Source: a virus
DNA: 64,000 bases
IMG/VR virus record: IMGVR_UViG_3300032246_001967
Coordinates: 1 to 64,000 of that record
Reading direction: 5' to 3' (one strand)
This document shows, piece after piece, positions 1 through 64,000 of the stretch; position 1 is the stretch's first letter, and each line of letters begins with the position of its first letter. Under the pieces are notes generated by a model that saw only the letters and a program-made list of their open reading frames with translations, did not search any database and was not told the DNA's origin. The position numbers and the translations under genes were made by a program.

Positions 1-2
1 AT

Positions 3-245
3 AATTATAAAGCATTTGATGCTTTTGTTCCTGAGGAGATTTTAGCTAATCCAGATTTAGTATCAACTAAATATCCTTTAATGTCTGCTGCTTGGTTCTT
101 TAATAAAAATGGTCTTTGGGCTATTTGTGATAAAGGAGCAGATCAAGGAACTGTAACTGCTGTTACTAAAAGAGTAAACGGTGGAACTATTGGATTACCA
201 GATCGTATTAAACACTTTAACGAATATTATAATTTATTAAAATAA
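3..245 (+). CDS. Glycoside hydrolase 19 (chitinase-like) endolysin, C-terminal part, 5'-truncated
   Basis: Frame 3 reads ...NPDLVSTKYPLMSAAWFFNKNGLWAICDKG...VTKRVNGGTIGLPDRIKHFNEYYNLLK*. SAAWFF and TKRVNGG-GL-DR are GH19 phage lysin motifs. Not in the ORF track. Confidence 0.85.
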   Translation, partial: NYKAFDAFVPEEILANPDLVSTKYPLMSAAWFFNKNGLWAICDKGADQGTVTAVTKRVNGGTIGLPDRIKHFNEYYNLLK

Positions 246-622
246 TGAGTGAATTTCAATTAAAAGAAGGACAAGGGTATATCTACATTGGAGAATATTT
301 CCATAAATACAATAAACCAATTCCTACAGAAAAAAAAGTAGCTAAAGTAGATTCTTTATTAAATATTCCTCAAATCGATGATTATGCTTTTAGTTTAGAC
401 TTTACAGTAGCAGATATCTATTTGGTTGATGATTATGAAAAAATGTATGAAGCAGTTATTGCTTTATTAGCTAATGATCAATTAAAAGATGATTGGTATG
501 AAGATACTGATGGAGATTTGAAAGATAGAGTAGCTAAATTTATGGCTGCTTTTGGATATAAAGAAATTGCAGATGTAGATGGGGATGGTATTCCTGACCA
601 TTTAGATCCAACCATAGGTTAA
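245..622 (+). CDS. Hypothetical protein with C-terminal DxDGDGIPD Ca-binding-like motif
   Basis: ORF coupled to the lysin by TAATG; ends DVDGDGIPDHLD. Confidence 0.6.
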   Translation: MSEFQLKEGQGYIYIGEYFHKYNKPIPTEKKVAKVDSLLNIPQIDDYAFSLDFTVADIYLVDDYEKMYEAVIALLANDQLKDDWYEDTDGDLKDRVAKFMAAFGYKEIADVDGDGIPDHLDPTIG

Positions 623-705
623 TATCAACAATTTTCATGACCTGAATAAGGTCTTAGTTTATAGGCGTTATATTAAAAGTATATAGCGCCTATATTTATT
701 GATGT

Positions 706-1131
706 ATGGACGTTAATAAGATATTTGGCTTATTCGATTCTGGTTCTGAAGGAAAGGTTGAAAAAGAGGCTTTTGTAGATTTTACAGAAAGCCCGGTTTA
801 TTATTTAGGTATGTTTAAAAAACTTATTTTAAATAATGATATTTTTAAAACAAAAGTAAAATTTTTTCTTGAGCAATTTTATCCTGAGATAGATAATGAA
901 GAATCTGAAGAGCAGGGAGAGAATATAACTTATGAGAGAGCTTGGGAGTATGTAAAAAAATTTAACATAAACGAGGAGTCTCATAGAGAATCAATTACAT
1001 TAATTTTAGATAAAGACCTTTTGAAAGCCCTAGATAAAGCTATTTTCCACTTCCAGGAAATTGAATATTATGAAAGATGTGCTTATCTTAAAAAAATTTC
1101 AGATGAGGTAAAAAAACTCCTTTCCACCTAA
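706..1131 (+). CDS. Hypothetical protein with UvrB/C-like C-terminal helix (EYYERCAYLK)
   Basis: ORF preceded by the ATATTTAT motif. Confidence 0.55.
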   Translation: MDVNKIFGLFDSGSEGKVEKEAFVDFTESPVYYLGMFKKLILNNDIFKTKVKFFLEQFYPEIDNEESEEQGENITYERAWEYVKKFNINEESHRESITLILDKDLLKALDKAIFHFQEIEYYERCAYLKKISDEVKKLLST

Positions 1132-1133
1132 GT

Positions 1134-1162
1134 TTGGCCTTTGTTTTTTTCCATGTTATATT
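1134..1162 (+). promoter_or_regulatory. TTGG-N19-TATATT putative host-sigma promoter
   Basis: TTGG 1134-1137, TATATT 1157-1162; same 19-nt spacing at five sites. Confidence 0.65.
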
Positions 1163-1206
1163 ATAATTACGGGTTTAAAAAAAAGCTTGTAACTAAAAGA
1201 TAGAAT

Positions 1207-1404
1207 ATGAAAAACAGAGAGATTATAATGAGACGGTTGGATAAAATGGAGGGTAATATTGAGAAAATGTACTTCGTTTTACAACGTCAAGGTACTAGAG
1301 AACAGTTTGAAGAGAATCTTCAACAACTTAGAGAATTAGTATCGGAAACTAAAATGTTTGTAGATCAAGAACCACTTGGTCCTAATGAAATGAACAATAT
1401 TTAA
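1207..1404 (+). CDS. Hypothetical coiled-coil protein
   Basis: 65-aa ORF between the promoter and the HD gene. Confidence 0.55.
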   Translation: MKNREIIMRRLDKMEGNIEKMYFVLQRQGTREQFEENLQQLRELVSETKMFVDQEPLGPNEMNNI

Positions 1405-1405
1405 T

Positions 1406-2188
1406 ATGAATTTAACAGCAGAACAAATCCAACAGAATTGGATGAGGTTAATGGGTTTTATTGAAGATCACATTTCTGAACCTCGTAAATCTAAATTATT
1501 TGATTTTTATGAGAAATACTCTGAGCGTCTAATATTGATGCCTGCTGCTCATAAGAAAGAATACCATAACGCTTTTCCTGGAGGGTATGTAGAGCATGTT
1601 AATAGAGTTATTACTTGTGCTCTTCATCTTCATGAATTATGGGCTATGATGGGAGTTGATACTACTACTTACACTAAAGAAGAATTAGTATTTTCTGCAC
1701 TTAATCATGACCTGGGTAAAATGGGATCAGAAGAAGAAGAATCATATATTCCTCAAGATGATAAATGGCGTAAAGAAAAATTAGGAGAAGACTATAAATT
1801 TAACGATAGAATTCCTTTTGCTTCTGTACCTGATAGAGGATTATTTTTACTTCAATCACATGGTATCCAGTATACTTTTAATGAGATGATTACTATCCAA
1901 ACTCATGATGGTTTATACGATGAAGCTAATAAAAAATATTTAGCCACTTATCTTCCAGAACAAAAACCTAGAACTAGCTTACCTTATATTGTTCATCAAG
2001 CTGATTTAATGGCTGCTAGAATTGAGTTTGAAAGAGAATGGTTACCTAAATTAAATGGTAATAAAGAAGATAAAAAAACATTTACTTTAGAAACTAAAAA
2101 ATCAACTCCTACAGTTTCAGATAAGAAAGCAAGAGCTTTAAATAGTGTTAAAAGTGAGGGACTTAAAAATTTATTAGATAATTTATGA
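1406..2188 (+). CDS. HD-domain phosphohydrolase (YhaM/CBF1-like)
   Basis: YHNAFPGGYVEH, LNHDLGK, HDG, HQAD motifs. Confidence 0.85.
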   Translation: MNLTAEQIQQNWMRLMGFIEDHISEPRKSKLFDFYEKYSERLILMPAAHKKEYHNAFPGGYVEHVNRVITCALHLHELWAMMGVDTTTYTKEELVFSALNHDLGKMGSEEEESYIPQDDKWRKEKLGEDYKFNDRIPFASVPDRGLFLLQSHGIQYTFNEMITIQTHDGLYDEANKKYLATYLPEQKPRTSLPYIVHQADLMAARIEFEREWLPKLNGNKEDKKTFTLETKKSTPTVSDKKARALNSVKSEGLKNLLDNL

Positions 2189-2460
2189 TAACCATAGTTA
2201 TAATGCTCTTTTTATTGGTCGTAATCTTAGGATTTACGACCTTTAACCTTCTTAAAAAGAATGAAAAACAAGAAGATATCCTTGCTTCATACATGACTTA
2301 CCTTAATAAAATTTCAGATATTATTGAAGAATCAGATAGAAAAATTCATGAAGTTGATATGAAAGGTTCCTTTGAAAGTGATGATGAGGTAGGTTTTTTC
2401 TTCACACATATCAAAATGATTCAAGATGTTTTGAATCAATTTAAAATTAAAAATCTATGA
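2185..2460 (+). CDS. Small membrane protein (N-terminal TM plus coiled coil)
   Basis: Hydrophobic N-terminus MITIVIMLFLLVVILGF; ATGA overlaps. Confidence 0.6.
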   Translation: MITIVIMLFLLVVILGFTTFNLLKKNEKQEDILASYMTYLNKISDIIEESDRKIHEVDMKGSFESDDEVGFFFTHIKMIQDVLNQFKIKNL

Positions 2461-3164
2461 GTGAAGTAGTAGTGAAAAAGAAAAAAGGAGTACAATATTT
2501 TACTCAAGCAACAGAAGATGCTATTGTTGAGTATAATAATGCTACTACCTTTGAGGAAAAAAATAAAATTTATCATGACCGTATCCATTATGCTTTCTTT
2601 AAATTAACAGAAAATATTATTCATACTTTTAAATTTTATTATACTGAAGTAGATAATATTGAAGATTTACAATTTGAAGTTATTTCATTTTTAATCTCTA
2701 AAATGCATTTATTTAATCCAGAAAAAGGAGCTAAAGCATACTCTTATTTTGGTACAATTGCTAAACGTTATCTGATTTTATCTAATCAAAAAAATTATAA
2801 AAAACGTATTGATACGTCCCCGGTTTCAATTATTGAAGAAGATGAAAACCATTCTTATGAATTAGAAGATGATCAACCAATTGAAAGATTATCTTTTTAT
2901 ATTGATGAGTTTACGGAGCATTGCACTGAAAATATTTTTGAATTATTTCCTAAAGAAGAAGATGCTAAAATAGCTGATGCAATTCTAGAATTATTTCGTA
3001 AAAGAGAAAATCTAGATGTTTTTAATAAAAAAGCACTTTACATTTATATTAGAGAAATTATTGATGTAAAAACTCCTAAAATTACTAAAATAGCAAATCG
3101 TTTATATGATATCTTTAAAGAAGGGTATGTATTCTATCTAGAACATGGATATACAAGGTTTTGA
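2457..3164 (+). CDS. Late-transcription sigma factor, T4 gp55-like
   Basis: YFT near the N-terminus and region-2-like ISKMHLFNPEKGAKAYSYFGTIAKRYLI. Confidence 0.75.
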   Translation: MSEVVVKKKKGVQYFTQATEDAIVEYNNATTFEEKNKIYHDRIHYAFFKLTENIIHTFKFYYTEVDNIEDLQFEVISFLISKMHLFNPEKGAKAYSYFGTIAKRYLILSNQKNYKKRIDTSPVSIIEEDENHSYELEDDQPIERLSFYIDEFTEHCTENIFELFPKEEDAKIADAILELFRKRENLDVFNKKALYIYIREIIDVKTPKITKIANRLYDIFKEGYVFYLEHGYTRF

Positions 3165-3168
3165 TTTA

Positions 3169-3178
3169 AATATTTATA
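3169..3178 (+). promoter_or_regulatory. Putative late promoter NATATTTATA (representative of ~22 copies)
   Basis: Recurs shortly upstream of starts at 3169, 5614, 14298, 17554, 28122, 32021, 32703, 37175, 39840, 41747, 43683, 48253, 50633, 54643, 55307, 60892, 61546, 63296, 63868 and others. Confidence 0.75.
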
Positions 3179-3190
3179 ATCAAAAGCCTT

Positions 3191-3529
3191 ATGAGTTTAG
3201 ATGCTGTAGTATTCAAAAAGAAAAAATTCTCTGATATATTAGAAGAAATTTACGAAAATCAAAAGAAAAAAGAGGCTCAAATTTCTGCTTTAATTGGAGA
3301 ATTAAAACCACTTATTAATGATATAGGTGATGCTACTCTTGTAGTTCCATTAATTAAAGAATATATGGAAATTGGAGTAAAAAATGATGAACAATTAATT
3401 AAAATGGCTACAATTGTTCAACGTGCTTTACAAGTACAAGCCCAAACTGGAGCTAATGATTTAGCTTTCTCAGAAGAAGAAAAAGCTCAATTATTTGATT
3501 TAGCAAAAAACGTTGGTGAAAAGAAATAA
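3191..3529 (+). CDS. Helical protein, possible terminase small subunit
   Basis: Size, helical pattern and late promoter; the function is a guess. Confidence 0.35.
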   Translation: MSLDAVVFKKKKFSDILEEIYENQKKKEAQISALIGELKPLINDIGDATLVVPLIKEYMEIGVKNDEQLIKMATIVQRALQVQAQTGANDLAFSEEEKAQLFDLAKNVGEKK

Positions 3530-4740
3530 TGGTTGATGGTTTTTTAAATATTATAAATAAATCTTCACCTCAAGGTAGTAATAAAAAATCTTCTATTGGT
3601 TCTACTATTTTTATTGGTAGAGTAAATAATGTAATTTTATCTGACCAAGATGAAGGATGGGAAGAAAATGGTGAATACGCTAGCGTAGGATATATTTATT
3701 TTAGTAATCCTACAGTAAATAATCCAACAGCAAAAAATGTTGCTCGTCCTTTATTTTCTAATCAAAAATTATATCCTATTTTAAATGAATTAATTTATAT
3801 AATAGGTTTACCTTCTACTGATATTAATAGAGATCCTTCTCAATTAACTTTTTATTACTTCCAACCTATTAATATTTGGAATAGTAATCACCATAATGCT
3901 ATTCCTGATGAAATCTTTAACCAACAATTACCAGATTCTCAAAAACAAGATTATCCTACAGTTGGTTTAGGTGCTGTTAGAAGAGTAACAGATGAAAGTA
4001 CTGAAATTGATTTAGGTGCTACTTTTAAAGAAAAATCAAATATTAAAACATTACAACCTTATGAAGGTGATTATATATTAGAAGGTAGATGGGGCAATAG
4101 TATTCGATTTGGTTCTACTGTTATTAATAGTTATCCTTCTAATACTTGGTCATCAACAGGTAATAATGGTGATCCTCTTATTATTATAAGAAATGGCCAA
4201 TATAATGATGAAAAAGATGCTTGGGTACCAACAGTTGAAGACATTAACCAAGATTCAGGTTCAATTTATTTAACTACAACTCAAAAAATAAACCTAACTC
4301 CTGCTTCTCAAAATTATAATAGTTATTCAACTCAACCAACATCTATTAATCAATATATAAATCCTCAAATAATTTTAAATTCGGGACGACTAGTATTTAA
4401 TTCTTCGCAAGATAACATACTATTAACGTCTAAAAAAACCGTAGGATTAAATGCCGTGGAAAGCGTTAATATTGATACTAAACAAACTATAATAAATTCT
4501 AGTCAAATCTTTTTAGGTGGTAAAGATGCTACTGAATCTGTTTTAAAAGGAGATACTACAGTACAAATTTTATCTGATTTATTAACAGAATTAATTAATT
4601 TAACAACAGCTTTAGTAAGTGTTACTCCTCAAGGAGGACCTTTAGTAAATCCTGCTGCTACTCAATTATTACCTGAATTAGTTAGTATTAAAACTAGATT
4701 AGAAACACAAACAAAATCTAACATAAGTAAAACTTTATAA
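3529..4740 (+). CDS. Baseplate central spike/hub protein (gp5/gpV-like)
   Basis: N-terminal OB-like region (YPILNELIYI), EGRWGNSIRFGS, beta-helix-like C-terminus ending IFLG...ESVLKGD; lies upstream of gp25/gp6. Confidence 0.6.
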   Translation: MVDGFLNIINKSSPQGSNKKSSIGSTIFIGRVNNVILSDQDEGWEENGEYASVGYIYFSNPTVNNPTAKNVARPLFSNQKLYPILNELIYIIGLPSTDINRDPSQLTFYYFQPINIWNSNHHNAIPDEIFNQQLPDSQKQDYPTVGLGAVRRVTDESTEIDLGATFKEKSNIKTLQPYEGDYILEGRWGNSIRFGSTVINSYPSNTWSSTGNNGDPLIIIRNGQYNDEKDAWVPTVEDINQDSGSIYLTTTQKINLTPASQNYNSYSTQPTSINQYINPQIILNSGRLVFNSSQDNILLTSKKTVGLNAVESVNIDTKQTIINSSQIFLGGKDATESVLKGDTTVQILSDLLTELINLTTALVSVTPQGGPLVNPAATQLLPELVSIKTRLETQTKSNISKTL

Positions 4741-5609
4741 TGGCTGGAATTGATATTAAAACTTTACAAAGTGCTTTGCCTGATTCTTTAAAACAAAAAG
4801 GAGTCGCTAAGGTGAAAGACTTAATTATGAATAAAGGTCAAGAAGTTAAAACTAAATTACAACCTGCTTTAGATAATATAGTCTCCAAACTACCTAATCC
4901 TAATGAAGCTTGTTTAAATGATAATCAAATTCAACAAGTATTAATTACAAGAAATAATATAGTGAATGAATTAAACAAAGTTCAAATTGTTTTAAATGTT
5001 TTATCTACTTCAATAGGATTAAGTTCTGGTTTTTTAGAAGCATTAATAGTGACTGCTACTACTCTTAGAACTTTAAGAACATCATTAACAGCCACAACAA
5101 CAGCTTTAGGTCCATTACCTGTTCCTGGAGAAATAATAAGTGGGATAAATATTGCTAATGAAATTTTAGATAGACTAAAATATGATGATTTAGGAAATCC
5201 TAAACTAGAAAAATTAAAAACTAATATAGATGCTACGGCTATTCCAGTAGCTGTAACTGCTGTTTCTTTAAAAACATTTATTTCATCACTTAATACTATA
5301 GATGATTTTTTAACTAAATGCGCCCCTAATGCTATTTTAGAAAAAGTAAATGAAGATACTTTAAAAACAGTTGCTATTCAAAGTTTGATAGATACCTCAT
5401 CTCAAACAAATAATGCTTTATACCAAGGTTTTGCTATCACATTAGAAGAAAAAAATTATTCTCCTACTGTTAAACAATATAGAGCTGTAGGTAAGAATAA
5501 CCAAGGAATTATTTTAATATCTACTCCTTATTCTTTTACTACATCACCACAAGTATTAATTGATGAATTAAAATTCATTATTGATAGAGATAATTTAAAA
5601 GCTTATTAA
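4740..5609 (+). CDS. Hypothetical baseplate-region protein
   Basis: Translationally coupled ORF. Confidence 0.55.
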   Translation: MAGIDIKTLQSALPDSLKQKGVAKVKDLIMNKGQEVKTKLQPALDNIVSKLPNPNEACLNDNQIQQVLITRNNIVNELNKVQIVLNVLSTSIGLSSGFLEALIVTATTLRTLRTSLTATTTALGPLPVPGEIISGINIANEILDRLKYDDLGNPKLEKLKTNIDATAIPVAVTAVSLKTFISSLNTIDDFLTKCAPNAILEKVNEDTLKTVAIQSLIDTSSQTNNALYQGFAITLEEKNYSPTVKQYRAVGKNNQGIILISTPYSFTTSPQVLIDELKFIIDRDNLKAY

Positions 5610-5627
5610 TTTTAATATTTATAAAAA

Positions 5628-5999
5628 ATGAAACCATCCGAATTTAAAACTTTAATCAAGGAAGCTGTAAGAGAAGCTTTTCAAGAAGAATTAAAAGAAA
5701 TTCTTTTAGAAGCAGTTCGTGCTCCTAAAAGTGCAACTGTTGGGAATGGAGGTTATGGTACTGTAACTGAATCAAAAGGTACTTATGCTCAACCTCATAT
5801 AGAACAACCAAAACAATTATCACCCGCAGAACGTAGAAATATGTTTGCTGGAATGATAGAAGAAATGCAAACAGGAGGAGTAGCAAATACTGCTTATCAA
5901 GGTACAATTAATCCAAACCAACCAGTAGACACTATTAATGGTGCTTTACCTGAAGGACAAGTTGGATTAGATATGATAATGAATTTAATGAATAAATAA
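5628..5999 (+). CDS. Hypothetical protein with MK-x-E-x-K-x-LIKE leader
   Basis: MKPSEFKTLIKEAVREAFQEELKEILLEA; late promoter at 5614. Confidence 0.6.
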   Translation: MKPSEFKTLIKEAVREAFQEELKEILLEAVRAPKSATVGNGGYGTVTESKGTYAQPHIEQPKQLSPAERRNMFAGMIEEMQTGGVANTAYQGTINPNQPVDTINGALPEGQVGLDMIMNLMNK

Positions 6000-6415
6000 T
6001 GGCGTTTGGAGCAATACGTAAATTCCCTATAGAAGTAACTAGTTCTTTAAGACCTCAAAGAGCTATAGGGGTGAGTATTCCTTTTAACGCTCCAGGTGTA
6101 TTTTATTCAACTTATACTACTAAAGATCAATTAAAATCAAATATTTTAAATTATTTTTTAACCAATAGAGGAGAAAGAGTATTTAATCCTACTTTTGGTT
6201 CTAATGTTAGAAACTATATTTTTGAGCAATTAACCATTCAAAATTATGATGGTTTAGAATTTATGATTCAAGAAGATATGAAAAAATATTTTCCCAATGT
6301 TAATGTAAATAGCTTAGAAATATTTGGTTTTGAAGATAGTAATACTTTACAAGTAAAAATATCTTACTCTATAAAAGATTTTGGAATTAATGATCAAATA
6401 ACTTTAACTATATAA
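5999..6415 (+). CDS. Baseplate wedge/sheath initiator, gp25-like
   Basis: LLxTxRGER-type motif (FLTNRGERVFNPTFGS). Confidence 0.9.
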   Translation: MAFGAIRKFPIEVTSSLRPQRAIGVSIPFNAPGVFYSTYTTKDQLKSNILNYFLTNRGERVFNPTFGSNVRNYIFEQLTIQNYDGLEFMIQEDMKKYFPNVNVNSLEIFGFEDSNTLQVKISYSIKDFGINDQITLTI

Positions 6416-8262
6416 TGGCCAACATAACAAGAAATATTAATTATTTAAATAGGGATTTTCCAAATTTAAGAAATGCTCTTATTGAGTATTCTAAAACATA
6501 CTTCCCAACAACATATAATGATTTTAGTCCAGCATCACCAGGAATGATGTTTATGGAAATGGCTGCTTATGTTGGAGATATCATGTCATTTTATTTGGAT
6601 AATCAAATCCAAGAAACATTTATTCAATATGCTAGACAAGTAACTAATATTTATGATTTAGCTTATATGTTAGGTTATAAACCTAAAGCTACTAATGTAT
6701 CTGTTGTAAATGTAGATTTTTATCAACAAGTACCAGCTTCAGGTTCAGGTGTAAATAATGTTCCTGATTATTCTTATAGTTTAACTTATCCATCAAATAC
6801 TCAAATTTCAAATGGTAGTGTTAATTTTATAGTAGAAGAACCAATTAATTTTTCTTATAGTAGTTCTTTAGATCCTACCGAAGTTTCTATATATGAAATA
6901 TCAGGTGGAGAGCCTATTTTTTATCTATTAAAAAAGACTAGAAAAGCATACTCAGCTACTATTAATACAACTTCATTTTCTTTTGGTAATTATCAACCAT
7001 ATCCTACTGTTGAAATAAACACATCTAATTTTATAGGAATTTTAGATATTACAGATTCAGATGGAAATGTTTGGTATGAAGTAGATTATTTAGGACAAGA
7101 AATGGTTTTAAACTCAGTTAAAAATTCAAATCCTAATAATCCTAATTATTCTTCTAATGATAATACTCCTTATTTATTAAAACTTAAAAAAGTACAAAGA
7201 AGATTTGCTACTCGTTTATTAGATGCTACTACAGTTCAAATCCAATTTGGATCAGGTAACCCTAATGATACAGATGAAGAATTAGTACCTAATAACAATA
7301 ATGTAGGTATTGGTTTACCTTATGGTAAAGATAAGTTAACAACAGCTTATTCACCTACAAACTTTATGTTTACTAATACTTATGGAACCGCACCTGTTAA
7401 TACAACTTTAACTGTTAGATATTTAACTGGAGGTGGAGTAAATAGTAATGTAGGAGCTAATCAAATTTCTAGTATTATAACTTTACCATCATTTATTAAT
7501 AATAATTTAAATGCTACTACAGCTAATACTATTTTCTCTACAAGAACAATTAATAATGCTGAAGCAGCTTCAGGTGGAAAATCAGGAGATACTATTCAAG
7601 AAATTAGACAAAATACTTTAGCTAATTATCAATCCCAATTACGTAACGTAACTCAAGATGATTATTTAGTAAGAGCCTTAGCTATGCCTTCTAAATATGG
7701 AACTATAGCAAAAGCATATATTGAACCAACAAAACGTTCAAATTTAAATCCTGGTGAATTACCTAATAATTTAGATTTATATGTTTTAGGATTTAATAAT
7801 AATGGAAATTTAATTACTACATCTAATTTAGTAAAACAAAATTTAATTACTTATTTATCACAATATAGATTATTAAATGATTCCGTGAGAATAAAAGATG
7901 CTTTTATTGTTAATATAGGAATTAATTTTGATATTATTGTTTTACCTAATTATAATAATAATGATATTTTACTTCAATGTATTTCTACATTACAGAATTA
8001 TTTTAGTATAAACAACTGGTCAATAAATCAACCTATTATTTTAAGAGACTTATATATTTTATTAGATAGAATCCAAGGAGTTCAAACTGTTAAAAATATA
8101 GAGATTACAAATAAAGTAGGTGAAAGTTTAGGATATAGTAATAACTCTTATGATATTAAAGGAGCAACTATATCTAACATAATTTATCCTTCAATTGATC
8201 CTATGATTTTTGAAGTTAAATATCCGTTAACAGACATTCAAGGAAGAGTAGTACCTTTATAA
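6415..8262 (+). CDS. Baseplate wedge protein, gp6-like
   Basis: YLNRDF, DFSPASPGMMFMEMAAYVGD, LGYKP, GGKSGDTIQEIR, RNVTQDDY; follows gp25. Confidence 0.9.
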   Translation: MANITRNINYLNRDFPNLRNALIEYSKTYFPTTYNDFSPASPGMMFMEMAAYVGDIMSFYLDNQIQETFIQYARQVTNIYDLAYMLGYKPKATNVSVVNVDFYQQVPASGSGVNNVPDYSYSLTYPSNTQISNGSVNFIVEEPINFSYSSSLDPTEVSIYEISGGEPIFYLLKKTRKAYSATINTTSFSFGNYQPYPTVEINTSNFIGILDITDSDGNVWYEVDYLGQEMVLNSVKNSNPNNPNYSSNDNTPYLLKLKKVQRRFATRLLDATTVQIQFGSGNPNDTDEELVPNNNNVGIGLPYGKDKLTTAYSPTNFMFTNTYGTAPVNTTLTVRYLTGGGVNSNVGANQISSIITLPSFINNNLNATTANTIFSTRTINNAEAASGGKSGDTIQEIRQNTLANYQSQLRNVTQDDYLVRALAMPSKYGTIAKAYIEPTKRSNLNPGELPNNLDLYVLGFNNNGNLITTSNLVKQNLITYLSQYRLLNDSVRIKDAFIVNIGINFDIIVLPNYNNNDILLQCISTLQNYFSINNWSINQPIILRDLYILLDRIQGVQTVKNIEITNKVGESLGYSNNSYDIKGATISNIIYPSIDPMIFEVKYPLTDIQGRVVPL

Positions 8263-8263
8263 A

Positions 8264-9391
8264 ATGGCAGTATATAAAATTTTTCCAATAGCAGATACAA
8301 CCTTATATTCAGGATACCCTTCTATGAATACAGGGTTAGATGAAATAATAGAATCATCTACTAATTTTGAAACAGGTGTTCTTCAAACTCCTGGTTTATA
8401 CCCTCAAACATCAAGATATTTAGTTAAATTTGATCCTACAGAAATAAATGATATTATTAATAATAAAATATCTGGTTCTAATTGGCAATCAAATTTAAGA
8501 GTATTTATTGCTAAAGCTGAAGGTTTAAGTAATACTTCTTCTATAGCAATTAATGCTATAGCTGAAGATTGGGCAATGGGAACAGGTCATTTTTTAAGTT
8601 CACCAGAAATTAATAATGGTGCTTCTTGGATATGGAAAGATTATTCTGGAAGTGCTAAATGGACAACCTCAAGTTTTACTTCAGGCATTACAGGATCTTA
8701 TAATATAACTAATAATCCATCATCTCAAGGAGGTGGAGTTTGGTATACTAGTTCTCAACAATCACAAATTTTTAGTTTTTATTCTGATTTAGATTTAAAT
8801 TCAAATGTAACTTCTATTGTATCAAAATGGTATAGTGGTTCTTTTAATAATTATGGATTCATTGTTAGACAAACTGAGTCTCAAGAATTTATAAATAATA
8901 CTAATGCTCAAGTTACTTTAAAATATTTTTCAAGAGATACTCATACTATTTATCCTCCTCAATTAGAGTTTAAATGGAATGATTATACTTATTCAACAGG
9001 TAACCTTTCAGTTTTAAATACAACTCCAGTAACATTAGCTTTAGACCAAAATCCAGGTATATTTTATTCTAGTAGTGTTAATATTTTTAGAGTAAACGCT
9101 CGTCCTGAATACCCTGTAAAAGTATGGCAAACATCTTCAGTTTATACTCAAAATTATGCTTTACCTACTGCCTCATATTATGCAATAAAAGATTTAGATA
9201 CTGATGAGTATGTGATTGATTTTGATACTACTTATACTAAACTAAGTTGCGACTCTAATGGAAGTTATTTTACTTTGTATATGAATGGATTAGAACCAGA
9301 AAGATATTATAAAATTTTAATCCAATCAACAATTAATAACAACACAATAGTGTTTGATGAAAATTATATTTTTAAAGTAGTAAATGGCTAA
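8264..9391 (+). CDS. Virion structural protein
   Basis: Ser/Thr/Asn-rich beta protein in the baseplate operon. Confidence 0.55.
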   Translation: MAVYKIFPIADTTLYSGYPSMNTGLDEIIESSTNFETGVLQTPGLYPQTSRYLVKFDPTEINDIINNKISGSNWQSNLRVFIAKAEGLSNTSSIAINAIAEDWAMGTGHFLSSPEINNGASWIWKDYSGSAKWTTSSFTSGITGSYNITNNPSSQGGGVWYTSSQQSQIFSFYSDLDLNSNVTSIVSKWYSGSFNNYGFIVRQTESQEFINNTNAQVTLKYFSRDTHTIYPPQLEFKWNDYTYSTGNLSVLNTTPVTLALDQNPGIFYSSSVNIFRVNARPEYPVKVWQTSSVYTQNYALPTASYYAIKDLDTDEYVIDFDTTYTKLSCDSNGSYFTLYMNGLEPERYYKILIQSTINNNTIVFDENYIFKVVNG

Positions 9392-9737
9392 TATTTCTTT
9401 AAATAAAGAAACTTATAATAAATCCCAATTTCAAAGGGTAGTTAACACTAGTTTTACTCAATTAGTGAATACAACTCCTACTGCTTCAACAGCTTTACCT
9501 TTTGAAGATACAAATCAAAAAATAACAGAATTTTTTAATTCTTACAATTCTTTATTTTATGATATACCTAAATTTGGAGATACAAATTCTCATGAGTATC
9601 TTGTAAAAACAAGTGGAGAATATATTGGAAATATTTCTACTTCTGATGACACTGTTCAAGCATTAATTGAAGAAATAACCCAATTAAGACAAGAAAATTT
9701 AACTTTACAACAACAATTAATTTCAGGAAGTATATAA
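9384..9737 (+). CDS. Hypothetical structural protein with C-terminal coiled coil
   Basis: ORF in the baseplate operon. Confidence 0.55.
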   Translation: MANISLNKETYNKSQFQRVVNTSFTQLVNTTPTASTALPFEDTNQKITEFFNSYNSLFYDIPKFGDTNSHEYLVKTSGEYIGNISTSDDTVQALIEEITQLRQENLTLQQQLISGSI

Positions 9738-9738
9738 A

Positions 9739-12700
9739 ATGGCAGAAAACTATACAATATCAGAAGTATTAGCCAACGAATTTGAACTACAAACTATCTC
9801 TTCTCAGGATAGTAATTTATTATCTGAAGTACCTGTTGAAGGACTATTTTCTCCTACTCTTAGCTCAGTTGAATTTTCATTATATGATTTTAATAAAAAT
9901 CTATTATATTTTGATTCTGATTTAAAAAGTTGGTCAACTAACTTTGATTCATTTGTTAATAATGAAAATAAAAAAATAACTTCTCTTAATATTGATCCTA
10001 GTAAAGATATAGAAACTTTAGGTTATAATTATGGAAAAGTTTATGGATTTTATAACTTTATTCAAAATGAATTAGGGTCTTCTATCAATAATCAATTTTT
10101 TATTAGTGAAATATCTTCTGATAGAACAGAAATTAGAATAGATAACACTAACATTTCTTCAGAAAGTTTAGAAATTTTATATAATATTTTTTATTCTAAA
10201 TTTAATTCTCCTGATACTTATGATTATTTCTATTTAAATTTTGGAGACAATCAGTTATTAATTGCTACTAACATTTATTTAGATAAAAGTTCATCTGATT
10301 ATAGTATTTTAATTAAATTATATGAACCTTTACTTCCTCAATTTGATGTAAAATCTCAATGTTATGTTAGTTCTAAAATAGCAGACCCTGTAGCTTATTT
10401 AGTTGAATTTACAATTGATTTAGGACAAATTGATAATATTGTTCAAATTCAAGGTCCAAATATTAATTTAAATTTAAATGGACAAGTAAATAATTCTACA
10501 ACTTATCAATCATTTGATACTTTAACTTCAACAGTTAATACAAGTTCTTTTAATCAATTAAGTAGTTTATTAGAAGAAAAAGGTGTTGAAATTAATATTG
10601 ATTATACTGATTATTCAAACTTTGTATTTTATTCATCTGCTGTTTCTAGATTAGAAAATTTCTATACTAAAGCTAAACAAATTGAAGATTACAATAATGA
10701 TATAAATATTTTAACTTCATTACCTACTACTGCTGGTTCAAGTGGAAGTATTTCATTATTAGAACAATATATTTCAAATATTATTACTAATTTTGATGGT
10801 TATGAATATTATTTATATTTTGAATCTGGTTCTAAAGCTTGGCCTAAAACAAATTCTACACCCCCTTATTTATTAGCATCAACTGGTTCTACTGATGTTT
10901 TAAATTGGTATGGAAGTAATATTTATGGTTCTCCTTATTTTGGAGGCCAATTAGAAACAGCATCTTTATATGATTCAAACAATCAAGACCTTTTAATCAA
11001 TACTATTCCAGATTATTTAAATGATTATGATAGTGATGATTATTTAACCTTTGTTAAAATGGTTGGTCAATCTTTTGATAATATTTGGGTTTATATTAAA
11101 AGTGTAGTTGATAAAACAAATACTGATAACCGTTTAGATTTTGGCGCTCCGTCAGGAATTATAGCTGATATTTTAAGAAGTTTAGGAGTTAAAATCTATT
11201 CTAATAATTTTTCAGTAGATAATACTTATGAATCTTTATTAGGTATAGGGGCTAACGGAATGTTATATCCAACTGGTAGTGAATTAATTAATACTATTAT
11301 CACTGCTTCAGCTATTCCTTATGCTTTAAGTGATGTTAATAATTTAACATATAAAAGATTATATCATAACTTACCTTATATTTTAAAGAAAAAAGGTACG
11401 CCTGAGGGTTTAAAAGCTATTTTAAATGCTTATGGTGTTCCTGATACTATTTTAAGAATTAATGAATTTGGAGGTAAAGATAAAAATTCAAACACTTGGG
11501 ACCAATGGCAGGATGAATATAATTATGCTTTTGTAACAACAGGTTCAAGTAAAATATCAATACCTTTTACAACATCATCAGTAAATTATGGAACTGTTTA
11601 TCCTAAAGCTGTAGAATTTAGATTTAAAACTTTTGGTTTACCAATTGATTCTATTCCTTATTCACAATCTCTTTTAATAGATAGTAATAATAGTTTTGGA
11701 GTAGTTCTAGAATATACAGGTTCAGGATATTCAAGTGGTTCATATAATGGATCAATTATAGATCCTAATTACCAATATGCTACTTTAAAATTTATTTCAG
11801 GTTCATTATCTTCAAGTGTTTATTTACCTTTTTATGATGGTGGTTGGTGGTCAGTATTAGTTAATGCTAATTCAGGTTCAACTACTACTTATACTTTATA
11901 TGCTAAAAATAAAGATTATGAAGGTGAAGATGGAAATACAATAGGTTTTCAAGCATCTTCTAGCTTTGTAGGAGATAAATTCTGGTTAACTTCAGGTCAA
12001 TTATTTTTTGGAACAAGTAGTGTTTTAAACACTAAAACATATTCTGCGTTTAGTGGTTCTTATCAAGAAATAAGATATTATAATGTACCTTTAAGTGAAA
12101 GTGCCTTTGATGCTTATGTAATGAACCCTTATTCAATTGAAGGCAATACAATAAGTGGCTCTCAATCTTCTAAAAATAGTTTATTCTTTAGATTACCTTT
12201 AGGAGGTGAATTATATACAGGTTCAACTTCTGTTCATCCTGGTATAACTGGATCTTTTATAACACAATCATTTACAGGAACTTCATCAACAGGTTCATAT
12301 AGTGGAAGTTACTTTTGGAGTAAAAATAGAGAAGTAATATATTTTGATCAACCTGCTGTAGGTATTCAAAATATTGTTTCTGATAAAATTAAAACAATTA
12401 ATACTTCTTTACCTTATAGTGGTAGTAATGATCCAAATATTCCTAATAATAATATTTTATCTTCTCATACTTCAATTCAACAAAGTTTTGCTATAAGTTC
12501 TTCTTATACAAATGATATTAGTTATACTGAAGTAGCTTTTTCACCTCAAAATGAAATAAATGAGGATATAATGTCAACTTTAGGTTATTTTAACATTGGA
12601 GAATTAATTGGTGATCCAAGACAAATAAGTACTTCTGATGAATCTTATCCTGAATTAGATATTTTAAGAGATTTATATTTTGAAAAATATTCTTCAAATT

Positions 12701-14283
12701 ATGATTGGAATGATTATATCAGATTAGTTAAATATTTTGATAACTCATTATTTAAAATAATAAAAGATTATATACCCGCTAAAACATCTTTAGCTTCAGG
12801 TGTAGTAATTAAACAACATTTATTAGAAAGAAATAAATATCCTGTTCCGCAAATAGAATTTGCTTCTTCAGAATATACAGGATCTATTTCAATGTATGAA
12901 ATTTCTGGTTCTGATGGAGGTTCAATGAATATTACCTCTATTGTAACTCAAAGTTGGACAGGTGCTTATCCTTCAGTAAGTGGTTCAGTTCCTTTTACTC
13001 AAAGTTCTGAGGATGAGTTTTATAACGGTCAATTTAGTGGTTCTGTTATTGAAGTAACAGATGGAGAATTAGGTGATGATAATGATTTGCCTTTATCTAA
13101 TAATATTTCAGAAACTAGATTAAATTCGTTTTATATGGATGTTGATTATACAGATAATATTACAACACCAGTTAATCAACAGCTTATATTATCAGGAAGT
13201 GCTACTCGTTTTGCAATTCCTGATTCAAATTATACAATGGTTCGTAATATAAATCCTAGATATAATGGTAGTAGAACTACATCACCAGGATTTAATCAAC
13301 CTATTTATAAAGATTTAGATACATTATCGACTCAATCTCAAATTCCAAACGCTTCAAAATATGTAAATTATTTTGTTTATTTTGATTGGATTGGAGGGTC
13401 AACTCCTGAGTATCCAGGTGGAGGAAATATGCATTGTACTTATTTAATTTCTACAGAAGGTATAGCATATCCTTTAACTACAGAAAATAAAAATTTATTT
13501 ACAGTAGAAAATATTTTTATTAAAGGACAAAAAGCAAATATATTACCTGCTGTATATTCAGCAGGTAGTAATACAACTCAAGTAGATATTATTGAGGGTG
13601 GAGCTTTATATGATACTATTTTTGCTAATTCAGGCTCAACAACAGGATTATTAACTGGTGGATTTGCAATTTATGTTAAAGATATAGTAAATCCAAATTA
13701 TTTAGATGCTATATCTTATGATGTACCTACTTTATTAACTCAAAGTGCCTTTCCTAATACTTTATTTGATAGTGGAAGTGGATGGTTAAAATATATGTTA
13801 ACAGGAAGTGGAATATTTGGTGGAACAGATGCAATATATGTTCAACCAATAGGAACTAATTTCCAATTATTTAATAAAAGAACAGGACAATATGCTTCAT
13901 TAAATGAATTAGTACCTTATGGTGATACTTATCTTCCTTTAAAATATGGTGATATGATTCGTTTTGGTACTAATATAGCAGGTAATACAGGATCTTTAGA
14001 TTTTAATTTTGAAACATTAGGAATATCAGCTATCGCATCAAGTTCATTAGACACAGGTTCAGTATTTACAACTAGTTCTTTATTTGTAGATAATATTCCT
14101 TCAAGATTTGTTAGTAATTATTCAGTTCAAAATATTAGAGTATTACGTAGAGTACCTAATGAAACCTTTGTATTAGTTAAAAACTCACCAGCTTATACAG
14201 ATCCTGGATTTTTAATTCCTAATAATTTTAATCCAAATTTTGACCCTTATGCTTTAGCAAGAAAAGCAGGAATTATATCATAA
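9739..14283 (+). CDS. Large baseplate wedge protein (gp7-like, probable LamG-like domain)
   Basis: YILKKKGTPEGLKAILNAYG wedge motif; FSGSYQEIRYYNVPLS LamG-like end motif; many SGS/TGS. Confidence 0.6.
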   Translation: MAENYTISEVLANEFELQTISSQDSNLLSEVPVEGLFSPTLSSVEFSLYDFNKNLLYFDSDLKSWSTNFDSFVNNENKKITSLNIDPSKDIETLGYNYGKVYGFYNFIQNELGSSINNQFFISEISSDRTEIRIDNTNISSESLEILYNIFYSKFNSPDTYDYFYLNFGDNQLLIATNIYLDKSSSDYSILIKLYEPLLPQFDVKSQCYVSSKIADPVAYLVEFTIDLGQIDNIVQIQGPNINLNLNGQVNNSTTYQSFDTLTSTVNTSSFNQLSSLLEEKGVEINIDYTDYSNFVFYSSAVSRLENFYTKAKQIEDYNNDINILTSLPTTAGSSGSISLLEQYISNIITNFDGYEYYLYFESGSKAWPKTNSTPPYLLASTGSTDVLNWYGSNIYGSPYFGGQLETASLYDSNNQDLLINTIPDYLNDYDSDDYLTFVKMVGQSFDNIWVYIKSVVDKTNTDNRLDFGAPSGIIADILRSLGVKIYSNNFSVDNTYESLLGIGANGMLYPTGSELINTIITASAIPYALSDVNNLTYKRLYHNLPYILKKKGTPEGLKAILNAYGVPDTILRINEFGGKDKNSNTWDQWQDEYNYAFVTTGSSKISIPFTTSSVNYGTVYPKAVEFRFKTFGLPIDSIPYSQSLLIDSNNSFGVVLEYTGSGYSSGSYNGSIIDPNYQYATLKFISGSLSSSVYLPFYDGGWWSVLVNANSGSTTTYTLYAKNKDYEGEDGNTIGFQASSSFVGDKFWLTSGQLFFGTSSVLNTKTYSAFSGSYQEIRYYNVPLSESAFDAYVMNPYSIEGNTISGSQSSKNSLFFRLPLGGELYTGSTSVHPGITGSFITQSFTGTSSTGSYSGSYFWSKNREVIYFDQPAVGIQNIVSDKIKTINTSLPYSGSNDPNIPNNNILSSHTSIQQSFAISSSYTNDISYTEVAFSPQNEINEDIMSTLGYFNIGELIGDPRQISTSDESYPELDILRDLYFEKYSSNYDWNDYIRLVKYFDNSLFKIIKDYIPAKTSLASGVVIKQHLLERNKYPVPQIEFASSEYTGSISMYEISGSDGGSMNITSIVTQSWTGAYPSVSGSVPFTQSSEDEFYNGQFSGSVIEVTDGELGDDNDLPLSNNISETRLNSFYMDVDYTDNITTPVNQQLILSGSATRFAIPDSNYTMVRNINPRYNGSRTTSPGFNQPIYKDLDTLSTQSQIPNASKYVNYFVYFDWIGGSTPEYPGGGNMHCTYLISTEGIAYPLTTENKNLFTVENIFIKGQKANILPAVYSAGSNTTQVDIIEGGALYDTIFANSGSTTGLLTGGFAIYVKDIVNPNYLDAISYDVPTLLTQSAFPNTLFDSGSGWLKYMLTGSGIFGGTDAIYVQPIGTNFQLFNKRTGQYASLNELVPYGDTYLPLKYGDMIRFGTNIAGNTGSLDFNFETLGISAIASSSLDTGSVFTTSSLFVDNIPSRFVSNYSVQNIRVLRRVPNETFVLVKNSPAYTDPGFLIPNNFNPNFDPYALARKAGIIS

Positions 14284-14324
14284 AAACTAAACTTAAATAT
14301 ATTTATAATAAACATTAAAAAAAC

Positions 14325-14969
14325 ATGGGATACTTAAATAATAGTGTAGTAACCGTAGACGCAATTTTAACAACTAAAGGTCGTGAATTATTAGCACAAG
14401 GTAATTTTAATATTACTCAATTTGCTTTAGCAGATGATGAAATTGATTATACTCTTTATAATCCAAACCATCCTTCAGGTTCTGCTTATTATGGAGAAGC
14501 AATTGATAATATGCCTTTATTAGAAGCATTTCCTCAAGAAACTCAAATGATGAAATATAAGCTTACCACATTACCTCGTGGAACAGCTAAAATGCCTATC
14601 ATTGCTACTCTTTCTATAGTTAACTTAAAACAAGGTGAAACTTTAGTAATAAAACCTCAAACATTAAATTATTTAGGTGGTAATACAGAAGAAACAAGCG
14701 GTTATACTTATACAATTTCAGATGTTAGATTAATGTCAACTTTTGAAGGAGTAGGTATTAATACACCTCAAGCACAAGCATTAAATCAATCAACTACTAT
14801 AGGAACTAATGTATCTAAAACAGTAGTAGGTACTTCTTTAAGTATGAAAGCTACAACTATCAATACTTTATTTGGTACTAATACTACATTATATGCTACA
14901 TTAACTATTGAAGGTAGAGACAGTGGTGCTAGAGTTACTATTCCTGTTCAAGTAAATAAAGTATCTTAA
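14325..14969 (+). CDS. Baseplate/tail-fibre attachment protein
   Basis: ILTTKGRELLA...ITQFALADD resembles tail-collar fibre N-termini. Confidence 0.55.
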   Translation: MGYLNNSVVTVDAILTTKGRELLAQGNFNITQFALADDEIDYTLYNPNHPSGSAYYGEAIDNMPLLEAFPQETQMMKYKLTTLPRGTAKMPIIATLSIVNLKQGETLVIKPQTLNYLGGNTEETSGYTYTISDVRLMSTFEGVGINTPQAQALNQSTTIGTNVSKTVVGTSLSMKATTINTLFGTNTTLYATLTIEGRDSGARVTIPVQVNKVS

Positions 14970-14979
14970 TATATAAAAT

Positions 14980-16035
14980 ATGTCATTTAAAAGATTAGAA
15001 GCAGACGATTTTGTAATAAGTGCAGATAGTATTTCCTCTATTTTATGGTCAAATGGAAATCCTGTATTACAAACATTTTTTACATCATCAACTCAAGAAT
15101 TAGGCACTTCTGGAGATTATTATTTAAACGTATATAATACTGGATCCACTTTATCAGGATCAGCAGTTCAGTTTGCTATTGCTTATGGAAATACTTTTGG
15201 AAGTGGTAGTACAAACTATAATCAGTTAGTTGATGGTAAATCACCTTCATCAACCGTTTATGGTCAATGGCAAGATTTAGTAATTGGTGATGAAAATACT
15301 AATTTCCTTTTTGGCCCAGTTACTCAATCTCAATTCTTTGCTATTTCTTTTGATAGAGCTAGATATAAAGAATCTTTATTTCCTGGTTCATTAACTTTAA
15401 AAATATCAGGAAGTGCAGGTGTAATAACTTTAACTGATAATAGTCAATATGTTTCTTCTATTACTTATACAGAAGCCGGAAGAGTATTCCAATTAATTTC
15501 AGGTTCTGCAGGTACTAAATATACTAACGGTGGAACAACATCAGATGGATATTCTGCTAAATCAGGTTCATATGGTTGGTTATTACCAGATATTGGAACT
15601 ATTATTTTAAACCCAGTAGCATTAGCTGAACCTCAAATTAGTGGAGGTATTGCTTTTAATTATAGTGGTTCAGCAACAGTTCCAGGTCCTGGTTCAGCAA
15701 CTCCAACAGTGACTCCTATGGCTTCATTATATAAAGCAATTTCAGGATCAACTGCTGCTTCATTCACAATTAATTCTCAAGAAACAATTACATCAGATTA
15801 TATATTTGTTAGACCTAGAAGTTCAGAATTTAACTATTCAGAAAACCCATCATTTATTTCAGGTTCAACTGGTGAAGTTTTATATTCTAACTTTATTAAT
15901 AATCCTCAAACGTATATTACAACTGTAGGTTTATATAATGATAGTAATGAATTATTAGCAGTAGCAAAACTTTCTAGACCTTTAGTTAAAGATTTTACTA
16001 AAGAAGCATTAGTTAGAGTTAAGTTAGATTTCTAA
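14980..16035 (+). CDS. Baseplate/tail-associated structural protein
   Basis: C-terminal YITTVGLYNDSNELLAVAKLSRP. Confidence 0.55.
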   Translation: MSFKRLEADDFVISADSISSILWSNGNPVLQTFFTSSTQELGTSGDYYLNVYNTGSTLSGSAVQFAIAYGNTFGSGSTNYNQLVDGKSPSSTVYGQWQDLVIGDENTNFLFGPVTQSQFFAISFDRARYKESLFPGSLTLKISGSAGVITLTDNSQYVSSITYTEAGRVFQLISGSAGTKYTNGGTTSDGYSAKSGSYGWLLPDIGTIILNPVALAEPQISGGIAFNYSGSATVPGPGSATPTVTPMASLYKAISGSTAASFTINSQETITSDYIFVRPRSSEFNYSENPSFISGSTGEVLYSNFINNPQTYITTVGLYNDSNELLAVAKLSRPLVKDFTKEALVRVKLDF

Positions 16036-16040
16036 AATGA

Positions 16041-17063
16041 ATGGGTGCTTACAAACAATTTCTATCTTCCGATGTGGTAGTAGTACCATTTGAAGTAAAC
16101 AAAGGGTTTGCTTTTTATGGGGCTTCTGCTTTAACAAGTTCTACAGTTAATATAGATAGATATTTAGGTAAAAATATCCAATCACCTCTTTTTGATCCTT
16201 CAACTGCTCCTACTACAGGTCAAATTACTACTCAATATCAAGAGTTAATATATGAGTCTATAAAACATTTATATTACAGTAATTTTCTTAGTGGTTCTGA
16301 AAACTATGGTTTACCATTAGTAACAGCTAGTTTGATACCAGGAAGAGATACAGCTGGTAATGTTTATGTAGGACCCACAGAATCTACAGGTAGATATGCT
16401 AATTATTCTCCTACAACTTTAACTTTTGAAAAATATTATCCTATTTCATCAAGCGCTGAAATTGGAGTAATATCTATTCCTGCAAATTTATTCGGTAACT
16501 ATATTCAACCAAACTCATTTATTTGGGCTGCTGAAAGTGGATCAATAATTGATGATGGAGAAGGTAATTTAATATTATCTGCTTCTAGAAATATTTGTGG
16601 TAATATATTTTATGAACAAGGATTAGCAATAATTACTAGCGATAGTGATCCTTTTAATGATGGTTATGGTTTTGGAGATTATGGAACTGCAGTTTATGGA
16701 ATGACAGATGTTTCTATAGTTGAAAATTTAGTAACATCTTCAAATGTAACTTGTTCTTTTTCTTCATCAACTATTATTTATGAATCTCAATATAAAGTAA
16801 CTATAAGTGAGAATGAATATAACTACACTCAAAATCCAAGTGCATTATCAGGAAGCAATACAATTTCAAGTTCAGTAGGATTATTTTATTCCCCAGGTCA
16901 ATATTTATTAGATAATATAACTGGTTCAGAATTTGCTCCTTATGTTACAACAATAGGTTTATATGATGAAAATCAAAATTTATTAGCAATAGGAAAATTA
17001 GCTCAACCTTTACAAACAACATCTACAACAGATACAACAATACTTATAAACATAGACAGATAA
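16041..17063 (+). CDS. Baseplate/tail-associated structural protein (C-terminus paralogous to the upstream gene)
   Basis: C-terminal YVTTIGLYDENQNLLAIGKLAQP. Confidence 0.55.
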   Translation: MGAYKQFLSSDVVVVPFEVNKGFAFYGASALTSSTVNIDRYLGKNIQSPLFDPSTAPTTGQITTQYQELIYESIKHLYYSNFLSGSENYGLPLVTASLIPGRDTAGNVYVGPTESTGRYANYSPTTLTFEKYYPISSSAEIGVISIPANLFGNYIQPNSFIWAAESGSIIDDGEGNLILSASRNICGNIFYEQGLAIITSDSDPFNDGYGFGDYGTAVYGMTDVSIVENLVTSSNVTCSFSSSTIIYESQYKVTISENEYNYTQNPSALSGSNTISSSVGLFYSPGQYLLDNITGSEFAPYVTTIGLYDENQNLLAIGKLAQPLQTTSTTDTTILINIDR

Positions 17064-17066
17064 TTT

Positions 17067-17543
17067 ATGAATGAATGGTTTTCACAAACAGATAGTGACA
17101 GCGGGTTATTAACTAAAAAAACATATTCCTCAATTGAGGATTTCCCAGAAAATACCTTTGGTTTTATTTATATTGTAAAACATAGACCATCAGGTATGTC
17201 TTATATTGGAAAAAAAGTTCTTTACTATAACGTAAAGAAAAAACTAACAAAAAAGGAAATAGCAGAACAAACAGGACCAGGCAGGAAGTCATCCATAAAA
17301 ATGGTAGTAAAAGAATCAGACTGGAAAACTTATTATGGATCTGCTAAACCAATTTTAGAACTCATTAAGGATGGTAAACAAGAGGAATTTACCCGTGAGA
17401 TATTACAATTGGTTCCTAATAAAAAACTTCTTACTTACTATGAATGTAAGTATTTATTTACATATAATGTATTGGAACAACCTGAAGGTTATTTTAATGA
17501 TAACATTTTAGGCAAGTTCTTTTCAAAAGATTTTTTACTTTAA
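17067..17543 (+). CDS. GIY-YIG endonuclease (stand-alone catalytic domain)
   Basis: GFIYIV...SYIGKK, YYGS, FTREIL, E and YFNDNI motifs. Confidence 0.75.
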   Translation: MNEWFSQTDSDSGLLTKKTYSSIEDFPENTFGFIYIVKHRPSGMSYIGKKVLYYNVKKKLTKKEIAEQTGPGRKSSIKMVVKESDWKTYYGSAKPILELIKDGKQEEFTREILQLVPNKKLLTYYECKYLFTYNVLEQPEGYFNDNILGKFFSKDFLL

Positions 17544-17577
17544 TTTTTTTTATTATATTTATAACAAATTAACAATT

Positions 17578-17943
17578 ATGAAAAGACAAATACTTTCTGA
17601 AGAATTCCAGCGTATGCAAAAACTAGCTGGTATAATTACTGAGTCTGAAGATTCTTTTGGTCCTAATAGCATTTCTACATTTGCTAATGAACATTTTGAT
17701 GAAATTCAAAATATGTTTGGTAAACTTCGTGGTGGTAAATTTGAAGGTTTTACAAACAATAGAGGTATTGAAGTAGCATTTATTGGTACTGATGAAGATG
17801 ATGGGATGGATATATCTTTTGATCCTAAATTTGAAGAGATGTCAGACATATATAATGATATAGAACCAGTTGAAATAGCTGGTAAAACAGTTTATGTAAA
17901 TGATTATCTTAATCATAATTTAGATAATGAAGATGAAGATTAA
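17578..17943 (+). CDS. Acidic protein with scaffold-like RMQKLAGI leader; putative internal head protein
   Basis: MKRQILSEEFQRMQKLAGIITE versus scaffold C-terminus RWQKLAGIK. Confidence 0.6.
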   Translation: MKRQILSEEFQRMQKLAGIITESEDSFGPNSISTFANEHFDEIQNMFGKLRGGKFEGFTNNRGIEVAFIGTDEDDGMDISFDPKFEEMSDIYNDIEPVEIAGKTVYVNDYLNHNLDNEDED

Positions 17944-17966
17944 TAAATAAAAAATATTTTAAAATT

Positions 17967-17994
17967 AAGCTTGGTTCGCCAAGCTTTCTTTTTT
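17967..17994 (+). terminator. Rho-independent terminator overlapping a TTGG-N19-TATATT promoter
   Basis: AAGCTTGG-TTCG-CCAAGCTT plus T-run; TTGG at 17971, TATATT at 17994. Confidence 0.8.
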
Positions 17995-18022
17995 ATATTA
18001 CGGTTATGTTCAATATTTATGA

Positions 18023-18631
18023 TTGATGGATAAAAAAACTAATATATATTACTTGCATAATGGTGATAATATTCCTTTTTATATAGGAAAAACAGTTCAA
18101 AACCCATCAAAACGATTAAATAATCATAAAAAAGTTTTTGGAAATAATACATTATTAGAAGTTATAGATATAGTTGAAAATAATAATTGGTTATTTTGGG
18201 AAAAACATTATATTTCTTTATTTAAATCTTGGGGTTTTAATCTAGAAAATAAAAATGAAGGTGGAGGAGGATGTATAACTCATGAAGTATCAGAATCTGC
18301 TAGAGAAAAAATAAGTAAAACTCATAAAAATCTTAAAAAACCATTTACTGAGTCTCATAAAATAAACCATCAAAAGTCTTATGAGAACAGAAATGTAACT
18401 TGGGGAAATAAAATATCAGAAGGATTAAAAGGTAGAAAAATAACATGGGAACAAGGAAATGTAGGAAAACCATCTTCACCAATCAACCAATATGATTTAG
18501 AGGGAAATTTTATTAAAAAATGGGATAATATAAAAGATCCTTCTTTAATTTATAAATGTTATATAAGTGGTTGTCTTAAAGGAAGGCAAAAAACAGCCGG
18601 AGGTTATATTTGGAAATATGCAAATAAATGA
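18023..18631 (+). CDS. GIY-YIG homing endonuclease with NUMOD-type C-terminus
   Basis: IYYL...FYIGKT, R..NH, EKHYI, LENKNEGG; QYDLEGNFIKKW...TAGGYIWKY. Confidence 0.85.
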   Translation: MMDKKTNIYYLHNGDNIPFYIGKTVQNPSKRLNNHKKVFGNNTLLEVIDIVENNNWLFWEKHYISLFKSWGFNLENKNEGGGGCITHEVSESAREKISKTHKNLKKPFTESHKINHQKSYENRNVTWGNKISEGLKGRKITWEQGNVGKPSSPINQYDLEGNFIKKWDNIKDPSLIYKCYISGCLKGRQKTAGGYIWKYANK

Positions 18632-19550
18632 ATCATTAGTAGCATTAGTTAATTCAATTTTAGGAACAGGTAAATCTACTGCTAAAGGAAATAAATCATA
18701 TACCTGCCCAAAATGTAATCATCATAAACCTAAATTAGAAATTAATTTTGATATTACATCTCCCCATTATCAAAAATTTGCTTGTTGGGCTTGTGGTTTT
18801 AAAGGTAAAAAAATTATTCAATTATTTAAACAAGTTAAAGCATCACCAAATGCTCTTTTAGAATTAAGATCTATTGTTAAAACTGAAACTGCTGAAAAAA
18901 AAGAAATAACAACAGAAAAAGTTGAGTTACCAAAAGAATTTCAACCATTAATTAATATATCTAAATCAAATATTATAGGAAGACACGCTTTAGCATATTT
19001 AAAATCCAGAAATATTACTGAAGAAGATATTTTAAAATATAATATCGGTTATTGTGAATCAGGACCTTATAGAAATATGGTTGTTATTCCTTCATATGAT
19101 GCTGATGGTAGATTAAATTATTTTACAGGTCGTTCATTTGAAAAAGAAGCTAAAGTAAAATATAAAAACCCAACTGTATCACGTGATATTATACCATTTG
19201 AGTTGTTTATAAATTGGGATATACCGTTTATATTATGCGAAGGACCATTTGACGCCATTGCTATTAAAAGGAATGTTATCCCGTTACTAGGCAAAAATAT
19301 ACAAACAAAACTAATGAAGAAGATAGTAATGTCTTCTGTTGATAAAATATATATAGCCCTTGACCGGGATGCTCAAAAACAAGCTTTATCCTTCTGTGAG
19401 CAATTAATGAATGAAGGTAAAGAAGTATATTTAGTAGATATGCAAGATAAAGACCCAAGTGAAATGGGCTTTAAAAATTTTATTAATTCAATTTCAGAGA
19501 CTTACCCCTTAACACTCTCAGGCTTACTTGAGAAAAAATTATTTTTATGA
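18618..19550 (+). CDS. DNA primase (Zn finger plus TOPRIM); likely start ATG 18618
   Basis: CPKC...CWAC zinc finger, YFTGR, KYKNP, LCEGPFDAI, IALDRDA, KDPSE. Confidence 0.85.
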   Translation: MQINESLVALVNSILGTGKSTAKGNKSYTCPKCNHHKPKLEINFDITSPHYQKFACWACGFKGKKIIQLFKQVKASPNALLELRSIVKTETAEKKEITTEKVELPKEFQPLINISKSNIIGRHALAYLKSRNITEEDILKYNIGYCESGPYRNMVVIPSYDADGRLNYFTGRSFEKEAKVKYKNPTVSRDIIPFELFINWDIPFILCEGPFDAIAIKRNVIPLLGKNIQTKLMKKIVMSSVDKIYIALDRDAQKQALSFCEQLMNEGKEVYLVDMQDKDPSEMGFKNFINSISETYPLTLSGLLEKKLFL

Positions 19551-20320
19551 GTAAAATTAAACACACTTATAACAGAATCCTAGAAATCTCGGATGATCAT
19601 AAACAAATAACTTTACCTGATGCTAGATATTATAGACGAAATGGTCAATATTATCCTTCAATTACTTATGTTTTAGGTTATTACCCTAAAGGAAAACAGT
19701 TTGAAGACTGGCTTAAAAACATGGGTCGTTCTGCTGATTATATAGTTAAAAAAGCAGCTGAAGATGGAACCAAAGTCCATAATTTAGTTGAAAGTTATTT
19801 AAATGGAGAAGAAATAAAATTCTTAGATAAATTTGATAACCCAAGATATGATGTTGATATCTGGCAGATGTTTTTACGTTTTGTTGAGTTTTGGGAAACT
19901 TATAAACCTAAATTAATTGAAACCGAAGTACATTTATTTTCAGATGAATTAAAAGTAGCAGGTACGTGTGATTTGATTTGTGAGATAGATGGTAAAATTT
20001 GGTTATTAGATGTTAAAACTTCTAACATGATGCATAACACTTATCCATTACAAACAGCAATTTACGGGCATTGTTATAAAGAATGTTATGGAGTTGATGT
20101 AGACAACTATGGTATTTTATGGTTGAAATCAACTAAACGTAGACTTAATAAAGAAAAAATGAGTGGTAAAGGATGGGAAGTAGTATTACCTGAACGTACT
20201 CAAGAGGAAAATATTGAAATATTCAGAATGGTTAAACGTTTATTTGATATTGAAAATCCTCAAGAAGCACCTACATTCACTGAATTTAAGACCACAGTAA
20301 AAAGGGATTTGGAATCCTAA
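19547..20320 (+). CDS. PD-(D/E)xK exonuclease
   Basis: YPSIT, GTKVH, E...AGTCDL, LLDVKTS, LQTAIY. Confidence 0.85.
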   Translation: MSKIKHTYNRILEISDDHKQITLPDARYYRRNGQYYPSITYVLGYYPKGKQFEDWLKNMGRSADYIVKKAAEDGTKVHNLVESYLNGEEIKFLDKFDNPRYDVDIWQMFLRFVEFWETYKPKLIETEVHLFSDELKVAGTCDLICEIDGKIWLLDVKTSNMMHNTYPLQTAIYGHCYKECYGVDVDNYGILWLKSTKRRLNKEKMSGKGWEVVLPERTQEENIEIFRMVKRLFDIENPQEAPTFTEFKTTVKRDLES

Positions 20321-20341
20321 CTTATTTTTGTTATATTTATG
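20309..20341 (+). promoter_or_regulatory. Composite TTGG-N19-TATATT / TATATTTAT promoter
   Basis: TTGG at 20309, TATATTTATG at 20332-20341. Confidence 0.6.
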
Positions 20342-20354
20342 ACAAAATATTTCC

Positions 20355-21113
20355 ATGATTGGACTGGTCTCTTTATTAAAAGAAATACAAGGTAAACCTA
20401 AAGCTATTTTTATGGCAGGTCCAGCAGGATCAGGGAAATCATTTATTGCTTCTAAATTAATTCCTTCAAATTTTAATATTATTAATAGTGATGACACTTA
20501 TGAGGAATTACTTAAAGCAACTGGTTTAGGATTAAAACAAAAAGATTTTACTCCAGACCAATTATCTCAGGCCGCTAAATTACAAACTGTAGCTAGAAAA
20601 GAAACAGATAAAAAGTATCAGGAACTTACTAAAAATTTACAAAATGTAGTTATTGATGGTACAGGTGCTGCTACTAAACCTTTATTAAAGAAAAAAGAAG
20701 AGTTAGAATCATTAGGTTATGATACGTTTATGGTTATGGCTTACGTTCCTGTATTAGTTTCATTAGAACGTAATATGCAGCGAGAAAGAAGCTTAATGCC
20801 AGGTATTGTGCTTCGAACTTGGCGTGATGTAAATAAAAATATAGACACATATAAACAAGCTTTTGATGATAGTATCGTAATTGTGAATACAAGCGATAAT
20901 AAAGATTTAAATGTATTTTCAAAAGATAAATTACAAAAATATTTTGAACAATCCAAAGCAGTTGGTAAACCAAAAACACCTGAAGAACAACAAAAAGCAC
21001 AAGCAGAAAGAGACCAATTGATATCTGATATTGAAAAAATGTCGGTTAAGTTTCCTACTACTGATACATTAGAACAAGCAAAAACAAAAATAACTAACTT
21101 TATAAACAAATGA
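20355..21113 (+). CDS. P-loop kinase, zeta-toxin/AAA_33-like, with LLKE leader
   Basis: AGPAGSGKS, INSDD, VIDGTG, SLERNMQRER. Confidence 0.8.
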   Translation: MIGLVSLLKEIQGKPKAIFMAGPAGSGKSFIASKLIPSNFNIINSDDTYEELLKATGLGLKQKDFTPDQLSQAAKLQTVARKETDKKYQELTKNLQNVVIDGTGAATKPLLKKKEELESLGYDTFMVMAYVPVLVSLERNMQRERSLMPGIVLRTWRDVNKNIDTYKQAFDDSIVIVNTSDNKDLNVFSKDKLQKYFEQSKAVGKPKTPEEQQKAQAERDQLISDIEKMSVKFPTTDTLEQAKTKITNFINK

Positions 21114-21475
21114 AATTATTAGATTTATTAAACGAAATAGAAGAAGCAGAAAAAACTCATCTTGAACCAGTTGAAGAAGTTTACAAACCAATAGATGAAA
21201 TTGGTAAATTCTTTGTAGTTAAAAAACCTAAAAAAGGTATGACTAAAGAAGACCTTATGTATGAAGCAACTATCTTTGATAATATTATCCCTGAAGAAAC
21301 TCAAGGTGTATATAAACAAAAATCTGATGCTTCTAGAATAGCAACTGAAGCTTTTAAAGCGTATGAAGCTCAATTAGAAGAAATGGAATCAGCAATGAAT
21401 GATTTCCGTTCTGCTAAAAAAGATATTGAGGAAAAGAAAAAGGTTGCTAAAGAAAAAATAATGAAATTAAGATAA
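21110..21475 (+). CDS. Hypothetical protein with MKLLDLLNE leader
   Basis: Coupled ORF, K/E-rich. Confidence 0.6.
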   Translation: MKLLDLLNEIEEAEKTHLEPVEEVYKPIDEIGKFFVVKKPKKGMTKEDLMYEATIFDNIIPEETQGVYKQKSDASRIATEAFKAYEAQLEEMESAMNDFRSAKKDIEEKKKVAKEKIMKLR

Positions 21476-24072
21476 TGTCTGAAATAACAGAATCTTTATT
21501 AAAAGAACTGTTAGATGAGCCAATAACAGTAGCCATTTATGGTGGTGGTTTTAAACCTCCTACCAAAGGTCATTTTCTTGTAGTTGAAAAAGCATTACAA
21601 GAATTCCCTGAAATAGATGAATTAAAAATTTTTGTAGGTGGAGGAGTTAGAGATGGTATTACTCAAGATGAATCTATTAAAGTATGGGAAATTTATAAAC
21701 CCTACCTTTCAGATAAAATAGATATTGAAGCTTCTGTAGCCCCTGTTAAATCAGTTTTAGGATATGCTAAAGACCATCCTGAAGAAAAAGTTTATTGGAT
21801 TTTAGGCGCTCGTGAAGGTGATGAAGAAGATTTAAAAGATATTGAAAATAGAACTAAATCTTTATCTAAATACCCAAATATTGAAGTAAAAATTATCACT
21901 ACAGCTGGTGGTGTAAGTGGAACTAAAACCAGAGCCGCTATTAAATCAGGAAATAAAGAACAATTTTTCCATTTAATTCCAGACGTAAAAGAAAAAGAAG
22001 AAATCTGGAACATATTATCACCAGTAGTTAAAGAAGAATTAACTGAAGGTCGTTATGATTCATTAACTAGAACAGTTGTAAATGATATCTTAAACGATTG
22101 GAAATTACAATTTGATGGTGAAAATAGCGATTTAGAATTTGAAGAAGATTATGAAATGACAAATTCTAAAGGCGAACCTATTAATTTTGAACTTTATGCT
22201 GTTTTAAGAGTTAAAGAGACAAGTAATCATATTTACAAAGTAGATGGTGGTGCTGATCCTTTAAGAGATCCTGCTTATTTAGAAGTAAAATTTCAAGTAG
22301 ATCCTAGAGACTTACCTCAAAAATGGGAAGACATTTATATGGATTTAACTGATGTAGTTAGACATGAGATAGAACATATGACTCAACAGGGTACTAATGT
22401 TATTCCTTCTAAAAAAATGGAAGATGATGAGATACTAAGAAATCTTATTAATTTAAAATTATTACCTAAATCAGATTACTTCAGATTAGAACAAGAAATA
22501 GATGCTATGCTTCAAGGTATGTATTTGAAAGCTAAAAAATCTAAAACACCGTTTAAAGATGTAATCAATGATTATTTTGATAAAGTAAAATTATCAAAAA
22601 AAGATAGACAAGATATTTTATCTATTTGGAAAAATAGAGCTAAAGCTTTATCTTTACCTTTAAATGAAATTGGTGATGCAAGTGCTAAAGTATATCCTTT
22701 TACATCTAATAAATCACTTAAACAAATAATGGATAAGGCTATTGATTTTAAAAACCACGATCATATTTATCCATATTATTCTGATAATATTTTATATACA
22801 TTTGATACAGAAAAAGCCAGGTATCTTGTAGAAATATTAATCGACATGGAGATAATATCAAATACAAACTCAGCAAATAATCCTAACGAAAAATCAGAGC
22901 CATTATTTAATACAACATCCCAAGTTATTTTTACTACTGAAGGAAACCCAGGAGATGAAATTACTAATCTAAATGAACAGTACTCAGTTTTATCTACTAT
23001 TACTAAAATTATTTTAGAATTTGTTGAAGAATTTAATAAAAAAGGAGGAAATATAACCGCCGTTCAGATTGCTCCTAAAAGCGATAATGATAATTTATCT
23101 AAAATTGATTCAAAACGAGGAAAATTTTATACTGCTTATATTAAGAAGAATCTTTCAAAAGTTCCAGGATATAGTATTCGAGAAAAAACAAATTATGAGG
23201 GTCATGAATATATTGAAATCTATAAAACTAATAGTATAAATGAATTAGACAAGTCAAATCTCAAATCAATTAGTCAAAAAATTGATAGTTTACCTCAAGG
23301 TAAATTATTTGATGATGCTAAAAATATAGAAAGTATTTTTAATAAAAGTAAACATAGTTGGAACGAAACAATTGAATCTTTTGAAAAAAATAAAGATAAA
23401 GGTAAAGAACAATATGTTAATATAAACGATATTCATATTACTCAACCTAATATTCAGAGTAATAAGGTAAAAAATATGATTAAAAATATTGATAAATTAC
23501 CTGTTATTAATGTTGTTGAATTTCCTGATGGTGAAAAAGTGATTTATGATGGACACCATAGACTTATAGCTAATTGGGCTTTAGGGAATGAAAAAATCAA
23601 AGCAAACTTAGTTAAAATTGACAAATTAAAAGAAAATGATCCTTTTGGTATTAAGGCTTATGCTCGTGAATTAGTAAAAGAAACTTTTAAAAAAGATTGG
23701 AATCTTAAAGAAGGGATGTTATCTTTATCTAAGTATATGATTGACAATGGAATGAATATCAAACCATTGCCTAAAATAAAGGTTATAGATAACGACGCTG
23801 AAAATGCTTCTAATCTTTTGGGCAAAACAGCTTATTACAATCCTGCTGATAAGTCTATTACTTTATTCACTATGAATAGACACCCAAAAGATATTTTAAG
23901 ATCATTTGCCCACGAAATGGTTCATCATGAACAAAATTTAGATGGTCGATTAAATAATATAGCAACTCAAAATACAAACGAGGATGGTGATTTACCTGAA
24001 ATTGAAAGAGAGGCTTATGAAAAAGGAAATATGATGTTAAGAAATTGGGAGGATAATATAAAAAATGTATAA
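21475..24072 (+). CDS. Multidomain protein: HIGH-type nucleotidyltransferase, HExxH domain, unknown domain, ParB/Srx-like domain, second HExxH domain
   Basis: YGGGFKPPTKGH and SGTKTR; RHEIEH; IYDGHHRL; AHEMVH. Confidence 0.75.
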   Translation: MSEITESLLKELLDEPITVAIYGGGFKPPTKGHFLVVEKALQEFPEIDELKIFVGGGVRDGITQDESIKVWEIYKPYLSDKIDIEASVAPVKSVLGYAKDHPEEKVYWILGAREGDEEDLKDIENRTKSLSKYPNIEVKIITTAGGVSGTKTRAAIKSGNKEQFFHLIPDVKEKEEIWNILSPVVKEELTEGRYDSLTRTVVNDILNDWKLQFDGENSDLEFEEDYEMTNSKGEPINFELYAVLRVKETSNHIYKVDGGADPLRDPAYLEVKFQVDPRDLPQKWEDIYMDLTDVVRHEIEHMTQQGTNVIPSKKMEDDEILRNLINLKLLPKSDYFRLEQEIDAMLQGMYLKAKKSKTPFKDVINDYFDKVKLSKKDRQDILSIWKNRAKALSLPLNEIGDASAKVYPFTSNKSLKQIMDKAIDFKNHDHIYPYYSDNILYTFDTEKARYLVEILIDMEIISNTNSANNPNEKSEPLFNTTSQVIFTTEGNPGDEITNLNEQYSVLSTITKIILEFVEEFNKKGGNITAVQIAPKSDNDNLSKIDSKRGKFYTAYIKKNLSKVPGYSIREKTNYEGHEYIEIYKTNSINELDKSNLKSISQKIDSLPQGKLFDDAKNIESIFNKSKHSWNETIESFEKNKDKGKEQYVNINDIHITQPNIQSNKVKNMIKNIDKLPVINVVEFPDGEKVIYDGHHRLIANWALGNEKIKANLVKIDKLKENDPFGIKAYARELVKETFKKDWNLKEGMLSLSKYMIDNGMNIKPLPKIKVIDNDAENASNLLGKTAYYNPADKSITLFTMNRHPKDILRSFAHEMVHHEQNLDGRLNNIATQNTNEDGDLPEIEREAYEKGNMMLRNWEDNIKNV

Positions 24073-24607
24073 ATTTAAACTTACTAATACTTACAAACAA
24101 TTAAGAGAAGAAGAAACAACTACTCCGGAGCAAAAATATAAAATTTATTGCGATATGGATGGAGTATTATGTGATTTTGATGCTCGTTTTAAAAGTATTA
24201 ACCCAGAAAAATTATCACCATCTCAATATACAAACAAATATGGTGTTGATAAATTTTGGACAACAATTGACGCTGAAGGAGTTAAATTTTGGGTAGGAAT
24301 TAAATGGATGTCTGACGGTAAAGAATTATGGGATTATATTAAACAATATAACCCAACATTATTATCCGCGCCTTCAAGAGCCCCTTCATCACGTTTAGGA
24401 AAAAGATTATGGGTTAAAAACAACCTTCCAGGAACTCCATTAATTTTAGCATCAGCTGAAAAAAAACAGAATTATGCTAAAGGAAGCCATATACTTATAG
24501 ATGACCGACCAGACAATGTTAATCAATGGAAAAACAAAGGTGGGATTGGTATTTTACATATAAACACAGCAGACACAATTAAACAATTACAAAATTTAGG
24601 ATTATAA
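24065..24607 (+). CDS. HAD-family 5'(3')-deoxyribonucleotidase-like phosphatase
   Basis: CDMDGVLCDF, LLSAP, K, LIDDRPDN. Confidence 0.85.
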   Translation: MYKFKLTNTYKQLREEETTTPEQKYKIYCDMDGVLCDFDARFKSINPEKLSPSQYTNKYGVDKFWTTIDAEGVKFWVGIKWMSDGKELWDYIKQYNPTLLSAPSRAPSSRLGKRLWVKNNLPGTPLILASAEKKQNYAKGSHILIDDRPDNVNQWKNKGGIGILHINTADTIKQLQNLGL

Positions 24608-24609
24608 TT

Positions 24610-25605
24610 ATGGCATTTAAAAGAATAGTAGCTAACTCAGAAGAGGATTTAAAAACAATCATGAATGATATCATGAATTGGTTTAAGGAAACTAAAGATT
24701 ACAAAGTTGATTTTAGTAAAGAAAAACGTAAATTCTTAGACGACAATAAAAATATTGTTGAAAAAGATATTGATGTTATTAAAGTAGTAGATGGTGCTAA
24801 TGGTAAAGAAACCTCTATTAAATTTGTTCCTATGAAAGAAAAAGGAGAAATGAAAGTAGAAATAGGTGGAGAAGGTGAAGCGGCTATTGCTGGTAAAATT
24901 TCTAACCAAATGAAAAGTAAAGGAAAATTAAAAAGCTATAGTAAAGATAAAAAAGTTAAATTAGGTGAAGAAGACACTAAAAAACCTGAAATGACTGATG
25001 ATGAATTAATGAAAAAAATTAAATCATCTTTATCATTCCAAGTTTCAGGCGGTAAAAAAGGTAAACCTGGTTTAAAAGAATCTTTAGATAAAAGAATTGC
25101 TACTGTATTTTTTAAATATAAAGGTAAATCATTTCCTATGGATTATAAAACAGGTTCTATGTTTGAAAGATTCATTAATGATTTAACAAAATCAGGTGCT
25201 TTTAATAGTGAAGATGAAGTTTCTGATTTTATGGCGAGTGAAGAATTTGATTCTTATGCTAATAAATTTAATGTAGAAATTGATTGGGCAGAATATGATC
25301 CAACACCATTAGAATTAGCCCCTAAAGAACCAACAAATCCACAAGATTCAATTCCTGGTAGAGCACCTAAAGATTTTGTTAGTGCTGATATGCCTCATAG
25401 AGTATCTGATTTAATGGAAAAATTAAATAAAACAGGTAAATTAACTAAATCAGAATTAAAAGAAATCTTATTATACGAAAATATGGGTAGTAAAGTATCA
25501 AATTGGGATGATTTATATGATGAATGGTATTCTTTAGGTGATAAAAAATCATCATTTATTTCTTGGTTAAAAAATCATTTTAATCCTCCTACATATAAAA
25601 GATAA
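24610..25605 (+). CDS. Modular K/E-rich hypothetical protein
   Basis: Segments bounded by LGE, LKE, LME and a KSELKEILLYE repeat. Confidence 0.55.
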   Translation: MAFKRIVANSEEDLKTIMNDIMNWFKETKDYKVDFSKEKRKFLDDNKNIVEKDIDVIKVVDGANGKETSIKFVPMKEKGEMKVEIGGEGEAAIAGKISNQMKSKGKLKSYSKDKKVKLGEEDTKKPEMTDDELMKKIKSSLSFQVSGGKKGKPGLKESLDKRIATVFFKYKGKSFPMDYKTGSMFERFINDLTKSGAFNSEDEVSDFMASEEFDSYANKFNVEIDWAEYDPTPLELAPKEPTNPQDSIPGRAPKDFVSADMPHRVSDLMEKLNKTGKLTKSELKEILLYENMGSKVSNWDDLYDEWYSLGDKKSSFISWLKNHFNPPTYKR

Positions 25606-26186
25606 TGACTAAGGAAGAACGTAAAGAATATAATAAAAATTATTATTTAAACAATAAAGATTTAATAAAAAAGTCTAGAGATAATAATCAAGAAACTATA
25701 AAAAATTATAATAAAGATTATAGAGAAAAAAATAAAAATAAATTAAATCAATATAATAAACAATATAGAGAAAATAATTTAGAGTATTATAAAAATTACA
25801 ATAAACAATATAGAGAAAATAATCTAGATTATTTTAAACAATGGATAAATAATAATAGAGAATCAGTTAATTTAAAAACTAATCAAAGAAATAAATTAAA
25901 AAGAAAAAATAATCCTGAATATAAAATACAAGAAAGTACTAGAAGTAATATTTATAGAATTATAAAAAATAAAACTAAAAGTACTAACGAATATTTAGGT
26001 TGTAATTTTGAAGATTATAAAATATATTTAGAAAAAATGTTTACACCTGAAATGAATTGGAATAATTATGGAATTTATTGGGAAATAGATCATATTATTC
26101 CTTTAAGTAAAGAAGGAAGTTTTCATTATACTAACACCCGTCCTCTTACAATTACAGAAAATAGAAGTAAATATAATAAGTTATGA
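25605..26186 (+). CDS. HNH endonuclease (homing-type) with N-terminal YNKxYRENN repeats
   Basis: LGC...MNWNNYG..WEIDHIIPLS...HYTN..PL...EN..K. Confidence 0.85.
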   Translation: MTKEERKEYNKNYYLNNKDLIKKSRDNNQETIKNYNKDYREKNKNKLNQYNKQYRENNLEYYKNYNKQYRENNLDYFKQWINNNRESVNLKTNQRNKLKRKNNPEYKIQESTRSNIYRIIKNKTKSTNEYLGCNFEDYKIYLEKMFTPEMNWNNYGIYWEIDHIIPLSKEGSFHYTNTRPLTITENRSKYNKL

Positions 26187-26755
26187 GTAAAGAAAATAGT
26201 ATTTTAAAAAAAGAATTTAAATCACGTGATGTTGAGCGTTTACGTAATCTTGTAAAAGGGAAATACGGTGAACGTACATCTGTTGGTATTGGTTATAGTA
26301 AAGCAAAAGAGTTTCATAATGAAGGTGATGTTTGGGAAGAAGATGGTCGAACATGGACTATTAAAAACGGCTTAAAACAAAATATTACTAAATTAGATAA
26401 AGCAAAAGAAGGTATTGTATTGCCTTTGTTTTGTCCTAAATGTTCTAAAACAATGAAACCTCATTTAGATAAACAATGGTTTATAATTAATGGTCATTGT
26501 TTTAATTGCCAAGTAGACCATGAACATAAACTTCGTTTAGAAGGTAAATTTGAAGAAAACCAACAAGAACTTACTAATGATCTTGTTGATGGTGTTACTA
26601 AAGATTTTGAAATTTGGTTTAATGAAATGATTAACCATAAAGATCAATTTGTTACTGAAGCAGGAGATATTGAAAAATGGGATGGTACTGGTAAAGAACA
26701 ACTATTAAAACAAAAAGAAGAAGCACTTAAATATTTACAATCACTTAAAAAATAA
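26183..26755 (+). CDS. Hypothetical protein with CxxC...CxxC zinc finger
   Basis: FCPKC and HCFNC. Confidence 0.6.
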   Translation: MSKENSILKKEFKSRDVERLRNLVKGKYGERTSVGIGYSKAKEFHNEGDVWEEDGRTWTIKNGLKQNITKLDKAKEGIVLPLFCPKCSKTMKPHLDKQWFIINGHCFNCQVDHEHKLRLEGKFEENQQELTNDLVDGVTKDFEIWFNEMINHKDQFVTEAGDIEKWDGTGKEQLLKQKEEALKYLQSLKK

Positions 26756-27375
26756 TGGAACTTTTAGGAATGATAACAACTATAGTAGTAGCTCTAATTA
26801 CAGCAGTAATTGGACCTATAGTTATGGAATGGGTAAAAGCTAAATTAGCTAAAAAAGAAGAAAAAATATCAACTGTAAAAGAAGCAATTGATTTAAATGC
26901 TTTAGTTGATGGACAATTAGATCAAATGATGGATGAATTAGGATGTGATAGAATCTGGATCGCCCAATTCCATAATGGTGGTCATTTTTATCCTACAGGA
27001 AAATCAATCCAAAAATTTTCTTTTTTCTATGAAAAATTAACACCTAACACTCAGGCTATTCAACATGTTTTCCAACAAATTCCTGTTTCCTTATTTCCTA
27101 AAGCATTAGCTAAATTGTATAAAGACGGAGAATTAGCTATTCCAAGTTATAAAGATACTGAAACTTATGATTTAGAAGTATTTGCTCGTGATTACGGTAC
27201 TAAATCTTTTTATATGATTGCAATAGATGATTTGGATGAACATTTCATTGGAGTTATGGGTATATCATTTAATGATAAAGAACATAAATTATCCAAAGAA
27301 GAATGGATATTTATAAGACAGAAAGTGGGTGCTATTGGCTCATTATTAACAGATTATTTATATAAGAAAAAATGA
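26755..27375 (+). CDS. Single-TM plus GAF-like domain protein; candidate T4 T-type holin
   Basis: N-terminal TM; LGCDRIWIAQFHNG ... HFIGVMGISF GAF-like pattern. Confidence 0.55.
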   Translation: MELLGMITTIVVALITAVIGPIVMEWVKAKLAKKEEKISTVKEAIDLNALVDGQLDQMMDELGCDRIWIAQFHNGGHFYPTGKSIQKFSFFYEKLTPNTQAIQHVFQQIPVSLFPKALAKLYKDGELAIPSYKDTETYDLEVFARDYGTKSFYMIAIDDLDEHFIGVMGISFNDKEHKLSKEEWIFIRQKVGAIGSLLTDYLYKKK

Positions 27376-28121
27376 AAGACGCTCAAAAAATAAAAGAATT
27401 TTTCTCTAAACCTTTACAAGAAGAATCAAGAAACATTAGTAACATTAAAAAGAAATTAGATGCTTTAGGTGTTAAATATGAAATGTCTACTACTGATAAA
27501 GTTAGACCATTTAAAGTAATATACAAACCAATCAATAAATCAGATGAATTTTATGATAAGTTTAATGATATAGTTGATTTATTTAATTTAAAAGGTGTTG
27601 TAAAATCATCAATGAATGAAGCTAAAGAAGAAGATGCCGTTGATACAATTACAATGGATATTCCTTTATTCCTTCGTATGTTAGAATATTCAAGAGAAGA
27701 TGCTGCTCAAGATGTAGATTTACATGATGTTACTGAAAAAGCAAATACATTAGGTAAAGAAAGAGGTATCTTACAAATGGATGATTATGATGAGATTGTA
27801 GGTGCTGCTGAAGATAAAATTGAAGAAGCAGTTAACTTAAAAGCATCTAAATTATCAACTTCTGAATATCAAAAAGCTAAAAAATTAAAAGATTTTAAAG
27901 CAAGCGATTGGAAGTATGATTCTAAAGAAGATTTATATATTAAATCAGTTAAAGAAGCTACTGACTATATGAAACGTAGAAAAGCTATGGATGATTATGC
28001 CGCTAGTAAAAAAGATAAACCTGCCAAATTATATAATCCAAATCCTTCAGGTAAAACTGATTATATGAAACGTAGACAAAAAGATTTAGCTGAGGCAATT
28101 TTATCTAAATTAAAAAAATAA
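27372..28121 (+). CDS. Modular K/E-rich hypothetical protein
   Basis: Segments bounded by LQE, MNE, IEE, VKE, LAE; duplicated TDYMKRR. Confidence 0.55.
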   Translation: MKDAQKIKEFFSKPLQEESRNISNIKKKLDALGVKYEMSTTDKVRPFKVIYKPINKSDEFYDKFNDIVDLFNLKGVVKSSMNEAKEEDAVDTITMDIPLFLRMLEYSREDAAQDVDLHDVTEKANTLGKERGILQMDDYDEIVGAAEDKIEEAVNLKASKLSTSEYQKAKKLKDFKASDWKYDSKEDLYIKSVKEATDYMKRRKAMDDYAASKKDKPAKLYNPNPSGKTDYMKRRQKDLAEAILSKLKK

Positions 28122-28141
28122 TATATTTATACACATATAAT

Positions 28142-28705
28142 ATGAAAAAATTTGACTTAAGAAAGATGATAGCTGAAAATAAGGCTACATTTTTTGCTTC
28201 AATAAACGAAGGTGAAGCTGCTTATGAATACGAAAAAGGTAAAGAAGCAGGTGAAGCCATTGAAAAGAAAAAAATGAAAAAATCAGAATTAAAAGCTAAA
28301 ATCAAAGAAATGATTGTAGCTGAAATGGACGGTCCTGCTGTGGTTGATTCAGAATATGATTTCTTAAAAGAAATTGAAAATATGTTAGAAGCTGATGAAG
28401 AAGCTGATGCTGATATTGAAGCAGCAGATGATACCACAGGTGAAGACACTACAGCTGGTGAAGAAGTAGATACTACAGTAGATGTTTCTACAGATGAAGT
28501 TGATCCTAATATTAAAGCTGTACAAGATGCTTTAACTCAAGCACAAGCAGCAGCACAACAATTAGGTGATCCTAAATTAATGGACCAAATTGGTAACACA
28601 ATCACTTTCTTTACTCGCTCACACGTAGTTGAAAAACCAGGTGCCGCAGTAGCAGAAAATATTAATGAGTCTATGTTCCCAATGTTAAATAAAATTTTAA
28701 AATAA
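28142..28705 (+). CDS. Acidic putative head core/internal protein
   Basis: MKKFDLRKMIAE leader, internal KKSELKAKIKE, INE sites; late promoter at 28122. Confidence 0.55.
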   Translation: MKKFDLRKMIAENKATFFASINEGEAAYEYEKGKEAGEAIEKKKMKKSELKAKIKEMIVAEMDGPAVVDSEYDFLKEIENMLEADEEADADIEAADDTTGEDTTAGEEVDTTVDVSTDEVDPNIKAVQDALTQAQAAAQQLGDPKLMDQIGNTITFFTRSHVVEKPGAAVAENINESMFPMLNKILK

Positions 28706-28711
28706 AAGTAT

Positions 28712-28882
28712 ATGAACACAACAGAAATTTTTGAAAAAATTGAGATGTTATTTGAAGAATTTAAAGCAGAACATGCTAAAACTACAAAAGCAGCTCACGG
28801 TCGTGCTAGAAAAACTTTAGGTGAAATCAAGAAATTGGTTACCGAGTACAGAAAAGCATCTATCGAGGAAGATAAAAAATAA
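28712..28882 (+). CDS. Histone H1-like (Hc1-family) small DNA-binding protein, 56 aa
   Basis: Not in the ORF track. MNTTEIFEKIEMLFEEFKAEHAKTTKAAHGRARKTLGEIKKLVTEYRKASIEEDKK*; KAAxxRARK...K...EYRK matches the Hc1 N-terminal signature. Confidence 0.75.
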   Translation: MNTTEIFEKIEMLFEEFKAEHAKTTKAAHGRARKTLGEIKKLVTEYRKASIEEDKK

Positions 28883-30324
28883 TGACCAAAAAAGATCTTC
28901 AAAAGGTATTAAAGGAGTTCTTACTGAAAAGTAAGAGCTCTCTTATTACTGAAGAAACTTTAACACAAGCACAATTAGACAAAAGACAGGATTACTTAAA
29001 AGATTTAATGAAACAAAAAAGTAATCTTGTTAAAAGATATAAAGGCGAAGCTGAAAAAGTAGCCTATGGTCGCGCAACAAACATGGCTAAAAAAGCAGTA
29101 TCAGAAATGAATAAACAAAAATTAAAAGAATTAGTTAAATCTTCATTAATGAAGGAAGACAATAATGAATCATCAGCATTATTTAATGATCTTGAACAAA
29201 AACTAAAATCCCACGATTGGTATTACTATATGTCTGATGATAATAGAGCATACTCAAAGGGTTCAGCCCAACAATCTGAAATTCGTAAAATAATTAAAGA
29301 TTTAGAAAGTATGGGTCAAGGTCAAGAAGCTAAAGATTTATATAACAAATATGCTCCTTATAGAGAAGGTGGTCCTGATCTAAGAATGAAAGAAGATAAA
29401 AAATCATTTCCTGATTTAACAGGTGATGGTAAAGTAACTAAAGCAGATATTTTAAAAGGTAGAGGAATTGATTTAGATGAAGATATTGATTTAGGTCATC
29501 AAGATAATGAACCTCATATGGTTAAAGCTGAACTTTACCAAATTGGTAAATACGCTATGGAATTATATAGTTGGTTAGAAGAAATGGAAGAAACAGGTGG
29601 TGAATATGATTTTCCTGCTTGGTGGCAAGCAAAAATAACTACTGCCAAAGAAAACATTTCAGGAGCTAAACATTATTTAGAGTTTGAATTACAAGAACCT
29701 CAAATTGATGCTACTGTAGATGCTATGACTGGTGAAGAACCTCATGAAGGTGAACCAATGATGGAAGATGAAATTGGTAAAGATGAAGAATTAGCTGGAA
29801 GATTATATAAAATGAAAAATTTTGTTCAACCTGCTTTCTTTAAGAAAATCAGAGGTTTAATTAATTCTGGTGATTTAGAAACAGCTGAATTTTTTATTAA
29901 AAGAATGGAACCAGCAGCCGCTAAAAACGATTTAGAAATGGCTAAATTAAAAGGTGATTTAGAAGATATTGACGCTGTAATTGCTCAACGTAAAAGAGAA
30001 AAACAATTTGCCAATGTGTTCGCTGAAACTATTTCTAAAAAATTAAAAGAAACTTCATACCCTTGGGATAAATGTATTGCTGATAGAAAAGAAGAAGGTA
30101 AATCTGAAGAAGACGCTAAAAAAATATGTGGTTCTATTAAGGCAAAAAATAATGAAGGTATTGAAGAAAAGAAATTAACTACTGCTGAAAAAAATAAAAA
30201 AGAAGAAATAGTTAAATCTTTGAAAAAATCAGGAATGAAAAAAGATCCTAAAATGTATGCTATTGCTACTGCTAAAGCAGAAAAAGTTGCAGAAAATATA
30301 GTTAAAAAATTAAAAAATGACTAA
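28882..30324 (+). CDS. Modular K/E-rich polyprotein-like hypothetical protein
   Basis: Many short modules bounded by ITE, VSE, MKE, LDE, MME, LKE; includes DLTGDGKVTKAD. Confidence 0.6.
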   Translation: MTKKDLQKVLKEFLLKSKSSLITEETLTQAQLDKRQDYLKDLMKQKSNLVKRYKGEAEKVAYGRATNMAKKAVSEMNKQKLKELVKSSLMKEDNNESSALFNDLEQKLKSHDWYYYMSDDNRAYSKGSAQQSEIRKIIKDLESMGQGQEAKDLYNKYAPYREGGPDLRMKEDKKSFPDLTGDGKVTKADILKGRGIDLDEDIDLGHQDNEPHMVKAELYQIGKYAMELYSWLEEMEETGGEYDFPAWWQAKITTAKENISGAKHYLEFELQEPQIDATVDAMTGEEPHEGEPMMEDEIGKDEELAGRLYKMKNFVQPAFFKKIRGLINSGDLETAEFFIKRMEPAAAKNDLEMAKLKGDLEDIDAVIAQRKREKQFANVFAETISKKLKETSYPWDKCIADRKEEGKSEEDAKKICGSIKAKNNEGIEEKKLTTAEKNKKEEIVKSLKKSGMKKDPKMYAIATAKAEKVAENIVKKLKND

Positions 30325-30811
30325 AAACGAACTAAAAGATAAAATCAAAGCTCTAGTTAAACAGGTGTATACAAAAGATACGCCTGTTGATCTAGACTCT
30401 GATATTCATATTGACCTTGATGCGGATGCATTTCCTGTGTTAGGTAAGTTCCCTGATTTAAAACAGATTATAGTCGATTTATTTACAAAACAATACGAAT
30501 TATTTATATCAGATATTCAGTGGGTTGCACCTAAACCTACTACTTTTAGAATAATATTAGCTAATGGTGAGTCATTTTTCTTACATTACACACCAAGAAG
30601 CTGGGTTGCTACTATTGAAGGTAAAAAATATTATCTTGCCTCTTTAGGTGAAGAAGAGCAAGCAGTTCAAACATTAGCAAGAATTTTATCTTATGGCCAA
30701 AAAACAGAAACCACAGAAGCAGGCACCGAAGAAGCAGGAGCAGAAACCGGCGCCGAAGAAACAGGGCAAGAAGAAGTAGCACCTGAAGAAACACCAGCAG
30801 AAGAAGCATAA
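30317..30811 (+). CDS. Hypothetical protein, MTKNELKDKIK leader and acidic tail
   Basis: ORF overlapping the upstream stop. Confidence 0.55.
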   Translation: MTKNELKDKIKALVKQVYTKDTPVDLDSDIHIDLDADAFPVLGKFPDLKQIIVDLFTKQYELFISDIQWVAPKPTTFRIILANGESFFLHYTPRSWVATIEGKKYYLASLGEEEQAVQTLARILSYGQKTETTEAGTEEAGAETGAEETGQEEVAPEETPAEEA

Positions 30812-30813
30812 GT

Positions 30814-32022
30814 ATGAATGAAATAGATTTATTTTTAAAAAAATACAGTTACAAATTCCCTAAAGGATATCCTGATATGAATAATAAACAGGATGTCTTA
30901 TTATTAGAATCCTTATTAAGAGAATTAGGTATTAATTTAAATGAAGGTAATCCTTCATCTAATACTAAAAAAGCAATTGAATTATTAGTTCAAAAATATC
31001 CTGATAAATTTGAAAAACAATCAAATATATATCGTTTGGCTAATAAGGCAAAAATCTCCCCTGAAGAATTTGTTGACATTATTAAAAAAGAATTTAATAA
31101 TGCTAATGTAAAAATCTCACCTCCAGGAACTCCTCCAAATGTTAAACCTTTTGGAAGTAAAAAATTTACTTTATATGAATTTGATACTGAAGATGGTTTA
31201 GTTAGAATATTATTATCTGGAGGTAGAGGTTCTAATTTAGGATTAGAATTTGAAGATAGAATATACAATGGATTAAAAGATGCAGCTGGTGAAGATATAA
31301 ATGATATTGAGGATCCTATTACTGTTAAAATTTTAAAAACATTAAATATTAATCCTAAAAATTTAGATCCTGAAAAAGTAGAATTAACCGGAGGTGAAGA
31401 TACAAAACGCCCTGTTAGTTTTGAAGGTCCAAAAGATAGAGGAAAAACAATTGCTGATATTTCATTAGTTTATAATAATATTCCTTATTATTTGTCTATT
31501 AAAAATGTAGCTGGTAGTGGAATATACAATGGTGGAGTTATACCTGGTATTGTTTATAATAAAGATAAAACAGCTATAGAATTTAATCAATCGGCTTATG
31601 AGTCTGATGAATTTAAAAGTAACTTTTTGAAAGCATTTGGTGTTGATCCTAAAAAAATAGTTGAGGGAATAAATAATTATTTAACTCAAACAGGTAATCC
31701 TACATCATATGAACCTTCAACAGGTAATTTAGATGAAGTTAAAAAATTAATAGGATCTGGTTTAGATTATGGTTATTATTATATTAGACAACTAGGAAAA
31801 GACGATGTTAAAATATACAATATAACATCTGCTGAGGATACCTACAAATTAATAGGAGAACCTACTTCTATAGAAATAAAATACCCAGGTGTTAATACAA
31901 AATCAACCACAGTAAAAGTATCTTTAAAAGATTCAGTATTAGGTTTAAATAGAATTGAAATACAAATCAGAAATGCTAGTGGAGGAGAAGATAGACCTGT
32001 AATTAAAATGACAGTATTTTAA
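30814..32022 (+). CDS. Putative PD-(D/E)xK restriction-like nuclease with LNE-terminated leader
   Basis: GLEFE...TIADISL...YLSIK pattern after leader ...LINLNEG-type site. Confidence 0.5.
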   Translation: MNEIDLFLKKYSYKFPKGYPDMNNKQDVLLLESLLRELGINLNEGNPSSNTKKAIELLVQKYPDKFEKQSNIYRLANKAKISPEEFVDIIKKEFNNANVKISPPGTPPNVKPFGSKKFTLYEFDTEDGLVRILLSGGRGSNLGLEFEDRIYNGLKDAAGEDINDIEDPITVKILKTLNINPKNLDPEKVELTGGEDTKRPVSFEGPKDRGKTIADISLVYNNIPYYLSIKNVAGSGIYNGGVIPGIVYNKDKTAIEFNQSAYESDEFKSNFLKAFGVDPKKIVEGINNYLTQTGNPTSYEPSTGNLDEVKKLIGSGLDYGYYYIRQLGKDDVKIYNITSAEDTYKLIGEPTSIEIKYPGVNTKSTTVKVSLKDSVLGLNRIEIQIRNASGGEDRPVIKMTVF

Positions 32023-32033
32023 TATTTATAATT

Positions 32034-32687
32034 ATGGATTTAAAGCAATTAGTTAAGGAAGTATTAGCAGGTAAAGATTGTTGCACAGCATCAAAACCTA
32101 CTAAAGCGCCTATATTAAATGAAAATTTAGCTCCGCGTGAGATATTATCTGAGGGGTTAAAATATCATATAGACAATAAAAAACCGCTTACTGAGCATTT
32201 GTATCGTGCAGGTTCAACAGAATATTTTAATTTATGGTCAGAAGCAAGATCATTATATGTTAGAGGTATCCTGAATTTTTCAGGTGATGATTTAGATATT
32301 TTAACAGAAACCGATTTAGGTGAATTTACTATTATTAATGGTAAAAAAACACCTTTAGATTTTATTTTTGAAGAAATTGATGAAGAATTAGATGAAGCTA
32401 AAAAATCTAAAAAGAAAAATCCTCCATTAAATAAACCTCATCGTGGTGGTTCTAAGAAATTTTATGTTTATGTAAAAGATCCTAAAACTAAACGTATTAA
32501 AAAAGTATCATTTGGTGCTCAAGGTATGTCTGCTAAGATTAATAATCCTAAAGCAAGACAAGCATTTTCTAAACGTCACAACTGCCCTCAGAAAAACGAT
32601 AAAACTAAAGCTTCATATTGGTCTTGTCGCCTCCCCTCTTACGCTAAGCTTCTAGGATTAAAATCCAATTTTACAGGATATTGGTAG
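32034..32687 (+). CDS. Two-domain hypothetical protein with basic Cys/His C-terminal domain
   Basis: LDEAKK boundary; KKFYVYV...KVSFG...FSKRHNC...YWSC. Confidence 0.6.
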   Translation: MDLKQLVKEVLAGKDCCTASKPTKAPILNENLAPREILSEGLKYHIDNKKPLTEHLYRAGSTEYFNLWSEARSLYVRGILNFSGDDLDILTETDLGEFTIINGKKTPLDFIFEEIDEELDEAKKSKKKNPPLNKPHRGGSKKFYVYVKDPKTKRIKKVSFGAQGMSAKINNPKARQAFSKRHNCPQKNDKTKASYWSCRLPSYAKLLGLKSNFTGYW

Positions 32688-32719
32688 GAAAACTGCCTTT
32701 CCAATATTTATAATGGAAT

Positions 32720-33346
32720 ATGGCTTATGTTTATCTTATAACTAATAAAATAAATGGAAGAAAATATGTTGGTTCTTCTAGAAAATCTCAAATAGATCCT
32801 AATTATTATGGTAGTGGTAAAGCAATAAAAGATGCTTTAAAAAAATACGGAAAAGAAAATTTTCAAAGAGATATACTATGGGAAGGTGAGGGAAATGCTC
32901 GTGATATGGAAACTTACTTTTTAGAGAAAAAAGATGCTGCTAATAATCCTTTATATTATAATATGACTAATGATGCTAGGGGGAATAATCTTCATAAAGA
33001 AGAAACTAAAAAAACAGTTAGTGAAAAATTAAAAGGTAGTAAACTTTCTAAAGAAACTTGTGAGAAAATCTCAAAAGCAAAAATAGGATCAACAACTTCT
33101 AAAAAAGGTAAATCTGATGGTCCTAAACCTAAAGTATCTGAAGCACATAAAGGTAGAATAAGTCCTAATAAAGGAAAAAGTAAACAAGTAGCTTTATATA
33201 AGACATCAGGTGAATATATTAAAACATACTCTAATTACAATGAATTAGCAATAGATTTAAACATCAATCCAGAAACCGTAAGATGTCAATTAGTAGGTAA
33301 AGCTAAAACTATATGTAACAAACAATATAAAGCACAATATGTATAA
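32720..33346 (+). CDS. GIY-YIG homing endonuclease (Seg-like)
   Basis: YVYLITNKINGRKYVGS, YYGSG, KKYGKENF, YYN, NUMOD3-like repeats. Confidence 0.85.
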   Translation: MAYVYLITNKINGRKYVGSSRKSQIDPNYYGSGKAIKDALKKYGKENFQRDILWEGEGNARDMETYFLEKKDAANNPLYYNMTNDARGNNLHKEETKKTVSEKLKGSKLSKETCEKISKAKIGSTTSKKGKSDGPKPKVSEAHKGRISPNKGKSKQVALYKTSGEYIKTYSNYNELAIDLNINPETVRCQLVGKAKTICNKQYKAQYV

Positions 33347-33355
33347 CAAATTGTA

Positions 33356-33745
33356 ATGGATAAACTTACAGATATATTAAGAGAAATTCTTGAAGAAGAA
33401 AAAAAGAAAGAAGATCGTTGTAAACGTATTGCTGATCGTAGATATGATAAACCATCTGCTTATAAATCTGGTGCTATTGTTAGATGCAGAAAAGGAGATA
33501 TTTGGAAAGATATTAAAGAAGAAGAATTAAATGAAGATGAAACTCTTCATAAATGGTTTAAACGTTCTGGTCCAAAAGGTAAAGAAACAGGTTGGGTAGA
33601 TTGTAATGCTCCTGATGGAAAAGGAGGTTATAAAGCTTGTGGTAGAAAAGAAGGTGAAAAACGTTCTAAATACCCTGCTTGTAGACCAACTCCTTCTCAA
33701 TGTAAATCAAAAGGTAAAGGTAAAAATTGGGGTAAAACAAAATGA
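33356..33745 (+). CDS. Basic Cys-rich two-module hypothetical protein
   Basis: LREILEE leader; PSAYKSG..VRCRK and LHKWF...WVDC...CGR...YPACRP modules split by IKEEELNE. Confidence 0.6.
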   Translation: MDKLTDILREILEEEKKKEDRCKRIADRRYDKPSAYKSGAIVRCRKGDIWKDIKEEELNEDETLHKWFKRSGPKGKETGWVDCNAPDGKGGYKACGRKEGEKRSKYPACRPTPSQCKSKGKGKNWGKTK

Positions 33746-33984
33746 TTAAATTACAGAATATAATCACTGAAAATTATGGTGGTAAGGGTGAAATGGTTTT
33801 ACCCCCAAATCATAAAGCAGGTTTAAAAGTACCTAAAGGAGGTTCTTGTTGTGCTAATTGTAAATGGTGGGATAAAGAAAATCAAGTTTGCACTAGTACT
33901 TATTATGCAGAATGGGCAGGAACTAATAAAATTCCTTATGCCGCAGATGAATATTGTACTAACTGGTGGGAACCTATAAAATGA
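33742..33984 (+). CDS. Small Cys-rich metal-binding protein with MIKLQNIITE leader
   Basis: CANC...C...C..W spacing. Confidence 0.55.
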   Translation: MIKLQNIITENYGGKGEMVLPPNHKAGLKVPKGGSCCANCKWWDKENQVCTSTYYAEWAGTNKIPYAADEYCTNWWEPIK

Positions 33985-34250
33985 GACCCTATAAAGATTT
34001 ACAAGTAACAAAAGAATATATCATCAGAGAATTTGATGAAAACATTGACCCAATAGAGTTAATGTGGCATCGTGATAATGAAGACAGAATAGTTGAAATC
34101 ATAGAACCAGGAAATGGTTGGAAATTTCAATTCGATAATGAGTTACCTTGGGATCTTGAGCCTAAAATGTCAATATGTATATTACGACATGAATGGCATC
34201 GTGTTATTAAAGGAACAGGAAATTTAAAATTAAAAATATATAAATCGTGA
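33981..34250 (+). CDS. Cupin-like protein (likely start ATG 33981)
   Basis: WHRD..E and WHRVIKG metal motifs. Confidence 0.65.
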   Translation: MRPYKDLQVTKEYIIREFDENIDPIELMWHRDNEDRIVEIIEPGNGWKFQFDNELPWDLEPKMSICILRHEWHRVIKGTGNLKLKIYKS

Positions 34251-34885
34251 ATAATTTTGACTTAAAAGCATATTTAGCATCCCAAAAATTATTTGAAGCA
34301 GAACAACCTTCAGATGAAATTGAATTAGATCAATTAGATAAAGAAATCAGTTCAGCATTTGCTTCTGGCTTATCAGCTTTACAAGGGCAAACAACAGATA
34401 TTAAAGAACAAATAGAAGAAGCAGATATTCAATTAAATGAAGCTGTTGGTTCATTAATTATATCTTTATTATTATCAGCTCCTAAATTATTAGAAATAAT
34501 TGGAGGAATGGTTAAAAAAGTAGCTACTAAATTTGCTAAAGAAAAAGGAAAAGTAACATCAGGTGATGCTTTTATTCATGCTGGTCATTATTTAGAAGGA
34601 AAATATTTAAGTCTTCTTAAAAAGATTATTAAAGTTACAGGTATTGCTAGAAAAGCAAACATTAAAACAGATGCTGAATTAGAAACAGCAGCTAAAGTAT
34701 TACTTTATTCTGTTTTAGGAATGGCGGCTGTATCTGCTGGTGTTGCTTCCGCGGAATCAATTGGAGGATTTATAGCTGGTAAAGGAGTAGGAACAGCTAT
34801 TTATGGTGTTGCTAAAGGTGGATTAGCAGGTTTAAAAAGTACAGAAATAATTCAAGGTATTAAAGCGTTAGACGCTAAAATATAA
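34247..34885 (+). CDS. Protein with FDLK leader and hydrophobic Gly/Ala-rich helices
   Basis: After LNE: VGSLIISLLLSAP; C-terminal LLYSVLGMAAVSAG...GGLAGLK. Confidence 0.6.
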   Translation: MNNFDLKAYLASQKLFEAEQPSDEIELDQLDKEISSAFASGLSALQGQTTDIKEQIEEADIQLNEAVGSLIISLLLSAPKLLEIIGGMVKKVATKFAKEKGKVTSGDAFIHAGHYLEGKYLSLLKKIIKVTGIARKANIKTDAELETAAKVLLYSVLGMAAVSAGVASAESIGGFIAGKGVGTAIYGVAKGGLAGLKSTEIIQGIKALDAKI

Positions 34886-34938
34886 ATTATAGACTGATTC
34901 ATAGCCAGTCGCTCGTAAGAGATAAAAATATGGTAGCT

Positions 34939-34966
34939 GTGGCACCCCTAAAAAGGTGCCACTTTT
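34939..34966 (+). terminator. Rho-independent terminator
   Basis: GTGGCACC-cctaaaaa-GGTGCCAC plus TTTT. Confidence 0.8.
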
Positions 34967-34969
34967 AAT

Positions 34970-34998
34970 TTGGAAAATTAGATAAAGTACATTATATT
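34970..34998 (+). promoter_or_regulatory. TTGG-N19-TATATT promoter
   Basis: TTGG at 34970, TATATT at 34993, 12 nt before the ATG. Confidence 0.65.
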
Positions 34999-35010
34999 AA
35001 AACGTTAAAT

Positions 35011-36363
35011 ATGACAAAACAAATTGTAATCGTAGGAGCAGGTGTAGCAGGTGTTAATGCTGCCACTAAATTAGTTGACAATGGTTATCCTGGAAAGAAC
35101 ATTACTATTATTGATATGGGTAATGATCCTTACAAACGTAAACCAGAAGAAGTAATGACTGGATTTTTAGGTGCTGGGGGTTGGTCTGATGGTAAATTAA
35201 CTTATCATACAGCAATTGGAGGTCAGTTATCTAAATATGTTGGTGAAAAGAAAGCAATGGCTTTAATGGATGAGGTTATTAATAACTTTAAACGTTTTCA
35301 CCCTAAACCAGAAGAAATGCAATGTTCAAATCCAGTAGCTGAACCTGAATTTATTAAACCATATTTTGGGTTACGTTTATTTCCTGTATGGCATGTTGGT
35401 ACTGATTATTTGTCTGAAATTGGTAAAAATTGGTATGATTATTTAGTATCTAAAGGTATTAATTTTGTTTGGAATGAACGTGTATTTAAAGTTGATCTTG
35501 AATCTGATTTAGTGTATGCTACTATTAATGGTAAAAAAGGTGAGCATGCTTTTCATTATGATCAATTAATTTTTGCTGTAGGTAAATCAGGTATTGATTT
35601 TGTACAAGAAGTTCAAGATGAATACCAATTAGAAACAGAACCAAAATCAGTACAAATTGGAGTTAGATTTGAAGCCCCTCAAAAACACTTCCAGAAACTA
35701 ATTGATATTTCTTATGATTTTAAATTGTATCGTAAGTTTGAAGATAAAGGTGTATCATTAAGATCATTTTGTACTAATAATAATGCCGCTTATGTTGCTG
35801 TAGAAGAAACTTATGGTGATCATAGTTACAATGGTCATGCTAAAAAAGATCCAAAATATAAAAATGATATGACTAATTTTGGTATTTTAATGGAAATTAA
35901 CGGGATTGAAAATCCATTTGAATGGTCTCGTAAAGTGGTAAACGAATTACAATTTGCTAAAACAGGATTATATTATTCCCCATCACGTAAACCATCATTA
36001 ACTTCTGAAGGTAATAGAGTTAGTGCTATTCAAATTGATAATTTAAGTATTGTAAAACAAGGAATGGGTGAATATTGGAATTATATTGAAGATTTTATTG
36101 AAGATATGAAAAAAGTATTTCCAACATTACAAGATGATTGGGGTATTTATGTTCCTGAAGTAAAATATCTATCACCTGAGCCATTAGTTTACTATACTGA
36201 TTTAGCTTTAGTTGATTATCCAGATGTTCATTTTGTAGGAGACGCTTTATCAGCTCGTGGTATTACTGTATCAGGAGCACAAGGAATTTTATCAGTAGAA
36301 AAATTAATTAAAACAGAATGTCCTTGGGATAATTTACATGGAGATATTATTCATTGGAGATAA
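35011..36363 (+). CDS. FAD-dependent oxidoreductase/dehydrogenase
   Basis: IVGAGVAG Rossmann motif, GAGGWSDGKL, IGVRFE, RSFC, FVGD. Confidence 0.85.
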   Translation: MTKQIVIVGAGVAGVNAATKLVDNGYPGKNITIIDMGNDPYKRKPEEVMTGFLGAGGWSDGKLTYHTAIGGQLSKYVGEKKAMALMDEVINNFKRFHPKPEEMQCSNPVAEPEFIKPYFGLRLFPVWHVGTDYLSEIGKNWYDYLVSKGINFVWNERVFKVDLESDLVYATINGKKGEHAFHYDQLIFAVGKSGIDFVQEVQDEYQLETEPKSVQIGVRFEAPQKHFQKLIDISYDFKLYRKFEDKGVSLRSFCTNNNAAYVAVEETYGDHSYNGHAKKDPKYKNDMTNFGILMEINGIENPFEWSRKVVNELQFAKTGLYYSPSRKPSLTSEGNRVSAIQIDNLSIVKQGMGEYWNYIEDFIEDMKKVFPTLQDDWGIYVPEVKYLSPEPLVYYTDLALVDYPDVHFVGDALSARGITVSGAQGILSVEKLIKTECPWDNLHGDIIHWR

Positions 36364-36365
36364 GT

Positions 36366-36394
36366 TTGGCAATTTGGAATAATTTTGTTATATT
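36366..36394 (+). promoter_or_regulatory. TTGG-N19-TATATT promoter
   Basis: TTGG at 36366, TATATT at 36389. Confidence 0.65.
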
Positions 36395-36400
36395 AATATC

Positions 36401-36643
36401 ATGAATACGAAGTATCAACCAAGTAAAAAATTAACTAAAGCTGATGGAACAGTTGCTTATGTTTGGGAAGGCAAATTACATAACTGGGAAGGTCCAGCTT
36501 TAATTACTTCTGAAGGTAAAAAAGAATATCACATTCATGGTATTAAGTATACTCATGATGGTTGGAAAGAAGCAAGACGTAATCGTGAAGGTTTACCTTG
36601 GTATAAAACAGCTATGGGTCAAGCAGGTCAAAATAGAAACTAA
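36401..36643 (+). CDS. Hypothetical protein (GKLHxxxGPA repeat-unit type)
   Basis: EGKLHNWEGPALI...EYHIHG. Confidence 0.6.
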   Translation: MNTKYQPSKKLTKADGTVAYVWEGKLHNWEGPALITSEGKKEYHIHGIKYTHDGWKEARRNREGLPWYKTAMGQAGQNRN

Positions 36644-36645
36644 TT

Positions 36646-37176
36646 ATGAAGATAGGTTTATGTGGAACAATGAGTGTAGGTAAAACTACATTAGTTAATG
36701 CATTGAAGGAATTACCTGAATTTGCTGATTATAATTTTGCAACTGAACGTTCAAAATATTTACGTGATTTAGGTATTCCTTTGAATACTGATTCAACATT
36801 AAAAGGTCAATTTGTATTTTTAGCTGAACGTTGTGCTGAATTAATGCATGAAAATATTATTACAGATAGAACTGTAATTGATGTTATGGCATTTACTAAA
36901 TCAGCTAAATCAATTGATTATAATGACGCTGAAGCATTTTGTGATGCTGCTTATAAATTGATTAATGAATATGATTATATATTTTATATATCTCCTAATG
37001 GTATAGAAATGGAAGATAATGGTGTTCGTGAAACTGATTTAAAATATAGAGAATTAATTGATTTTACTATTAAATTATTAGTTTATAGAAGCCATCATAA
37101 AATTAAAAATTATACTGAACTATCAGGTACAACTGAAGAACGTATTAAAAAAATTAAAGAGACAATTTTTGGATAA
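36646..37176 (+). CDS. P-loop kinase/ATPase, NadR-like (AAA_28)
   Basis: GTMSVGKTTL, ITDRTVID, YDYIFY, EDNGVRE. Confidence 0.8.
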   Translation: MKIGLCGTMSVGKTTLVNALKELPEFADYNFATERSKYLRDLGIPLNTDSTLKGQFVFLAERCAELMHENIITDRTVIDVMAFTKSAKSIDYNDAEAFCDAAYKLINEYDYIFYISPNGIEMEDNGVRETDLKYRELIDFTIKLLVYRSHHKIKNYTELSGTTEERIKKIKETIFG

Positions 37177-37187
37177 TATTTATAATC

Positions 37188-37679
37188 ATGAAAAAATCTG
37201 ATTTAGAAAAAGAAATTAAAGAATATATCGTTGAAATTTTATCTGAAGAAACTATTCAAGAAGAAGATCCTCAAGTTAAAAAAATAAATGATAAAATTCA
37301 AAAAGATCCTGAATTCTTAAAGAAAACAAAAGAAGCAATGGCTAAAGCTGAAAAAGGTGATACTACAGATTTGGCTATGCTTATGGGTGGATTTGGTAAA
37401 ATGTTTGAATCAGAAGATGAAGATAGAGAACCTACTAAAGCTGAATTAGAAAAAGAAAAAGTAAAAGGTGCTCCATCTAAATTTAAAGTACCAAATGATC
37501 AATTTGAAGACTTTAAAACAAAATTAAAAACTTTAGTTAAAAAAATTAAAGACATGGAAAAAGGAGCAGAACGTGATAAGAAAATGGCTGCCCTTAAACA
37601 ATTTATCAAGAAACCTGAATTAGTTAAAGCGTTTAAAGAAAGAGACGTTGAAATTAATACTGGTGGTTTAGTAGGATAA
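37188..37679 (+). CDS. K/E-rich protein with MKKSDLEKEIKE leader
   Basis: Late promoter at 37175; LSE, IQE, MFE sites. Confidence 0.55.
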   Translation: MKKSDLEKEIKEYIVEILSEETIQEEDPQVKKINDKIQKDPEFLKKTKEAMAKAEKGDTTDLAMLMGGFGKMFESEDEDREPTKAELEKEKVKGAPSKFKVPNDQFEDFKTKLKTLVKKIKDMEKGAERDKKMAALKQFIKKPELVKAFKERDVEINTGGLVG

Positions 37680-37681
37680 TT

Positions 37682-38257
37682 ATGAACAAATCAACCCTTT
37701 GGGCCGTTATTGTAGTTTTGATTACTGTTATCATTTGGATGACCAAATGCAGTAATCATTCTACTATTACTGGTAGAATAGATACAGTAACGGATACTTC
37801 TTATATTCATGATACTTTAAAAATAAAAGGTAAAACAAAAATTAAACCTGTTCCTGTTCCTTTTTATGTTCATGATACTGTAATTGATTCAACAGGTAAT
37901 ATAACTATTGTTGAAGTAAAAAAATATGCTACAAATGATACTTTTATTTACGATACAGATTCAGTAAAAGTAACAGTGTATACTAAAATATATTCTAGCA
38001 GTCCTTTAGATTCTATTAGTAGTGAATTAAAAGCTATCATTAGGCATAAAATTATAGAAAGAGTAATTACCAAAGAAATAATTAGAAAAAATGCTTTCTT
38101 TGCTGGTCCTTCTATTGGGTTAGGTAAAACAAGTTATATATCTTTAGATGGTTTATATGAAAGAAATGGAAAAATCATCTATAAATTAGGAGCAGGGGTA
38201 AATACTAATCTTCAACCTATGTTGAAAGCAGGTATTTATTGGCAGATCTCCAAATAA
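37682..38257 (+). CDS. Envelope protein, possible spanin-like (signal/TM plus Cys, C-terminal amphipathic beta strands)
   Basis: TLWAVIVVLITVIIWMTKC; ends LKAGIYWQISK. Confidence 0.5.
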   Translation: MNKSTLWAVIVVLITVIIWMTKCSNHSTITGRIDTVTDTSYIHDTLKIKGKTKIKPVPVPFYVHDTVIDSTGNITIVEVKKYATNDTFIYDTDSVKVTVYTKIYSSSPLDSISSELKAIIRHKIIERVITKEIIRKNAFFAGPSIGLGKTSYISLDGLYERNGKIIYKLGAGVNTNLQPMLKAGIYWQISK

Positions 38258-38263
38258 AAATTT

Positions 38264-39841
38264 ATGAGTGAAAATGTAAACTTAAAAGATGTTATAAGAC
38301 AAGAGTACATAAAATGCTTGCAGGACCCTGCTCATTTTATGAAAAAATACTGTAACATCCAGCATCCTCAAAGAGGTAGAGTAATATTTAATCTGTATCC
38401 TTTCCAAGATAAAGTATTAAACCTTTGGAAGGATCATCCTTATTCTATTGTATTAAAATCTAGACAGTTAGGTATTTCTACATTAGCAGCAGGTTATTCT
38501 TTATGGTTAATGTTATTCCATAAAGATAAAAACGTACTTTGTATCGCGACTAAACAAGAAACTGCTCGTAACATGGTTACAAAAGTTAAGTTTATGTTCG
38601 ATAATTTACCTACTTGGCTTAAAATAGGAGCTGAGGAAAATAATAAATTATCATTACGATTAAGTAATGGTTCACAAATTAAAGCCACTTCAGCAAGTAG
38701 TGATGCGGGTCGATCAGAAGCCGTATCTTTACTAATTGTCGATGAGGCAGCGTTTATTGAACAAATTGGTGAGATTTGGGCTTCAGCACAACAAACATTA
38801 GCAACGGGTGGTGGAGCAATTGTGTTATCTACTCCTTATGGTACAGGTAACTGGTTTCATCAAACGTGGGTTAGAGCTGAATCAGGTGAAAATGATTTTT
38901 TACCTATTAAATTACCTTGGTATGTACATCCAGAACGAAATGAAGATTGGAGAAAACGTCAAGATGAATTATTAGGTGATCCTAGATTAGCAGCTCAAGA
39001 ATGTGATTGTGACTTTAATACATCAGGTGATGTAGTATTTTATCCTGAATGGACAGATTTTATTAGAGAAACAACACTTCAAGAACCAATAGAAAGAAGA
39101 GGAGCCGACCAAAATTTATGGGTATGGGAACCTGCAGACTATACAAGAGATTATATAGTAGTAGCAGACGTAGCTAGAGGTGATGGTAAGGATTTCTCAA
39201 CTTTTCATGTAATTGATATTGCAACTAATACACAAGTTGCAGAATATAAAGGGCAAATGTCGCCTAAAGAGTTTGGATACTTTTTAGTTGCTATTGCTAC
39301 TGAATATAATATGGCTCTATTAGTAATAGAAAATGCTTCTATTGGTTGGGCGGCTATTGAATCTGTGTTAGAAAGAGGATATCAGAACACCTATTATTCA
39401 CCTAAGAGTGATAATCTAACAGTTGATTCGTATTTTAATAAGTACGAAAATAGCGATAACGTAACGCCTGGTTTTACTATGTCATTAAGAACACGTCCTT
39501 TAGTAATAAATAAGTTTAGAGAATATGTCGGAGATCGCTCTGTGACTATTAAATCTAAACGTTTATTAGAAGAAATGAAAGTATTCGTTTGGAAAAATGG
39601 ACGTCCAGAAGCACAATCTGGTTATAATGATGATTTAGTTATGCCGTTTGGTATTGCTATGTATTTAAGAGACACATCATTAAAATTTAGACAACAAGCA
39701 CACGATTTATCAAGAGCCACTTTAAGTAATTTTTCAAAAGGAAATACTAGTTTTATAGGAGCCTATAATGCTAATAATGTTCCTAATCCTTATTCCATTG
39801 AAACAAACAGCGGAGTAGAGGACATTAAGTGGTTATTGTAA
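38264..39841 (+). CDS. terL: Terminase large subunit (gp17-like)
   Basis: LYPFQ, KSRQLGIS Walker A, LIVDEAAF Walker B, STPYG, ADVARG.DFS, NDDLVM. Confidence 0.95.
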   Translation: MSENVNLKDVIRQEYIKCLQDPAHFMKKYCNIQHPQRGRVIFNLYPFQDKVLNLWKDHPYSIVLKSRQLGISTLAAGYSLWLMLFHKDKNVLCIATKQETARNMVTKVKFMFDNLPTWLKIGAEENNKLSLRLSNGSQIKATSASSDAGRSEAVSLLIVDEAAFIEQIGEIWASAQQTLATGGGAIVLSTPYGTGNWFHQTWVRAESGENDFLPIKLPWYVHPERNEDWRKRQDELLGDPRLAAQECDCDFNTSGDVVFYPEWTDFIRETTLQEPIERRGADQNLWVWEPADYTRDYIVVADVARGDGKDFSTFHVIDIATNTQVAEYKGQMSPKEFGYFLVAIATEYNMALLVIENASIGWAAIESVLERGYQNTYYSPKSDNLTVDSYFNKYENSDNVTPGFTMSLRTRPLVINKFREYVGDRSVTIKSKRLLEEMKVFVWKNGRPEAQSGYNDDLVMPFGIAMYLRDTSLKFRQQAHDLSRATLSNFSKGNTSFIGAYNANNVPNPYSIETNSGVEDIKWLL

Positions 39842-39859
39842 TATTTATAATATATTTAC

Positions 39860-41737
39860 ATGGCAAACACTAATTTATTCGCTCGTCTACAAAGACTATT
39901 CTCTACTGATGTTATTATCAGAAATCAAGGTGGAAATGAGCTTAAAGTACTAGACGTAGATAGCATCCAAAGATCAGGAGATGTAGCTACAAATTCCTTG
40001 ATGGATAGATATAATAGAATCTATTCACCTGCCGCTTCATCATTATACGGTCAGCAAGTTAATATTAATTATCAATACTTAAGAACCTTCATTTATTCAG
40101 ACTATGATATTATGGATAACGATGCAATTATTGCTTCTGCTCTTGATATCATTTCTGAAGAAGCTACTTTAAGAAATGAAATGGGTGAGGTATTACAAAT
40201 TAGATCTAACGACGAAGATATTCAACAAGTACTTTATAATTTATTTTATGATGTTTTAAATATTGAATTTAATCTATGGTCTTGGATTCGCCAAATGTGT
40301 AAATATGGTGATTTCTTTTTAAAATTAGAAATTGCTGAAAAATATGGTGTTTATAATGTAATTCCTTTTACTGCTTATCATATTGATAGACAGGAAAATT
40401 ATGATAAAGAACATCCAAACGCAGTAAGATTTAAATATTCTCCAGAAGGTATTTATGGTGGTAGTTCAGGTTACTATCCTACACCTAACATGACTGCTCA
40501 AAAAGATGAAAATTTTGTTTATTTTGAAAATTATGAAATGGCTCACTTCCGTTTAATGACGGATGTTAACTATTTACCTTATGGTAGAAGTTATTTAGAA
40601 CCAGCTCGTAGAATTTATAAACAATATGCTTTAATGGAAGATGCTATGTTAATTCATAGAATCTCACGTTCACCTGATAGACGTATTTTTTATATTAATG
40701 TTGGTTCTATTCCTCCTAATGAAGTAGAAAATTTCATGCAGAAAACTATTTCTACAATGAAACGTACTCCATTACAAGATAAACAAACTGGTGAGTATAA
40801 TTTAAAGTATAATATGCAGAACCTTATGGAAGATTTTTATATTCCAATTAGAGGTAATGATCAAACAACTAGAATTGATACTACTCCTGGTTTAGCTTAT
40901 GATGGTATTTCTGACGTTACTTATTTAAGAGATAAACTATTTGCTGCTTTAAAAGTACCTAAAGCGTTTATGGGTTATGATGAAAACTTACAAGGTAAAG
41001 CAACATTAGCAGCAGAAGATATTAGATTTGCTCGCACTATTGATAGATTACAACGTATTGTATTATCAGAATTATATAAAATCGCATTAGTACATTTATA
41101 TACTCAAGGTTACACTGCAGATAATTTAACTAATTTCGAATTATCATTAACTACTCCTTCTATTATTTACGACCAAGAACGTATTGCGTTAATGAAGGAA
41201 AAAATGGATTTAGCAGCCCAAATGATGGAAACCAAATTAATTTCATCAGATTGGATTTACGAAAATATATTCCATTTCAGTCAAGACCAGTATGAAGAAA
41301 TGAGAGATTTAATTGCACAAGACCAAAAACGTACTTTTAGATTTACTCAAATTGCTGAAGAAGGTAATGACCCAGTAGAAACAGGTAAATCTTATGGTAC
41401 ACCACATGATTTAGCTTCATTATATGGTAGAGGTAGATATTCAGCAAATGAATTACCTGATGGATATGATGAAAAAGCTCCTTTAGGTCGCCCTAAAGAA
41501 AAAGTATCAAATATTAATACTCAAGATAATCCATTTGGTAGAGATAGATTAGGTAGAAAAGATATGAAGGTGGATGATCAAGAAGGATATGGCAGACCTA
41601 AAAAAGATGTTTCTCCATTGGCCTTAGAAATAGTAGCTAAAAATAAAACCTTATTAGAATCTTTAGAAAAGAAAATTAATTTTAAAGAAACTGATGATAA
41701 GGAAATACTATTAGATGAATCTAAATTAAAGGAATAA
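39860..41737 (+). CDS. Portal protein (gp20-like)
   Basis: YGRSYLE, LMEDAMLIHRISRSPDRRIFYINVG, EDFYIP, ALKVP; follows terminase. Confidence 0.95.
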   Translation: MANTNLFARLQRLFSTDVIIRNQGGNELKVLDVDSIQRSGDVATNSLMDRYNRIYSPAASSLYGQQVNINYQYLRTFIYSDYDIMDNDAIIASALDIISEEATLRNEMGEVLQIRSNDEDIQQVLYNLFYDVLNIEFNLWSWIRQMCKYGDFFLKLEIAEKYGVYNVIPFTAYHIDRQENYDKEHPNAVRFKYSPEGIYGGSSGYYPTPNMTAQKDENFVYFENYEMAHFRLMTDVNYLPYGRSYLEPARRIYKQYALMEDAMLIHRISRSPDRRIFYINVGSIPPNEVENFMQKTISTMKRTPLQDKQTGEYNLKYNMQNLMEDFYIPIRGNDQTTRIDTTPGLAYDGISDVTYLRDKLFAALKVPKAFMGYDENLQGKATLAAEDIRFARTIDRLQRIVLSELYKIALVHLYTQGYTADNLTNFELSLTTPSIIYDQERIALMKEKMDLAAQMMETKLISSDWIYENIFHFSQDQYEEMRDLIAQDQKRTFRFTQIAEEGNDPVETGKSYGTPHDLASLYGRGRYSANELPDGYDEKAPLGRPKEKVSNINTQDNPFGRDRLGRKDMKVDDQEGYGRPKKDVSPLALEIVAKNKTLLESLEKKINFKETDDKEILLDESKLKE

Positions 41738-41770
41738 GAATCTTTATATATTTATAACAAAATCTTGATA

Positions 41771-42628
41771 ATGTTAATAAAACATTCCAAATATAAAAAC
41801 ACGGGACTTTTATTTGAACTTTTAGTTAGACAAATTACCTCTGACACATTGTCTGGTAAGGACTCTAAAGCAACTAACCTTTTAAAGAAATATTTTGTTA
41901 AAACAGAATTAAGTAGAGAATACAAGTTATACGAATCTTTATCAAAGTATAAAAATATTACTGAAGCTAAAGCAGAAACTGTAATTAATACATTAATTGA
42001 ATCTTCTAAAGAATTAAACAGAGGTGCTTTAAAAAGACAAAAGTATAATCTAATTAATGAGATTCAAAAGCATTATAACTTAGATGAATTTTTTAAGACT
42101 AAATTACCTAATTATAAAGCTTACGCTTCATTATATACGTTAATAGAAATATATAACAGCGAAAATTTATCCAACCCGGACCAAATTATTTCCAATAAAT
42201 TAAATATATTAGAACATTTATCTTCTAAATCAGTTGAAAAAACTAAAGTTGAGGATAATTTAATTGAAGAATTTAAATCATACGATAAAGATCTTAGAAT
42301 TTTAACTTACAAAGTAATGTTAGAAAAATTCAATGGTAAATATGCTGATTTAAATGATAATCAAAAAATAGTTTTAAAAGAATTTATCAATTCAGTAGAT
42401 TCTACTCCTAAATTAAGAGAATTTTATAATACTAAAATAGGAGAAATTAAATCTGAATTAACAAAATTAAATAAAAAAGTTACAAATAAAGCAATCCAGA
42501 TTAAAATTAACGAAATTCAAAATATTATTACTCCTTTAGGTAAAACATCTAAAATTGGTAATGATGATTTAGTTAATTTATTACAATATTATGAATTAAT
42601 AGATGAATTAGTTAAAATACATGGCTAA
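41771..42628 (+). CDS. Conserved-looking head-region protein (likely start ATG 41771)
   Basis: KHSKYKNTGLLFELLVR; lies between portal and protease; late promoter at 41747. Confidence 0.6.
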   Translation: MLIKHSKYKNTGLLFELLVRQITSDTLSGKDSKATNLLKKYFVKTELSREYKLYESLSKYKNITEAKAETVINTLIESSKELNRGALKRQKYNLINEIQKHYNLDEFFKTKLPNYKAYASLYTLIEIYNSENLSNPDQIISNKLNILEHLSSKSVEKTKVEDNLIEEFKSYDKDLRILTYKVMLEKFNGKYADLNDNQKIVLKEFINSVDSTPKLREFYNTKIGEIKSELTKLNKKVTNKAIQIKINEIQNIITPLGKTSKIGNDDLVNLLQYYELIDELVKIHG

Positions 42629-43448
42629 TTTTAAATATAAAATAAAAGAAATTCAAGTAGGTGATGTCGAAATCGACAGAGGGACAAAATATACTGTAAA
42701 ATCAGTTGATCCTGAATCTGGAGCTATTGAATGGAGTGTAGAAAAAGTTGCTGATTATGAATCTTCTTTCGAAGAATTAAATAAAGCAAAAAACCTATTA
42801 GATAAACTTATTACAGCTCCAGGAGCAAAAGATGATATTAAAATTAGACAAATAGCTTCTCAAGTTAGAGACACTGTAAATAATTATAGAACTCATCTAA
42901 GAAAAAATTATCCTGAAGAATATAATAAAATCAAATCTTTATCCGAAGAAAGTACTACTGGTGGTGGAGTGGGACAAGCAAATTATACTTCAGGTACTGA
43001 AGGTGAAAATATAGCTACTAAATATGCTTTTAGTAAGAAAAAATTAAAAGAAGGTCCTGGTGCTTCAGTAGGTCCAGGTCCTAAAGCAGGTCCTGAAGGT
43101 GTTAAAGATAATACTTATGTAAAAAATTTTAAATATACTTTAGTTGATAAAAAAGCTTTAAATAAAGCTGCTAAAGGTATTGATGTTAAACCTTTATGGG
43201 AAGCTGAGTTTGATGTTGATGAATTAAATTTACAAAATCCTCAATTAAAAGATTGGATCCAAGAAAGAGTTCAATCTTTTGATGATATTGAAAGACAATT
43301 AAATGTTTTGGTAGGATTATTACAACAAGCAAAACAAGACACTATTCGTAAATATAGCCAAAATCCTAATTTTGCTGTTATTTATGGTACCGATATGGCT
43401 AAAGAATATTTAAACGACTTAATAGAATTATTTAAAAAACAACAATAA
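42621..43448 (+). CDS. Head-region modular protein
   Basis: IKE, LSE, LKE, LWE segment boundaries. Confidence 0.55.
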   Translation: MANFKYKIKEIQVGDVEIDRGTKYTVKSVDPESGAIEWSVEKVADYESSFEELNKAKNLLDKLITAPGAKDDIKIRQIASQVRDTVNNYRTHLRKNYPEEYNKIKSLSEESTTGGGVGQANYTSGTEGENIATKYAFSKKKLKEGPGASVGPGPKAGPEGVKDNTYVKNFKYTLVDKKALNKAAKGIDVKPLWEAEFDVDELNLQNPQLKDWIQERVQSFDDIERQLNVLVGLLQQAKQDTIRKYSQNPNFAVIYGTDMAKEYLNDLIELFKKQQ

Positions 43449-43450
43449 AC

Positions 43451-43684
43451 ATGGCAAATATACCAGTAAACGCAACCGGCATAGTATCAACAACAACAAT
43501 AACAGGTAGTTTTGGAGGATTTTCTGTAGTATCAGGATCAGCTGTATTCACAGGTTTAAAAGATGCTAATGGAAATATATTAGCAACTGTAGCTGCACCT
43601 TTAGTAATTAACTCTGGAGATACAATTCCTATTTATGTAACTAGCGCTTCTTTATCTTCTGGAGCAGTATTATTTTATTATTAA
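43451..43684 (+). CDS. Small beta-rich structural protein (possible decoration protein)
   Basis: Hydrophobic S/T/G-rich 77 aa. Confidence 0.5.
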   Translation: MANIPVNATGIVSTTTITGSFGGFSVVSGSAVFTGLKDANGNILATVAAPLVINSGDTIPIYVTSASLSSGAVLFYY

Positions 43685-43696
43685 TATTTATAACAA

Positions 43697-44581
43697 ATGG
43701 AAAAAACATTACAACAACAATATATTCTTATTAAAGAAGGCAAAGGAAACAAAGATGACTTTTTAAAAAGTGCTCGTCGTGTATTTCCTGAGTTTATTAC
43801 TCCATTAACTGACTATAAAACTGCTGTTAATATTCTAAAAAGCAAAAGTATTTTATCTGAATCAGTAAAACCTGTTGAAAAGAAAAACTGGTTTGAAATT
43901 TTTAATAAAAATATAAATGAAGCTGTAGGTGTTAAAAACACTAAAACTTATGGTGACCAAAATGAGTTTGATAAAATTGATTCTGAAGTACAAAAAACTT
44001 TAGATAAAGCTAATTTTAATAATAAAGACTCTAAAAATATTGATAACCTTTATGGTCAATCTTTCTTAATGGGTTATTATACTGAAATGAAAGATCCTAA
44101 AAACGCTGGAAAAACAGTAGATGAGTTAAAAGAAATTGTAGCTAAAAATATGGCTAAAGATATTAACTATTATGCTACAAATGCTTCATTTGGTGTTAAA
44201 GGTATTGGTTATGAAAAATCAAAAGAACAAAAAGACCCTAAAGGTAAATGGAAAGCTAGTGGATATGGTGATTTAAGTGAAGCTAAACGTCCTAATATTT
44301 CTTCAGAAATTAAAGAGATTGAAAAATCAAACGAAACATTAGCATTAGAAGCTAAAATAAAAGCAATTGATGAAGCTATTGAAAAAAGACAATCTAAATT
44401 ATCTATTGCTGAATCAGAAGAATTAGCTGAAATGATTGATCCTAAAATGGTTAAAACTCTTCAAAAAGAAATTAAAGAGTTAGAAAAATATAAAGCTAAA
44501 GCTGCTAAATTATATGAAAAAATAACTGGTAGTAAAAAACAAGAAGTTATAGACGAAGATAACGATTTAACTCAATATTAA
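43697..44581 (+). CDS. Putative prohead core protein
   Basis: Immediately upstream of the protease; IKE, LSE, INE sites; coiled coil. Confidence 0.5.
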   Translation: MEKTLQQQYILIKEGKGNKDDFLKSARRVFPEFITPLTDYKTAVNILKSKSILSESVKPVEKKNWFEIFNKNINEAVGVKNTKTYGDQNEFDKIDSEVQKTLDKANFNNKDSKNIDNLYGQSFLMGYYTEMKDPKNAGKTVDELKEIVAKNMAKDINYYATNASFGVKGIGYEKSKEQKDPKGKWKASGYGDLSEAKRPNISSEIKEIEKSNETLALEAKIKAIDEAIEKRQSKLSIAESEELAEMIDPKMVKTLQKEIKELEKYKAKAAKLYEKITGSKKQEVIDEDNDLTQY

Positions 44582-44582
44582 T

Positions 44583-45188
44583 ATGAAACAAGTATTAATT
44601 GAAACCATACCGTTTAATGTATCACGTACACAATTACATGAGGGTTTAAAAGCTCCTTCGGGTAATCCTTTAGTTGAAGGTATTCTAGCTACAGCTGAAG
44701 TAAAAAATGGTAATGGTCGTTATTATCCAAAAGAGTTATGGGAAAGAGAAATTGACAAATACCAACAAATGGTTAGAGAAAATAGAGCAACAGGTGAATT
44801 AGATCATCCTGAGTCTTCTATTATATCTTTAAAAAACGTATCTCATATTATTAGAGAATGTTGGTGGGACGGAGATAAAGTAATGGGTAAAATAGAAATT
44901 TTACCTACTGTATCTGGTAATATTTTAAAAGCACTTATTGATAATAATGTAACAGTAGGTGTATCATCTCGTGGAATGGGTTCATTAAAACAAATTGGTG
45001 AAGGAACATTAGAAGTACAAGATGATTTTGAATTATTATGCTGGGACTTTGTATCAACCCCATCTAATCCAGGTTCATATATGACGTTAGTTAGAGAAGG
45101 TATTGAAAAACCTACAAATGATTATTCTAAAGTTAATTCTTTATTAACAGAAATCCTTTGTGCTAACGGAACCTGTCCAATATTTTGA
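44583..45188 (+). CDS. Prohead protease (gp21-like)
   Basis: NGNGRYYP, GELDHP, VSH, GVSSRGMGS, DFVSTPS. Confidence 0.95.
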   Translation: MKQVLIETIPFNVSRTQLHEGLKAPSGNPLVEGILATAEVKNGNGRYYPKELWEREIDKYQQMVRENRATGELDHPESSIISLKNVSHIIRECWWDGDKVMGKIEILPTVSGNILKALIDNNVTVGVSSRGMGSLKQIGEGTLEVQDDFELLCWDFVSTPSNPGSYMTLVREGIEKPTNDYSKVNSLLTEILCANGTCPIF

Positions 45189-45216
45189 CCTCTCTTGGGA
45201 TAGTATCCCTTGACTG

Positions 45217-45246
45217 ACCCTCCCCTAAAAAGGAGGGTTTCTTTTT
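45217..45246 (+). terminator. Rho-independent terminator
   Basis: ACCCTCC-cctaaaaa-GGAGGGT plus TTCTTTTT. Confidence 0.8.
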
Positions 45247-45392
45247 GCGTTTTTGAAATATTTTGATATACGTATACCCGACAATATACGATTTTCTATA
45301 TCGTATTAAGATTTAAAATATCTATTACGCTTCGAGTAATCTATAATAAGCGTACTTCCAACAAAAATTATTTGAGGACAAAAAACAAACAA

Positions 45393-46466
45393 ATGGCAAA
45401 CAGAGACTTATTAAAAGAAGCCATTGCCGATGCTAAAGCTGTTAAGGAAACAGCCATCGCCAATGCAAAAGCTGCTCTTGAAGAAGCTTTTACTCCCATG
45501 CTTCGTGAAAAATTAGCTGCTAAAATAGCTGAAATGGATGAAATGGAAGAAGAAGTTGATTTAAAAGAAGCAGACGAAATGGAAGAAGGTCTTGAAGAAA
45601 CTTACGACAAAACTGATGAAGCTAAAGACATGGATAACATGGAAGAAGCTGAAAAAGTAGATGAAGTAGATCTTGAAGAACTTCTAAGAGAATTAGATGA
45701 ATTAGAAGAAGGTGAAGCGACAGGTGAAGAAGGATTTGGTAAATTTTCTTCAGACGGAACCGAAGGTTTCGATGGTGGAGACGGAGACACACAAGAAAAA
45801 GCATTAGATGAAGCTGAAGGTGAAGAAGATTATGAAGATAAAGATGCAGATGGTGTTGAAGATTCAGAAGATGAAGAAATTGACATCGAAAACATGGACG
45901 AAGATGATCTTAAAAAATTCATTGAAAGTGTAATCGCTGACATGGTTGAATCTGGCGAATTAGAAGCTGGCCATGAAGGTGAAGAAGGTGAAGAGGGAGA
46001 AGAAGGTGAAGAAGATGAAGAAGGTGAAGAAGAAATGAGTATGGATATGATGGCTGAGGTTAAGAAAGCTAAAAAAGATGCTGAAGAATCTAAAAAAGCT
46101 AAAGAAAAAGCTGAAAAAGAGCTTAAAGAAGCTTATGATGCTTTAGAAGCAATTAAAACTGAACTTAACGAAGTTAACTTATTCAACGCTAAATTACTTT
46201 ACACTAACAAAATCTTCAAAGCTAAGAATTTGAACGAATCACAAAAAGTAAAAGTATTAGCTGCTTTTGATAAAGCGGCTAGTGTAAAAGAAGCTAAATT
46301 AGTATTTGAAACTCTATCAGCTGGTTTCAATGAAAAGAAAGCTCCTATGAATGAATCATTAATCCGTGGTGGTGCTTCAAAAGCTGCAGGTGTAGCTACT
46401 AAAAAGCCAATTATGGAAGCTAATGATCAGGTTGCAAGATGGCAAAAATTAGCTGGTATCAAATAA
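45393..46466 (+). CDS. Prohead scaffold protein (gp22-like); likely start ATG 45393
   Basis: Very acidic coiled coil between the protease and MCP; ends RWQKLAGIK. Confidence 0.85.
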   Translation: MANRDLLKEAIADAKAVKETAIANAKAALEEAFTPMLREKLAAKIAEMDEMEEEVDLKEADEMEEGLEETYDKTDEAKDMDNMEEAEKVDEVDLEELLRELDELEEGEATGEEGFGKFSSDGTEGFDGGDGDTQEKALDEAEGEEDYEDKDADGVEDSEDEEIDIENMDEDDLKKFIESVIADMVESGELEAGHEGEEGEEGEEGEEDEEGEEEMSMDMMAEVKKAKKDAEESKKAKEKAEKELKEAYDALEAIKTELNEVNLFNAKLLYTNKIFKAKNLNESQKVKVLAAFDKAASVKEAKLVFETLSAGFNEKKAPMNESLIRGGASKAAGVATKKPIMEANDQVARWQKLAGIK

Positions 46467-46494
46467 AAAATAAAAACAAAAACAAATAACAAAA

Positions 46495-48174
46495 ATGTCA
46501 CAAGTACAACAACTTTTAGAAAGCGCAGCAGGTTCTTGGAAGAGCATGCAAAGCGACGCAGCCAAATTATCCGGCAAATGGATTAAAACTGGCTTATTAG
46601 AAGGTTTAGGTGAGATTGATAAGAATAACATGTCAATCTTATTAGAAAACCAAGCAAAACAGTTAGTAATGGAATTTAACCAAATCTCTACTAACTCTTA
46701 CTTTACTAGCGGTACTCAAGGTGAAAACTGGGCTGGTATTGCTTTACCATTGGTTCGTAAGGTATTCGGAACTATCGTAGCGAAAGAGTTCGTTTCAGTT
46801 CAACCTATGAACATGCCTTCAGGTCTAGTGTTCTTCTTAGATTTCCAATATGGTAACACTAAGAACCCATTTGCAACTGGTGATTCTTTATATGGTCAAA
46901 GAAACGCTTCTGGTCAGTTCCCATTTGCTACTACTGCCCCTTCAGGTGCTTTATATGGCGCTGGTAAGTTTACTTACTCAACTAACCAAACTTCATCTAC
47001 AGTAGTAACAACTTCAGGTTCTAACATTAGCTCAGCTTCTTTTGCTGATGTTAACTTTGATTCTAATTTCTCAGCTTCTGTAGCTGCTGGTAACATCAAG
47101 AAAATTGCTATCTCTAGTTCAAGAGCTACTAACTTAGTTTCTATGGATTTAGATGCGGTTCGTGGTTTCATCATTACTTCAGGTTCAGTTACTGTTGGTG
47201 CTAACTTACCTCAGTTCTTTACTTATGATTACACTAACGATACTGTAAACTTCTTCGTTTCTGCTTCTACTGCTCAAATCGGTGGTGCTTCTGGTGTTAA
47301 CACTTACACAGTGTTCTACAACAAGTTAACTACTGACCAGTACAGAGGTGACTTTGAAGAATCAAGTTCATACTCAACTCCTAACTCTTTAAGTACTTCA
47401 ACTATCATTATCCCTGAGATCAATGTTAAAATGCAGTCACAAGCTATCACAGCTAAGACTAAGAAGTTAAAAGCTGTTTGGACTCCTGAGTTTGCACAAG
47501 ACTTAGCTGCTTACCAAAACATCGATGCTGAAGCTGAATTAACTAACATCATGAGTGAGTACATTTCAATGGAAATTGATCTTGAAATCTTAGATATGTT
47601 AATTGAAGATGCTGCTGCTGGTACTGAATATTGGTCAGTTGTTAACAACACTGTAATTACTGGTTCTGGTGCTGGAGCTGTTCCTACAACTTTAGCTTCT
47701 GGTTACTACAATACTCAAGGTCAATGGTTCCAAACTTTAGGAACTAAGATCCAAAAGTTAAGTAACAGAATCCACCAGTTAACTTTAAGAGGTGGTGCAA
47801 ACTTCATCGTAACTTCTCCTACAGTTGCTACTGTTCTTGAATCTATCCCAGGATTTGCTTCTACTTCAAACGGTGAAGCTGAACAAATGGAATATGCATT
47901 CGGTGTACAGAAAGTTGGTAGCGTAAACGGTCGTTACAAGGTTTATAAAAACCCTTACTTAACTGAAAACTTAATCTTAATGGGTTACAAAGGATCTCAA
48001 TTCCTTGAGACTGGTGCTGTATTTGCTCCTTATATCCCAATGATTATGACTCCATTAGTGTACGATCCTGATACCTTCACTCCACGTAAAGGTTTATTAA
48101 CTCGTTACGCTAAGAAGATGTTACGTCCTGAATTCTATGCTAAGATCTATGTTAATGGTTTAAACACCATCTAA
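46495..48174 (+). CDS. Major capsid protein (gp23-like)
   Basis: LLENQ, LPLVRKVF, VSVQPM..PSGLVF, KLKAVWTPEFAQDL, APYIP, TPRKGLLTRY. Confidence 0.97.
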   Translation: MSQVQQLLESAAGSWKSMQSDAAKLSGKWIKTGLLEGLGEIDKNNMSILLENQAKQLVMEFNQISTNSYFTSGTQGENWAGIALPLVRKVFGTIVAKEFVSVQPMNMPSGLVFFLDFQYGNTKNPFATGDSLYGQRNASGQFPFATTAPSGALYGAGKFTYSTNQTSSTVVTTSGSNISSASFADVNFDSNFSASVAAGNIKKIAISSSRATNLVSMDLDAVRGFIITSGSVTVGANLPQFFTYDYTNDTVNFFVSASTAQIGGASGVNTYTVFYNKLTTDQYRGDFEESSSYSTPNSLSTSTIIIPEINVKMQSQAITAKTKKLKAVWTPEFAQDLAAYQNIDAEAELTNIMSEYISMEIDLEILDMLIEDAAAGTEYWSVVNNTVITGSGAGAVPTTLASGYYNTQGQWFQTLGTKIQKLSNRIHQLTLRGGANFIVTSPTVATVLESIPGFASTSNGEAEQMEYAFGVQKVGSVNGRYKVYKNPYLTENLILMGYKGSQFLETGAVFAPYIPMIMTPLVYDPDTFTPRKGLLTRYAKKMLRPEFYAKIYVNGLNTI

Positions 48175-48206
48175 TATAGCCTAGAAAGGATATAATTAAG
48201 TAAAGA

Positions 48207-48238
48207 AGAGCCTAGAGATTTCTAGGCTCTCTTTATTT
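48207..48238 (+). terminator. Terminator after MCP
   Basis: AGAGCCTAGA-gatt-TCTAGGCTCT plus CTTTATTT. Confidence 0.75.
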
Positions 48239-48288
48239 CTAGGTACTTACTATATATTTATACTCAACATAGTTATAAAATAAATTTT

Positions 48289-49203
48289 ATGAAAGAAACA
48301 CCAAGTCAGTTACCTATTCAAAGTTATGTGATGAATTTCCCGTTCACCTTATCAACAGAAGATCCAAATAACATTTGGATGCAAGAACTAACTGATGATG
48401 AGTTAAGAGTTAACAAACCAAAAGCTTATAAACAATTTATGGATTTATATCAGTTTATGGCTGGTGGATCTTTAGTTTATTTATTACCTGCTGAAGGCAA
48501 TTTTCAAGATCAAGTTTATGTAGCTAACTTAGGTATTCATTTACCTCATATTAAAAATGAAAATCATATTGTTTTATCTAACTTTACTTCTGATCCTCGT
48601 AAAGGTGAAGAATTAGTAGGTGAAAAATTTTTTAACCAAATGGGTTATAAAACAGCTATTTCTCCTTACAAATGGGAAGGTGAAGCTGATTTAAAATACC
48701 TTTATGGTAACAAATATATTGGTGGTTATGGTATTCGTTCCAATATTAAAACATATGAATGGATGGAAGAACAATACAATATGGATATTATTAAGGTTGC
48801 CATGACCGATGAATATCTTTATCATTTAGATTGTTCTATATTCGCGTTAAACACAGAACAAACATTGATTTGCACCGAGTTATTTGACTCTGAAGAACTC
48901 GCGTTAATAGAAAGAGAAACAGAAATTATTGATATTGATGTTGAAGATGCTTTAGGTGGATTAACTAACTCTGTTAGATATGGTAACATGATTTTATGTG
49001 CTTCTAATATTTCTGAGTTAAAAAAATCTCATGAATATTATGAAGGTGAAAAACATAAAATTGAAACATTAGAAAAAATTTGTTCTAATGCTGGTATGGA
49101 ACCTGTTATCTTCAATTTATCAGAATATATGAAATCAGGTGCTATGCTTTCTTGTATGGTAATGCATTTAAATAGAGTTGATCATAATAGAATTTTACTA
49201 TAA
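48289..49203 (+). CDS. Amidinotransferase/arginine-deiminase (pentein) family enzyme
   Basis: DQVYVAN, RKGE, WEGEAD, YHLDC, KSGAMLSC (catalytic D/E/H/C arrangement). Confidence 0.85.
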   Translation: MKETPSQLPIQSYVMNFPFTLSTEDPNNIWMQELTDDELRVNKPKAYKQFMDLYQFMAGGSLVYLLPAEGNFQDQVYVANLGIHLPHIKNENHIVLSNFTSDPRKGEELVGEKFFNQMGYKTAISPYKWEGEADLKYLYGNKYIGGYGIRSNIKTYEWMEEQYNMDIIKVAMTDEYLYHLDCSIFALNTEQTLICTELFDSEELALIERETEIIDIDVEDALGGLTNSVRYGNMILCASNISELKKSHEYYEGEKHKIETLEKICSNAGMEPVIFNLSEYMKSGAMLSCMVMHLNRVDHNRILL

Positions 49204-49922
49204 TGGCACAAACATTACAAGAATGGTTAAATACTGAAGTTAAGCAACTTCAAAAAATGCCTGTTGGTGATTTATCTAATACTTTCTTTTTTAGAGATCC
49301 TATTAGACCTAATTTTATAGACCATGAACATTTTTATAGTCCAGCTGATGGAACTATTTTATATCAGAAATTCATTAAAGATCCTACTGAACCTATAGTT
49401 GAGATTAAAGGATTAAATTACACACTACAAGATGTCGTAGGCGATGATGAATACAATACCCCTTCATTAGTTATCGGTATATTCATGTCGTTCTACGATG
49501 TTCATATAAATCGCATACCTTACGGAGGTATTTTAAAATATAAACCACTAGACGCTATACAGTCAACTAATAAACCAATGTTAGCTGTAGAAAAGGATAT
49601 CTTAAATAAAAAGATTAATCCTGCTAATATGGAGTATTTAAAATATAATGAAAGAATGTGGAATCAAATTTACTCACCTTCTTTAGATTACAAATATTAT
49701 CTTATTCAGATTGCTGATGAGGATGTAAACGTAATTGCTCCTTTTACAAATTCACAGAATGATATATTTGCTCAAAATGAAAGATTTTCTTTAATTAGAT
49801 GGGGTTCTCAAGTTGATTTAGTATTACCGTTAGATGAAAGATTTGATTTTGAACTTTGTCTTGATGATGCAATGCATGTGCAAGCAGGAATAGATAAGAT
49901 TATTAAAATAATAAATAAATAA
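49203..49922 (+). CDS. psd: Phosphatidylserine decarboxylase-like pyruvoyl proenzyme
   Basis: FFFRDP, SPADG, IFMSFYDVHINRIP, IRWGSQVDL (G-S autocleavage site). Confidence 0.8.
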   Translation: MAQTLQEWLNTEVKQLQKMPVGDLSNTFFFRDPIRPNFIDHEHFYSPADGTILYQKFIKDPTEPIVEIKGLNYTLQDVVGDDEYNTPSLVIGIFMSFYDVHINRIPYGGILKYKPLDAIQSTNKPMLAVEKDILNKKINPANMEYLKYNERMWNQIYSPSLDYKYYLIQIADEDVNVIAPFTNSQNDIFAQNERFSLIRWGSQVDLVLPLDERFDFELCLDDAMHVQAGIDKIIKIINK

Positions 49923-49923
49923 T

Positions 49924-50613
49924 ATGGCATCAAACCATTACGAGGATGAAGTATTTAAAAATAAAAGAATACCTAAAAATCCAATTAAATTCGGAATTAC
50001 TCTGAATGAAGAACAAAAAAAAGCTAAAGAAGATATTTTAAACAATGACATTGTAGCTTTAAAAGGTAAAGCAGGATCTGGTAAAACAGCAACTGCCTTA
50101 CAAGTAGCTTTAGATCAATTGTTTAAAAGAGAAATAGAAAAAATTATAATTGCTCGTCCTTATGTAACTGCTGGTGAAGATATTGGACATTTACCAGGAG
50201 GAGTTGATGATAAATTAGCTTATTTAACTGCTCCTATATATAATATAATGCATGAGTTAGTAGGTAAAGAAAAATCAGAAAAATTAGTTAATGAAGGACA
50301 AGTTTTAGTAGCTCCTTTTGGATTTTTAAGAGGTAATACATTTTCTAACTGTTATGTTTTGATTGATGAAGCACAAAACGCTTCTATGAAACAAACAGAA
50401 TTAATGATTGGTCGTTTAGGTAGAAACTCTAAAATGATTTTTTGTGGAGACATGTCTCAATGTGATTTAAAAAATAAAAAAGACTCGGGTTTTGATTTCT
50501 TTTTAAAACTAGAAATTGAAGTACCTAAAGTTAAAGTAATTACATTAGAAAAAAACCACAGACATGAAATAGTAGAACCTGTGTTAAAAGTGTTTGCTGC
50601 TTATAGAGATTAA
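49924..50613 (+). CDS. phoH: PhoH-family ATPase
   Basis: GKAGSGKT, IARP, GHLPG, FLRGNTF, IDEAQN, GDMSQCD, HRH. Confidence 0.93.
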   Translation: MASNHYEDEVFKNKRIPKNPIKFGITLNEEQKKAKEDILNNDIVALKGKAGSGKTATALQVALDQLFKREIEKIIIARPYVTAGEDIGHLPGGVDDKLAYLTAPIYNIMHELVGKEKSEKLVNEGQVLVAPFGFLRGNTFSNCYVLIDEAQNASMKQTELMIGRLGRNSKMIFCGDMSQCDLKNKKDSGFDFFLKLEIEVPKVKVITLEKNHRHEIVEPVLKVFAAYRD

Positions 50614-50650
50614 TATTTTCCCCTGTATCTTTAATATTTATAAATAAACT

Positions 50651-51025
50651 ATGGCTGCAGGTAAATATAATATAGTAATAGAACAAGGAGCAACGTACGA
50701 CATTACAATTGCTTATAAAGATTCTAACAACAATCCTATTGACTTAACAGGATTTGGAGGAAGAATGCAAATTAGACCTTCTATAGGATCTACAACCACT
50801 TATCTATGTCTATCTAGTAGTTTACAAGCTGATGGAACAGGTTTAGAGTTTTTATCACCTACTACATCAGGATCTATAAAACTTTATATTTCTGCTATTA
50901 GTTCTTCAATGTTAAATTTTGATCAAGCTGTTTATGATTTAGAAATTGCTTCTGGTTCTTATGTAAGTAGAATACTACAGGGTGGTGTAAAATTATCTAA
51001 AGAAGTAACAACCGGTATTTGCTAA
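50651..51025 (+). CDS. Ig-like virion/fibre adaptor protein
   Basis: IEQGAT...IDLTG...MQIR...YDLEI...ILQG. Confidence 0.6.
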   Translation: MAAGKYNIVIEQGATYDITIAYKDSNNNPIDLTGFGGRMQIRPSIGSTTTYLCLSSSLQADGTGLEFLSPTTSGSIKLYISAISSSMLNFDQAVYDLEIASGSYVSRILQGGVKLSKEVTTGIC

Positions 51026-52182
51026 TGAGTGATAAAATTTACATATCATCACAAGATAACCAAGTTAATTTATCTCAAAACAATAATATAGTAGTAATTA
51101 CCGACAGTGATCAAAACCAAATTACCGTCACTCAACCAGTTACTGCTGTTCTTGAAATAAATACACCAGGCCCCCCAGGCCCTCCAGGTCCACAAGGCCC
51201 TCCGGGTACTGGAAGTTTTGATACAGGATCTTTTGCAACTACAGGATCAAATAATTTTATAGGCACTCAAACAATTAACGGGAATTTAACTATCACCGGA
51301 TCAACAGCAGGAACTTATGGTACTATCAGTAGAATAAATTTTGTTTCTGGAGCTGCTATTGTAGTAGACGGGCCTAACATGGATTTAGTTGCTGGTCCAG
51401 AAGGATGGTCTGAATTAGCTTCTAACAACGGTGAAAATTATGTTTGGGTTGATAATGAAGGAGTAAAATTAGTAACTGGCTGGAATACATCAGCCCACCA
51501 GTGGTTAATAAATCTATCAGGATCTCTAAATGCTGCTGGAGATTTAAATATGAACGGTAATTATATTACCGGATCAATTAGTGGGTCACTTACCGGTTCT
51601 TTACTAGGTACTTCATCATATTCTAATCAATCATTAAGTTCAAGTTATGCTTTAACTGCATCCTATTTAGATAATTATATTGCTCCCTTTCCTTACACAG
51701 GTTCGGCTATAATTACCGGTAGTTTAGTAGTCACAGGTAGTATAAGATCTACTAATGGATTTACCGGCTCTTTACAAGGTACTTCTTCATTTGCAATAAC
51801 TGCTTCTACTTCTATTACTGAATCAAGAACAATTACTTTTAATTTAGGAAGTATCCCAACCCCAATAACAACTGGAAGTAAAACTAATAATATATTCTAC
51901 TCACCATACTCAGGGTCTATAAAAGGATTTATTTTAACATCAAATACAAGTTCAACAACAACCTTAGATATTTGGAAAAGAAATAATACTTTACCTACAT
52001 CTTCAGATACTATTATAACAACAAATAAACCTCAGTTAATAAACAACCAATTTACTAGTTCATATAATGTATCAGGATGGACAACTTTATTTAATCCAAA
52101 TGATGTATTTTTAATAAATGTTGAAACAAATACAAGTGCTTCAAATTTAACTTTACAATTAATAACAGAAATCTATAAATAA
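51025..52182 (+). CDS. Fibre protein with short collagen-like segment (likely start ATG 51025)
   Basis: GPPGPPGPQGPPG; TGSN.F.G.Q.I.G and FTGSL.GTSS repeats. Confidence 0.65.
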   Translation: MSDKIYISSQDNQVNLSQNNNIVVITDSDQNQITVTQPVTAVLEINTPGPPGPPGPQGPPGTGSFDTGSFATTGSNNFIGTQTINGNLTITGSTAGTYGTISRINFVSGAAIVVDGPNMDLVAGPEGWSELASNNGENYVWVDNEGVKLVTGWNTSAHQWLINLSGSLNAAGDLNMNGNYITGSISGSLTGSLLGTSSYSNQSLSSSYALTASYLDNYIAPFPYTGSAIITGSLVVTGSIRSTNGFTGSLQGTSSFAITASTSITESRTITFNLGSIPTPITTGSKTNNIFYSPYSGSIKGFILTSNTSSTTTLDIWKRNNTLPTSSDTIITTNKPQLINNQFTSSYNVSGWTTLFNPNDVFLINVETNTSASNLTLQLITEIYK

Positions 52183-54644
52183 TGGCAATAGTTGCAAAAT
52201 CAATAATATATGCTTGGCCTACAGTAACTAGTAGTATTACATTAGCAAACACAGCTAGTTTGACTTATACTACAGCCTCTTTTGGTTCTAAAACTATATA
52301 TTTTCCTGAAACTTCTTCCCGTGTATTTAAATCAGTTTATGCTGAAGTTGCTTTTCATGATGATATTCAAGTATCCACAGACGGTGGATTAGCTTCATTA
52401 AAATTAGATTTAAGTATTAGCGGGTCTTCAACATCATCTTCTATTTTATGGAACCCGGCAATACCTACATCAGGTGAAAATATGTCTTTTGTAGGAGGTC
52501 CATTTGATTTTACTAGTTTTTTTAATACAAACATACCAACAGTATCTTCATCTATTAATTTAATACCTGCTTTATATTATTATCCTTCTGTAGGTACAGC
52601 ATCTTTAATGCAAAATGCTAATTTTAAATTGTATTGTACTTATGAACATGATGATATAAATACCACATATATTAAAACTGCTATTATTCCTTTAGAATCA
52701 CCTATAACTGGTCTATCAAGTGGAACTATACAAGCCAGTATTATAGGTAATAACCAAATTCCTAGGTTAATAACTTCTAGTTCTTTAGATACAAGTCAAG
52801 TAGATAATTCTAGTTTTGGTTTCACACAGAGTGGTTCTGTAAGAGTCTCTAATTTCATTAGTAATTATACTATTACAAATAGTGGAAGTTATAGAGTAAC
52901 ATTAACTACAGGATTAGGTGATATCCCACCTACTTTTGTATCAGCCTCTATCTATAATAGCTCAAGCGGTGAATTATTATACAAAACATCAGGAGGTGAC
53001 CAAATTAATTTTGATCAATATGTATTTATTTCTAGTAGTTCATTACCGACAAAATTACGTTTTCTAGTAACTGGGGATAATGATTATAATGGGGGAAATT
53101 ATCAAATATACCTATCTCAATCTGTGTTATTCCCTGGATTTCTACCAGAATCAAATATAAATATAAGAGATTATTTTATAGAAATTGAAGGTAATGAATC
53201 TGGAGGTGCTACTGTAGATATTCAAATAACTGGATCAATTACATCATCGTTTGCAAATTTAAGCACTAGGTTTACTCCGTTAGAAAGAAGTCAAACATCA
53301 GATACTTATGATAGATTAATTTGGAGTATTCCAACATCAAGTTTACCTAATATATTTCAATCTCATAATTTTGGTTTAAGAACTAATATAGCATCAAATG
53401 CAAGTTTTAGACATGTACCTATAAATTTATATGTTACGTATGAATATGATAAAACAACTACTACCCAAGTAAATAATACTATCGTTTTACCTTGGTCTTT
53501 ACCAACACCTTTAACACCTAACGGAACTGATTTTATATTAAATAGTAGTGTAGCTACAACCGTTTTACCTATTTTTGAAACAAATCCTATACTTCAGCAA
53601 AGTGCTTTAAGAATTAACTGGGATGCTAACAACTCATTAACAACAGCTTATGTAACTATAAATAACCAAAGTATAACTACATCATACACCGATGGTGGAG
53701 CTGCATTATGTGGTATGAATAGCTTACAACACAGATTTGATGTTTCCGCTAGTAACGCTAATGCTAATACAGCCAATGTTGTATTAAGACGTGGATTAAA
53801 TTACTTAACTTCTTCATTTTTTGCAAATAGTGGAGCTACATATGCTACTAATATTAACGGCTACTATATTATAAATTACACATCAAACATACATCCTACA
53901 AAAGGTGTAGATGGTTGTGTTAGAAATTATTATTTTTTAAATGATCCTATAAATGCTAGAACAGCAATAACAACACCTACTTACACATCAAGTTCCTTTT
54001 ATTATAACACAACCAATTCAGGAAGTTTATATGTTATAGATAATAGTTACAGAGTAACAACTTTTGATCAAAACAACGTAACTAGATACGATGCCGGAGT
54101 AGAATACACAGGTTCAGAAGTAGGAGGTATTTTTGGAGTTTATCCAATGGTAAACTTATATAGAAATAACATTTTAACAGATGCTGAATTAGGTGCCCAT
54201 ATTGTAACAATTACCGGAAACCCTTTTGTTAAGAAATATACAAATCAACCTAATCCTTTAGGTTTATATGATACTTTTATTCCTCACCAGTATAGATTCT
54301 ACTGGGAATCACCCGCAGGTACATCAATATCCACAAGATACGGAAGTCAAAATATCTTAGTAGCAAATAGTTATACAGCACCAATTAGTGGTAGAATTTT
54401 TAATTATACAGGATCTGGACAAGGAATAAACATTGATATTTTTAATCAAACAACAGAACAGTTACTTTTACAATTAACTTCAAGTATAGGAGGAACATTC
54501 TCAGGAACAATATTCGATGATGGTTCTCCAATATTTGCATCAGTTACAACTGGAGATACTTATGGGCGTTCAAAAGCATTAAACGTTTCAAGTTCTTTAG
54601 ATGTATATTTAATTCCTTTTGAATATGGCTATTCAAATATTTGA
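52182..54644 (+). CDS. Large S/T-rich virion protein (putative receptor-binding/appendage)
   Basis: Beta-rich composition; coupled to the fibre gene. Confidence 0.55.
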   Translation: MAIVAKSIIYAWPTVTSSITLANTASLTYTTASFGSKTIYFPETSSRVFKSVYAEVAFHDDIQVSTDGGLASLKLDLSISGSSTSSSILWNPAIPTSGENMSFVGGPFDFTSFFNTNIPTVSSSINLIPALYYYPSVGTASLMQNANFKLYCTYEHDDINTTYIKTAIIPLESPITGLSSGTIQASIIGNNQIPRLITSSSLDTSQVDNSSFGFTQSGSVRVSNFISNYTITNSGSYRVTLTTGLGDIPPTFVSASIYNSSSGELLYKTSGGDQINFDQYVFISSSSLPTKLRFLVTGDNDYNGGNYQIYLSQSVLFPGFLPESNINIRDYFIEIEGNESGGATVDIQITGSITSSFANLSTRFTPLERSQTSDTYDRLIWSIPTSSLPNIFQSHNFGLRTNIASNASFRHVPINLYVTYEYDKTTTTQVNNTIVLPWSLPTPLTPNGTDFILNSSVATTVLPIFETNPILQQSALRINWDANNSLTTAYVTINNQSITTSYTDGGAALCGMNSLQHRFDVSASNANANTANVVLRRGLNYLTSSFFANSGATYATNINGYYIINYTSNIHPTKGVDGCVRNYYFLNDPINARTAITTPTYTSSSFYYNTTNSGSLYVIDNSYRVTTFDQNNVTRYDAGVEYTGSEVGGIFGVYPMVNLYRNNILTDAELGAHIVTITGNPFVKKYTNQPNPLGLYDTFIPHQYRFYWESPAGTSISTRYGSQNILVANSYTAPISGRIFNYTGSGQGINIDIFNQTTEQLLLQLTSSIGGTFSGTIFDDGSPIFASVTTGDTYGRSKALNVSSSLDVYLIPFEYGYSNI

Positions 54645-54656
54645 TATTTATAATAT

Positions 54657-54983
54657 ATGGCTATTCAAGTAACAGATACTTTTGAGTATAACCACGGAAT
54701 TTATACTCAACCCTATTTTCGTTTAACATTACATTATCCTGTAGCAGGTACTCAAATACCTGTAGATTGTTTTATGTATCCTTCTAAAGATGCATATTTA
54801 GCAGGTGTTAGTTCAATTGCTTGTTGGCCTTTTTATATTGAAACAGCTGAAGCTCCTACAACAGAAGTAGGAAATACAGTAGTAGATAAATATCTTTATT
54901 ATGTTACTATAAAAATAAAAGAACAATTAGAAGTTTTTTATCCTACATCTACTTTTAAGATTACAGGAATCCCAACAGAATAA
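54657..54983 (+). CDS. Hypothetical fibre-associated protein
   Basis: ORF with late promoter at 54643. Confidence 0.55.
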   Translation: MAIQVTDTFEYNHGIYTQPYFRLTLHYPVAGTQIPVDCFMYPSKDAYLAGVSSIACWPFYIETAEAPTTEVGNTVVDKYLYYVTIKIKEQLEVFYPTSTFKITGIPTE

Positions 54984-54998
54984 AATAAATAATGTTAT

Positions 54999-55250
54999 AT
55001 GGAAAATACAAAATTAACTCAAGAAGAGATTCAACAATTACAAGAAATTCAACAACAAAATCAATCATTAGCTTTAGAATTTGGTAATTTAGAAATTTCT
55101 AAAATTCAAATTGAAAATCGTTATGATGAATTAGTTAAAATTTATTCTCAATTAAAAACAAGAGAAAATGAGATTGGTAAAACATTATCTGAAAAATATG
55201 GTAATGGTACTATTGATCTTGATAATGGAGAATTTATTCCTAACGCTTAA
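54999..55250 (+). CDS. Small coiled-coil protein (possible fibre chaperone)
   Basis: Q/E-rich helix ending KYGNGTIDLDNGEF. Confidence 0.55.
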   Translation: MENTKLTQEEIQQLQEIQQQNQSLALEFGNLEISKIQIENRYDELVKIYSQLKTRENEIGKTLSEKYGNGTIDLDNGEFIPNA

Positions 55251-55271
55251 TTAAAAACTAACTTTAAAATT

Positions 55272-55300
55272 AAAAGGACCCCGATGTAGGTCCTTTTCTT
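55272..55300 (+). terminator. Rho-independent terminator
   Basis: AAAAGGACC...GGTCCTTTT plus CTT. Confidence 0.7.
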
Positions 55301-55331
55301 ATTTTAAATATTTATAACCAAATACTATATT

Positions 55332-56483
55332 ATGGCAAACATTCCAATTTGGCCTGGCTCTTCATCATTTTTCCCTGGAGATACTCCTTTCGGGTTTTAC
55401 GACAACGATTATCAGTTCCAAACTGACGCTGATAAAGTTGCTAGATTTTGTTCTTTACGTTTAGGTTATCCTATTGAAAACGTAGAATTACAAGATATAA
55501 ACTTTTATACAGCATTCGAACAAGCTGTAACAGTGTATGGTAATGAAGTATACGCATTCCAATCTAGAGATAATTATTTATCTTTAGAAGGTGCTCCAAC
55601 TTCATCAGTATTAAACAATGCTTTAATCACTCCTTCAATGGCTAATATTGTTAGATTATCTCAACAATATGCTGAAGAAGCAGGTACTGGTGGTAATGTA
55701 AATTGGTACAGTGGATCTGTTACTCTAACGTCTAGTATACAAGACTATGATTTATCAGCATGGGCTGCATCTCAAAATATTACTGGTGGTATAGAAATTA
55801 AAAAAATATTCTATGAGGGTACTCCTGCCATTAGTCAACTATATAGTCCTTGGGCTGGCTTAGGTCCTGGTACTACTGCAGCTGTTGGTTTAATGGGGTT
55901 AGCAGGTTATGGTCCTTCAACTAACTTCGTTTTAATGCCTCTAAGTTATGATATGGCTAATATTCAAGCTATTGAAATGAGTAATCAAGTTAGATATTCT
56001 AACTATACTTTCCAATTAATTAATAATAGATTAAGAATATTCCCAATCCCTGGAGGTGGAGACGATGGGGTTCAATTATGGTTTAATTATATTAAAGTAG
56101 ACGAAAGAACTAATTCTGCCATTTCAAATACTCCGGGTAAAATTACTAATATAAGTAATGTTCCTTATAATTATCCAACTTATTCTCAAATTAACCCAAT
56201 TGGTAGAAGTTGGATTTTTGAATATACTTTAGCTTTATCTAAAGAAATGCTAGGTTATATTAGAGGAAAATACTCATCAATACCAATTCCAGGAGCTGAA
56301 GTAACTTTAAATCAAGGAGATTTAATAGCTGCTGCTACTGCTGAAAAAGAAGCTTTAATTACTAGATTAAGAGAATATTTTGATCAAACATCAAAACAAT
56401 CTTTACTAGAAAGAAGAGCAGCAGAAACAACTGCTCGTCAAACTGAATTGAATCAATCACCAATGACAATTTTTATAGGATAA
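55332..56483 (+). CDS. Neck protein (gp13-like)
   Basis: LRLGYP..VEL; YTLALSKEMLGYIRGKYS.IP.PG.EVTLN. Confidence 0.8.
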   Translation: MANIPIWPGSSSFFPGDTPFGFYDNDYQFQTDADKVARFCSLRLGYPIENVELQDINFYTAFEQAVTVYGNEVYAFQSRDNYLSLEGAPTSSVLNNALITPSMANIVRLSQQYAEEAGTGGNVNWYSGSVTLTSSIQDYDLSAWAASQNITGGIEIKKIFYEGTPAISQLYSPWAGLGPGTTAAVGLMGLAGYGPSTNFVLMPLSYDMANIQAIEMSNQVRYSNYTFQLINNRLRIFPIPGGGDDGVQLWFNYIKVDERTNSAISNTPGKITNISNVPYNYPTYSQINPIGRSWIFEYTLALSKEMLGYIRGKYSSIPIPGAEVTLNQGDLIAAATAEKEALITRLREYFDQTSKQSLLERRAAETTARQTELNQSPMTIFIG

Positions 56484-56484
56484 T

Positions 56485-57006
56485 ATGGCACTTTTTGGAC
56501 AGGATCGGGACATATCAATGTTTAGATACATCAACAGAGAGTTGATGCAGAACATTATTTCTCAACAAGTAGTGTTTTACAAAGTTAATGTTCAAGAAAC
56601 TGTAATAAATATGTATGGTGAAGCATCAACTGGTAGATCATTTAATGAACCTCTTTTATTATATGCTTTAGTAGAAGTTGGTGATCAAACTGCACCTATA
56701 CAAGATGATTTAGTAGGATTTAATTGGCCTATGACTTTTAAATTCTTAAGAGATGATTTAGTAGATGCTAATGTTGTTCCTGAAATTGGAGATTATATAA
56801 TGTGGCAAGATGCATATTGGGAAATTGATAATGAAAATGTTGTACAATTCTTTACAGGTAAAGACCCAGATTATCCTTATACTGATGGAAATGGAAATAA
56901 CCCATTAGAAACAGATTTATCTCAATTTGGTTATAACTTATCTGTAGTTTGTACTGCTCATTACGTTCCAAGTGATAGAGTTGGTATTGATAAAATGAGA
57001 TTATAA
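56485..57006 (+). CDS. Head completion/neck protein (gp14-like)
   Basis: MYGE, PEIGDYI, YWEI; position after gp13. Confidence 0.65.
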   Translation: MALFGQDRDISMFRYINRELMQNIISQQVVFYKVNVQETVINMYGEASTGRSFNEPLLLYALVEVGDQTAPIQDDLVGFNWPMTFKFLRDDLVDANVVPEIGDYIMWQDAYWEIDNENVVQFFTGKDPDYPYTDGNGNNPLETDLSQFGYNLSVVCTAHYVPSDRVGIDKMRL

Positions 57007-57857
57007 TGGCTAAAGTAAGAAAACCAATCCCTAAAACTCAAAAAGAGATAGCTAATTCATTAGTTACTCCTAGTGATATTCAACAAGGTAATCCTAATTT
57101 ATCTCAAAATAATCCTAAAGATAGAGCTTTACAACAATCTTGGAGAGGAGATACAGTTAAACCTTATACTGTTGGTATTCAAGATATTGATGAAGCTGTT
57201 TTTTATTATTTCGAAAATGTAATTAGACCTACTGTAATACAAAATGAGGAAACTATACCTGTTCCTGTATTGTATGGTTCTCCTGAAAAATGGAAATCAT
57301 TTCAAAGAGATGGTTATTTAAGAGATTCAAAAGGAGATTTAATGGCTCCTTTAATTATATTTAAAAGAAATTCAATAGAAAAAAATAGGACATTAGCAAA
57401 TAAAATGGATGCTAATAATCCTAATAATTATGGTATATTTCAAAAATCATATGATTCAAAAAACGCGTATGATCCTTTTAATATATTAAATAATAGAAAA
57501 CCTGAAAAACAATATTATGCTGTAGTTGCTCCTGATTATGTGACAGTAACTTATTCATTTATTGTTTTTACTTATTATGTAGAACAATTAAACAAAATAG
57601 TTGAAGCAATTAACTACGCTTCAGACGCTTATTGGGGTAATCCTGAAAGATTTAAATTCCAAGCCAAAATTAATTCATTTGGATTCCAGACTGAATTAAA
57701 TGAAACAGCTGAAAGAGTAGTTAGAAGTACTTTTGATGTAACATTAAACGGTTATATCATTCCTGATAATATACAAAAAGGTACTAATGCTGTTAATAAA
57801 TTTAATAACAAAACTAAAACAACTATTTTCTTAGAAACAACTGATAATATAGATTAA
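57006..57857 (+). CDS. Tail terminator/sheath stabiliser (gp15-like)
   Basis: IPVPVLYGSPEKW, P.YVTVTY, QLNKIVE; gene order. Confidence 0.65.
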   Translation: MAKVRKPIPKTQKEIANSLVTPSDIQQGNPNLSQNNPKDRALQQSWRGDTVKPYTVGIQDIDEAVFYYFENVIRPTVIQNEETIPVPVLYGSPEKWKSFQRDGYLRDSKGDLMAPLIIFKRNSIEKNRTLANKMDANNPNNYGIFQKSYDSKNAYDPFNILNNRKPEKQYYAVVAPDYVTVTYSFIVFTYYVEQLNKIVEAINYASDAYWGNPERFKFQAKINSFGFQTELNETAERVVRSTFDVTLNGYIIPDNIQKGTNAVNKFNNKTKTTIFLETTDNID

Positions 57858-60800
57858 TGCCATTATTAAGTAAACCTGGTTTAATACCTGTTAAAATTGA
57901 GGGCCAAGGTAGTCAATTAACTACTCAGGTTAATAAAATTAATTTTACAGGCTCAGGAGTTACAGCTTCTGTAGGACAATTTAATGATGTAACTGTCACA
58001 ATTAATGCTTTAAGTACTACATCCGCTTCTTATGCTTTTTACGCTACAAGTGCCTCCTATACAGCTAATGCTTCTTATGCTACTACAGCTTCTTATTTTT
58101 CAGGAAGTATAACTAATGCACTCACCGCCTCTTATGTAAATCCTTTACGTCAAGTTGTTCAGATTACAGGTTCTCTAAACATTACTGGATCCACTTTTCA
58201 AACAGGAAATAACACATTAGCAGGAAATACAATCCTTTCAGGAAGCATTACAATCTCAGGATCAACAACGGTTCCTGCTACTCCTACTATTAAAGTGTAT
58301 GGAGATATGGAAACAAACGGGGTAATTAAATTTGATCCTGTTGTTAAAAATATAGATAATAGTATATCTGCATCTTATATTTATGTTTCCGGTTCAACAA
58401 ATGATCTATACTTTACTCAAAACGGAGAAGGTTACTCAAATACAACCCGTTTACGTTGGTTAGAAGGTAATTTATATACAGGTTTATTGAATGGAGGTTT
58501 AATAACATCAGCATCTTCTACTACTTTTAATATCAGCTCAGGTAGTGGTATTGTTGTTAATTTAAATGCATCTATAGGTGAAAATCCATATCCTACAGTA
58601 ACGTATGTAAATTGGAATTCATTTACTAATCAAACTTTAACTTATAGAACTTCATCAATTCAAACATTTATCGGTATTGATGCAAGCGGTAGTATAATTC
58701 AACAAACAACACCCTGGTCAGATGGCCAATATAATACATCTATTTCTATAGGAACTGTTTTACATCAAAATAAATCAACTATCAATGGACAAATTACTTA
58801 TCCTAACGTTGCTTATGGTTATAAACAGAGAACATATGATTTTATTAAAGCATTTGGACCACTAAAACTAACAGGTTATGCAATATACACAAGTAGTTCA
58901 TTAGGACTGACAGTAGGAAGTGGAACAGCATTTGCCGATGGTAGAAACTATCAAAATGACCCTAACAACCCATCTTATATTACGGATGCCGGAACTAATG
59001 TATCAAAAATATTTAGATATTATCAATCCGGATCAGATTTTGTACAGGATACAAATGGAGGTTTAGGATATACAGTGATAGATCCTGCTAATTTTAACCC
59101 TAATGGAACTGGTGTTTTAACAGGAGTAAGTCCTTCAAAATACACAATTCAGAGGGTATTTTATTATCCTAACTCTGCAACAAAAGGAATTGTAGTTTAT
59201 TATGGAAATACCGAATATGGAACTTTAGTTGAAGGTGTAGCTGGTATTCCAAATGAAACTTTTTTTGAAGTAGAAAATACAAAACAAAATGCAATTTATT
59301 TAGGAGCTATTGTTATTAAAGGTAATGCAACTTTTTTATCAACCCCTAATGTAGATTACCAAATAATAGCAGGTGGTTTATTTAGAGCAGGAGTAAGTGG
59401 TGGAGGTGGAGGAGGAGCATCACCTTCAGTAGCATTCCCATATACAGGATCAGCAACAATATCTGGTTCTTTAACAGTAGTAGGACCTATAACAGCAACT
59501 TCCTTTACAGGTTCATTGTTTGGAACTAGTTCATGGGCTACATCTGCTTCATTTGCTATATCAAGTTCTTATGTATTAAGTAGTTCATATGCTTTATCAT
59601 CTTCATTTTCTGCTACATCTTCTAATGCTTTAACTTCATCATTTCCTTGGTTCCAAACAGGATCTAATATAATAAACAGTGGAAGTGGTAACGTAGGAAT
59701 AAGTACAACAACTCCTACTCAAAAATTACATGTAGGTGGAGATATACAATTAAGTACTAATCTTTATTTCCAATCTTCAAGTAATAGTATTTTTGTAGAT
59801 CAAAATACAGGCACATATTTTAGGTTTAATTTAAATACTGCTGAAGTTTTACGATTTAACAGAGTTGGAACCGCAGCTGGTAAAATATCTATAGTACAAT
59901 TTTCTGCAGGAGTAACAGCGGCTACACAACCTGCATATTCATTTTCAGGTAGTGTAAACACAGGTTTGTTTTTATTTGGAACAGGAAAGGTAGGTATTTC
60001 AACAGAAGGTACTTCTAAAATGGTAGTAGACCAATCTGGTAGTGTAGGTATAGGAACAAATACACCTCTATATTTACTAGATGTTAATGGTACAGGTCGA
60101 TTTTCACAAAACGTACAAATAACAGGCTCAGGAACTAATAGTTTAATAGTAAAAGGATCAGGAACAACATCAGCAACTACTACCTTATTAATTCAAAATG
60201 CTAACAATACTGCTTCCTTAATAGTAACAGATAATAGTTATATAGGTATTGGCACAACAACACCATCAACACAACTAGATGTTTCAGGTTCTGGCAGATT
60301 TACAAGTAATTTAATTATAACAGGTTCTGTAGTAGCTACATCTTTTACAGGTTCATTGTTTGGAACTAGTTCATGGGCTATATCTGCTTCAAGAGCAATT
60401 ACAAGTTCATATGCTTTTTCAACACCCACTACTCCTAGTACGTTGTTTGTACAAGGATATTTAACTGGAAATCAATCTATTCCAAATAATACAGATACTA
60501 TTATTAATTTTGAAAGACAATATGATCTTAATTCATGGTTAGATATAGGTACTAGAAGATTTAAACCCACAATAGCAGGTTACTATTCAGTATCAATAGG
60601 AGCATGGTTAGAAAATCCAGCATCTCCAACAAACCAAGTTAATATACAAATAAGAAAATCAACAGGAGGAGGTCCTACAAGTACAGTAATGATTTTACAA
60701 CAACCATTAAATAACGGAACAGGTATTAGTTTAGCCGGTACTCGCATATTTTATATGGATGGCTCAACAGATTATTTAGATTTTACTATATTTCAAGGTT

Positions 60801-60883
60801 CTGGGGCTCCAAGAAATTTACTTTATGGAGGAACACCTGATGGGTCAGGAACTTGGTTTTCTGCTCATCTAATAACTATGTAA
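57857..60883 (+). CDS. Tail fibre protein with C-terminal C1q-like head
   Basis: GNVGIGTxTP...LxV repeats, ASYA repeats, F.PTIAGYY in the C-terminal domain. Confidence 0.75.
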   Translation: MPLLSKPGLIPVKIEGQGSQLTTQVNKINFTGSGVTASVGQFNDVTVTINALSTTSASYAFYATSASYTANASYATTASYFSGSITNALTASYVNPLRQVVQITGSLNITGSTFQTGNNTLAGNTILSGSITISGSTTVPATPTIKVYGDMETNGVIKFDPVVKNIDNSISASYIYVSGSTNDLYFTQNGEGYSNTTRLRWLEGNLYTGLLNGGLITSASSTTFNISSGSGIVVNLNASIGENPYPTVTYVNWNSFTNQTLTYRTSSIQTFIGIDASGSIIQQTTPWSDGQYNTSISIGTVLHQNKSTINGQITYPNVAYGYKQRTYDFIKAFGPLKLTGYAIYTSSSLGLTVGSGTAFADGRNYQNDPNNPSYITDAGTNVSKIFRYYQSGSDFVQDTNGGLGYTVIDPANFNPNGTGVLTGVSPSKYTIQRVFYYPNSATKGIVVYYGNTEYGTLVEGVAGIPNETFFEVENTKQNAIYLGAIVIKGNATFLSTPNVDYQIIAGGLFRAGVSGGGGGGASPSVAFPYTGSATISGSLTVVGPITATSFTGSLFGTSSWATSASFAISSSYVLSSSYALSSSFSATSSNALTSSFPWFQTGSNIINSGSGNVGISTTTPTQKLHVGGDIQLSTNLYFQSSSNSIFVDQNTGTYFRFNLNTAEVLRFNRVGTAAGKISIVQFSAGVTAATQPAYSFSGSVNTGLFLFGTGKVGISTEGTSKMVVDQSGSVGIGTNTPLYLLDVNGTGRFSQNVQITGSGTNSLIVKGSGTTSATTTLLIQNANNTASLIVTDNSYIGIGTTTPSTQLDVSGSGRFTSNLIITGSVVATSFTGSLFGTSSWAISASRAITSSYAFSTPTTPSTLFVQGYLTGNQSIPNNTDTIINFERQYDLNSWLDIGTRRFKPTIAGYYSVSIGAWLENPASPTNQVNIQIRKSTGGGPTSTVMILQQPLNNGTGISLAGTRIFYMDGSTDYLDFTIFQGSGAPRNLLYGGTPDGSGTWFSAHLITM
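59501..59551 (+). repeat. Direct repeat copy 1 (51 bp, 2 mismatches; 37 bp exact core)
   Basis: TTTACAGGTTCATTGTTTGGAACTAGTTCATGGGCTA at 59504 and 60344. Confidence 0.9.
60341..60391 (+). repeat. Direct repeat copy 2
   Basis: 840 bp downstream of copy 1, same frame. Confidence 0.9.
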
Positions 60884-60905
60884 AAAACTATAATATTTAT
60901 AACAA

Positions 60906-61478
60906 ATGGCAATATTATCAAAATCAGGTATAACTAACGGAGCAACAGTTCAACCAGGTCATGTTACTCAATCTGTAGACGCTTTTACAGGACTTGTAGC
61001 ATATGACATTACTTTATCAGGTTCATATACTTTAACAGGTAGTTTTAATCAATCAGGAAGCGCTAGAATATCAGGTTCACTTATTGTTAATACTGTTTCT
61101 GCTTCCGCATTAACTGGTTCTTTTACAGGACCATTAGTAGGTACAGCTTCAGGAGCTTCATATATAAACACTAATGTACCTTCTTTTAACCCTAGTGGAA
61201 GTGGAGTAAATTTCCAACCCGGTGGATTAGGAGTTTTAGCAGGTTCAGTTAAATTAGCTTCAGGTGTTAGTGCCGCAATTAATCCAACTGCTTTATCTGG
61301 AAAAAGATTTCAAACACAATATTGGGTTACTGCCACTAAAGCATCAGGTTCAACTTCTCCAAGCAATAATGCTTTAATGGTTCAAGAAACCGCTCCATCA
61401 GCTGGTTCATTTTTTATTAAAGACATTGGAGCTTCTACAAATGATGATGTGAATTTTATTATTGTTTATTTACAATAA
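60906..61478 (+). CDS. Short fibre/collar-like structural protein
   Basis: SGS/TGS-rich; late promoter at 60892. Confidence 0.55.
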   Translation: MAILSKSGITNGATVQPGHVTQSVDAFTGLVAYDITLSGSYTLTGSFNQSGSARISGSLIVNTVSASALTGSFTGPLVGTASGASYINTNVPSFNPSGSGVNFQPGGLGVLAGSVKLASGVSAAINPTALSGKRFQTQYWVTATKASGSTSPSNNALMVQETAPSAGSFFIKDIGASTNDDVNFIIVYLQ

Positions 61479-61577
61479 TAATATTTATATTTAAGGGTTT
61501 TTATTTAATTGGTTGTAAGTTAATCTTACTTTTGAGATTTTTTAACATATTTATAACAGAATAAAAACTAAAAGAAA

Positions 61578-63281
61578 ATGGCATCAACTTTAATATCACC
61601 TGGCGTATTAGCTCTAGAAAACGACCAGTCATTTATCACCCAACAACCAGTAACTGTTGGAGCTGCGCTTATTGGTCCTACTGTTAAAGGTCCTGTTGAA
61701 GTTCCTACAATTGTTACTTCTTACAGTCAATATCAGAATATTTTTGGTACAACTTTTCAAAGTTCAAGCCAAGTTTACACTTATTTTACTTCAATTGCTG
61801 CTTACAATTACTTCAATAATGGTGGTGAAACATTATTAGTAGCTAGAGTAGTAACAGGATCGTTTACTCCTGCTGAATCAACTCCTATTTCTGCTTCTAA
61901 CTCATCTTCTGCTGCTTTTTCATTAGAAACTTTATCTAAAGGTGTTATTATGAATAGTAGTTCAAGTTTAGCAAGTGATGGTACTTTACCAAGTGGTTCA
62001 TCAGATAATATTAGATGGCAAATTGTTAACTCAAATACTTCATCAGGTACTTTCTCATTATTAATTAGACAAGGTAATGATTTAACAAATACTCCAGTTG
62101 TATTAGAAACATGGACTAACTTATCTATGGATCCATTCTCACCTAACTATATTTCAAAAGTAATTGGTGATTATGCTTTAAACTATAACTCATCTAATAA
62201 CCAAATCCAAGTATCTGGTTCTTATCCTAATAACTCAAAATATGTAAGAGTTAAAGCTGTTAATTTACCAACACCTTATTATTTTAAGAATGATGGTACA
62301 TTTAAAGCTGAATATACTAGTTCAATTCCTTTAAATTCAAGCGGTTCATTCCAAAACGCAACTGGTAACTTATTTAACGGAAAAGCTCAATATTATAATA
62401 CAATCACTGACGGTAACTTCTCACAAGGTATTGGTAGTGCTAGTTATGATAATATGATTAATTTGTTGTCTAACGCAGATGACTACAAATTCAATGTATT
62501 ATTAACTCCTGGTTTATTTAATTCATTACAAACTTCTCAAGTAACAAATATTATTTCAAACACTCAAAACAGAGGTGATAATATTTTTGTATTAGACTTA
62601 GTACCTTACGATTCAACAGTTTCAACAGTAACTACTCAAGCTGCAACTCGTAATACTTCGTACGCCGCTTCATACTGGCCTTGGTTACAAACTATTGATC
62701 CTGATACTGGAGCTAACGTTTGGGTACCTGCTTCAACTATGATTGGTGGTGTTTATGCTTATAATGATTCTGTAAGTGAACCTTGGTTTGCACCTGCGGG
62801 TATTAACAGAGGTGGATTAGGAAATGTAATTAGAGCAGAACAAAAATTATCTCAAGCAAACAGAGATACATTATATCAAGGTAAAGTTAACCCAATTGCT
62901 ACATTCCCAGGAACTGGAGTTGTAGTATATGGTCAGAAAACATTACAAACTCAAGCATCTGCTTTAGACAGAGTAAACGTAAGAAGATTATTAATTGCTT
63001 TAAAATCTTATATTTCTCAAGTAGCAAATAACTTAGTATTTGAACAAAACACTATCGCTACTCGTAATGCATTTTTAGCTCAAGTTAATCCATATTTAGC
63101 TTCTGTTCAACAAAAACAAGGTTTATATGCGTTTAAAGTAGTAATGGATGATTCAAACAATACAGCTGATGTAATTGATAGAAACCAATTAGTAGGTCAA
63201 ATTTATATTCAACCAACTAAGACTGCTGAATTTATTTACTTAGATTTCAACATCTTACCAACAGGAGTAACTTTTGATTAA
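61578..63281 (+). CDS. Tail sheath protein (gp18-like)
   Basis: SPGV...E.D, YWPW, PWFAPAG.NRG, YGQKT, RVNVRRLL, FEQN, IQPTKTAEFI. Confidence 0.96.
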   Translation: MASTLISPGVLALENDQSFITQQPVTVGAALIGPTVKGPVEVPTIVTSYSQYQNIFGTTFQSSSQVYTYFTSIAAYNYFNNGGETLLVARVVTGSFTPAESTPISASNSSSAAFSLETLSKGVIMNSSSSLASDGTLPSGSSDNIRWQIVNSNTSSGTFSLLIRQGNDLTNTPVVLETWTNLSMDPFSPNYISKVIGDYALNYNSSNNQIQVSGSYPNNSKYVRVKAVNLPTPYYFKNDGTFKAEYTSSIPLNSSGSFQNATGNLFNGKAQYYNTITDGNFSQGIGSASYDNMINLLSNADDYKFNVLLTPGLFNSLQTSQVTNIISNTQNRGDNIFVLDLVPYDSTVSTVTTQAATRNTSYAASYWPWLQTIDPDTGANVWVPASTMIGGVYAYNDSVSEPWFAPAGINRGGLGNVIRAEQKLSQANRDTLYQGKVNPIATFPGTGVVVYGQKTLQTQASALDRVNVRRLLIALKSYISQVANNLVFEQNTIATRNAFLAQVNPYLASVQQKQGLYAFKVVMDDSNNTADVIDRNQLVGQIYIQPTKTAEFIYLDFNILPTGVTFD

Positions 63282-63321
63282 TTTTTTAAAATTTAAATAT
63301 TTATAATAAACAATAAATAAA

Positions 63322-63810
63322 ATGGCAGTATTAAATCCGAACGAAATATTTTTCACCGCCTTCGAACCAAAACAGGCGAACCGCTTTATCATGTATATTG
63401 ATGGTATTCCTGCATATGAAATCAAAGGGGTAGGTGCTATAAGTTTAACTCAAGGTACAGTTCCGTTAAACCATATTAACGTACAACGTTACGTTAAAGG
63501 TGTAACCAAATGGAATCCTGTACAATTTACTTTATTCGATCCTATCACTCCTTCAGGTGCACAAGCTGTAATGGAATGGGTTCGTTTACATCACGAATCA
63601 GTAACAGGTAGAGATGGTTATAGTGATTTCTATAAGAAAGACTTAACTTTCGACGTATTAGGTCCTGTAGGTGATATCGTATCTGAATGGGTATTAAAAG
63701 GAGCCTTTATTACTGATGCTAACTTCGGTGATTATAACTGGGATACTGTTGATACTGCTGTTAATATCACTATGACAGTACAACCTGATTATTGTGTGTT
63801 AAACTTCTAA
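63322..63810 (+). CDS. Tail tube protein (gp19-like)
   Basis: NRF, W..V..T..D, YKKD, W.LKGAF; follows the sheath. Confidence 0.9.
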   Translation: MAVLNPNEIFFTAFEPKQANRFIMYIDGIPAYEIKGVGAISLTQGTVPLNHINVQRYVKGVTKWNPVQFTLFDPITPSGAQAVMEWVRLHHESVTGRDGYSDFYKKDLTFDVLGPVGDIVSEWVLKGAFITDANFGDYNWDTVDTAVNITMTVQPDYCVLNF

Positions 63811-63830
63811 TTAATAAAAAGAAAATTAAG

Positions 63831-63859
63831 AAAGCTCGCAAGAAATTGCGGGCTTTTTT
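63831..63859 (+). terminator. Rho-independent terminator
   Basis: AAAGCTCGCAA-GAAA-TTGCGGGCTTT plus TTT. Confidence 0.8.
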
Positions 63860-63901
63860 CATTTCTATATATTTATATAGGACAATAAAGTTATAAATAA
63901 C

Positions 63902-64000
63902 ATGAGCGAATTTAATTTCCCAACAGAGGTTATAGATTTACCTTCAAAAGGTTTAGTATATCCTGAAACATCTCCATTATCTTCTGGTAAACTTGAAATG
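63902..64000 (+). CDS. Baseplate hub assembly protein (gp26-like), 3'-truncated
   Basis: MSEFNFPTEVIDLPSKGLVYP...; the LPS.G motif after the tube gene. Confidence 0.65.
   Translation, partial: MSEFNFPTEVIDLPSKGLVYPETSPLSSGKLEM

What the first reader, a model, noticed from the sequence alone, without database searches (positions are those of the whole stretch)
48289..50613. Amidinotransferase, PSD-like decarboxylase and PhoH operon directly behind the capsid gene
Seen: a pentein enzyme with its catalytic His/Cys is coupled by TAATG to a pyruvoyl-type decarboxylase with an intact GS cleavage site and no obvious N-terminal membrane anchor. PhoH follows, and the late motif sits upstream (48253). 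Established: PhoH is a common phage gene; I do not know this pair as a described phage module. Inference: a two-step amino-acid pathway (guanidino transfer or hydrolysis plus decarboxylation). It could make a polyamine-like cation for DNA packaging, remodel host lipids, or modify the virion.
Basis: partly seen in the sequence, partly recalled or inferred. Interest (0 to 1): 0.72.

Follow-up and report, generated by a model that had tools for sequence, protein, structure and literature searches.

The report
Phage arginine-to-putrescine enzyme pair (predicted)
Just behind its capsid gene this uncultured T4-like aquatic phage carries two coupled enzyme genes that also travel together in other phages and in bacteria of many phyla, and that most likely turn arginine into the DNA-binding diamine putrescine by a route I found in no paper.

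Summary
The three ORFs, the TAATG overlap, catalytic His179/Cys289, the single Gly201-Ser202 site, the capsid gene upstream and a recurring late-type motif are all present.

The "amidinotransferase" is closest in sequence and fold to the cyanobacterial arginine dihydrolases ArgZ/AgrE, and every aligned catalytic or substrate residue is kept. The second gene is a soluble PSD-fold pyruvoyl proenzyme, not a housekeeping lipid PSD.

The pair is tightly co-conserved:
- It is adjacent in 107 of 108 informative distinct viral loci.
- Both genes occur in Bacteroides and Campylobacter phages.
- In 68 of 80 bacterial loci, 67 from at least 8 phyla carry the PSD-like gene directly upstream of the pentein, usually beside a MATE or ABC exporter; the 68th is a phage contig.
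- In cyanobacteria an ornithine/lysine/arginine-type PLP decarboxylase replaces the PSD-like gene. Two proteins fuse an AdoMetDC-fold domain to the pentein.

Best reading: arginine → ornithine → putrescine, made late in infection. The reverse order, through agmatine, is the main rival. Nothing is biochemically shown. The scan found this pair before on other DNA. PhoH is only a transcriptional neighbour.

The parts
46495..48174 (+). Major capsid protein (gp23 type). Context only: the module starts 115 nt behind it.
   Evidence: PF07068, E 6.8e-75. Best cultured relative is Flavobacterium phage vB_FspM_immuto at 53.5% identity.
48207..48230 (+). Terminator-like hairpin followed by a T-rich tail. 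It ends the capsid transcript.
   Evidence: 10-pair stem with 5 G-C pairs. Two such sites were found in 48000-50800 against 0.8 +/- 1.0 in shuffles; they are the two strands of this one hairpin.
48253..48265 (+). Late-type promoter-like motif TATATATTTATAC (core TATTTATA at 48255-48262), 27 nt before the start codon.
   Evidence: 19 of 27 copies of the core lie within 45 nt upstream of + strand ORF starts, mostly structural genes. Sequence read.
48289..49203 (+). Pentein (guanidino-modifying) enzyme, ArgZ-like. Predicted L-arginine dihydrolase (arginine to ornithine + 2 NH3 + CO2).
   Evidence: AlphaFold model with pLDDT 96.7. Foldseek top hits are ArgZ/AgrE (E 1e-21, TM 0.80/0.88). Family profile against AgrE gives E 7.4e-45 over the full length. 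D74, N80, R104, E130, R150, H179, D181 and C289 are kept in 96-98 of 98 members. phrog_12759, E 5.8e-65.
49203..49922 (+). Soluble PSD-fold pyruvoyl proenzyme. Predicted cleavage at G201/S202 gives a 201-aa beta chain and a 38-aa alpha chain. Predicted basic-amino-acid decarboxylase, most likely ornithine to putrescine.
   Evidence: PF02666, E 6.2e-24. phrog_12670. D49/H101/G201-S202 invariant. Below all NCBIfam PSD cut-offs. No hydrophobic segment. Foldseek hits are E. coli PSD, then the amino-acid decarboxylases PsiD and Ao-ADC1.
49924..50613 (+). PhoH-like ATPase. Same transcription unit, but not part of the conserved pair.
   Evidence: PF02562, E 2.8e-56. Median identity to relatives is 49%, against 80% and 78% for the pair.
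50635..50642 (+). Next copy of the late-type motif. It marks the start of the following unit (gene 50651-51025).
   Evidence: The gene matches phrog_1084.

Best explanation
The two translationally coupled genes form a compact pathway from L-arginine to putrescine that the phage expresses late in infection.

Step 1 (inferred). The ArgZ-like pentein hydrolyses the guanidino group of free L-arginine twice through a Cys289 thiouronium intermediate, giving L-ornithine, 2 NH3 and CO2.

Step 2 (inferred). The PSD-fold protein cleaves itself between Gly201 and Ser202. This makes an N-terminal pyruvoyl group, which decarboxylates ornithine to putrescine.

Shown here: fold, conserved residues, gene coupling, co-inheritance and genomic neighbours.
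Inferred: substrates, products and the order of the two steps.

Likely use in the phage (inferred): a supply of diamine counter-ion while DNA is packaged into heads, and possibly release of arginine nitrogen. In bacteria the same cassette sits beside an exporter, so the product there is probably secreted.
For: 1. The pentein is ArgZ-like.
- Foldseek: E 1e-21, TM 0.80-0.88; DDAH is next at E 3e-13.
- Family profile against AgrE: E 7.4e-45.
- Residues aligned with AgrE D65, N71, R90, E118, R139, H168, D170 and C264 are kept in 96-98 of 98 family members, whichever decarboxylase is the partner.
- PDB titles name C264S/C264A substrate complexes and an N71S-trapped intermediate.
- The two Arg and the Asp bind the alpha-carboxylate and alpha-amino groups in DDAH-type enzymes (recalled). 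This points to a free amino acid as substrate.

2. The partner is always a decarboxylase, but its fold changes.
- PSD-fold: 68 of 80 genome loci and 108 of 108 informative viral loci.
- PLP enzyme nearest to Lys/Orn decarboxylases, the PBCV-1 arginine decarboxylase and eukaryotic ODC: 5 of 6 cyanobacterial loci.
- AdoMetDC-fold domain fused N-terminally to the pentein: two proteins that are 78% identical to each other. This fold is known to have become Orn and Arg decarboxylases in phages and bacteria (PMC10407285 and PMC9992855, passages).

3. PSD-fold enzymes acting on free amino acids exist. Examples are Ao-ADC1, acting on arginine (PMC12904898, passages; PDB 9JER/9JF5), and PsiD, acting on tryptophan.

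4. The PSD-like protein is not the lipid enzyme.
- It scores 74 bits against a cut-off of 183 for the best NCBIfam PSD model.
- 5 of 5 carrier genomes hold a separate canonical PSD at 152-213 bits.

5. The bacterial neighbours fit a small cation or polyamine.
- MATE exporter: 42 loci.
- ABC exporter: 17 loci.
- PotD-like polyamine-binding protein: 12 loci.
- AguA-like protein: 7 loci.

6. In two carrier genomes (G006, 1.7 Mb; G004, 4.0 Mb) I found only one PF02784 hit. I found no AguA, no OKR_DC hit above cut-off and no AdoMetDC.

7. There is strong purifying selection. The pentein is more conserved than the capsid protein in 83 of 87 loci, and the PSD-like protein in 80 of 87. Patristic distances in the two gene trees correlate at r = 0.93.

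8. Expression looks late: the late-type motif and a terminator frame the unit.
Against: - There is no enzymology for any member.
- Both proteins fall far below the NCBIfam equivalog cut-offs. Arg_dihydro scores 77 bits against 450, and an M. tuberculosis-type DDAH model scores almost the same, 74.5 against 300.
- Ornithine is a common metabolite, so an ornithine decarboxylase should not need an obligate arginine dihydrolase partner. An arginine decarboxylase would need an obligate agmatine-processing partner. The strict coupling, the bacterial gene order and the fusion order (decarboxylase first) therefore fit the reverse order about as well.
- AguA-like genes beside the cassette in 7 loci hint that agmatine is involved.
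- 3 of 5 carrier genomes checked also have AguA plus a second PF02784 decarboxylase hit, one of them a 629-aa frame. I read these as a canonical SpeA-type arginine decarboxylase/AguA route, so the cassette is not simply housekeeping.
- Exporters and, in some loci, NRPS or condensation-domain neighbours allow a secreted secondary metabolite.
- The PSD-like model is only moderate: pLDDT is 75.6 overall and below 50 over residues 120-148 and 173-182. I could make no pocket analysis.
- I found no further polyamine gene in the 128-kb phage record.
Confidence: 0.45

Rival explanations
1. Same net pathway in the reverse order. The PSD-fold enzyme is an arginine decarboxylase (arginine to agmatine), as in Aspergillus oryzae Ao-ADC1. 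The pentein is then an 'agmatine dihydrolase' that does the work of AguA plus AguB in one enzyme (agmatine to putrescine + 2 NH3 + CO2).
For: - A PSD-fold arginine decarboxylase is proven (PMC12904898, passages; PDB 9JF5).
- An arginine decarboxylase needs a downstream agmatine enzyme, which explains the obligate coupling (argument from PMC10407285, Discussion passage).
- In bacteria the decarboxylase gene comes first in 67 loci. It is also the N-terminal domain in the two fusion proteins.
- AguA-like genes sit beside the cassette in 7 loci.
- In the two AdoMetDC-fused penteins the residue aligned with R150 is Phe and N28 is Ala or Ser. At least that variant may have lost carboxylate binding.
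Against: - R104, R150 and D74 are kept in 96-98 of 98 members. They are the counterparts of the alpha-carboxylate and alpha-amino binders of DDAH/ArgZ (roles recalled). Two conserved cationic side chains next to the amine of agmatine would be unexpected.
- The closest characterised relatives, ArgZ and AgrE, use free L-arginine (PDB titles).
Confidence: 0.25
2. The pentein is an amidinotransferase. Together with the decarboxylase it makes a guanidino-amine, for example a diguanidine or homoagmatine-type cation. Bacteria export this as a signal, antibiotic or building block, and the phage uses it as a DNA counter-ion or to manipulate the host.
For: - Amidinotransferases share the pentein fold and the Cys-His triad, and appear among the structural matches: SxtG, HsvA and AGAT at E 1e-10 to 1e-12.
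- Database names such as 'amidinotransferase family protein' are attached to the Campylobacter phage genes.
- The cassette lies beside exporters, including a cyclic-peptide-type ABC exporter.
- NRPS or condensation-domain genes lie nearby in some actinomycete and cyanobacterial loci.
Against: - There is no Pfam amidinotransferase hit.
- ArgZ/AgrE are far closer than any transferase: E 1e-21 against 1e-12.
- The position aligned with ArgZ Asn71 is Asn in 98 of 98 members. ArgZ N71S traps an intermediate (PDB title). In DDAH and AGAT-type enzymes this position is Asp (recalled).
- The phages carry no exporter and no acceptor-making gene that I could see.
Confidence: 0.12
3. The second gene is a true phosphatidylserine decarboxylase that remodels host membrane lipids, and the pentein works independently.
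For: - The Pfam PSD family match is above the gathering score.
- The autocleavage triad is intact.
- E. coli PSD is the best structural match.
- E. coli PSD itself has no transmembrane helix (recalled), so the lack of an anchor is not decisive.
Against: - Scores are far below all 13 NCBIfam PSD or archaetidylserine decarboxylase models that matched.
- It is an extra low-scoring paralogue beside a canonical PSD in 5 of 5 carrier genomes.
- It is obligately linked to a pentein.
- It can be replaced by PLP and AdoMetDC-fold amino-acid decarboxylases.
- It has no hydrophobic stretch.
Confidence: 0.03
4. The pair modifies phage DNA, for example by working on an amidine- or carboxyl-bearing 7-deazaguanine. 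The same phage genome encodes FolE, QueD, QueE and QueC.
For: - The 128-kb record carries QueC, a PTPS/QueD homologue, a radical-SAM protein that I read as QueE, and GTP cyclohydrolase I at about 88.5-94.3 kb.
- Penteins hydrolyse C=N groups, and a decarboxylase for 7-carboxy-7-deazaguanine is still unproven (PMC10516641, passages).
Against: - Flavobacterium phage immuto, the closest cultured relative by capsid, has a fully 7-deazaguanine-modified genome (PMC10516641, passages). It gives no hit to either gene.
- For the Campylobacter Fletchervirus carriers of the pair (taxonomy), 7-amido-7-deazaguanine is attributed to a different Campylobacter phage, CP220 (PMC10516641), which gave no hit.
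- The cassette is widespread in bacteria beside exporters, not beside DNA enzymes.
Confidence: 0.03

Closest known systems
ArgZ (Synechocystis Sll1336) and AgrE (Anabaena Alr4995) arginine dihydrolases, N-terminal pentein domain (PDB 6JUY-6JV1, 6LRF-6LRH)
   Same: - Same fold: TM 0.80-0.88.
- Full-length profile match: E 7.4e-45.
- The counterparts of D65, N71, R90, E118, R139, H168, D170 and C264 are all kept.
   Different: - Only 22-23% identity.
- It stands alone at 304 aa instead of being fused to the large C-terminal part of the roughly 700-aa ArgZ/AgrE chains. NCBIfam names that protein a bifunctional arginine dihydrolase/ornithine cyclodeaminase.
- It carries an extra segment of about 20 residues near 240-265.
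- It scores far below the NCBIfam Arg_dihydro cut-off, 77 against 450.
- It is always partnered with a decarboxylase.
- It occurs in phages and non-cyanobacterial phyla.
Aspergillus oryzae Ao-ADC1 and Psilocybe PsiD: PSD-family pyruvoyl decarboxylases acting on free amino acids
   Same: Same PF02666 fold and the same self-cleaving Gly-Ser pyruvoyl chemistry, used on a soluble amino acid rather than a lipid (PMC12904898, passages; Foldseek rows 12-16).
   Different: - Very distant: a plain sequence search of the PDB found neither, and Foldseek E values are only about 0.02-0.03.
- Much shorter: 239 aa against the 483-aa Ao-ADC1.
- Bacterial and phage origin.
- The cleavage motif is (W/Y/F)-G-S-Q, not G-G-S-T.
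- The substrate is unknown.
Bacterial phosphatidylserine decarboxylase (E. coli Psd, PDB 6L06/7CNW)
   Same: It is the best structural and sequence match among solved structures. The counterparts of the Asp-His-Ser autocleavage triad are conserved: D49, H101 and S202.
   Different: - Below every NCBIfam PSD cut-off.
- An additional paralogue beside the real PSD in 5 of 5 carrier genomes.
- Linked to a pentein and to exporters, not to lipid genes.
AdoMetDC/SpeD-derived pyruvoyl ornithine and arginine decarboxylases of phages, bacteria and archaea (Li et al. 2023; PMC9992855, PMC10407285)
   Same: The idea is the same: a pyruvoyl enzyme of another family recruited to make putrescine or agmatine, carried by phages as a polyamine gene. 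An AdoMetDC-fold domain is even fused to this pentein family in two proteins.
   Different: - The fold here is different (PSD, not SpeD).
- Those papers mention no pentein partner: the words dihydrolase, amidinotransferase and dimethylarginine have 0 occurrences.
Dimethylarginine dimethylaminohydrolase (DDAH)
   Same: It is the second-closest structural group, at E 3e-13. Some homologues match Pfam DDAH_eukar, and JGI names them DDAH. The M. tuberculosis-type DDAH model scores 74.5 bits.
   Different: - Asn replaces the DDAH Asp at position 80 (the DDAH residue is recalled).
- Scores are below the cut-off of 300.
- Methylarginines are not an expected phage or bacterial substrate (inference).

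Membership tests
Pentein (guanidino-group modifying enzyme) superfamily | Pentein propeller-type fold (as in ArgZ, DDAH and AGAT) with a C-terminal catalytic Cys and a His general base | tested here: met
   Model pLDDT 96.7. All of the first 50 Foldseek rows but one (T. brucei RESC5) are penteins. H179 and C289 are kept in 98 of 98 members.
ArgZ/AgrE-type arginine dihydrolase | Asn at the ArgZ Asn71 position, plus the residues aligned with ArgZ/AgrE D65, R90, E118, R139, H168, D170 and C264 | tested here: met
   Alignments. N80 98/98, D74 98/98, R104 97/98, E130 98/98, R150 96/98. The roles of the residues are partly recalled, because the two structure papers are not held.
ArgZ/AgrE-type arginine dihydrolase | Score above the curated NCBIfam equivalog cut-off | tested here: not met
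   NF052232 scores 76.7 bits against 450. NF052231 scores 74.5 against 1025. I therefore call it ArgZ-like, not an ArgZ orthologue.
ArgZ/AgrE-type arginine dihydrolase | Converts L-arginine to L-ornithine, 2 NH3 and CO2 | not testable with these tools
   Needs an enzyme assay.
AGAT/StrB1-type amidinotransferase | Match to the Pfam amidinotransferase model, or closest structural similarity to transferases | tested here: not met
   No Pfam family at E 0.01. Transferases (SxtG, HsvA, AGAT) rank well below ArgZ: E 1e-10 to 1e-12 against 1e-21.
Phosphatidylserine decarboxylase family (PF02666), as a fold and proenzyme | Pfam match above the gathering score, with the Asp-His-Ser autocleavage triad and a Gly-Ser cleavage site | tested here: met
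   85 bits against 22. D49, H101, G201 and S202 are invariant in 23 of 23. The alignment to E. coli PSD places D49 and H101 on its PADG and DYH motifs.
Phosphatidylserine decarboxylase, as the lipid enzyme | Equivalog-level similarity to known PSD or archaetidylserine decarboxylases | tested here: not met
   The best of 13 NCBIfam models scores 74 bits against a cut-off of 183.
Phosphatidylserine decarboxylase, as the lipid enzyme | Acts as the cell's PSD, that is, it is the PSD gene of its genome | tested here: not met
   In 5 of 5 carrier genomes a separate high-scoring PSD (152-213 bits) exists. The cassette copy scores 86-99 bits.
Phosphatidylserine decarboxylase, as the lipid enzyme | Membrane association | tested here: inconclusive
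   No hydrophobic segment (highest KD19 0.95). However, E. coli PSD binds the membrane through amphipathic helices (recalled).
PhoH-like ATPase (third gene) | PF02562 match over the full domain | tested here: met
   E 2.8e-56, profile positions 6-204 of 205.

The most novel reading that the evidence does not exclude
The cassette is an undescribed and widespread route to putrescine. A free-standing ArgZ-like dihydrolase is paired with a PSD-fold pyruvoyl decarboxylase, which would be a new enzyme activity for that fold. In bacteria of at least 8 phyla the cassette works with an exporter. In Verrucomicrobiota it also sits beside a PotD-like binding protein and a hybrid sensor kinase, so it may act as a secreted-amine or signalling module. 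Three unrelated phage lineages (aquatic Flavobacteria-type T4-like phages, Bacteroides phages and Campylobacter Fletchervirus) captured it to make their own DNA counter-ion late in infection.
Probability: 0.4. Interest if true: 0.8.

Novelty: new variant of a known kind. Interest (0 to 1): 0.72.

Why it matters
Polyamines neutralise packaged DNA and support translation. Phage-encoded polyamine enzymes have only recently been shown to work (PMC9992855).

If this reading is right, it adds the following:
- a new two-enzyme route from arginine to putrescine;
- a third amino-acid substrate class for the PSD fold, after arginine (Ao-ADC1) and tryptophan (PsiD);
- the first role for an ArgZ-type dihydrolase outside the cyanobacterial ornithine-ammonia cycle.

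The genes are very abundant in aquatic metagenomes. A word-indexed search found 2,071 proteins at E <= 0.001. A search of cluster representatives found 953. The genes also sit in cultured Bacteroides and Campylobacter phages, so the prediction can be tested directly.

It would also correct the database names now attached to these genes: 'phosphatidylserine decarboxylase' and 'amidinotransferase' in phage records, and 'N-dimethylarginine dimethylaminohydrolase' in JGI metagenome proteins.

Tried and rejected
- **Link to 7-deazaguanine DNA modification.** I considered this after finding FolE, QueD, QueE and QueC in the same phage record. I rejected it because phage immuto has that modification without the pair. 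The paper also attributes 7-amido-7-deazaguanine to CP220, which has no homologue of the pair.
- **Polyamine-enzyme papers.** I checked whether the pair is named in them. PMC9992855 has no mention of Campylobacter, Bacteroides, dihydrolase or amidinotransferase. PMC10407285 has no mention of amidino or dimethylarginine.
- **Literature searches that found nothing relevant.**
  - amidinotransferase + phosphatidylserine decarboxylase + phage: 1 paper, matched only in its reference list.
  - arginine dihydrolase + phage + polyamine: 9 papers, none relevant by title or abstract.
  - PSD + ornithine decarboxylase + pyruvoyl-dependent + putrescine: 0 papers.
  - arginine dihydrolase + pyruvoyl: 1 unrelated paper.
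  - PSD + Campylobacter phage: 0 papers.
  - bleomycin + PSD: nothing useful.
- **Papers not held.** The ArgZ and AgrE structure papers (PMC7029115, PMC7186175) are not held. Residue roles therefore rest on alignment, PDB titles and recall.
- **Searches for distant viral loci.**
  - Single distant homologues found nothing.
  - The 57-sequence alignment was too divergent for pattern design.
  - Smaller alignments worked.
  - The AdoMetDC-pentein fusion was not found in viral contigs, so its genomic context is unknown.
- **Xanthomonas phage phiXF1.** The hit has 21.7% identity and is annotated as DDAH. It is a different pentein, so I dropped it from the co-occurrence count.
- **Pocket analysis of the PSD-like model.** I did not attempt this, because residues 120-148 and 173-182 have pLDDT below 50.
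- **ESM Atlas.** It returned only automatically named 'PSD family' clusters.
- **Not done.** I made no complex prediction and no read mapping.


Full report
**What is there.** The window is part of a 128-kb IMG/VR virus record (CheckV estimate 78% complete). The DNA has about 26-36% G+C, and nearly all called genes lie on one strand. It is a divergent T4-like myovirus:
- gp23-type capsid protein, T4-type portal, prohead protease, large terminase, sheath and gp25;

The three ORFs of the finding are exactly as described. A terminator-like hairpin at 48207-48230 follows the capsid gene. Then comes TATATATTTATAC at 48253-48265. Its core, TATTTATA, occurs 27 times on the coding strand, and 19 of these lie within 45 nt upstream of ORF starts, mostly structural genes. 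Intergenic DNA is only 1,913 of 64,000 nt (both-strand count 36 against 23.3 +/- 4.5 in shuffles). Gene 1's stop overlaps gene 2's start as TAATG, and PhoH starts one base after gene 2. The next copy of the motif, at 50635, opens the following unit. The three genes therefore form one late-type transcription unit. This is inferred from motifs, not from RNA.

**Gene 1 is ArgZ-like, not an AGAT-type amidinotransferase.**
- Pfam gives nothing at E 0.01. PHROGs gives phrog_12759 of unknown function.
- A plain search of PDB sequences finds only the cyanobacterial arginine dihydrolases AgrE (Alr4995) and ArgZ (Sll1336), at E 5e-14.
- A 57-sequence family profile matches them over the full length at E 7.4e-45, against 1e-9 for DDAH.
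- The AlphaFold model is very confident (pLDDT 96.7). Its best Foldseek matches are ArgZ/AgrE (E 1e-21, TM 0.80-0.88). DDAH follows at about 3e-13, then the amidinotransferases SxtG, HsvA and AGAT at 1e-10 to 1e-12.

The alignments pair D74, N80, R104, E130, R150, H179, D181 and C289 with AgrE D65, N71, R90, E118, R139, H168, D170 and C264. Across 98 family members these positions are kept in 96-98 sequences, whatever the partner decarboxylase. The members come from phages, from bacteria, and from cyanobacteria with a different partner.

PDB titles show that C264 is the nucleophile and that N71S traps a reaction intermediate. The reading of the two Arg and the Asp as alpha-carboxylate and alpha-amino binders is carried over from DDAH and ArgZ from memory, because the two structure papers are not held. 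Against orthology, NCBIfam's arginine-dihydrolase model scores 77 bits against a cut-off of 450, and an M. tuberculosis-type DDAH model scores almost the same.

**Gene 2 is a soluble PSD-fold proenzyme, not the lipid enzyme.**
- It matches PF02666 (85 bits).
- D49 and H101 fall on the PADG and DYH motifs of E. coli PSD. Together with G201-S202 they are invariant in 23 of 23 relatives, in a family with 63% mean column identity.
- It has no hydrophobic segment.
- It scores far below all 13 NCBIfam PSD or archaetidylserine decarboxylase models that matched; the best is 74 against 183.
- In 5 of 5 bacterial carrier genomes a separate canonical PSD (152-213 bits) exists, while the cassette copy scores 86-99 bits, like the phage protein.
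- The model is moderate (pLDDT 75.6, with two conserved stretches below 50). Foldseek finds E. coli PSD first, then the PSD-family amino-acid decarboxylases PsiD (tryptophan) and Ao-ADC1 (arginine).
- Ao-ADC1 proves that this fold can decarboxylate a free basic amino acid (PMC12904898, passages read).

**Co-conservation.**

*Aquatic phages.* The 224 IMG/VR loci give 115 distinct pentein DNA sequences. Of these, 108 have at least 750 nt downstream.
- In 107 the PSD-like gene starts within 300 nt.
- In one (L197) it lies 1,054 nt away.
- None lacks it.

Both genes are more conserved than their neighbours. Median identity to the window is 80% and 78%, against 69% for the capsid protein and 49% for PhoH. 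The pentein beats the capsid protein in 83 of 87 loci.

*Cultured phages (50,697 records).*
- The pentein hits 46 records at 37% identity or more: 40 Campylobacter and 6 Bacteroides. One distant Xanthomonas phage pentein was dropped.
- The PSD-like protein hits 45 records: 39 Campylobacter and 6 Bacteroides.
- In three Campylobacter records the pentein match is incomplete (48-89% of the query); in two of these it is broken into 2 or 4 pieces.
- In Bacteroides phage SJC03 the two genes are adjacent in the same order. The two matches lie side by side in DAC16 and DAC23 as well.
- In Campylobacter Fletchervirus they lie about 42 kb apart, yet co-occur.

*Bacteria.* One scan of GTDB species genomes gave 179 relatives, and the best 80 loci were kept.
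- 68 loci have a PSD-like hit at 42-54% identity to the phage protein.
- In 67 of these it lies directly upstream of the pentein on the same strand. The 68th (L258) is a phage contig binned into a Flavobacteriales MAG.
- The carriers span Actinomycetota, Verrucomicrobiota, Acidobacteriota, Pseudomonadota, Campylobacterota, Planctomycetota, Gemmatimonadota and Ca. Eiseniibacteriota.
- Of the 12 loci without a hit, 3 are cut off just upstream of the pentein and 6 are cyanobacterial.

*Trees.* The two gene trees have correlated patristic distances: r = 0.93 for all 2,850 pairs and 0.86 among bacteria. Shared ancestry alone contributes to this. In the pentein tree the three phage lineages fall on one side of a branch (SH-aLRT 96), but the Campylobacter and Bacteroides phage rows are long branches. 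The PSD tree does not resolve them. I therefore make no claim about one or several captures.

**Neighbours and partner swaps.** ORFs from the bacterial loci were clustered and representatives were scanned:

| Neighbour | Loci |
|---|---|
| MATE exporter | 42 |
| ABC exporter (cyclic-peptide export type) | 17 |
| PotD-like polyamine-binding protein, next to a hybrid sensor kinase, in Verrucomicrobiota | 12 |
| AguA-like agmatine deiminase | 7 |

- In 5 of 6 cyanobacterial loci the PSD-like gene is absent. A PLP decarboxylase sits beside the pentein instead. Its nearest solved relatives are Lys/Orn decarboxylases (E 5e-36), the PBCV-1 arginine decarboxylase (3e-35) and eukaryotic ODC (4e-30), well ahead of diaminopimelate decarboxylases.
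- Among the long representatives from the family search, P0190 (440 aa) carries an N-terminal AdoMetDC-fold domain (PF02675, 34 bits against a cut-off of 25) fused to the pentein.
- A second such protein, P0271, is 78% identical in that region and lies on a 65-kb contig. Its pentein part is 40% identical to the window's.
- AdoMetDC/SpeD homologues are known to have become pyruvoyl ornithine and arginine decarboxylases in phages, bacteria and archaea (PMC9992855 and PMC10407285, passages). Those papers do not mention a pentein partner.

Three unrelated decarboxylase folds thus pair with this pentein. That is the strongest argument that the module is 'guanidino hydrolysis plus basic-amino-acid decarboxylation'. 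Some actinomycete and cyanobacterial loci also hold NRPS or stand-alone condensation domains. The amine may feed secondary metabolism there.

**Which order?** Both orders give arginine to putrescine.

*For ornithine first:*
- the complete ArgZ-type active site, including the presumed carboxylate binders R104 and R150, is kept in 96-98 of 98 members;
- ArgZ and AgrE use free arginine.

*For agmatine first:*
- an arginine decarboxylase needs an obligate downstream enzyme, while an ornithine decarboxylase does not (argument from PMC10407285);
- the decarboxylase comes first in the bacterial operons and in the fusions;
- AguA-like genes are occasional neighbours.

The two fusion proteins are the only family members with Phe at R150 and Ala or Ser at N28. 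That variant may have moved to a substrate without a carboxylate. I put 0.45 on the ornithine order and 0.25 on the agmatine order.

**Is it housekeeping?** In two carrier genomes I found one PF02784 hit, which I presume to be LysA. I found no AguA, no OKR_DC hit above cut-off and no AdoMetDC. These genomes are the 1.7-Mb Ca. Glomeribacter genome and a 4.0-Mb Verrucomicrobiales MAG. The other three genomes checked have AguA and a second PF02784 hit, which I read as a SpeA-type arginine decarboxylase. Agmatinase and the PvlArgDC family were not checked, and MAGs are incomplete. This is weak evidence either way.

**The phage.** Beyond the pair I saw no other polyamine gene in 128 kb. The phage pathway would therefore end at the diamine. 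Late expression beside the head genes fits a role in DNA condensation, but this is inferred. Arginine depletion or ammonia release are alternatives that I cannot separate.

**Literature.** Eight searches for the pair or the proposed route found no paper describing it. A ninth search, for the ArgZ structure papers, led only to reference entries for them. The library lacks most subscription journals. I did not open the supplements of PMC10516641, PMC9992855 or PMC10407285, and they may list these phages or genes.

The NCTC12673 record notes similarity of its PSD-like gene to 'AF210249_12'. I recall AF210249 as the Streptomyces verticillus bleomycin cluster, whose B2 congener ends in agmatine. 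This is an unverified lead.

**Earlier notes of this scan.** Eight follow-ups on other genomes reached the same arginine-to-putrescine reading. I reached mine before reading them. What I add here:
- the residue census;
- the canonical-PSD control;
- the cyanobacterial PLP swap with its PDB neighbours;
- the AdoMetDC fusion;
- the argument about the order of steps.

Noticed in passing
G000:C1 about 88,554-94,323, outside the window (L310:5254-6141, 7361-7834, 7834-8625, 10256-11023): The same phage record encodes QueC, a PTPS/QueD homologue, a radical-SAM protein that I read as QueE, and GTP cyclohydrolase I. Its DNA probably carries a 7-deazaguanine base, as in its relative Flavobacterium phage immuto (PMC10516641).
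   Followed up: partly
G000:C1 about 98,954-100,853 (L310:15654-17553): Phage-encoded GroES and GroEL homologues (Cpn10 E 1.3e-19, Cpn60 E 4.8e-67). In Campylobacter phage NCTC12673 the PSD-like gene lies directly after a GroES gene.
   Followed up: no
G000:C1 about 105,100-116,500 (L311:2021-13437): A sugar-nucleotide and glycosylation cluster. It holds two glycosyltransferases, a DegT-type aminotransferase, a TPP enzyme, an epimerase and a HAD-nucleotidyltransferase fusion.
   Followed up: no
Proteins P0185, P0264, P0257, P0213 (homologues of window 48289-49203): Some pentein homologues of 590-942 aa are interrupted by LAGLIDADG domains, and one also by an intein splicing domain. They look like intein-bearing copies of this gene.
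   Followed up: no
Protein P0139 (440 aa): A pentein homologue carries a C-terminal 'InPase' inorganic-pyrophosphatase domain (PF18823, E 1e-26). Its meaning is unknown.
   Followed up: no
L197:5578-6632: In one related viral contig, 1,054 nt separate the pentein and the PSD-like gene, against 300 nt or less in the other 107.
   Followed up: no
Loci L263, L265-L267, L275, L278, L283, L292 and others (Verrucomicrobiota): The cassette sits in a conserved block: M90 peptidase, PSD-like gene, pentein, MATE exporter on the opposite strand, PotD-like binding protein, hybrid sensor kinase. This looks like a make, export and sense circuit for an amine.
   Followed up: partly
window 17067-17543 and 32720-33346; also G000:C1 about 104,142-104,873 and 125,846-126,562: Several SegE/GIY-YIG homing-endonuclease genes are scattered through the genome.
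   Followed up: no
window 51019-52182: This 387-aa protein has a short collagen-like run (PGPPGPPGPQGPPG) followed by long Gly/Ser/Thr-rich repeats, which suggests a fibre protein. It has no Pfam hit.
   Followed up: no
window 45372-46466: A very acidic, Glu/Asp-rich 364-aa protein lies between the prohead protease and the capsid gene, in the position of a scaffold protein.
   Followed up: no
L307:5001-5768 (Campylobacter phage NCTC12673 gp085): The record's own note says the PSD-like gene resembles 'AF210249_12' and a Saccharopolyspora protein. I recall AF210249 as the bleomycin gene cluster. This is a possible link to agmatine-ended bleomycin B2, unverified.
   Followed up: partly
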